From: Promethearchaeota archaeon
Lineage (GTDB): Archaea > Asgardarchaeota > Lokiarchaeia > Sigyniarchaeales > SOKP01
NCBI GenBank assembly: GCA_030606485.1
Contig: JAUWGH010000001.1
Coordinates: 240,001-272,000 of the forward strand
Direction of reading: 5' to 3'
Length of the DNA: 32,000 nt
A program made the translations under genes and the position numbers. Position 1 is the first letter of the stretch. Every line of letters starts with the position of its first letter. The notes under the pieces were generated by a model, which saw only the letters and a list, made by a program, of their open reading frames with translations, did no database searches and was not told where the DNA came from. Of the stretch, positions 1 through 32,000 are shown one piece after another.

Positions 1-2
1 TA

Positions 3-413
3 GATTCTAAGACTGGCTTAACTTTTTTAAGTAAAAAGTTCTCAAAAAACTTAAATAAATTTAATTCAGATAATGAAGATTTAATTTCAGGATTCTTAAA
101 TGCTCTTAATTATTTTGTGAAAGAACTTGATTTTGAAAATGAATCAATAGAAGAAGTGAATTTTAAGAATAATAGAATTTTATATGAACAAAAAGGGCGT
201 TTAATGGCTATAGCTATTTCAAAGAAAACAGATATTGGAATTGAACGGAGATTTCTTTCTATGATTATTAATGATTTTTATCTTTCTTTTAAATTTAATA
301 TTGAAAACTTTTGTGGAGACGTGAGAATTTTTGAAAAATTTAAATCCAAATTAGATTTATATAAGATACCCAGTGTTATTCAACCAACACATTCAAAAAT
401 AATACCTGGGTAA
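3..413 (+). CDS. Longin-like domain protein, 5'-truncated by the window edge
   Basis: The frame of ORF 117..413 is open back to base 3: DSKTGLTFLSKKFSKNLNKFNSDNEDLISGFLNALNYFVKEL...IEEVNF...ILYEQKGRLMAIAIS...FLSMIINDFYLSF...FCGDVRIFEKF. This fits the Asgard longin pattern (D.KSG / LISGFL.AL..F..E / F...F). Confidence 0.7.
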   Translation, partial: DSKTGLTFLSKKFSKNLNKFNSDNEDLISGFLNALNYFVKELDFENESIEEVNFKNNRILYEQKGRLMAIAISKKTDIGIERRFLSMIINDFYLSFKFNIENFCGDVRIFEKFKSKLDLYKIPSVIQPTHSKIIPG

Positions 414-426
414 TTTTTTGATTTAT

Positions 427-1608
427 TTATTCATTATTTTTTTCTGTTTCTTTGGTTTTTATCTCATCAAATTTTTTTTCGACTGTTTTCTCGATTTGTT
501 TGCCCTTTCCTTCTATATCTGCATCAATAGATTTACGTAATTCATCTCTCTCCTTTTGTCTATCCCTATAAAATGCCTTCTCAGCAATGGTTTTTTCAAT
601 TACTCCCTTTTTACTTTCAATATCTGCTTTTATTTCAAATCTTTCCTTATCCTTTTCCTTTAATTTCTCCATTTTATATGCTTTATCGGCTATAGTCTTC
701 TCTAATTCACTTTGTTTTCCTTCTATATCAAGTTTTATATCACTACGTTGTTGGTCTCGCTCCCTTTTTCGTTCAATCATAAACTTCTTTTCATCAACAC
801 TCTTTTCAATTTCTTTCTGCGACCCTTCGATATCTGGACTTATATCTTTACGTTGTTGTTCTTGCTCTCTTTGTCGTTCAATCATAAATGCTTTCTCCGC
901 AATTGATTTTTCAATTTGTTGTCCTGTACCTTCAATTTTAGGCTTCATTGAAGCGATTTGTTTATCTCTTTCCTTTATTTTTACAAATTTGAAAACTTTC
1001 TCTTCCAAACTCTTTTCAATATTTTTTCCTACACCTTCAATATCTGTTTGTATGGCTTTACGTTGGAGATCACTTTCCCGCTTTTTCTCTATCATAAATG
1101 CCTTTTCGGCCACTTTTTCCTCAATTTCTTTTTTTACTCCTTCTATATCAGGACTTATTGATTTTCGTCGTTCTTCTTGTTCCCTTTGTCGTTCAATCAT
1201 AAAGGCCTTTTCGGCCACTTTTTTCTCAATTTCTAATCCTGTTCCAATAATTCTTGGTTTTACTGATTTTCTTATATTATCCTTTTCACGACGTATATCC
1301 ATTCGATATGCCTTATCCGCGATATTACCGGCAATTGCTTTCTCAATTTTATCTAAATCCAGCTTAATACTGGCTCTCATTTTAGCTTCTGATTTCATTC
1401 TCTCAGAAATAAAAATTTTATCAGCAACAGTTTTAGCAATCTCTTTTTTACTCTGCTCAAATGATTCCTTTCGTTTTTCTTCAGTTTTTTCTAAATATTC
1501 CCTAATCTCGTTCTTTTCTTTTTGAATGAGATTTTTAAGCATCTCCTTTTCTTTTTCGATTTCTTCCGGTGTTTTTTTATTAATATTTTCATCTTCCAAA
1601 TTTTTCAC
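427..1608 (-). CDS. Highly charged alpha-helical protein made of 35-aa tandem repeats
   Basis: 393-aa ORF with a GTG start. Residues 57-371 are nine ungapped 35-aa units (consensus IEKxIAEKAFMIERxRExDxxRKxIxPDIEGxxKx), followed by a partial tenth. Confidence 0.85.
   Translation of the reverse strand: MKNLEDENINKKTPEEIEKEKEMLKNLIQKEKNEIREYLEKTEEKRKESFEQSKKEIAKTVADKIFISERMKSEAKMRASIKLDLDKIEKAIAGNIADKAYRMDIRREKDNIRKSVKPRIIGTGLEIEKKVAEKAFMIERQREQEERRKSISPDIEGVKKEIEEKVAEKAFMIEKKRESDLQRKAIQTDIEGVGKNIEKSLEEKVFKFVKIKERDKQIASMKPKIEGTGQQIEKSIAEKAFMIERQREQEQQRKDISPDIEGSQKEIEKSVDEKKFMIERKRERDQQRSDIKLDIEGKQSELEKTIADKAYKMEKLKEKDKERFEIKADIESKKGVIEKTIAEKAFYRDRQKERDELRKSIDADIEGKGKQIEKTVEKKFDEIKTKETEKNNE
430..1440 (-). 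repeat. Intragenic 105-bp tandem repeat array (9 full units + 1 partial)
   Basis: The plus-strand word ATCATAAA(T/G)GC(T/C)TT recurs at 881, 1091 and 1196 (spacings 210 and 105). The protein period is 35 aa. Confidence 0.9.
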
Positions 1609-1707
1609 GTTCCATATTGTCTAATTAATATAAGTGATAATTAGGAATTAAATTATTTCTGTATTTAAAATGAAAATAATTCTTAATAAAATTAGGTAAA
1701 TTTAATA

Positions 1708-2448
1708 TTATTTTATCGGAATCGGTGCAATATCATCAGCTACAGAATCCATCAAACTCAATAATGTAAATTTAAGTATAAGCATTTCATTTACCTCATT
1801 CATTAATCTTATATATTGGTTAGTTTCCTTTTCTATGCTATATTCCATTATTAAATTATCAAATTCTCGAAATAATTGGAATGTTAACTCTTCTTGTTGA
1901 TTTAAATCTAATCTTTGTCTAGAAATCCACTTATCAATTCTACTTTTTATTTCAATCTCTTTATTATCTCCTAAAACATAAGATACTTCTACCTGCTCTA
2001 AATCCTCAATCTTCTTAACATAACTTAAATCAGAATATATGGGTTTTACCATCAATCCCAAATTAATAATTAATGGTTGCAATTGTAAACCTTCAAAACT
2101 CCCGGTTAAATAATCTAAAACAAAATCTTTTCGAGAAAATTGTTGATACTCAATAAATTCCTGAAGGAGCTTAAAAAGTGTTGTCTTTACTAATAGCTCA
2201 TCATATTCATTAATATTTTCTGTAGTGATTTCCAATGTTTGCTGAATACAATTATAAACTGTTTTCATAAAAGGTTTAATGGTTTTAAACATGTTAAAGA
2301 GATTAATGAATTTTAAGATTTTGTCGAGGATTGTAATTTTATACTGAGCTGAAAAAAAATATCGGTTAATAATATCTTCCAGATCAAATGACTCATCTGG
2401 AATCGAAAGAAAACTCTGTATTTCCTCAAATTTTGAATAGATCCTCAA
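1708..2448 (-). CDS. Hypothetical, predicted all-alpha protein
   Basis: 246-aa ORF with a TTG start and a GAGGA SD-like motif upstream. No recognisable motif. Confidence 0.7.
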   Translation of the reverse strand: MRIYSKFEEIQSFLSIPDESFDLEDIINRYFFSAQYKITILDKILKFINLFNMFKTIKPFMKTVYNCIQQTLEITTENINEYDELLVKTTLFKLLQEFIEYQQFSRKDFVLDYLTGSFEGLQLQPLIINLGLMVKPIYSDLSYVKKIEDLEQVEVSYVLGDNKEIEIKSRIDKWISRQRLDLNQQEELTFQLFREFDNLIMEYSIEKETNQYIRLMNEVNEMLILKFTLLSLMDSVADDIAPIPIK

Positions 2449-2551
2449 AAAATAATATCCTCAAACTTGAATATAATAATATCCGATCTTACTATATTTA
2501 ATACTTTTCATATCTCAAAAAAAAAAGAAGAGAGAAAAAATTTACTTAAAA

Positions 2552-3877
2552 TTAAAATATACTTGGAATCAGAGCCTTTGAACCATGTAATATCCCAGCT
2601 ATTGCATAATATAATAATTTCCATATTGAAAAGCCGGGGGGAAATACATCGAGAGCCTTTACATCCATCAATTTAAATAAAGCGTTAATGGTTTCAGCTA
2701 AATTATTGCAATTATGCGAGAAAAACACATTTTTCTTACCGAATTCTTCCCTCAATTTTTCTCCAACCTCATCTATTGCACAAAATCCAGCTACGAGGCC
2801 TTTGGCATATCCCTCGCTTTTTAATTGTTCTATCAAATCATCATCAAAACCTTTTCCCATTACTATGAAAAATCCCCCTTTTCCTTGAAAATCCAAACTA
2901 AAAACCTGCATGGTAGTTAAAGGGTTATTTTGACAACCTTCTTTACAGCATAATTTATTTCCTTTTATAATTTTTATATCGTCTGGAAACTCTTGAAGTA
3001 AATCAGTAGGATATTTTTCTTTGTATTCATCCAAGGATTTTCCAATCACATTAATTTTACTTAAATCACCCTCTCCAAGCCCACGTTCATTTGCTATTTT
3101 CAAATGTGGAACATCATCTAGAGTTAAACCAAAAACCCTTGCACCAACCACATCAACTGAAACTGTATCTCTCCCACCAATTAAAATATTAAATTCCTTA
3201 ACGAGTTTATCCTCTAAAGCTGTTGGGGGATAATGTCCGTGAATAGTGCCCTCAATTCCATCTATAATTGTTATATCCGGCTGAATGTATTCATAAACGT
3301 CCACAATTTTTGAGTGGAGATTGTAATTATGGTCAATTCCTCGATCTGCGTGCTGTGGAAAACCCCATTGGTTTTTGATTCCTAAAGTAACACCTGCCAT
3401 GCTATGAGTTTTTAATTTAGGTATATTGATGTAGGTAAATGCATCTCTGTTTTTCATTATTTTAACAATTGTTTTAGGTAATCTGAAAGTTTTTAAAATA
3501 TATTCATTCTTTGGTTTTCCTTTAAAAGTGAAAGTTTCTGTTTTTTCCTCATCTAAATAAATTGCCTTCGCTCCCGTTTTTTTACATACTTTTCTATAAC
3601 CAGTTATGGCAAAAACTATTCTACTCATATTTCCCTGCGTTGAATTCTCCATAACATAAATTTCTTTTGCCCCAAACTCTTTAAGATATTTAATTACAAT
3701 CTCTAACACTTCGGGAGAAGTATATGCGTGCTTTTTAAAATCAATGCCATTAATTTTAATATAAACTTCTTTTGAACTTTTTAAAATGGGTTTCCCACCC
3801 TTTTCAAGATGAGAAAACATTTCTTTAACTGCGGATTCAATCCCTTGAGTCGTCTCAACAATAAAAACTTCTGGCAT
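2552..3877 (-). CDS. DUF362 family Fe-S protein
   Basis: Motifs VYIKING, IPKLKTH, TLGIKNQWG, DGIEG and DTVSVD, plus a Cys-rich C-terminal part (CCKEGC, GFC, NCN). Confidence 0.85.
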   Translation of the reverse strand: MPEVFIVETTQGIESAVKEMFSHLEKGGKPILKSSKEVYIKINGIDFKKHAYTSPEVLEIVIKYLKEFGAKEIYVMENSTQGNMSRIVFAITGYRKVCKKTGAKAIYLDEEKTETFTFKGKPKNEYILKTFRLPKTIVKIMKNRDAFTYINIPKLKTHSMAGVTLGIKNQWGFPQHADRGIDHNYNLHSKIVDVYEYIQPDITIIDGIEGTIHGHYPPTALEDKLVKEFNILIGGRDTVSVDVVGARVFGLTLDDVPHLKIANERGLGEGDLSKINVIGKSLDEYKEKYPTDLLQEFPDDIKIIKGNKLCCKEGCQNNPLTTMQVFSLDFQGKGGFFIVMGKGFDDDLIEQLKSEGYAKGLVAGFCAIDEVGEKLREEFGKKNVFFSHNCNNLAETINALFKLMDVKALDVFPPGFSIWKLLYYAIAGILHGSKALIPSIF

Positions 3878-4049
3878 AGAAATCAGTTTTATTTTTTAAA
3901 AATTTAGTTGAAATTAATCTTTTTAAATATAAGAATTAAACTAATTATATATTGGAATTTAATGTTTATTTTTATCAGTTTTTTATAAAAGTAATTGCTT
4001 TTAAGAAATAGAAAAATAAAAAATTGTTATTTTAAATTTAGATTTAAAT

Positions 4050-4682
4050 TTATATCCAGCCTAATATTCCTATAAAGATTACGAGTAATGCAATGTTTAT
4101 TGCTGCCATTGTTCCGATCACGATACGTTGTTGCTTAGGTTCCCAGTAATAGCAATAGCAGGAAACCACAAAAAATGGAATATACACGAAAATAAATACT
4201 GTTAAAGCGTTCCACCATTCCCATACCCATACAAACGTAGGAGTCATTATGAGAATTATTTCCAAGATTGATACTATACCTGCATTGAGAATGGCAACAA
4301 AAAGACGGCTTGGTATACCCAAAATCTTCTCCCTCGGGTCTTCTGGAAGAATTTTACTAACCGCAAGTCCCATGATAGAGAACATCAAACTAATCTCAAT
4401 TCCAACACCTATAAGAATTAAGAATGCTGTTCCTGTGGGAATGGTCCAGAGGGCATGACCAGTAAAAACTTGGAATAGAGAATTAATGATTTCGACAAAC
4501 CAATGCACCATATATAAAGACATTCCTGCAGCAATACCTCTCCAATTTTTTTTTTGGATCTCACTGAAGTATATGAACATAACAACTACAATCATAAAAA
4601 CTACATACCACTGGAAGTTTTCCCAACTACGTAAAATTGCTAAAGCCTCTCCAGTTGCTTCCGGATTATTCATAATTTTCAC
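4050..4682 (-). CDS. Hypothetical integral membrane protein (~6 TM)
   Basis: 210-aa ORF with several hydrophobic segments. The ATG at 4673 is an alternative start. Confidence 0.75.
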   Translation of the reverse strand: MKIMNNPEATGEALAILRSWENFQWYVVFMIVVVMFIYFSEIQKKNWRGIAAGMSLYMVHWFVEIINSLFQVFTGHALWTIPTGTAFLILIGVGIEISLMFSIMGLAVSKILPEDPREKILGIPSRLFVAILNAGIVSILEIILIMTPTFVWVWEWWNALTVFIFVYIPFFVVSCYCYYWEPKQQRIVIGTMAAINIALLVIFIGILGWI

Positions 4683-4761
4683 ATCTAAAAAGAATTTAAT
4701 TTTTAATTTTTTTTTAATACTTATTAAATTTTTATATTTTTAATTATTTTGCTTTGAGAGG

Positions 4762-5736
4762 TTAGATGTTGAATATATTGCCTGTATTATATAAAGTTTC
4801 ATCTAAACTAATTTTTACCGACCCATTAGAAGCGATTTCCAATGCATTGTTTATACCGACTAATACTTTTTTTATTAAAAATTCGAATGCATTAAAACAT
4901 TCATTAAGTTGAGTTAAATTATTATCCGAGAAACATTTCGACATTGCTGGAATTAATTCAGGAATAAAATCATTATCAATCATGATTTCCTCCGCATTAA
5001 TCATTGTATCTTTTGCACACGTAAATGGATTTTTAACATCCATTTTTGCAAAAATTAATTTACAAACAAATATTGATGCCTTTATTTCTCTCATTATAAA
5101 TTTAATTTTATTATTTTCTTCAGAATAAAATTCAGAAGCTGTCATTTTCATTATTTTATCAGTAGTAATCGAATCTTCATTATTTAATAATTTTCTTACT
5201 CTTTCTGAAATCCTCTTTTTTGGAAGCATTAATTTTAGATTCATTTTATTTTTTTCATAATAATCTTTATATTGAGCAGATAGCAAGGTCGTATTTTCTC
5301 CAAATTCATTATCATCAAAACCTTCTAATTGAAATAAATTATCTTTAAATTTATCAAAAAAATTCTTAATAATTAAAAATTTTAACTTTAATCTATGTAA
5401 TGCAAGGAATATACAAACCCGTGTTCTCGTGTAAGGCGTAACATTACCCATCCTATATCTACCATGATGTTCCCTTGCGTACATAACAACTGGTTTTACC
5501 TTAGGAACAGCACAATTTATAAAATAATCTATTATGCTTGCATAAGGGGCATTATCTTCTACTCTAAAAATTTCTATTAATTTCTGACTTGAAGGCTGAC
5601 TTTCGGGTATTTCTTTAATCAGATCGTAATTGTAGGTATCTAAATATAAAGAGGTTAATGCCTCCATTTCTAAAACTGTTCTACATGGGATAAAAACTTT
5701 ATTCATATCATTTAATATACTACTACTCTCTGGCAT
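4762..5736 (-). CDS. Hypothetical protein, possibly a degenerate HD (MESH1/SpoT-like) fold
   Basis: 324-aa ORF with an ATG start. Partial motif resemblance is described under findings. The confidence refers to the CDS, not the fold. Confidence 0.7.
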   Translation of the reverse strand: MPESSSILNDMNKVFIPCRTVLEMEALTSLYLDTYNYDLIKEIPESQPSSQKLIEIFRVEDNAPYASIIDYFINCAVPKVKPVVMYAREHHGRYRMGNVTPYTRTRVCIFLALHRLKLKFLIIKNFFDKFKDNLFQLEGFDDNEFGENTTLLSAQYKDYYEKNKMNLKLMLPKKRISERVRKLLNNEDSITTDKIMKMTASEFYSEENNKIKFIMREIKASIFVCKLIFAKMDVKNPFTCAKDTMINAEEIMIDNDFIPELIPAMSKCFSDNNLTQLNECFNAFEFLIKKVLVGINNALEIASNGSVKISLDETLYNTGNIFNI

Positions 5737-5928
5737 TATAAAAACAATTTCTCATTGCAAATATTAAGGGAATTAAATATTATCTCTTCTTTTTAATAAA
5801 AAATCCTAGTATGGGGGTAAATCGACTACAAAATATTATCAAATTATTAATATTAAAGTTTTTCATTTATGTTAGAATACTAAGTTTTTTTAAATAGAAA
5901 ATTAATGATTATAAATTATTTTAACTCA

Positions 5929-6654
5929 CTATTTTTTATTTATTCTATAACTTAAATAGGTTTTAACGCAAATAATTATAATTTTGAATAAATAAATACA
6001 TGGATTTTTAATTAGTCTTGATTCACCATACCTTCTTTGATAAAAGTGAATTGGTAATTCAATTATTTTAAAATTATTTAATTTTGCATGAATTATCATT
6101 TCTTGGGTGTAAGTATATTTTCCTTTTAATTTTTTAACTAATACTTTTACTAAATCTTTTGATATCGCCCTAAAACCAGTTTGTGTATCAGAAATAATAG
6201 ATCTCTTAGAAATGAATAATGAGACTAAAAAGGAGATTATTTTATTTCCAATAGATTTTAAGAATCCAAACTTAAATTCAATATTTTGAAGTCTTGCTCC
6301 CAAAACTAAATCAATTTTTTCTCTTTCAAGTCTTTCAAAAGGTTTTATCAATTTTTTGATCTCTTCTGGGTCATATTGCCCATCTGCGTCCATACTAACA
6401 ATAATTTCGGCGTCTCTTTTCAGCGCCTTAACTAATCCTTTTCTGATTGTCTGTCCTAATCCAATGTTTTTGTTGTTATTGATTACTATTGCTCCATGTT
6501 TCTCCGCTAAGAAAGCAGTATTGTCTTCACTTCCATCGTTTATTACAAGCGTTTCAACGATAAAATTAGGTAATTTTGGTATTTTCTTTAAGACCCAAGA
6601 AATATTTCTCTCTTCGTTGTATGCGGGAATAATAATAATTACTTTTTTCGGCAT
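5929..6654 (-). CDS. Glycosyltransferase family 2 (DPM1-like polyprenol-phosphate glycosyltransferase)
   Basis: Motifs IIPAYNEE, VINDGSEDNT, MDADGQYDP, DLVLGAR, DTQTGFRA and RRYGESR. Confidence 0.92.
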   Translation of the reverse strand: MPKKVIIIIPAYNEERNISWVLKKIPKLPNFIVETLVINDGSEDNTAFLAEKHGAIVINNNKNIGLGQTIRKGLVKALKRDAEIIVSMDADGQYDPEEIKKLIKPFERLEREKIDLVLGARLQNIEFKFGFLKSIGNKIISFLVSLFISKRSIISDTQTGFRAISKDLVKVLVKKLKGKYTYTQEMIIHAKLNNFKIIELPIHFYQRRYGESRLIKNPCIYLFKIIIICVKTYLSYRINKK

Positions 6655-6928
6655 AAAGGAATTGGTATTTTAATTTAAAACATAAATATTATCTAAACAA
6701 TGATCTGTTCTTAAAAAAATTCATTGAATTAAATGTAATTATTTTGATGAGAAATCAAATTATATTTTCTGATTTGAAAAGATTTTTTTGAAACTTTTTG
6801 AAAAAATAAAATAAAAATGAAGCTTATCTAAGCAAAACCTGCCGATCCCCAACCCAAGAACCAAATAGGGGGAGAAAATGAATTAAAAGTGCTTAAAATT
6901 TTATTAAAAAATAATTAATTTAAATTTT

Positions 6929-7258
6929 TCAGTTTCCTGAAATTTTAATATTAATAATAAAATTCTTGGCAGTGGCTCGATAATATTTCATTCTAATATT
7001 ATAATCACTATACTTAACTTGTGCCACAAAAACTAATTTATTTTTAACCAAATCATCGAGATGGCGTTTTATTGTGCCAGGATTAAGATTGGTTGCCTTT
7101 TTAAGGTCTTGGATGGTCATTGCTTTCTCGAGTAACATTTTCAAAATCATCTTCTTTTTCTCATGAAATACTATGAGAGCGAGTGAAGGGTCGGTGATTT
7201 TAATCTCTTCTTTTATTTTTAAAGATTTACTATTGGAAGAATTAAAATTTCTTGCCAT
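6929..7258 (-). CDS. ArsR-like winged-helix transcriptional regulator
   Basis: HEKKKMILKMLL...MTIQDL...LNPGTIKRHLDDLVKNKLV...KYYRA (HTH plus wing). Contains no cysteines. Confidence 0.85.
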   Translation of the reverse strand: MARNFNSSNSKSLKIKEEIKITDPSLALIVFHEKKKMILKMLLEKAMTIQDLKKATNLNPGTIKRHLDDLVKNKLVFVAQVKYSDYNIRMKYYRATAKNFIINIKISGN

Positions 7259-7313
7259 ATGTCATTATTCACAATTTTTCTTTGATATTCGAAATTTTAT
7301 AATATTATTTAAA

Positions 7314-8201
7314 TTATTCAGATGGTGAAAAGGGTTTGAATCGTTCGAATTCGGCATTGTTATAAATTCCTGTTGCAATCAATGACAACATCGGAAAACC
7401 GATTATTGCTAGAAATGATACAAATAAACCAAGTAAAAATAGAATCAAAAAAGGACTTATTAATGAGGGTAGAAATATTATTGTGATAAAGCTAACCATA
7501 AATGGCGGGACAATAAAAATCAAAAAAAAAATTCCCCATGTGGTAAACAATCGCTTTGCATTCTTACGTAAAATCCGAAAATTTTCGATAAAACTCTGCT
7601 TTAACCTCCCTTGTGCGGTGATGCTGGGAAGGGTATTGATAAAAGTTACAAACCAAATGAAAAAGAGAAGGAAACTGATTATCAGCCTCCCAATTTGAAA
7701 AGCATCCAAAGAAATTGTTTGCGAGGAGCCCATATTGTTATGGTCAAAATCAAAAATTATCATTCCCCAAAACCATCCCATAAGAATTAGAATCGTTAAT
7801 ACAAAATATTGCCACCAATAACGTCGGAAATATGTGAATGAACTTTTAAATTCAGCAAACATTTCTCCCGAAGACATAATATCATAAGCCAGACCATTTT
7901 GACAGTTTAGAAAAGCAAATAAGATAATTAGGGCAACAAAAATGGTGATAAATCGAAAGATGAGTGAAATACTAAAATTTTGCGGGAAATTAAACCAAAA
8001 ATCTTCAAGTGATAACGATGGAACTAGATAATAAATTAAACTTATCAGTGAAAACATGATTATTCCAATTGATATGAAGGACAAAAAAGCGAAAAATTCA
8101 GTACTAAGAAACGCTTTGTAATTTTCTTTAAATAGATGCCAACTATTCTTAAAATCCTTTTTTGTTTCCGTGAATAATTTAGATGAGTTTCTGGATCTCA
8201 T
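7314..8201 (-). CDS. Hypothetical multi-pass membrane protein, probably co-transcribed with the ArsR-like gene
   Basis: 295 aa with 6-7 hydrophobic segments. The gap to the regulator is 55 bp. Confidence 0.75.
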   Translation of the reverse strand: MRSRNSSKLFTETKKDFKNSWHLFKENYKAFLSTEFFAFLSFISIGIIMFSLISLIYYLVPSLSLEDFWFNFPQNFSISLIFRFITIFVALIILFAFLNCQNGLAYDIMSSGEMFAEFKSSFTYFRRYWWQYFVLTILILMGWFWGMIIFDFDHNNMGSSQTISLDAFQIGRLIISFLLFFIWFVTFINTLPSITAQGRLKQSFIENFRILRKNAKRLFTTWGIFFLIFIVPPFMVSFITIIFLPSLISPFLILFLLGLFVSFLAIIGFPMLSLIATGIYNNAEFERFKPFSPSE

Positions 8202-8280
8202 GTTAATATCAAATATTGAATTAATCTATTTATTTCTTTGGTGATATTTTGATTTACTTACTGTGTTAAGTAAAAAAACT

Positions 8281-8380
8281 TCAAAGATATAGATGCGAAA
8301 AATTCAAACTATTTTAATATGAAAAATTACTTATTTATAAATGTTTGCAAAAATGCAAAATATTTAAATATGTAAAATTT
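8281..8380. promoter_or_regulatory. Tandem ~50-bp palindromic promoter/operator cassette, locus 1
   Basis: TTTGCA-AAAA-TGCAAA at 8344-8359 lies between ATTTATAAAT and TATTTAAATA. A degenerate copy precedes it at about 8281-8330. Confidence 0.7.
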
Positions 8381-8407
8381 ACTTTAATAAATTGAAAAAA
8401 TTACAAA

Positions 8408-8589
8408 ATTGGACATGATATCGAGTTTTCCGAATTTTTCAACCGCGAGTTCAATTAATGTTTTAATATGGTCTTCACTTCGAACATTCGCATGTGATAT
8501 ATCGCATTAGGTCCTAACTCATCGGCTAGAGCTTTTCCTAAGTCATCTTGTATATCTCCAAGAACCACACGAGCACCTTCTTTTATATA
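8408..8589 (-). pseudogene. Short-chain dehydrogenase/reductase (SDR) remnant
   Basis: Manual translation gives YIKEGARVVLGDIQDDLGKALADELGPNAIY, then a frameshift at about 8495, then HANVRSEDHIKTLIELAVEKFGKLDIMSN. There is no start, no TGxxxGxG and no NNAG/YxxxK. Confidence 0.85.
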
Positions 8590-8818
8590 AAAAATTACGA
8601 GAAAACGATTTATAAAATCATAGAGGGAAACAATTTTCTAACTATCAATAATAACTTCCGTTTCCAAGCTATATCTCGTAAAAGAAAAGAGGTGACATCG
8701 TTTACATTTTCTTTTCCCTGTGATTCATCCTCTATCTAAAGAAGGGGGACATCTCACGGTTTTAGATATTATAAAAAAAAATAAAAAAAGTTAATTATAA
8801 ATTTAACGATTAAGTTAA

Positions 8819-10444
8819 TTACCGAGAGATTTTTCGCTTTCTAATTAATATAAATGAAACTAACACAACTAGACCAATCGCCATTATTGTTAAAATCACA
8901 TAGAAAACCAAAATTGTGTTGCCTGAACTAGTAACTTCGAAAATAGTAATGCCATCTTCGTTCTTAACGACAAATGAAGTTTGCGTTCCTAGAGATCCGT
9001 AAGTCACTTCGACAGAGTACTTAGTTTCGCCAAGACGGTCCATTATGAGCGTATTTTCATTAACAGTTGCATTTTCACAACCGAGCTCGTTAACAAGAGT
9101 TGTTAAGTAAGTGTCAAAAGGATTAGCTGTGCCAAGTCCACTTATTACAAGTTGCCATATAAATTCGTCTGCCGTGAAGTTCGTAAACTCGTCCCTAATT
9201 ATTTCTGGTATGTCTGTATCGTTTTTAAGCACACCTATTAAATCGTTATAATCATCTAGGATTTTTTTGTAATCTTCTGGATTCTGAAATATAAAAATTC
9301 GAGACCATGTATCACTTGGTTCTTCTTCAATCTCTCCAATTGTGAAATTCCAAAACACCCGCAATCCATACCATAACTGAAAAGTATCTGTATAATTATT
9401 ATTGATTTCAGTTTCGTTGTACCCTAACTCTTCTATCGCCATTAACAAGAGAAAATCATCTTGAAGAAAAATACTTTTAATTACATCATACATCGTCCAT
9501 GAAATATCAACCCAACCTCGTGTCATGTATTTAGCTTGAGCGCCGACATTTAACGATTCTCCTTCAAACCAATCACTTGGCAAAGTTGAGACAATTTCCC
9601 AATTATTTATATTATCTCCGACAGTATATTCATCATCCCAAGAAAATCCGAGAGCATCAATATAATAAGAGTAATTTGTATCAGATCGGTTTGTAGCTAT
9701 ATAAAAACTGTTTAAATATTCTGCAGTGCCGTTAAAATTCAACACTCCTGAACTATTATTGTCCAAAATAATTTCCCATTGATTTGCTTCTAAACCTTGG
9801 TAGCTGTTATTTCCACATTCAAAATGAATTGTCATGTGATGCCAATCACCGTCGTATAGGAGTGTTATATTCGGTATACTGTAGTAAGTCCCATTCATAT
9901 AATATTGCCATCTCTTGACTCCAGTTACGTTTGCTTCGTAAACAATTGAGAATCTTTTATTTATAGTTGTGAAATTCACTTCATTTCCTTCAATATAGAA
10001 TTTATCAGAGCCACCACTATTGTTATATTTTATATAGAATTCAACTGATCCATGAGTTTGATTTTTTAAAAAGTAATAATTCATGTCAACACTATATTCG
10101 TCCACATCGCTGAATCTTAGTACTTGGGCGTGTCCATCTTCCTCTTCTTCAATTCTAGCAGTACAATTTCCATCTTCTCTTATCCATAAACCCATAGGGT
10201 TTTTGCCAATTTTGTCGTTTTCAAAATTATAGGTTGCATCATATAACTTCCATGTTCTTTGAACAGTTTTTATCCACTCACTGTTATCATATTGAGTTAC
10301 TGCAAAATATTCAGTTTCTTTTAATAAAGCAACTTGGTAACCTCCGTTAGCGGCAATAACAACTGAACTCATATCTACTAAGAGAATTCCCAGTAGTATA
10401 ATACAACTTATATTTACAATTGTTCTTTTTCTGATTCTTAGCAT
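8819..10444 (-). CDS. Membrane-anchored surface (glyco)protein with a beta-sandwich/ConA-like module
   Basis: N-terminal basic plus hydrophobic signal, C-terminal TM helix with an RKRK tail, about 19 N-x-S/T sequons, and a WHHMTIHFEC...YIDALGFSWD motif. Confidence 0.8.
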   Translation of the reverse strand: MLRIRKRTIVNISCIILLGILLVDMSSVVIAANGGYQVALLKETEYFAVTQYDNSEWIKTVQRTWKLYDATYNFENDKIGKNPMGLWIREDGNCTARIEEEEDGHAQVLRFSDVDEYSVDMNYYFLKNQTHGSVEFYIKYNNSGGSDKFYIEGNEVNFTTINKRFSIVYEANVTGVKRWQYYMNGTYYSIPNITLLYDGDWHHMTIHFECGNNSYQGLEANQWEIILDNNSSGVLNFNGTAEYLNSFYIATNRSDTNYSYYIDALGFSWDDEYTVGDNINNWEIVSTLPSDWFEGESLNVGAQAKYMTRGWVDISWTMYDVIKSIFLQDDFLLLMAIEELGYNETEINNNYTDTFQLWYGLRVFWNFTIGEIEEEPSDTWSRIFIFQNPEDYKKILDDYNDLIGVLKNDTDIPEIIRDEFTNFTADEFIWQLVISGLGTANPFDTYLTTLVNELGCENATVNENTLIMDRLGETKYSVEVTYGSLGTQTSFVVKNEDGITIFEVTSSGNTILVFYVILTIMAIGLVVLVSFILIRKRKISR

Positions 10445-10475
10445 TTAATAATCACCATTTTTTTTAAACATATTT

Positions 10476-11327
10476 CTATAATTGCCTCCGCTTGAATAGG
10501 TATGCTGCGAGAATAAAACCGATTGTTATGTACAGGAATAATACTAGGAGCCCCACTTCAATAGTTGGAGTCAACCATGTTCTAATAGTAAAGTTTTGAA
10601 TTGAAATCTCTGAATAATTAGGATCTGGAAACTCTATTAATAGAATCGATGTTATAAGGGTACTAATGTAGGACAAGGAGTATATCGGCTCAATCTCGGG
10701 TGCCAGCATCATTAAAAACATTTGTGATATGTTAAAACCTATAAAAAGAATCATAATAGTTGATACGATAGTTACACTTACGCTTCTCATGAAAGAACTG
10801 AAAAATGTTACAAAGCTACTCATAGCAATCATATATAAAAAGGCGAACACAAATGATATAAAATAACGAATTAATAAAGTGCCACTGAATTGGTCGTAAA
10901 AAAAGATACTCAGAAATCCTACAAGGAAGTAAAAAATTGCAATAACTCCAGTTTCGAGGAATAAGTTTCCCAAATACTTCCCTATAATTAATTTGTATTT
11001 GTTAATTTTCGGAAATACGATGTAACCCGTTTTATCGCTGAATTCAGCACATATGATCCCGGCAAAAAAAAAACACGACGCAAATAAGATAATAAAAGAT
11101 GTTAGGAAAATAAGTCCGCCACTTAAGTAATCAGAATGAGTGGTAGGTAAAAGACTATCCGAAAATAATGTGTACAAGATAAAGCTTTGGAGTACTACAA
11201 TAAATACTGAGATCACTAAGAAGCCGACAAATTTTTTCCATTGCTTTTTTAGCTCAAAAACGAATGTGTGAATAACCGGCTTTACTTCTAAATACGCAAA
11301 TTTTAATGCATCTTCAAGTTTTTCCAC
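10476..11327 (-). CDS. ABC-2 type transporter permease
   Basis: Six TM segments with ICAEFSDKTGYIVF..I.KYKLIIGKYLG. Lies 2 bp from the ATPase gene. Confidence 0.88.
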   Translation of the reverse strand: MEKLEDALKFAYLEVKPVIHTFVFELKKQWKKFVGFLVISVFIVVLQSFILYTLFSDSLLPTTHSDYLSGGLIFLTSFIILFASCFFFAGIICAEFSDKTGYIVFPKINKYKLIIGKYLGNLFLETGVIAIFYFLVGFLSIFFYDQFSGTLLIRYFISFVFAFLYMIAMSSFVTFFSSFMRSVSVTIVSTIMILFIGFNISQMFLMMLAPEIEPIYSLSYISTLITSILLIEFPDPNYSEISIQNFTIRTWLTPTIEVGLLVLFLYITIGFILAAYLFKRRQL

Positions 11328-11329
11328 TT

Positions 11330-12619
11330 TTAATTTACTCCCCCTTTTGTTAATTCTATTTCTACTTTATCTTCTGCGATCAATTTTGAATATATCTGTT
11401 CAAGTTGAGAACCCTTTTTTGGCTTTGAAAACGAAACAACCGTGAAGTCAGATTCGAATTCTTTAACTAAAATTTTTAATATTTCAGCTCTGGTTTGTTT
11501 GCTATCCGTAGTATCGTAAAATATTTTAAAACTTCGCTCCTGTGGGATGTATTTTATAGGGATTTTTGAGACAAATAGATCTAAATCTTTGTCTAAATAA
11601 GGTTCAAGTCTTTCAGTCAATTTTTTAATAATCGATCCGAGTTGGTCAGGAGAAATAGGATCCAATAATTTACAATTCAATCCTGATGTTCTTAAACCTC
11701 TTTCTAAGTTATCAATAGTATCGAACGCGATAATTACACCGAAGTTAATGAGTGCGATTTTATCGCACACTTCAGAGATTTCGGCCAACATGTGAGAAGC
11801 TACAAAAATTGTTTTCCCGTTTCTTTGAAATTCTTTAATCATTCTTCTTATATCGATACGCGCTAACGGATCCAAACCCGTCTGAGGTTCGTCTAGAATA
11901 ATAATTTCTGGATCGTGAATTATCGATTGAATCATTCCCAGCTTTTGAGTCATTCCTTTAGAAAAAGTTTTAACTTTTTCGTGTTTCCAATCAATTAAAT
12001 CGAATATTTTTAATAATTCGTCTATTCTATCGTTAATTTTTTCCCTCGGATATCTTTGAAGCAAAGCGCTATATTTTAATATTTGGTATGCAGTCATGTC
12101 TTTGTAAAATGCCGGAATATCAATGAGAAATCCTAATTTGACAAGATTTCGGGATTTTTTGTTAAGATCCTTTAGTTCACCTTGATTATCTCTTACCCAA
12201 ATTCTTCCAGATGAAGGTCTAAGTAATTTAGCAATCATTTTAATTATCGTGGTTTTTCCCGCTCCGTTTGGACCGACAAGTCCAATAACTTCGCCGCTGT
12301 GGACCTCGAAACTTACATTGTCAACTGCTAAATATTTACCAAAGTATTTAGTTAGATTTTCTAACTTTATCATAGTGTCATTTTCTTCATTTTCTGAAGT
12401 GCTAGTTCCTGTAGGTGTGTAAATAGATTTAATATCTTCCCTCGATTTTATTCCTTTATATGCGTGTTCTCTTAGTTTTTCTCGACCTTTCTTTTTCTTT
12501 CTTTTCTTGATTACAAAATAGACAATGATGATAACAATGATTATAATTACAATAATAAGGAATATTAAGAGAAAATTTTCTCCCCGAAATCCACCACCAG
12601 GTTTAACATGTCCCATCAT
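11330..12619 (-). CDS. ABC-2 type ATP-binding protein with an N-terminal TM anchor
   Basis: Walker A GPNGAGKTT, signature FSKGM, Walker B ILDEP and H-loop ASH. The 82-aa extension contains a 22-residue hydrophobic run followed by KKRKKKK. Confidence 0.92.
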   Translation of the reverse strand: MMGHVKPGGGFRGENFLLIFLIIVIIIIVIIIVYFVIKKRKKKKGREKLREHAYKGIKSREDIKSIYTPTGTSTSENEENDTMIKLENLTKYFGKYLAVDNVSFEVHSGEVIGLVGPNGAGKTTIIKMIAKLLRPSSGRIWVRDNQGELKDLNKKSRNLVKLGFLIDIPAFYKDMTAYQILKYSALLQRYPREKINDRIDELLKIFDLIDWKHEKVKTFSKGMTQKLGMIQSIIHDPEIIILDEPQTGLDPLARIDIRRMIKEFQRNGKTIFVASHMLAEISEVCDKIALINFGVIIAFDTIDNLERGLRTSGLNCKLLDPISPDQLGSIIKKLTERLEPYLDKDLDLFVSKIPIKYIPQERSFKIFYDTTDSKQTRAEILKILVKEFESDFTVVSFSKPKKGSQLEQIYSKLIAEDKVEIELTKGGVN

Positions 12620-12769
12620 CTTTATCCATCCCCTTTTTAAGAACTTTTGTGATTACTTTCATTTCTTGTTCCTCGATTCTTGGTTTAATATCAGAATTTC
12701 ATTCACTCTGTATTTTCGTATTAAATGTTTCATTTCGTTTTTTAATTTTTTATTTTTTGATTATAAATT

Positions 12770-12934
12770 TCAGTCTAAATTGCTGGTTGAAATTGATAAA
12801 AATATTGGTTTATTTTCTTTTCGTGGCCTTTCAAATGCGTCATCTCCCCATGGATACCATTTAACGGGATCTTTAGCGTGCTGAAGTAAATAAGGACTTT
12901 TCTCATTAATTAAATTATTAGCATAATTTTCCAT
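12770..12934 (-). pseudogene. yyaL: 5' remnant of a YyaL/SSP411 (DUF255 thioredoxin-domain) gene, 54 aa
   Basis: [54 protein letters not shown]. An AGAGGA SD is intact. Similarity stops just before GYSTCHWC. Confidence 0.9.
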
Positions 12935-12965
12935 TTATTATCCTCTTATGAAATTGCATCCTCTT

Positions 12966-13523
12966 TTAAGATTTATACTCATTAATATAACTAAATTTCT
13001 CTAATGGAATTCTTGGAGATCTACTTTTTTCACCCAATTTCATAAGTTCTGAAAGTAAAGGATTAATTTCCTTAGAATGTTTGCCAATAATTACTAAAGT
13101 GATTAATCTCATTTCTTCTGGGAGATCTAGAATTTTCTTAGCCTTCTTTTCATTATAGCCAGCAACTGGATGCGCAACTAACCCAAGTTCGGTAGCTCTT
13201 AAAATTATAAAAGCTGTAGCCAAGCCAGTATCAAAAAGATAATAAAATCTTTCTCTGATTATACAATCATTGTTAGGGTTGCTAAATACAGCAATTATCA
13301 GAGAAGCCTTTTCTACCCACTTATTTCCTGAAGTTAATGTAGTAAATAATTTATCTAACATATTCTTATCACGAATAAAAATAAATCTCCACGGTTGTTT
13401 GTTCATACAAAATGGAGCCATTTGTGCAGATTCTGCAAGATCTTGTATTATTTCATCAGAAATTTTAATAGGATCAAAAGATCTATAGTCTCTTCTTTTA
13501 TTTATTGCCTCTTTTACATCCAT
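12966..13523 (-). CDS. Nitroreductase family protein
   Basis: Motifs INKRRDYRSF, AQMAPFCMNKQPWRF and ILRATELGLVAHPVAG. GAGGT SD upstream. Confidence 0.92.
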   Translation of the reverse strand: MDVKEAINKRRDYRSFDPIKISDEIIQDLAESAQMAPFCMNKQPWRFIFIRDKNMLDKLFTTLTSGNKWVEKASLIIAVFSNPNNDCIIRERFYYLFDTGLATAFIILRATELGLVAHPVAGYNEKKAKKILDLPEEMRLITLVIIGKHSKEINPLLSELMKLGEKSRSPRIPLEKFSYINEYKS

Positions 13524-13560
13524 TTTAGGAACCTCTAAACTTATTTAATATAAAAATTAC

Positions 13561-13660
13561 TAATTTATAAATGTTTGCAGAAATGCAAAATATTTAAATA
13601 TGAAGAAGTTCTTATTTATGAATGTTTGCAAAAATGCAAACTATTTAAATATGAAAAATC
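13561..13660. promoter_or_regulatory. Tandem 51-bp palindromic bidirectional promoter/operator cassette, locus 2
   Basis: TTTGCA-GAAA-TGCAAA at 13574-13589 and GTTTGCA-AAAA-TGCAAAC at 13624-13641. Each is flanked by TATA-like boxes and they lie between divergent genes. Confidence 0.78.
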
Positions 13661-13718
13661 AATTATAAAGCGAATGGGAGCAATTTTTCTCAATTTTTTT
13701 GAGAAAATTGGATATGAT

Positions 13719-14309
13719 ATGAATAAATTTCAAAATAAAAAAATCCTATTCGATATACCAAAAATTTTTCAAAGTAATTTTCAAAGTAGATTAATTAATT
13801 CAATATTTGCTCCATTGGATACTGAAGTTGTTATATACATCCAACCAAAAAAAATGGAGGAAAAAAATCTCTTTAGAATATTTAAGAGAACTAAAGTCGA
13901 TTTGAAAATAATTGACGAAAATTTAAGTATTAAACCAAATTCTATGGATATTATTTTTATGTTTGGAGGGATTTTAAAAGAAGAGCTTCATTCTCGGCTT
14001 CTAAACTCAAGAGAATTTCTTAAGCAGGATGGAGTTATTTTTTTAATTATGAGAAGCAAAAATAAAGTAGAAAGACCGAGAGAATTTGGCGGATTCATGG
14101 AGGAGATCGTTCGAGATTTCCCAAAAAAACACCTTAACGCTTTTAGGGAGATTTTACCGCCTATGTTTTTGGAAAAGCCTTCAACTAAACCATTAAACCA
14201 CGAGCAAGTTCAAAAATTAATTTTAGAACTTTTTGAGGAGGTTCAGTTGTTTAAAGAACATATATTTTTGGATGTTTATGTTATTCAGAAGCTAAAGATA
14301 TCGTATTGA
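13719..14309 (+). CDS. Class I SAM-methyltransferase-like protein, degenerate (start revised from 13575)
   Basis: IKPNSMDIIFMF and LLNSREFLKQDGVIFLI resemble the C-terminal motifs of class I MTases, but no GxGxG motif I is present. The upstream extension in the ORF track is a translation of the promoter repeat. Confidence 0.6.
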   Translation: MNKFQNKKILFDIPKIFQSNFQSRLINSIFAPLDTEVVIYIQPKKMEEKNLFRIFKRTKVDLKIIDENLSIKPNSMDIIFMFGGILKEELHSRLLNSREFLKQDGVIFLIMRSKNKVERPREFGGFMEEIVRDFPKKHLNAFREILPPMFLEKPSTKPLNHEQVQKLILELFEEVQLFKEHIFLDVYVIQKLKISY

Positions 14310-14410
14310 GAGGTTTTAAAATATTACCAAAAAGAATAAATCATCCGTTCTATTAAAAAAAATATTTAAAGATAGTGTTAAAAGGAAGATAATAGATAAT
14401 TGATTAAGAC

Positions 14411-15760
14411 ATGACTGAAATTAAAAGCAATTCTGAAAATATTGTAGAAGTTAAAGACTTAGTTAAAATTTATAAAGATGGTAATGTAAAGGCTATAGAT
14501 AAAATTTCATTTACTGTTAAAAAGGGAGAGATTTTTGCGCTTCTAGGCCCTAATGGAGCTGGTAAAACAACAACGTTATCGGTCTTGGCGACTCTGCTAA
14601 ATGCAACAAAAGGTGCTACATTTGTAAATGGGTACAATGTTGCGAAGGATCCCGATAAAGTAAGGAAGAGTATAGGATTTGTCTTTCAAGAACCTTCAGT
14701 AGACGGTGAAATGAAAGGTTGGGAAAACCTTGAATTACACGCGGTTCTTTATGGAATGCCGAAGAAAGAAAGGCAAGTTAAAATACAAGAAGTATTGAAA
14801 ATTGTGGATCTTGAGGATAGAGCCAATACTTACGTAAAAAATTATTCTGGTGGGATGAAACGTCGCTTAGAAATTGCTCGAGGATTGATACACGAACCAA
14901 AGGTTTTATTTCTTGACGAACCTACTTTAGGTTTAGATCCTCAAACACGGCGTAAAATCTGGGAGAAAATAAAAGAATTAAATAAAGGAGATTTAAATAT
15001 GACTATCTTAATTACCACACACTATATGGATGAAGCAGATGAGCTTGCTGATAGAATATGCATAATGGATCACGGTAAAATAATTGTTATGGATACTTCG
15101 GAAAATCTAAAAAAACAATTATCCGGAGATGTAATAGATATACAATTTGAGAATGTTGACGATCAGTTTAAGTTTCCCATGATTATCAAGCAAATAAAAG
15201 AAATATCTGGAGTTAAAAATATTTCATTTGGAACCGCAGGAAGTGAGCAAGAAATAATACCTAAAATACAACTACCTCCAGGTATGCCTGCTACTGTTAC
15301 TCCTGAAATAATCCAAGCAAGAATGAGAGAAATTTTGTCTGATCCTAAAAAATTGTTAATGGCTTGGAAAAAGATGCCAATGGCAGCAAATATGTTTTTT
15401 AGTGCTCCATTAATCGCTAAGAAAAGGATTGCAGATATGTTTAACGACAAGCTTTTAGAAGAAGTTCCAGAAAATATAAAACAAGAGTTAATTAAAATAA
15501 AGAAAGGAGAATATCCAGAAGAAGAAGTGGATATCGAGCCATCCTTGTCGATCTCTTGCAAAAACGGTGGAAAGCAGTTACCTCTAATCATTCAAAAAAT
15601 AAATGAAAATAATTTAATCATAAAATCTGTAAATATGCATCAACCTACATTGGAAGATGTGTTCCTCCATTACGTTGGGAGCGCAATAAGGGAGGAATCT
15701 TCAAATCATACAAAAGATACTAAAAAGATGATTCAAATGAGGCAATTAAGGAAGCGATAA
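14411..15760 (+). CDS. DrrA-like ABC-2 exporter ATP-binding protein with a ~100-aa insertion
   Basis: Motifs GPNGAGKTT, YSGGM, FLDEPTLGLDP, TTHYMDEAD and C-terminal PTLEDVFL. Confidence 0.93.
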   Translation: MTEIKSNSENIVEVKDLVKIYKDGNVKAIDKISFTVKKGEIFALLGPNGAGKTTTLSVLATLLNATKGATFVNGYNVAKDPDKVRKSIGFVFQEPSVDGEMKGWENLELHAVLYGMPKKERQVKIQEVLKIVDLEDRANTYVKNYSGGMKRRLEIARGLIHEPKVLFLDEPTLGLDPQTRRKIWEKIKELNKGDLNMTILITTHYMDEADELADRICIMDHGKIIVMDTSENLKKQLSGDVIDIQFENVDDQFKFPMIIKQIKEISGVKNISFGTAGSEQEIIPKIQLPPGMPATVTPEIIQARMREILSDPKKLLMAWKKMPMAANMFFSAPLIAKKRIADMFNDKLLEEVPENIKQELIKIKKGEYPEEEVDIEPSLSISCKNGGKQLPLIIQKINENNLIIKSVNMHQPTLEDVFLHYVGSAIREESSNHTKDTKKMIQMRQLRKR

Positions 15761-15763
15761 TAA

Positions 15764-16564
15764 ATGTCAGAATTAAGTATTACGCAAACCAAAATAAATT
15801 ATAACGCGGTATGGGCACTGGCGAAAAGGGAGTTATTGGGATTCTGGAGAACTAAATCAAGGGTTATCTCATCAATAGCTCAGGGAATACTCTTCCTATT
15901 TGTTTTTGCGGGAGGATTTTCATCCCTTTCAATAACTATAGATGGAGTACCTGTTGATTCAAAAGCTTTTACTGCTTCGGGTATCGCAGCAATAGTTATT
16001 TTATTTACTGGTATATTTGGAGGCATGTCAATTTTTCGAGATAAGATGTTCGGGTTCATGAAAGAATTATTAGTAGCACCAGTTAGTCGAAGGACATTGA
16101 TGTTTGGTAGAACATTAGGAATATCTCTACAGACATTAATTCAAGTTTTAATAATGATTGGACTAAGTATAACATTCGGATATTATGGATACGACATAAA
16201 TTTAATTTGGCGTGTAATGTTAGTCTTACCCGTTGCTCTTTTAGCAAGTATGGGGATCGTTGGTGTAGGGCTAACGATCAGTACTCGTCTGAACGATATG
16301 CAGTCTTTCGGACTAATCCAAACATTTATCGTGATGCCTATGTTCTGGTTATCGGGGGCTTTATTCGCTTTCAATTCAGTACCACTTCCTATGCAGGTAA
16401 TAATGATGTGTAACCCTTTTACTTATAGCGTGGATCTATTTAGATTAATGTTGCTTGGAGTATCGTACTTTCCATTTTGGCTTGATCTAATAGTGATGGT
16501 AGTATTTGGAGCGATTCTAATATTAATTGGGGCAAGATCATTTAATAAGATGGAAGTAAGTTAA
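15764..16564 (+). CDS. ABC-2 type permease (DrrB-like)
   Basis: FRDKMFGFMKELLVAPVSR, MFWLSGALF and NPFTYSVDLFR motifs, six TM segments, 3 bp downstream of the ATPase. Confidence 0.92.
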   Translation: MSELSITQTKINYNAVWALAKRELLGFWRTKSRVISSIAQGILFLFVFAGGFSSLSITIDGVPVDSKAFTASGIAAIVILFTGIFGGMSIFRDKMFGFMKELLVAPVSRRTLMFGRTLGISLQTLIQVLIMIGLSITFGYYGYDINLIWRVMLVLPVALLASMGIVGVGLTISTRLNDMQSFGLIQTFIVMPMFWLSGALFAFNSVPLPMQVIMMCNPFTYSVDLFRLMLLGVSYFPFWLDLIVMVVFGAILILIGARSFNKMEVS

Positions 16565-16599
16565 GTAAACTAGCAATATAATAGAGAATTAGTAATAGT

Positions 16600-16746
16600 T
16601 TACAAAAATTTTTGCTTTAAGAGGGCGAGTAATTTATCTTTATCATCCCCCTCTGCATCTTTCGTGTTTTTCCTATTTGAGAAATATCTAGGGCAGAGTT
16701 CTTTTATCTCTTCTTCGTCTAGTTGCTTTACTTCTCGGTAGGTCAT
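16600..16746 (-). CDS. 48-aa micro-ORF, paralogue (possibly decayed) of 16911..17108
   Basis: MTYREVKQLDEEEIKELCPRYFSNRKNTKDAEGDDKDKLLALLKQKFL*. GGTGA SD directly upstream. Not in the ORF track. Confidence 0.5.
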   Translation of the reverse strand: MTYREVKQLDEEEIKELCPRYFSNRKNTKDAEGDDKDKLLALLKQKFL

Positions 16747-16910
16747 TCTTCACCTTTACCCCAAATATTATTACCCCTTATATGGAAGCGGTGCGCTTTT
16801 TACTAACCACAATCTAAAATACTCCCATATACTTTAGTTTTTTAGTAATATCGGTATTTAGTGTGGTTTTAATTTATTTCGGAGGAAGGAGTTTTACAAA
16901 AATAAAGGCA

Positions 16911-17108
16911 TCATAATTCTTTTAAAAATTCTTCTTTAAGGATGGCAAGTAATCTCTTTTTTTCATCCCCCTCTATACATTTTATATCTTTCCCTATCTG
17001 TAATATGTCGTAGGGATTCTTTTCTAAGACCTGTTGTCCTTTTTGTTCTTTTTCATCCTTTTTTGAACTACTCTCATAAGAAAAGTTCATCAACCAAATA
17101 TACCTCAA
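16911..17108 (-). CDS. Small acidic/basic hypothetical protein
   Basis: 65-aa ORF sharing EGD(D/E)KxxLLA(I/L)LKxxFL with the 48-aa ORF. The true start may be the internal Met (MNFSY). Confidence 0.55.
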   Translation of the reverse strand: MRYIWLMNFSYESSSKKDEKEQKGQQVLEKNPYDILQIGKDIKCIEGDEKKRLLAILKEEFLKEL

Positions 17109-17237
17109 ATCTCATTTATCGACAAAATTTATAAATGTATGCGAAAGATTGTTTTTCCGTGTTAGTGTTTCTTCCCTTTTTTTCCCGAGAGAAAAAGGAA
17201 TAATATAAATCTATTGATCAATTATTTTTTCATACTT

Positions 17238-18017
17238 ATGCCATATCTCAATTTTAAAGGAAAAAAAATTTATTATCAGCTTAAAGAAAATAACGTAGCA
17301 AGTTCGCAAAATAAAGGATTAATTTTTATTCATGGGTCAGGGAGTACTTCGCTCATTTGGCAAAATCAGATTGATGGTCTAAATCTTGATTATAAATTAA
17401 TAGCGGTTGACCTCCCTTCACATGGAAATTCTGACAAATTTTTAATATCAGAAATTACCCTCGACCTTTACGTTAATGTTATTGAAAAATTGAAAGAATC
17501 TTTAAAATTAGAAAAAATAATTTCATGTGGGCATTCATTAGGTGGTGCTATTATATTATCCTATTATTTAAAAAATCCTAATGATATTGAATCTTTAATT
17601 TTATGCGCTACAGGCGCTCGATTACGGACTAGCCCCGTTATATTCCAACAACTCACAGATGATTATAAACAATATCTGAATTATATACGTCAAACAGCAT
17701 TTCATAGAAAAACTCCTAAATCAATTACTGATACCTATAGAGAACAACTCTCTAAAGTCGACCCCCAAGTCATTTATAACGACTTTAAAATATGTGATGG
17801 TTTTGATATTATGCAGGAGTTGAAATTAATTCAAGTTCCGTGCCTAATTTTATGTGGAGATAGTGATGTCTTAACCCCTACGAAGTATAGTCAATACTTC
17901 CACACTAATATTAAAGACAGTCAATTACATATTTTACAACAAGCGGGGCATATGGTAATGTTAGAAAAACCCCAACTAGTAAATCAATACATCCAAGAAT
18001 TTACAGAGACTTTATAA
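17238..18017 (+). CDS. Alpha/beta hydrolase (start revised from TTG 17214 to ATG 17238)
   Basis: Motifs FIHGSG, DLPSHG, nucleophile GHSLGG, GDSDVLTP and AGHMVMLE. Confidence 0.9.
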   Translation: MPYLNFKGKKIYYQLKENNVASSQNKGLIFIHGSGSTSLIWQNQIDGLNLDYKLIAVDLPSHGNSDKFLISEITLDLYVNVIEKLKESLKLEKIISCGHSLGGAIILSYYLKNPNDIESLILCATGARLRTSPVIFQQLTDDYKQYLNYIRQTAFHRKTPKSITDTYREQLSKVDPQVIYNDFKICDGFDIMQELKLIQVPCLILCGDSDVLTPTKYSQYFHTNIKDSQLHILQQAGHMVMLEKPQLVNQYIQEFTETL

Positions 18018-18094
18018 TCAAAGCATTTAAAATAAAGAAATTAACTATTATTTTATTAAAACCATTAAAAAATTTTAAATAACGAGGTAATAAT

Positions 18095-18880
18095 ATGAAA
18101 ATCGGTTATGTTCAAACATCTCCAATTTTTGGTGAAAAAGAGCAAAATCTTAACCAAGTTGAAGGATTGTTAGTTAATGTAAAAGCAGATCTTATTGTAT
18201 TTCCTGAACTATTCGCTACAGGTTATACATTTGTTTCTAAAGAAGAAGCAGAAGCTCTGGCAGAAAATTTAAATGGAATAACAGCTCAGTTTTTGCAAAA
18301 AATGGCTAAAATTACAGGGGCGGTAATTGTTGGGGGTTTTATTGAAAAAGAGAATAAGGAAATTTTTAATTCTGCGATGTTGGTTTCTGAAACCGGCGTA
18401 ATTGGTACATATAGGAAAATCCATCTCTATTATAAAGAAAAATTATGGTTTTCACCTGGAAATCACCCCTTAAAAGTCTATAAGATAAAATCTTTTATAG
18501 TAGGTATGATGATTTGTTTTGACTGGATTTTCCCTGAAACTGCTCGAACACTTGCAATTTTAGGTGCTGATATTATTACACATCCTTCAAATCTAGTACT
18601 TCCTTATTGTCAAAAAGCAATGACAACGCGCTGTTTAGAAAATCGGGTTTTTGCCATCACATCTAATCGAATTGGTCAAGAGAAACGTGGTTTAGATAAT
18701 TTTTCCTTTACAGGAGCTAGTCAGATTACATCTTTTAACGGTGATGTCCTCTCTTCCGCCCCAATTGATAAAATTCATGCTGATTTTGTTGAAATTGAAG
18801 TTAAAAAGGCTAGAGATAAAAAAATCAATGAATTTAATGATATTATTGCAGATAGACGAATAAAGTATTACCATAAGTAA
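18095..18880 (+). CDS. Nitrilase/carbon-nitrogen hydrolase family amidohydrolase
   Basis: E-K-C triad in FPELF, YRKIHL and MICFDWIFPE. Confidence 0.93.
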   Translation: MKIGYVQTSPIFGEKEQNLNQVEGLLVNVKADLIVFPELFATGYTFVSKEEAEALAENLNGITAQFLQKMAKITGAVIVGGFIEKENKEIFNSAMLVSETGVIGTYRKIHLYYKEKLWFSPGNHPLKVYKIKSFIVGMMICFDWIFPETARTLAILGADIITHPSNLVLPYCQKAMTTRCLENRVFAITSNRIGQEKRGLDNFSFTGASQITSFNGDVLSSAPIDKIHADFVEIEVKKARDKKINEFNDIIADRRIKYYHK

Positions 18881-18902
18881 TGGAATTTAACGGTTTTAGA
18901 TT

Positions 18903-19709
18903 ATGAATAAACTGAAAAGATATTGCTACGGACCTTTTCCATCAAGACGATTGGGTCTTTCTCTTGGAATTGATATACTACCTAAATCTAAACTTTGTAC
19001 CTATAACTGTGTTTATTGTGAAATTGGTCAAACTCAACCAATAAATTTAGTCTCTCCTGAACATCGAATTCACGCCCCACCATCTCAAAATCTTCGAAAA
19101 GAATTAACTTCTTATATAAAATATATCTCTAAATTAGACTCAATTACTTTTGGATATAATGGTGAACCAACATTAAACGAAAATATGCTGGATTTTTTAA
19201 ATATTGCAACAGAAATAAGAGATGAAAAAAGTTGGCTTAATAATAAACCAAGATTTACATTATTTACAAATTCTAGCACGCTTTATTCTCAAGAAATTCG
19301 AGATAGGGTTAAGAAGTTTGAACTGATTTTAGCAAAATTAGATGTTGCTAATGATGATGACTTCAAAAGAACAAATCGTCCTCATAAAACTGCTCCGAAT
19401 ATTGAGACAATAATTGAAAATCTCGCTAAATTAAAAAAAGAAATGTCTACGGAACACAAATTAGCAATTCAGTGCTTAATCTTTAATTCTAATAAGAAAG
19501 AGTTCATATCTAACAATACTCCAAAAAACATTAATGATTTGGCTTATGCTCTTAAAAAAATTAAACCAGATATAGTGCAAGTCTATTCTATAGCAAGAAT
19601 GCCTGCAAATTATTTCGTTTTTTCGATTGATGATAAAAGAAAGCAAGAAATTGTCAATATATTCAGAGATGTTATTAAAGATAATGATGTATATGTGAGA
19701 TATTACTAG
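18903..19709 (+). CDS. Radical SAM protein (COG0731-like)
   Basis: Motifs YGPFPSRRLGLSLGID, CTYNCVYC, GYNGEPTL, FTNSS and AKLD. Confidence 0.9.
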   Translation: MNKLKRYCYGPFPSRRLGLSLGIDILPKSKLCTYNCVYCEIGQTQPINLVSPEHRIHAPPSQNLRKELTSYIKYISKLDSITFGYNGEPTLNENMLDFLNIATEIRDEKSWLNNKPRFTLFTNSSTLYSQEIRDRVKKFELILAKLDVANDDDFKRTNRPHKTAPNIETIIENLAKLKKEMSTEHKLAIQCLIFNSNKKEFISNNTPKNINDLAYALKKIKPDIVQVYSIARMPANYFVFSIDDKRKQEIVNIFRDVIKDNDVYVRYY

Positions 19710-19741
19710 ATTTATTTTTAAATAGCTTTTTAGCGTAAAGT

Positions 19742-20350
19742 CTATTCAGATTTATGCCAAAATTTGGGAAATAAAGCACCCGTCTGTTTTTGATATTCAC
19801 GATATTTATCTCCAAAACGTTTAATGAGATCTTTTTCCTCGTAGTGAATCATAATTGGAACATATGTTAATATAAAAATAAACATGATTAGTACGAGAAA
19901 CCATGAATTAATAGCGAATGCAATGGCAACAAATATTGGAAACTCACCAAGCGATTGTGGATGTCGAACATAATTATATATCCCCCCATACATTTCTGTT
20001 TCTTTTGACGGACGTAGAGACTCGGAGCCAGCATCTTTCACACCTTTAAACATAATTATTAAACCAGGAACAACAATCGCAATGCATATACCTATACCCA
20101 CCACAATATTCGGATGTATTATCCAATTTAATGAAGGAATAGGAAACCATATCCAGAGCAAATTATTAATGATAATAATAAATTCAAAAAAACCAGCTAA
20201 GGATCGCAATATCATGCAATCCTTCCACGCTCGTTCTCCCCTTTTTTCCTTTCTTTTCATTGGCTGGATGCTTAGCGTATAAAAATAGCAAAAAATGAAT
20301 ATACTGAGAACCAATGAAATGAAATTTAGCCATTCTATCATAACAGACAA
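19742..20350 (-). CDS. ICMT/PEMT-family membrane methyltransferase
   Basis: TM helices followed by GIYNYVRHPQSLGE and EEKDLIKRFGDKYREYQKQTGALFP. Confidence 0.88.
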   Translation of the reverse strand: MSVMIEWLNFISLVLSIFIFCYFYTLSIQPMKRKEKRGERAWKDCMILRSLAGFFEFIIIINNLLWIWFPIPSLNWIIHPNIVVGIGICIAIVVPGLIIMFKGVKDAGSESLRPSKETEMYGGIYNYVRHPQSLGEFPIFVAIAFAINSWFLVLIMFIFILTYVPIMIHYEEKDLIKRFGDKYREYQKQTGALFPKFWHKSE

Positions 20351-20414
20351 TTTATAATTAAATCATTCTCTCAGCAAGGAAAATATTATATAATATAATA
20401 ATGAATACATAAAT

Positions 20415-21296
20415 ATGGGTTTTATAAATTCTGAGGGAAAATTCAACGATAATTCGTATCTCATAGATGGGCAATTATTCAAGATGAGTGGTCTCATGGC
20501 CGTCTACATAATTGAGAACAAGGGTATACGTATGATGATCGATACTTCATCAGAAATAGCAGTAAGAAAAATTGTAAAAAAATTAAAAGAATTTGGATTA
20601 TTCCCAATTCATAAATTACTCTTAACTCACAGTCATTTTGATCATATACAAGGTGTAGATAAATTAAAGAAATTAGTGGGAGACTTTGAAGTTTTAGCTT
20701 CAGAAAACGCCATAGATGACTTAAAGAACCCAGAAAGGATTAGTGAACCCTTTAAAGTTACTGTGAAGCCAATAGAAAATGTTACACCATTAAAAGAAGG
20801 AGCTATAATTGACTTAAATGGTTTAGAATTGGAAATTATCAATGTTTTTGGACATACAATGGATAGTATTGCAATTTTTGATAAAAAAAATAAAAATATT
20901 TTTCTGGGAGAACCCTTTCATCATAAAGCGGATTATGAAACTATTATTCCAAATTTTTATCCTCCCGATTTTAATGAAGTAGAGCTCCTTAAAACGTTTC
21001 AAAAATTAAGAAATATGAAAGATGACTTTAATTCAATATCTTTAGCCCATTTTGGAGTTTGGAAAGATGAAGACGTAGATAAAATCTTAGACGAGATGGA
21101 AGAAATTCATTTTAAAACAAAAGATGCGATTATAAAATGGTATAATGAAAATCCAACACCTGAATATATAACAGCAAAATATCACGAAACATTTATACCA
21201 AATTCGAAAATACATACTAAAGAGAAAATATTTGCGCTACAAAAAATGATTGAATGGCAAATAATCGGTCTAAAGACAAGCGGATTTATCAAATAA
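20415..21296 (+). CDS. Metallo-beta-lactamase fold hydrolase
   Basis: Motifs MIDTS, LTHSHFDHIQG, GHTMDS and LAHFG. Confidence 0.88.
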   Translation: MGFINSEGKFNDNSYLIDGQLFKMSGLMAVYIIENKGIRMMIDTSSEIAVRKIVKKLKEFGLFPIHKLLLTHSHFDHIQGVDKLKKLVGDFEVLASENAIDDLKNPERISEPFKVTVKPIENVTPLKEGAIIDLNGLELEIINVFGHTMDSIAIFDKKNKNIFLGEPFHHKADYETIIPNFYPPDFNEVELLKTFQKLRNMKDDFNSISLAHFGVWKDEDVDKILDEMEEIHFKTKDAIIKWYNENPTPEYITAKYHETFIPNSKIHTKEKIFALQKMIEWQIIGLKTSGFIK

Positions 21297-21355
21297 AATT
21301 TTTTTAAACAAAAACGCACTTTATCATTTAATTAACACCTTTAGCTCATGAGATT

Positions 21356-22360
21356 ATGGAAGAAAGGTATATTGTTGGAGTAGATATTGGGGGCACATGG
21401 ATACGGGTTGGAATTTGTACGGCTGACCTTAAAGAGGAGAATATAAAGCGTAAACTTACTAAAACTGGAAAGGAAAATCAATACTCTATTAGTACCTCTG
21501 TCAATAAGCTTCTGAATGAATTATTAGTAGAGAATCGCATTAAAAAGGAACAATTAATCGGTATTGGTTTAGCTTCTGCTGGTCCTTTAGATATCGAGAA
21601 GGGTAAGATATTCAATAACGCTAATTTGGGATTTAAAATAATTCCTTTAAAAAAACCCATCGAAAAAAAATTTCCAGGGATTCCTATATATTTTATTAAT
21701 GATTGTAATGGTGCTGTTTTAGGGGTTCATTATTTTGAAGCGGAAGATCGTGAAAAAGATAATTTAGTCTATATTACAATCTCAACTGGAATTGGCGGTG
21801 GTGTAATTTGCAACGGGCATTTACTACTTGGAAAAGAAGGGAATGCAGTAGAAGTTGGTCATGGATTAGTTGCCCCAAAAAGTAAGATTCAATGTAATTG
21901 CGGAGCCTATGGATGTTGGGAAGTGTTTAGTTCAGGAACTGGAGTAAAAAATAGAGCTTTAGAAGCGATAAGTGAAGGGAAATTAAATACAGATATTCTA
22001 CTAAAAATTGTAAATAATGATATTACAAAAATTACGGCAAAAGAAATATTTCAAGCAGCTCGGAAAGGTGATAAGCTTTCAAAAAAAGTTGTAGATGACT
22101 GTGTTTTTTATACAACGGTTGGTTTTGGGTTAGTTAATAATTTTTATGATTGTCAGACTATTTACGTGGGGGGAGCAATGATGAAAGATCACAAGCAGAT
22201 TCTTCCTCCAATAATAAAGAAATTTAAAGAAAATCCCATTATTTTCACGATTAATAATCCACCAGAAATAAAACTTACTAAATTAGGTGATGATGTCGGT
22301 TTAAGAGGGGCTTTAGCCCTAGTTAAATACAAGACTGAAAATCATAAAGTAATTTCTTAA
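21356..22360 (+). CDS. ROK family sugar kinase (glucokinase-like)
   Basis: Motifs GVDIGGT, INDCNGA, STGIGGG, EVGH and the Zn motif CNCGAYGCWE. Confidence 0.92.
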   Translation: MEERYIVGVDIGGTWIRVGICTADLKEENIKRKLTKTGKENQYSISTSVNKLLNELLVENRIKKEQLIGIGLASAGPLDIEKGKIFNNANLGFKIIPLKKPIEKKFPGIPIYFINDCNGAVLGVHYFEAEDREKDNLVYITISTGIGGGVICNGHLLLGKEGNAVEVGHGLVAPKSKIQCNCGAYGCWEVFSSGTGVKNRALEAISEGKLNTDILLKIVNNDITKITAKEIFQAARKGDKLSKKVVDDCVFYTTVGFGLVNNFYDCQTIYVGGAMMKDHKQILPPIIKKFKENPIIFTINNPPEIKLTKLGDDVGLRGALALVKYKTENHKVIS

Positions 22361-22407
22361 ATTTAAATAAAAGTTATATTATCATTCATCTTTTAATTCA
22401 TATTGCT

Positions 22408-23844
22408 ATGAAAAACGATAATTTAATAATAACACCCAGTGGAATCCGGGGAATAGTCGGAGAAGGATTAACTGTTCCGACTGTTATTAACATAGTTTCT
22501 GCTTTTGGGCAGTGGATTCAAAAATTTGGGATTGAAGTAATAATTGGAAGAGATACTCGCATTTCCGGTGAGATGCTTGAATCTGCAGTTATCTCAGCTC
22601 TGGTTTCAGTCGGGTGTAAGGTAATTAATTTAGGTATATGTCCAGCTCCAGTTCTTATTTACACAAAAAATAAATTAAAAGTACCTGGTGGTATTATTAT
22701 TTCGGGAAGCCATAACCCTCCTGAATGGAATGCTTTAAAATTTTTATCCCAACAAACCTTTCTTAGTAAAGCAGAGTTAGAAGAAATTACAGAAATATCT
22801 GACTCTGATAAAATTAATTATGCAACTTGGGATACACTCTCACAAATAAAAGTTATTGATCCTATTGATGATTATCTAAGCGATTTACTTAAGCATTTAG
22901 AATCAGATTCAATAAAAAAGAAAAATAAATTAAAAGTAGTAGTAGATACAGGAGCAGGCACGGCAAAAGATATAGTTCCCAAAATGCTGGAATCACTTGG
23001 TTGTGTAGTAAAAGTAATTAATAATGAACTATTAGAAGGAAATGATTTTCCACGAAATCCAGAACCAGTTGAATCAAATCTTGAAAGCTTAATAGAAATA
23101 ATAAAAAATGGGCAATTTGATGTTGGTTTCGCCTATGATTGCGATGCGGATCGATTAAGTCTCGTTGGAAATGATGGTCAATGGTATCAAGAAGATATTG
23201 GTCTTGCTTTAATTGCTGAACATACTTTTAATGAATTATCAGAAGAAAAGAAAAAAGGAATATTTGTCACGAATGTTGCTTCATCTTTAATGTTTGATTC
23301 AATTGTGAATAAATATAATGGCTCAATAATAAGAACTCCAATTGGTGAAAGATACCTCGCAGAGAAGATGTTTTTAATAGAAGAGAAGAAAGCAGAATTG
23401 AATATTAGTAAAAGCTCTTTTATTTTTGGTGGGGAGGGCTCTTGTGGGGGTGTTATGTTTCCATCATTTAACAATGCTAGGGATGCTATTTTTGCTACGG
23501 CAAAAATTATCGAAATTTTGGTAAAATCAGGTGAAGTAATTTCAGATTTAATTAGTAAGTTACCAATGTTTTATTCAAAACGTGTGAATGTATCCATTCA
23601 TGGAAAAGATTTAGAAATAATAAAACACGAATTAAAAAATCACAAAATAACACAAGGTAAAGTTTTTTCTGAAATAGGTCAAGACATAAAAGTATTATAT
23701 CCTGACCAGTGGTTCGTTTTAATACACCCATCAAATACAGAACCAGTAATTAGAATAATTAGTGAGGCGAAATCTGAAGATCTAGCTGAAAAACTTGTTC
23801 AATTTATTACTCAAATTGTTCAAAAAACCTCAACTATTTCATAA
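22408..23844 (+). CDS. Phosphohexomutase (PMM/PGM/GlmM family)
   Basis: Motifs SGIRG, phosphoserine SGSHNP, metal loop DCDADR, GGEGSCGG and HPSNTEPVIRI. Confidence 0.93.
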   Translation: MKNDNLIITPSGIRGIVGEGLTVPTVINIVSAFGQWIQKFGIEVIIGRDTRISGEMLESAVISALVSVGCKVINLGICPAPVLIYTKNKLKVPGGIIISGSHNPPEWNALKFLSQQTFLSKAELEEITEISDSDKINYATWDTLSQIKVIDPIDDYLSDLLKHLESDSIKKKNKLKVVVDTGAGTAKDIVPKMLESLGCVVKVINNELLEGNDFPRNPEPVESNLESLIEIIKNGQFDVGFAYDCDADRLSLVGNDGQWYQEDIGLALIAEHTFNELSEEKKKGIFVTNVASSLMFDSIVNKYNGSIIRTPIGERYLAEKMFLIEEKKAELNISKSSFIFGGEGSCGGVMFPSFNNARDAIFATAKIIEILVKSGEVISDLISKLPMFYSKRVNVSIHGKDLEIIKHELKNHKITQGKVFSEIGQDIKVLYPDQWFVLIHPSNTEPVIRIISEAKSEDLAEKLVQFITQIVQKTSTIS

Positions 23845-24054
23845 CTATTATTTTTTGCAATAAATAAAATAAAGAAAATTTCCAACTGCTGTTGTTGGTA
23901 CCTTGAAAAAAAAAGATTGTTTTATTTTTTATTAATACAATTATGTAAGAGATAAAGATACCCATAGATAGATTTATTAATACAGATATTATACTATTAA
24001 ATGCTAATTTTTTAAAACAATATTTTAGTAAAATAAAAAAAGGGAAAAGACTTT

Positions 24055-24798
24055 ATGAAAAAAAAAAGCATAAATTTAATCTTAATTCTAAACTTTCTAC
24101 TAATCCTTGCAATGTTTATAAGCGTAAATATTGTCGTAGCAACTAACACTCCAAATCCATCTACATCAGATAACATAGATGATCCGGCTAATGATGTAAT
24201 AACATATAATAATCAAACGAGTACTTGCGAATCAACTTCTCTTCACCCTATACTTGATATTGATTCAATGGTTCGTTCTGGCCAAGAATTTACTGTTACA
24301 TTATATGAACTATTCCCACAAAGTGGTAGTTACCAATTTACATTAATTTTAAAGGATGGAACAGATATATATTATATAATTTATGTTCCGGGAGGAGTAA
24401 CTTATGATTTACATCTTATGTCAAGTGAGGGTTTCTGGAATGGTTCAGAATTTACTTTATATATGTTTAGTATGCCTGTAAGTGTAGGTTCCGTATCTGG
24501 TAAAATATTTAGTGCAACTATTCCAACTGCAGCTCTTTTAATTACTAGTTCGATAGAATGGACTTTTATGGCTTCTTATTATGATTCTGCGACTCCCGAT
24601 ATTTTAATTCTAGATGTGTGCCCCGATTCATATATTTTTCAAATGTGTCCTGATGGAGATGGTGATGGAAATGGTGATGGAGATGGTGATGGAAATGGTG
24701 ATGGATTTACAATTCCTGCATATGAAATACCAATTTTATTAGGAATTACTACCATCTTTACAATGGGGCTCATTTATATCCAAAAGAAGCGAATCTAA
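24055..24798 (+). CDS. Secreted/surface protein with a Loki-CTERM-like sorting tail
   Basis: N-terminal signal, a Gly/Asp linker and a C-terminal IPAYEIPILLGITTIFTMGLIYIQKKRI. Confidence 0.8.
   Translation: MKKKSINLILILNFLLILAMFISVNIVVATNTPNPSTSDNIDDPANDVITYNNQTSTCESTSLHPILDIDSMVRSGQEFTVTLYELFPQSGSYQFTLILKDGTDIYYIIYVPGGVTYDLHLMSSEGFWNGSEFTLYMFSMPVSVGSVSGKIFSATIPTAALLITSSIEWTFMASYYDSATPDILILDVCPDSYIFQMCPDGDGDGNGDGDGDGNGDGFTIPAYEIPILLGITTIFTMGLIYIQKKRI
24652..24705 (+). repeat. 24-bp tandem repeat encoding (DGDGDGNG)x2-DG
   Basis: GATGGAGATGGTGATGGAAATGGT twice, followed by GATGGA. Confidence 0.95.
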
Positions 24799-24920
24799 AT
24801 TAAATATAAATTTTTTTTTTATTATATAAAAATTTCAGTTTTTTTTTTCTTTTTAATAGATTGTTAATTTTAATTAAATTTGTTGATTTATAAATAAATA
24901 AACATTTTTAAAAAATCATT

Positions 24921-25613
24921 TTACTTAATTGCGTAATCAACCGCAAATTCTGCATGAATTTTTGTTGTATCAAATAATGGAACTTCAACATCTTCTTGCT
25001 TAATTAGTAAGGGAATTTCTGTACAACCTAATATTACTCCTTCTGCGCCCTTCTCAGCAAGATTTAATATTATTTTCTTATATTGCTCTTTAGATGTTTC
25101 CTTTATTATTCCCAAGCAAAGCTCGTCAAAAATTATATCATTGACAATTTGCATCTCTTCAGAATTCGGTACAATTACTTCAATATCATGCTTTTCAATG
25201 AGTCTGCCCTTATAGAAATCTTCTTCCATAGTAAATTTGGTTCCCAAAAGCCCAACTTTCTTGAAGCTCTTTTCTTTAATTTTTTCAGCCGTCGCATCAG
25301 CAATATGTAGCAAGGGTATATTAATGCTACTTTCAACTTCTCCTGCCATCTTATGCATTGTATTGGTACAAATAATAATCACATTTGCACCTGCTTTCTC
25401 TAATCTTTGAGCGCAATCTATCATTATTTTTGTGAGGTCTTCCCACTTTCCTTGGTGTTGCAATTTTTCGATCTCATCGAAATCAACTGAATACATAATA
25501 CATTCAGCAGAATGAAGCCCTCCTAATTTTTGCTTTACGGTTTCATTAATTATTCTATAATATTCAAGAGAAGATTCCCAACTCATACCTCCAATAAGTC
25601 CTATTTTCTTCAT
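24921..25613 (-). CDS. PLP-independent aspartate/glutamate-family amino-acid racemase (YgeA/RacX-like)
   Basis: Motifs IGLIGGMSWESS, ICTNTMH, GLLGTKFTM, LGCTEIP and FDTT. Both catalytic Cys are present. Confidence 0.93.
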   Translation of the reverse strand: MKKIGLIGGMSWESSLEYYRIINETVKQKLGGLHSAECIMYSVDFDEIEKLQHQGKWEDLTKIMIDCAQRLEKAGANVIIICTNTMHKMAGEVESSINIPLLHIADATAEKIKEKSFKKVGLLGTKFTMEEDFYKGRLIEKHDIEVIVPNSEEMQIVNDIIFDELCLGIIKETSKEQYKKIILNLAEKGAEGVILGCTEIPLLIKQEDVEVPLFDTTKIHAEFAVDYAIK

Positions 25614-25803
25614 AGTTTTAATGAATTAAATTTAATTTTTAATTTTTTATTCAATAATTATTTATTTACAAATGTTGATTTCACTTTTAAAAAATTTTAT
25701 TCTATTTTCTTATAAGATATATATTTAGAAATCTCTATTATCACTGATTTTATTAAAATAAAAAACGATATCCAGCTAATAAAAATGATAATAAATAAAT
25801 ATT

Positions 25804-25840
25804 TATGTTTAAATACATTTAAATCTATGTTTAAATACAT
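25804..25840 (+). promoter_or_regulatory. Putative VapBC promoter/operator: two 15-bp direct repeats
   Basis: TATGTTTAAATACAT at 25804-25818 and 25826-25840 (22-bp period). Each is quasi-palindromic (ATGT-N6-ACAT) and contains TTTAAATA. Confidence 0.75.
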
Positions 25841-25847
25841 ATACATT

Positions 25848-26087
25848 ATGGCACATAAAACAATAACTGTTTCATTAAAAGCTTATACATTATTGAAAAA
25901 ACGTAAAAGATCTGAAAAAGAATCATTTTCAGAAGTTATTATAAGGCTCTTAGCTCCAAAATATAAAAGCAAAGGAATAACGGCGTTATATGGTTGTCTA
26001 AAAGGACAAACAGATGAATGGGAAAATATTTTACAAGATATTTATAAAAATAGAGAAAAAGAACACCTAAAAAGTGTGAAAGTATAA
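25848..26087 (+). CDS. vapB: VapB-type antitoxin (DUF217-like), start revised from 25785
   Basis: MAHKTITVSLKAYTLLKKRKRSEKESFSEVIIRLL. The stop overlaps the toxin start (TAATG). Confidence 0.88.
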   Translation: MAHKTITVSLKAYTLLKKRKRSEKESFSEVIIRLLAPKYKSKGITALYGCLKGQTDEWENILQDIYKNREKEHLKSVKV

Positions 26088-26482
26088 TGGTTGTTTTAGA
26101 TACTGATATTATAATTCAATCTTGGAAAGAAAATGAAGAGGCTATAAATACAATAGATTATTTTATCGATAATAAAATATATTTGGAAATCACTATTATA
26201 AATTTGTTAGAACTCTACAGGGGGATATATTTATCTACACAATGTGAAAAGAATTTGAAAATTATTAAAGAATTCTTAGAATATGTTGATATCTTATCAT
26301 TAACGGAGGAATCCTGTAAAATCTATGGTAAGATTTATAAGGATCTTAAAGAAACAGGCAAATTAATCAATGATTTTGATTTAATAATAGCCGCAATTGT
26401 TATTCAAAATAATACTTCATTAATTACGAGAAATATCAAACATTTTGAAAATATTAAGGAATTAAAAGTAGAATCTTGGTAA
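26087..26482 (+). CDS. vapC: VapC PIN-domain toxin
   Basis: Motifs VLDTDII, LLELYRG, INDFDLIIAA and LITRNIKHF. Confidence 0.93.
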   Translation: MVVLDTDIIIQSWKENEEAINTIDYFIDNKIYLEITIINLLELYRGIYLSTQCEKNLKIIKEFLEYVDILSLTEESCKIYGKIYKDLKETGKLINDFDLIIAAIVIQNNTSLITRNIKHFENIKELKVESW

Positions 26483-26519
26483 GGACCCTTTTAGATTAAA
26501 TTAAAAAAAAAGAGTAAAT

Positions 26520-26837
26520 TTAGATATCTTTACTCCATAGGTCTCTTATTACTTTATCTTTCATAAGAGGTTCAACAGTAATATCCTCTTCCACAACTGT
26601 TAAACAAGCAAAACAAGATTTCTCGTTTACACGAATTAAACATCTTTTACAGAACCCCAATCTACAGTTAATAAAAAAAGCTAAACTTGGATCTTCATTC
26701 TCTCTTATATAAACCAGACAGTCTTGAATACTCATTTTTCCACTTATTGGGACTTTAAAAGTATCATAATAAGGTTTTTCATCTTTCTGTGGATCAAATC
26801 TAAAACATTTTACTTTTATTATTTTTTTCTCTTCCAT
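26520..26837 (-). CDS. Stand-alone 2Fe-2S ferredoxin resembling only the N-terminal domain of SdhB/FrdB
   Basis: FRFDPQKDEKPYYDTFKVP and CRLGFCKRC...AC. It ends at 105 aa with no 4Fe-4S/3Fe-4S domain. Confidence 0.88.
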   Translation of the reverse strand: MEEKKIIKVKCFRFDPQKDEKPYYDTFKVPISGKMSIQDCLVYIRENEDPSLAFFINCRLGFCKRCLIRVNEKSCFACLTVVEEDITVEPLMKDKVIRDLWSKDI

Positions 26838-26850
26838 ATGATCCCCTCAT

Positions 26851-28674
26851 TTATTCTCTCTTTAAAGAGGCAGTTGCCACACCTATAGCCTCTTGATACG
26901 TCAATTTTCCTTTTGGCAAAGAAATTTTAGTTACAACAGGGTTTTCAAATTTAATATCCAATTCACCGTTTTTTTGTTTCATAACAATTGTTTTGAGCCA
27001 ATTATCGTGATCAGTATGTGTATAATCTCTACGATAAAATTCGCCACGGCTTTCTTCACGAATTAGTGAAGATTTAGCTGATAAATATAAACATGTTAAT
27101 ATATTTTCTAACTCAATAGCCTTAATCCACTCATCATTCAATTCTTTGCTTTTAGTAGAAGTAATGCAGAGATTCTCAAGATCATCATTTATTATTTCCA
27201 ACAGTTCTTCTGTTGCTTCCTTTAATAGGCTTCCTTCCTTGATTAAACCGACCTTTTTCCCAGAAATTTCATGCATTTTTTTAGTAAGTTCATTTGGTGT
27301 AATTCCCTCATCTCTCATCAATGGTTTATTTATTCGATCCAAAATCTCTCTGACTTGATTCTCATTTATCTCAGCCTGTTCTACTTTTTTAACGTATTTT
27401 GGGGCAACTTCACCTGCAATTATTCCTTGAACACCAACTTCAGTACAAGCAGAGGCAACTCTTACTGCCCCCCACAGACCACCAGAGCATTCTCCTGCTG
27501 CAAATAATCCGGGTATAGTTGTTTCTGTATTTTCATTGACCTTGATTCCTCCACCCATATAATGGGCACCATTCCCTACCTCAATATTTTCAGTTTTACA
27601 CTTTTTTATCAATTCTGGTATGAGAGTTGTAAATTCATAGCGTGTATCTTTAAGTTCATTTTTAATACGGTTATTGGCGATTCTAATAATTGCATCAATA
27701 AATTTTGGCCGTAAATGTTTTAAGGAAAAAAAGATACCGCCATGTAGCCCCCCACGACCATTTTCAACCTCTAATTCCGAAGCAATTGATACTATTTCTT
27801 TAGTACTTTTTTCCAAATTTATTGGATCATATTTTTCCATAAATCGTTCACCCTTATTATTTACAAGTTGGATGTATTTATCAAAAGGGTCAATACAGCT
27901 AAGGACATATAGTGCTATACTCCCTCGGTCTTTCGGGGGCCAGACCATTGTTATGGGACAGAATTGTACCATCTCCATCGAAATTAATTCTGCTCCGGCT
28001 CGGTAAGCCATTCCTATACCATCACCTGTGAGATCATATGAGCCCGTGTTAAATGAATATGCTCTATGCCACCCTCCGGTAGCTAATATGATTGCCTTGC
28101 ACTTAATCAGGATGGTTTCTCCAGATTTAATGTTTAGAGCTACAGCTCCAGCAATTCGTCCTTCTCTTATTAACAAATCTATAAGCATTGTATCTTCCAG
28201 CATTGGGATTTTTAATTCTTTAACCTTTTTTCGAATAGCAGCGACCCAATATGTACCAGCACTTGTAATACCACGAGCCATTTCTTCCGCGTGAACTGAA
28301 TCATATCCATAGATTCGCATACCCCAATCCATAAGATCTTTCATAGCTTTAGGAGCATATTCAACGTATTTTTCAACCATTTTTTGATTATTTAAATATA
28401 ATCCTTCTCTAACAAGATCTTCAAAGAATCTCTCAGGACTGTCGCGATCATCGCCAGTAAAACCTAATGTTTTGGCAGTTTTCCCATCTACGTTGAAATC
28501 TACTCCTGCCATCTGAGAAGCCCCACATTGCCCAATTTTCCCCTTTGTTACTATTAGTACATCAGCTCCTTGACTATGTGCTTTTATTGCTGCGTGACCT
28601 CCTGCTCCTTCGCTTCCAACAATCAATAAATCCGTGCTTATAACTTTATCACATAATTTTTCTACTTCTCCCAT
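26851..28674 (-). CDS. SdhA/FrdA/NadB-superfamily flavoprotein, substrate unknown
   Basis: Motifs LIVGSEGAG, LATGG, TGDGIGMAYRAGA, AHYMGGGI, GLFAAGEC and ESRGEFYRRDY. Confidence 0.9.
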   Translation of the reverse strand: MGEVEKLCDKVISTDLLIVGSEGAGGHAAIKAHSQGADVLIVTKGKIGQCGASQMAGVDFNVDGKTAKTLGFTGDDRDSPERFFEDLVREGLYLNNQKMVEKYVEYAPKAMKDLMDWGMRIYGYDSVHAEEMARGITSAGTYWVAAIRKKVKELKIPMLEDTMLIDLLIREGRIAGAVALNIKSGETILIKCKAIILATGGWHRAYSFNTGSYDLTGDGIGMAYRAGAELISMEMVQFCPITMVWPPKDRGSIALYVLSCIDPFDKYIQLVNNKGERFMEKYDPINLEKSTKEIVSIASELEVENGRGGLHGGIFFSLKHLRPKFIDAIIRIANNRIKNELKDTRYEFTTLIPELIKKCKTENIEVGNGAHYMGGGIKVNENTETTIPGLFAAGECSGGLWGAVRVASACTEVGVQGIIAGEVAPKYVKKVEQAEINENQVREILDRINKPLMRDEGITPNELTKKMHEISGKKVGLIKEGSLLKEATEELLEIINDDLENLCITSTKSKELNDEWIKAIELENILTCLYLSAKSSLIREESRGEFYRRDYTHTDHDNWLKTIVMKQKNGELDIKFENPVVTKISLPKGKLTYQEAIGVATASLKRE

Positions 28675-28718
28675 ATTATGCCATCTCTTTAATTTCTTAC
28701 ATAAATTAGATTAATCAA

Positions 28719-29213
28719 CTACTTTTTTTTAACAATATATCTTAGAATACATTTTTTATCTCCCTTTGTTAAAGTAGCGGGTACTTCAATGCGAAGGTTT
28801 GGATTATATCCTTTTAAAGTAGCTTTATCAATATGTTCGCAATAAATTTTTCCATATTCCAATTTATCCCAATCCTTGCAACCATTACAAAAGACACAAT
28901 CCCTAAGTTCAATTATAACATCTCCATCAATGATTTTTGGTCTATATTTTGCTGTGTTTTTTATATCTAAATCACTGTAAATGAAAAAGTTTTTTAAATT
29001 CTTCTCTTTTCCCACAGATTTAACGAGTTTTCCTACTCTTCTACCCCTTTCTTCTCCATACTTTTTTACCGCCTCTCCTATCGCATCTCTACCTTTATCT
29101 CCAAATTGATTGATTATTTCCTCTGCAATAGTGCAGAATAATTGGGAAAACATAGCAAAGAAGTGAGTCTTATATTTATTCCCTACTTCTTGTTGTCCCT
29201 TAAGAACTTCCAT
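28719..29213 (-). CDS. L-2-amino-thiazoline-4-carboxylate hydrolase-like (ATC_hydrolase/V4R-like) protein
   Basis: AVKKYGEERG, DCVFC, GKIYCEHID...GYNP and LTKGDKKC pattern. Confidence 0.78.
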   Translation of the reverse strand: MEVLKGQQEVGNKYKTHFFAMFSQLFCTIAEEIINQFGDKGRDAIGEAVKKYGEERGRRVGKLVKSVGKEKNLKNFFIYSDLDIKNTAKYRPKIIDGDVIIELRDCVFCNGCKDWDKLEYGKIYCEHIDKATLKGYNPNLRIEVPATLTKGDKKCILRYIVKKK

Positions 29214-29421
29214 AATATCTTCATTAGTAAATCCTTCTGATTCGTCTAATATCGTTAATCACTTCCTAAATTTTGATTTTTTTTTATTTTAAATTTTTTT
29301 GATTACTATTATTTTTGGGATTATCAATAATAAATATTAAAGATCCTTTTCTTATTGTAAATAAAAATATTTACACTTCTTTATTAATAAAGTAGGTATA
29401 ATTATATTCACTTGAGTCTTT

Positions 29422-31263
29422 ATGGTAGATTTAGAAGTTCAGAGAAAGAGTCTTCCTCATAATCCAGGAGTGTATTTATTTAAAGATAAAAATGGAAAAA
29501 TACTTTATGTAGGGAAGGCTATCGATTTAAATAAAAGAGTTTCTCAATATTTTCAAAAATCGACTTATAAAGACCCCTATTTTGGAGAAAAAATTAAAGA
29601 ATTAGTCAGTCACATTGCGGATATTGACTATATAATAACTGAGAATGAAAAGGAAGCATTTATCTTAGAGAATATTCAAATTAAGAAACATCTTCCAAAA
29701 TATAATGTTAGATTTCGTGATGATACAACTTATCCTTTTTTAATGATAACCTATTCAGAAAAATATCCTAGAATTAGAGTTATTAGAGGTCCACACAAAT
29801 ATAATCAAAAAAATTTGTTTATCGGGCCATATACAGATAAAAAAGAATTAAGACGTATTTTGAGATTTATACGTAAAACAATCCCATTTTGTACTTGTAA
29901 AAGAAAAGTTAAAGAAAATCAAAAAAAGGCTTGTATGTATTATCAAATAAAATTATGTCCCGGTCCATGTATTGGTAAAATTACACCTGAAGATTATTTA
30001 CAAAACATAAAACAAATAGAATTGTTTCTTAAAGGAGAAACCGATAAATTAACAAAAATTCTTAAGAATAAAATGGAAAAAGCAGTAGAAGAGCAAAATT
30101 TTGAATCTGCTGCAATATGGCGTGATAGATTAGGTGATTTAACTCGTGTGACGATTAAGCATACAATAATTTCTGGAAATAAAAAAAATCAAGATATTAT
30201 TAGTTATTATAAGGATGAAGAATATTCGGCTGTTTTGATTTTATTAATAAGAGAAGGAAAGCTATCGGGAAAAATTCCATTTATATACGATTTGAAAGGT
30301 AAGCTTATAGAAAAGAATGGAATTATACCCGCTTTTATGAAACAGTATTATCTTCATCCAGCAACAAAAGTTCCTAATGAAATAATTGTAAATGAAATAC
30401 ACAAGGATGTTGAGGTATTAAAAGATTTATTAAGCAAAAAAATAAAGAAAAAAATTAAAGTTAAAACTCCAAGTGATCATTTCGAGGAAGGGTTTTTAAA
30501 AATTGCTAATAAAAATGCAAAAGTAATTGTTGAGCAAGAAAAAATAAAACAAGAACTAGAATTGGAGAGCTCTAATCAAATAAATCAAGCTCTTAATGAG
30601 CTGAAAGAGGTTTTAAATCTCCCTAATATCCCTCATATTATTGAAGGATTTGATATTTCCAATATTCAAGGTACTGATCCAACAGGATCTTTAGTGTCTT
30701 TTCTTGATGGAAAACCCAATAAAAAATGGTATCGACATTACAAAATAAGGTCTAAGTCTACACCTGACGATGTAGGCATGATGAAAGAAGTAGTGTACCG
30801 TCGCTATAACTCTTTAATTGAAAAAAATCTAGAACTCCCAGATTTAATCCTAATAGATGGGGGTAAAGGTCAATTAAATGCATCTCTATCCGTTTTAAAT
30901 GATTTAGGAATAGGAAATACACCGATATTAGGGTTAGCAAAGAAATTTGAAGAAATATATCTCCCTAATAAAAAAGAACCAATCAGATTATCGGATGATT
31001 CGGCAGCTCTCAAACTTTTGCAACGAGTTAGGGATGAAGCCCACCGATTTGGAGTGAAATTACATAGAAAATTAAGAGAAAAAAGAGTTTCAAAATCAAT
31101 TTTGGATGATATTCCTGGAATTGGCCCTTCTAAAAGAACAAAATTATTAGAAACTTTTGGAAGTGTAGTTGGAATAAAAAGAGCAAAACTTGAAGATATC
31201 TCAGAAGTTGTGGGAGAAAAATTAGCCACTATAATCCAAGATTTTTTATCTAATAATAATTAA
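29422..31263 (+). CDS. uvrC: Excinuclease ABC subunit C
   Basis: GIY-YIG (PGVYLFKD, LYVGKA), Cys cluster, UVR domain, RNase H-like EGFDISN and LIDGGKGQL, RDEAHRF, and HhH IPGIGP. Confidence 0.97.
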   Translation: MVDLEVQRKSLPHNPGVYLFKDKNGKILYVGKAIDLNKRVSQYFQKSTYKDPYFGEKIKELVSHIADIDYIITENEKEAFILENIQIKKHLPKYNVRFRDDTTYPFLMITYSEKYPRIRVIRGPHKYNQKNLFIGPYTDKKELRRILRFIRKTIPFCTCKRKVKENQKKACMYYQIKLCPGPCIGKITPEDYLQNIKQIELFLKGETDKLTKILKNKMEKAVEEQNFESAAIWRDRLGDLTRVTIKHTIISGNKKNQDIISYYKDEEYSAVLILLIREGKLSGKIPFIYDLKGKLIEKNGIIPAFMKQYYLHPATKVPNEIIVNEIHKDVEVLKDLLSKKIKKKIKVKTPSDHFEEGFLKIANKNAKVIVEQEKIKQELELESSNQINQALNELKEVLNLPNIPHIIEGFDISNIQGTDPTGSLVSFLDGKPNKKWYRHYKIRSKSTPDDVGMMKEVVYRRYNSLIEKNLELPDLILIDGGKGQLNASLSVLNDLGIGNTPILGLAKKFEEIYLPNKKEPIRLSDDSAALKLLQRVRDEAHRFGVKLHRKLREKRVSKSILDDIPGIGPSKRTKLLETFGSVVGIKRAKLEDISEVVGEKLATIIQDFLSNNN

Positions 31264-31281
31264 TTTAAATTAAGTGATCAA

Positions 31282-31467
31282 ATGCCTAAGACTGTAAGAT
31301 TATGTCCTAAATGCCGTTCGGCCAAGTTACATCTTTTAACTAATGTATCTGGTTGGTTAGCCCCCCAGAAATTTGAATGTAAGGAATGTGGATATCATGG
31401 CTCCTTTTTTGTTGAAGTAGATATTGATGAATTAAAAAAAATGAAAGAAGAAAAAGAAAAGAAATAA
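31282..31467 (+). CDS. Small archaeal zinc-ribbon protein
   Basis: CPKC...SGW...CKECGY. Lies 18 bp after uvrC. Confidence 0.8.
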   Translation: MPKTVRLCPKCRSAKLHLLTNVSGWLAPQKFECKECGYHGSFFVEVDIDELKKMKEEKEKK

Positions 31468-31558
31468 CCTGTTTGTAATCGGAATTAATAGCGAATCTAT
31501 AATTAAATATATTAATCTTTAATTTATTGAATATCTAAAAGTTTAATGTGTTTTGGAT

Positions 31559-32000
31559 ATGGAACAATTAAAAAAGGATGCAGAAAGAATTAGGTCTTTA
31601 GAAATTCAAGGTGCGACTAATGTATGTTTGAGTGCCTGTGATTTTTTAAATAGTTTTGCTCAAAGAATACAAGCAACGAATAAAAAAGAGATATTAGAAC
31701 AATTATATAAGGCAAAAGATGTATTAATTAATACTCGCCCTACAGAACCAGCAATGAAAAATGGATTGAAATATATTCTTAAAAAGCTTGAACTTGAAGC
31801 AGATTCTATTTCATTATCTGATATTCCTTTAAAAGTTCAACAATATAAAGAAAAATATCATAAGAGATTATTAAATTCAAAAGAGAAAATCGCAAAGATT
31901 GGTGCCAATCGTATTCCATATAAAGATCCAGAAGGTTTTACTGTAATGACACATTGTCACAGTACTATTGTTTCTGCGATTCTAATTGAGGCCAAAAAAC
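31559..32000 (+). CDS. Ribose-1,5-bisphosphate isomerase / eIF-2B-family protein, 3'-truncated by the window edge
   Basis: Manual translation: MEQLKKDAERIRSLEIQGATNV...LINTRPTEPAMKNGL...IAKIGANRI...VMTHCHSTIV. Not in the ORF track. Confidence 0.88.
   Translation, partial: MEQLKKDAERIRSLEIQGATNVCLSACDFLNSFAQRIQATNKKEILEQLYKAKDVLINTRPTEPAMKNGLKYILKKLELEADSISLSDIPLKVQQYKEKYHKRLLNSKEKIAKIGANRIPYKDPEGFTVMTHCHSTIVSAILIEAKK

Follow-up and report, generated by a model that had tools for sequence, protein, structure and literature searches.

Near the start of the window, the 32,000-nucleotide stretch of Promethearchaeota DNA analysed here, a minus-strand open reading frame (427..1608) encodes a protein of 393 aa, counted from a GTG codon, that carries a long array of 35-aa repeats. 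The locus raises the question of what such an array does and, in particular, whether it acts as a ruler or binder of filaments such as actin, as the first-pass annotation proposed from the nebulin-like period and a [DE]xx[YF] motif, with a segmented coiled coil given there as an equally valid explanation. The complete coding sequence, whose stop codon lies at 427-429, begins with an N-terminal head (residues 1-56; 1441..1608, minus strand), a charged helix conserved family-wide in the alignment, with four invariant residues (E15, Y38, R46 and F50). Nine tandem 35-aa units come next (residues 57-371; 496..1440, minus strand), each consisting of a core motif, a charged spacer and then a K-P-D-I-E-G-x-G turn. 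In the sequence layout, a partial tenth unit starting with IEKTVEKKF and an acidic/basic C-terminal tail occupy the last residues (372-393; 430..495, minus strand). The C-terminal tails of the homologues differ from clade to clade.

The repeat architecture is real and non-random. The rows from residue 57 to residue 371 align as nine ungapped units with the core I-E-K-S-I-x-E-K-A-F-x-I-E-K-x-R-E, and the description of the array as "nine-plus" units is borne out by the 22-aa remainder, partial tenth unit plus tail, after unit 9. The [DE]-K-x-[FY] motif reported at positions 7-10 is present in 9 of 9 units, including the ADKAYR of unit 2 and the ADKAYK of unit 8, and Lys8 is the only strictly invariant column across the nine. 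The xDIEG turn described at positions 27-31 is easily recognised from unit 3 to unit 9 but degenerate in the first two units. Identity at a period of 35 reached 0.385, against a maximum of 0.185 at any period of 5-119 in 2000 residue shuffles. No DNA-level repeat was detected in the ORF by Tandem Repeats Finder, and DNA identity between units averages only ~57%, so the periodicity is a property of the protein.

Comparison with three orthologues (82-91% identity) gave a dN/dS of ~0.2 (0.19-0.25), and intact orthologues are present in more than 100 genomes. At the level of codon substitution, the gene is thus under purifying selection and encodes a real protein. The 99-bp upstream intergenic region (1609..1707, minus strand) contains a TATA-like element, TTATATTA, at ~1626-1633, approximately 20-30 nt ahead of the invariant GTG. 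In the upstream comparison, the ATTATATTT block and the GTG start were conserved at 11 loci. Since a conserved TATA-like block precedes an invariant GTG, the gene probably has its own archaeal promoter. A TTG or ATG lies nine bases after the GTG across the compared loci (TTG at 1597-1599 here, ATG in some homologues), and the true start may be either the GTG or this codon three positions downstream. The gene is single copy in the source genome (3.75 Mb, 13 contigs), where four genes of the actin family also occur (top score against Pfam Actin, 445 bits). DNA of this gene region occurs in cold-seep and marine-sediment metagenomes. Over positions 1-2600, three metatranscriptomes and a fourth run of doubtful RNA nature yielded a single 163-nt contig, which came from the run that is probably DNA.

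To describe the family motif, a profile was assembled from 220 unique repeats of 23 homologues sharing only 36-45% identity. The family unit reads I-E-K-S-I-x-E-K-A-F-x-I-E-K-x-R-E-x-D-x-x-R-x-x-[IL]-K-P-D-I-E-G-x-G-E-x. Across these repeats, conservation was highest at Ile1 (98%), Lys8 (97%), Phe10 (93%, with Tyr in 4%), Glu17 (90%) and Ala9 (88%), followed by Glu7 (83%) and Pro27 (71%), and Gly31 and Gly33 recur in each unit of the profile. Six positions per unit are 79-100% hydrophobic, and Ile1, Ile5, Phe10, Ile12, Ile25 and Ile29 are conserved. When the profile was read directly onto a 100-degree helical wheel, two faces could be assigned. I1, I5, A9 and I12 form a hydrophobic stripe at ~200-280 degrees, while K3, E7, F10, K14 and E17 fall at ~0-80 degrees, placing Phe10 opposite the stripe in a frame of Lys3, Glu7, Lys14 and Glu17. 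As judged from the profile, conservation is tied more closely to individual positions than in sequences of generic coiled-coil or ER/K composition.

The number of repeats ranges from 6 to 12 across the 23 homologues, and the inter-repeat spacing is exactly 35 in 199 of 203 cases and 32 in the other four. More distant relatives follow other periods. A uniform 37-aa spacing was observed in the G030 homologue and in metagenome fragments P0005, P0007 and P0020, while fragment P0021 has a uniform 32-aa spacing and P0002 a mixed one of 35, 32 and 36. Locus L042, the one clear homologue in the neighbouring family f2, encodes 295 aa with an IEKxIGEKAF core in six units spaced exactly 37 apart, and its linker contains neither Pro nor Gly-x-Gly. 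The exact 35-aa period therefore holds within the taxonomic family of the source genome and gives way to 37 or 32 in distant relatives. Because the same core occurs at these other uniform spacings, the conserved entity is a helix motif of ~17 residues joined to a linker of constant length within each protein but variable length between clades.

The repeats of a given protein resemble each other more than they resemble those of other genera. In proteins of other genera the repeats are 49-72% identical among themselves, whereas their identity with the repeats of the source protein is 36-44%, and almost no positional orthology of repeats is retained beyond the genus. These comparisons indicate that the repeats evolve concertedly, the arrays being homogenised or re-amplified within lineages, and the idea of old, positionally orthologous repeats was rejected on this ground. 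Given concerted evolution, uniform spacing and inter-repeat similarity are partly historical, a product of unit amplification and not of selection, which weakens the argument that a strict period implies a periodic template. A super-repeat of three units was also considered. Protein identity between units at lags 1 to 6 was 44, 42, 48, 41, 37 and 44%, and the excess at lag 3 over lag 1 (48% vs 44%) is marginal and carried by units 3 and 6 (80%).

The distribution of the family was examined by searching a profile of 23 full-length homologues against 400 Asgard genomes. Matches were found in 109 of 134 genomes of the source genome's own Lokiarchaeal family (f1), in 1 of 14 genomes of family f2, in 3 of 5 of family f20 (E about 1e-6) and, family f4 apart, in none of the remaining families. 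Within f1 the gene was not found in genera g3 and g9, nor was it detected in the two closed genomes of f2. Weak matches were also obtained in 2 of 4 genomes of family f4 (G027/G029, E = 1e-17 to 1e-19 with the full-length profile); in the loci inspected no repeat-bearing ORF corresponds to these matches, and they were not counted as members. Among the 400 genomes, the family is thus narrow, confined to one Lokiarchaeal family and present almost nowhere else. The label "Asgard-type" held up, as every one of the 28 related loci found among 185,579 species genomes belongs to a Promethearchaeota/Asgard MAG. When 1.84 billion representative proteins were searched exhaustively with HMMER, 25 matches were obtained, mostly short fragments, and every inspected one carries the same motif. 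Bacterial homologues, to which the first-pass annotation had looked as an argument against its proposal, turned up in neither collection. Lokiactin is pan-Asgard, whereas the repeat family is narrow.

The surroundings of the gene are themselves conserved. Upstream lies c4, an orphan of 246 aa (1708..2448, minus strand) with no Pfam, PDB or ESM Atlas match, and downstream the convergent c2, an orphan of ~182 aa cut by the window start (3..413, plus strand), which also occurs without the repeat gene. In ~30 loci the gene order is DUF362 protein, c4, repeat gene, convergent c2, c3, c6 and a radical-SAM/HMPTM-ribbon protein. The entire block is syntenic, unrelated and convergent genes included. 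Although c4 is conserved beside the repeat gene, it is independent of it, being present where the latter was not found (7/7 genomes of g3, 2/2 of g9 and 8/14 of family f2). At three loci of this kind c4 directly abuts c2, and in genera g3 and g9 the repeat gene is cleanly missing from between the two. The one f2 genome that carries both c4 and the repeat gene has them separated by 430 kb. An operon link with c4 and DUF362 was consequently rejected as a functional argument. In genomic context, the repeat gene is an accessory insertion into a block that is conserved without it, and for this reason its neighbours are uninformative on function. No actin-related gene was observed in the conserved neighbourhood.

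Searches for a known family were made along several routes. With hmmscan against Pfam (E ≤ 10), neither the whole protein, nor the array, nor three units gave Nebulin or any other relevant match, and Nebulin was absent from the 25 most-matched Pfam families listed for 46 four-repeat windows (E ≤ 1). The PF00880 profile, run over the whole source genome at E ≤ 10, did not match the repeat locus. Its sole match, on contig C1 with 20.3 bits, falls within a 370-aa ORF in antisense orientation and was dismissed as chance. The Pfam check thus did not support nebulin homology, and by the tests run the protein is not a nebulin homologue. The PDB was queried with the protein as well as with the profiles of the repeat and of the full-length family, and no natural protein was recovered; the only match was 8qad (E = 5.6e-4), a designed coiled-coil barrel. 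Since 8qad was designed de novo, this match reflects periodic amphipathic composition and not ancestry. The ESM Atlas gave no usable match for the repeat protein. Some homologues did produce Pfam matches (Phage_L5_gp82, UBA_SIK3, BORCS6, Entericidin and others), which were rejected as repeat artefacts because each is the sum of one short weak match per unit with no stretch passing alone. These artefactual matches differ between homologues and are absent from the source protein. Across these searches, the repeat protein belongs to no detectable known family.

Structure prediction gave helices without a fold. AlphaFold2 on the full-length alignment returned an all-helical model (pLDDT 64, pTM 0.20) of long helices with breaks at some of the turns, in which residues 14-70 form a single helix (pLDDT ~90). 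A second run, on an in-register alignment of the 46 four-repeat windows and meant to reveal inter-repeat packing, gave a short first helix and then a continuous helix over residues 29-133 (pLDDT 80, pTM 0.28). Neither the full-length nor the four-repeat model contained hairpins, a solenoid or inter-helix packing, and no compact fold is predicted for the protein. An alpha-solenoid of the TPR/PPR/HEAT type does not agree with a helix that runs continuously over three units, nor was a TPR, PPR or HEAT signal found in Pfam for the source protein or the 46 windows. A stable coiled coil or helical solenoid, named beforehand as evidence against a filament binder, was likewise not what AlphaFold2 predicted, namely an isolated long helix; these models are of the monomer, and an oligomeric coiled coil remains compatible with them. 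Charged residues account for 51% of the protein (K 19%, E 18%, R 7%, D 6%), a content that fits an ER/K single alpha-helix, but a conserved hydrophobic seam, which such helices lack, is present. Hydrophobic periodicity peaks at 5.0 residues, followed by 3.9 and 3.5. Positions 1, 11, 18, 22, 25, 29 and 32 fall on a weak stripe in the best heptad register, whose a/d occupancy is 0.46. The remark that 35 is exactly five heptads holds arithmetically in the source family, and it is no family-wide constraint, given the 37- and 32-aa variants. The 37-aa variant is free of Pro and Gly, yet 37 is not a multiple of 7.

Taken together, we tentatively favour, with less than even confidence, a lineage-specific extended helical array of two-faced motifs that serves as a multivalent scaffold on a repeating partner. 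The protein would be cytoplasmic, non-globular and all-alpha, specific to one family of Lokiarchaeales, with a 56-residue helical head followed by nine 35-residue modules. Each module would present one helix motif of ~17 residues with two conserved faces (the Ile1/Ile5/Ala9/Ile12 stripe and, opposite, Phe10); a spacer rich in Arg, Glu and Asp and a Pro-Asp-Ile-Glu-Gly turn would come after it. The chain would not fold back on itself and would form a rod or jointed rod with identical candidate binding sites spaced ~5 nm apart (35 x 0.15 nm for a helical chain). The repeating partner along which it could act as a scaffold or side-binder may be a protein polymer or a single protein present in many copies, and every module would make the same contact with it. 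We infer that the modules are binding sites and that the partner is periodic. Two arguments carry this preference. Because Ile1, Lys8, Ala9, Phe10 and Glu17 are conserved position by position across genera, each module would make the same specific contact; because no intramolecular packing is predicted, that contact would involve either a different molecule or further copies of the protein itself. On the other side of the balance we counted concerted evolution, an uninformative genomic context, the weak heptad stripe and the compatibility of the AlphaFold2 models with an oligomeric coiled coil.

The main rival to the scaffold, which we consider somewhat unlikely, is a self-assembling segmented coiled coil in which chains pair or bundle through Ile1, Ile5, Ile12, Ile25 and Ile29. 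The charged positions would set the register, and the product would be a rod or an intermediate-filament-like or crescentin-like filament needing no other partner. An all-helical protein without tertiary fold as a monomer is what such a model expects, 35 residues do accommodate five heptads, the only PDB profile match is itself a designed antiparallel coiled coil, and variable repeat number with concerted evolution is common in coiled-coil rods. However, the a/d occupancy is low and the 5.0 and 3.9 periodicities are stronger than 3.5, the Pro (71%) and Gly-x-Gly break every unit, the heptad a position 8 is Lys in 97% of repeats, and Phe10 (93%) lies off the stripe. The 37- and 32-aa relatives cannot hold a heptad register between units, and a parallel in-register dimer does not require uniform spacing. 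A charged single alpha-helix or hydrophilin-like protein, acting as a spacer, a stress protectant or an amphipathic helix array on a membrane surface and likened to the Pro-punctuated helices of apolipoproteins, would explain the repeats by easy expansion in place of site-specific binding. Its charge content (51%), the isolated continuous helix predicted by AlphaFold2, the labile repeat number, the homogenising units and the dispensability of the gene in sister genera all fit. We nevertheless judge it clearly unlikely: the conservation of Ile1, Lys8, Ala9, Phe10 and Glu17 across genera exceeds that of composition-driven proteins, only ~20% of each unit is strongly hydrophobic, a small share for a class A helix that binds lipid, and no Pfam LEA, apolipoprotein or perilipin signal appeared in the source protein or the 46 four-repeat windows.

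The remaining alternative returns to actin as a convergent nebulin analogue, with one module per Lokiactin subunit (~5.5 nm along the strand) and with Phe10 and its acidic and basic neighbours contacting actin, so that filaments are stabilised, stiffened or measured. The period of 35 (32-37 in the family) resembles that of nebulin modules, which are 31-38 aa and mostly 35 (preprint 10.1101/2021.10.06.463400, a cryo-ET study of the thin filament), although module length alone is not a specific feature. In the nebulin module, Pro occupies position 5 and SDxxYK positions 18-23 with an invariant Tyr22 (10.1101/2021.10.06.463400), and in both proteins a Pro precedes, by some 17-18 residues, an aromatic in mid-helix that has an acidic residue at -3. 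The difference of about one residue that had been noted in Pro-to-motif spacing holds, the Pro-to-aromatic distance being 18 here and 17 in nebulin. Nebulin variants with more linker residues or more Pro have been argued to keep the same physical span (10.1101/2021.10.06.463400). By analogy, the spacing variants of the repeat family could do likewise, as a fully helical 37-mer would span ~5.5 nm and 35- or 32-mers with Pro/Gly linkers could match it, which makes the Lokiactin reading appealing in its geometry. The source genome encodes Lokiactin, and no fold is predicted for the repeat protein in isolation, in line with what is reported for nebulin (10.1101/2021.10.06.463400). The niche may also be open for an actin side-binder, since the widespread recognised Asgard actin regulators are essentially profilins and gelsolins only (PMC13716822). 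Against this, the Pfam Nebulin profile went unmatched by every route, only [DE]xx[FY] is common to SDxxYK, with Phe (93%; Tyr 4%) at the place of the invariant Tyr, and the conserved contact residues D3, K11 and K30 have no counterpart. Lokiactin is pan-Asgard, while the repeat protein is restricted to a single Lokiarchaeal family and was not found in two of its genera, and no actin-related gene lies nearby. The strongly conserved hydrophobic stripe is a further difference; we know of no equivalent in nebulin repeats. We regard a nebulin analogue as improbable, and the specific proposal that a family of Lokiarchaeales independently evolved a nebulin-like jointed rod, whose modules of 32-37 residues each span one Lokiactin subunit and decorate or stabilise filaments, as decidedly improbable.

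What the analysis establishes is a genuine, well-defined orphan repeat family with a clean motif, which is experimentally tractable. A protein whose identical helical motifs recur at ~5 nm intervals could in principle decorate a cytoskeletal polymer. If it does so, it would represent a lineage-specific elaboration of the archaeal cytoskeleton and a convergence with nebulin. Were it an analogue of nebulin on Lokiactin, no earlier filament side-binder or ruler would be known from outside eukaryotes, and it would represent a convergence on the solution of ~35 residues. The restriction of the protein to a single uncultured Lokiarchaeal family leaves it with little bearing on eukaryogenesis.

Compared with known systems, the nearest parallel in layout is with nebulin, nebulette and LASP (PF00880), with which the protein shares tandem helical modules of ~35 aa (31-38 in nebulin, 32-37 here), a Pro near the helix start, the mid-helix aromatic with its acidic residue at -3, a variable number of modules and the lack of an autonomous globular fold. 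Beyond the aromatic and the missing contact residues, the motif differs from SDxxYK in having G, S, A, D or E at the Ser-equivalent position and M, R or L after the aromatic, without a conserved Lys. The repeat protein is also without SH3 or LIM end domains and without a 7-module super-repeat, which would not be possible with only nine units, and it adds a conserved Ile stripe and concertedly evolving repeats.

Tropomyosin, among the periodic coiled-coil side-binders, is elongated and all-helical like the repeat protein, and its quasi-repeat is comparable in length to one actin subunit. It differs in its continuous canonical heptads without Pro/Gly breaks, whereas the repeat protein has an a/d occupancy of 0.46 and units that are each punctuated by P-D-I-E-G-x-G. 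With ER/K SAH domains the protein shares about one half charged residues and a predicted long isolated helix without tertiary contacts. SAH domains, however, have neither a conserved hydrophobic seam nor a position-specific motif, both of which are found here together with Pro and Gly recurring every 35 residues. The designed sc-apCC-6 (PDB 8qad) is likewise made of repeated amphipathic helix-loop units of similar length; it is an antiparallel barrel, while AlphaFold2 forms no hairpins or barrel from the natural protein. Finally, GvpC of gas vesicles, though without sequence similarity to the repeat protein (Pfam found nothing), is a prokaryotic helical tandem-repeat protein of variable repeat number, whose 33-aa repeats lie on the GvpA lattice and whose period tracks that lattice.

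The repeat protein was also recovered in the neighbouring family f2, where genome G030 encodes a 295-aa homologue (L042:7030-7914, minus strand). This protein carries the IEKxIGEKAF core in six units with a strict period of 37 aa, its linker contains neither Pro nor Gly-x-Gly, and its gene neighbourhood is unrelated to that of the repeat gene in the window.

Comparison of the start region of the repeat gene (window 1597-1608, minus strand) with homologous loci revealed that the annotated GTG is invariant in 11 loci. A second candidate start, TTG or, in three clades, ATG, lies exactly three codons downstream, and the choice between GTG and TTG/ATG as the true start is ambiguous. A TATA-like box is located ~20-30 nt upstream of the GTG, so the mRNA may have no leader or only a very short one.

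Some clades (L006, L020, L033 and the proteins P0002 and P0003) share a conserved short C-terminal peptide, T-D-x-E-K-W-L-x-Q-x-K-K-x-R-K, which is absent from the window's protein and might act as a docking or membrane-binding tail specific to those clades. Two metagenome matches, P0013 and P0018, combine the N-terminal head and two repeats with unrelated sequence, TPR-like in P0013. Since each is known from a single short contig, they may be assembly chimeras instead of true fusions.

The first-pass annotation had described the period of the repeats as nebulin-like. Over the whole genome, the Pfam Nebulin model gave only one match, L041 (G000:C1:425063-425122, minus strand), at 20.3 bits, just above the cut-off of 20.1. 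This match runs antisense within an ORF of 370 aa that contains a CxxxCxxC-type motif, and it is due to chance.

Upstream of the repeat gene, a conserved block is headed by a DUF362 protein (window 2552-3877, minus strand; 130 bits), in which a Cys-containing C-terminal extension of ~190 aa follows the Pfam domain. Conservation of the orphan c4 (window 1708-2448, minus strand; 246 aa) extends across the order, and 34 of its residues are invariant among 25 sequences compared; the protein had no match in Pfam, PDB or Atlas, and occurs both with and without the repeat gene. In the convergent downstream orphan c2 (window 3-413, plus strand; ~182 aa at full length, L001:936-1481), the motif D-L-I-x-x-F-L is invariant, and strand-like stretches alternate with helix-like ones. 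Because c2 matched nothing in Pfam or PDB, we can only guess at its resemblance to roadblock/longin-type domains.
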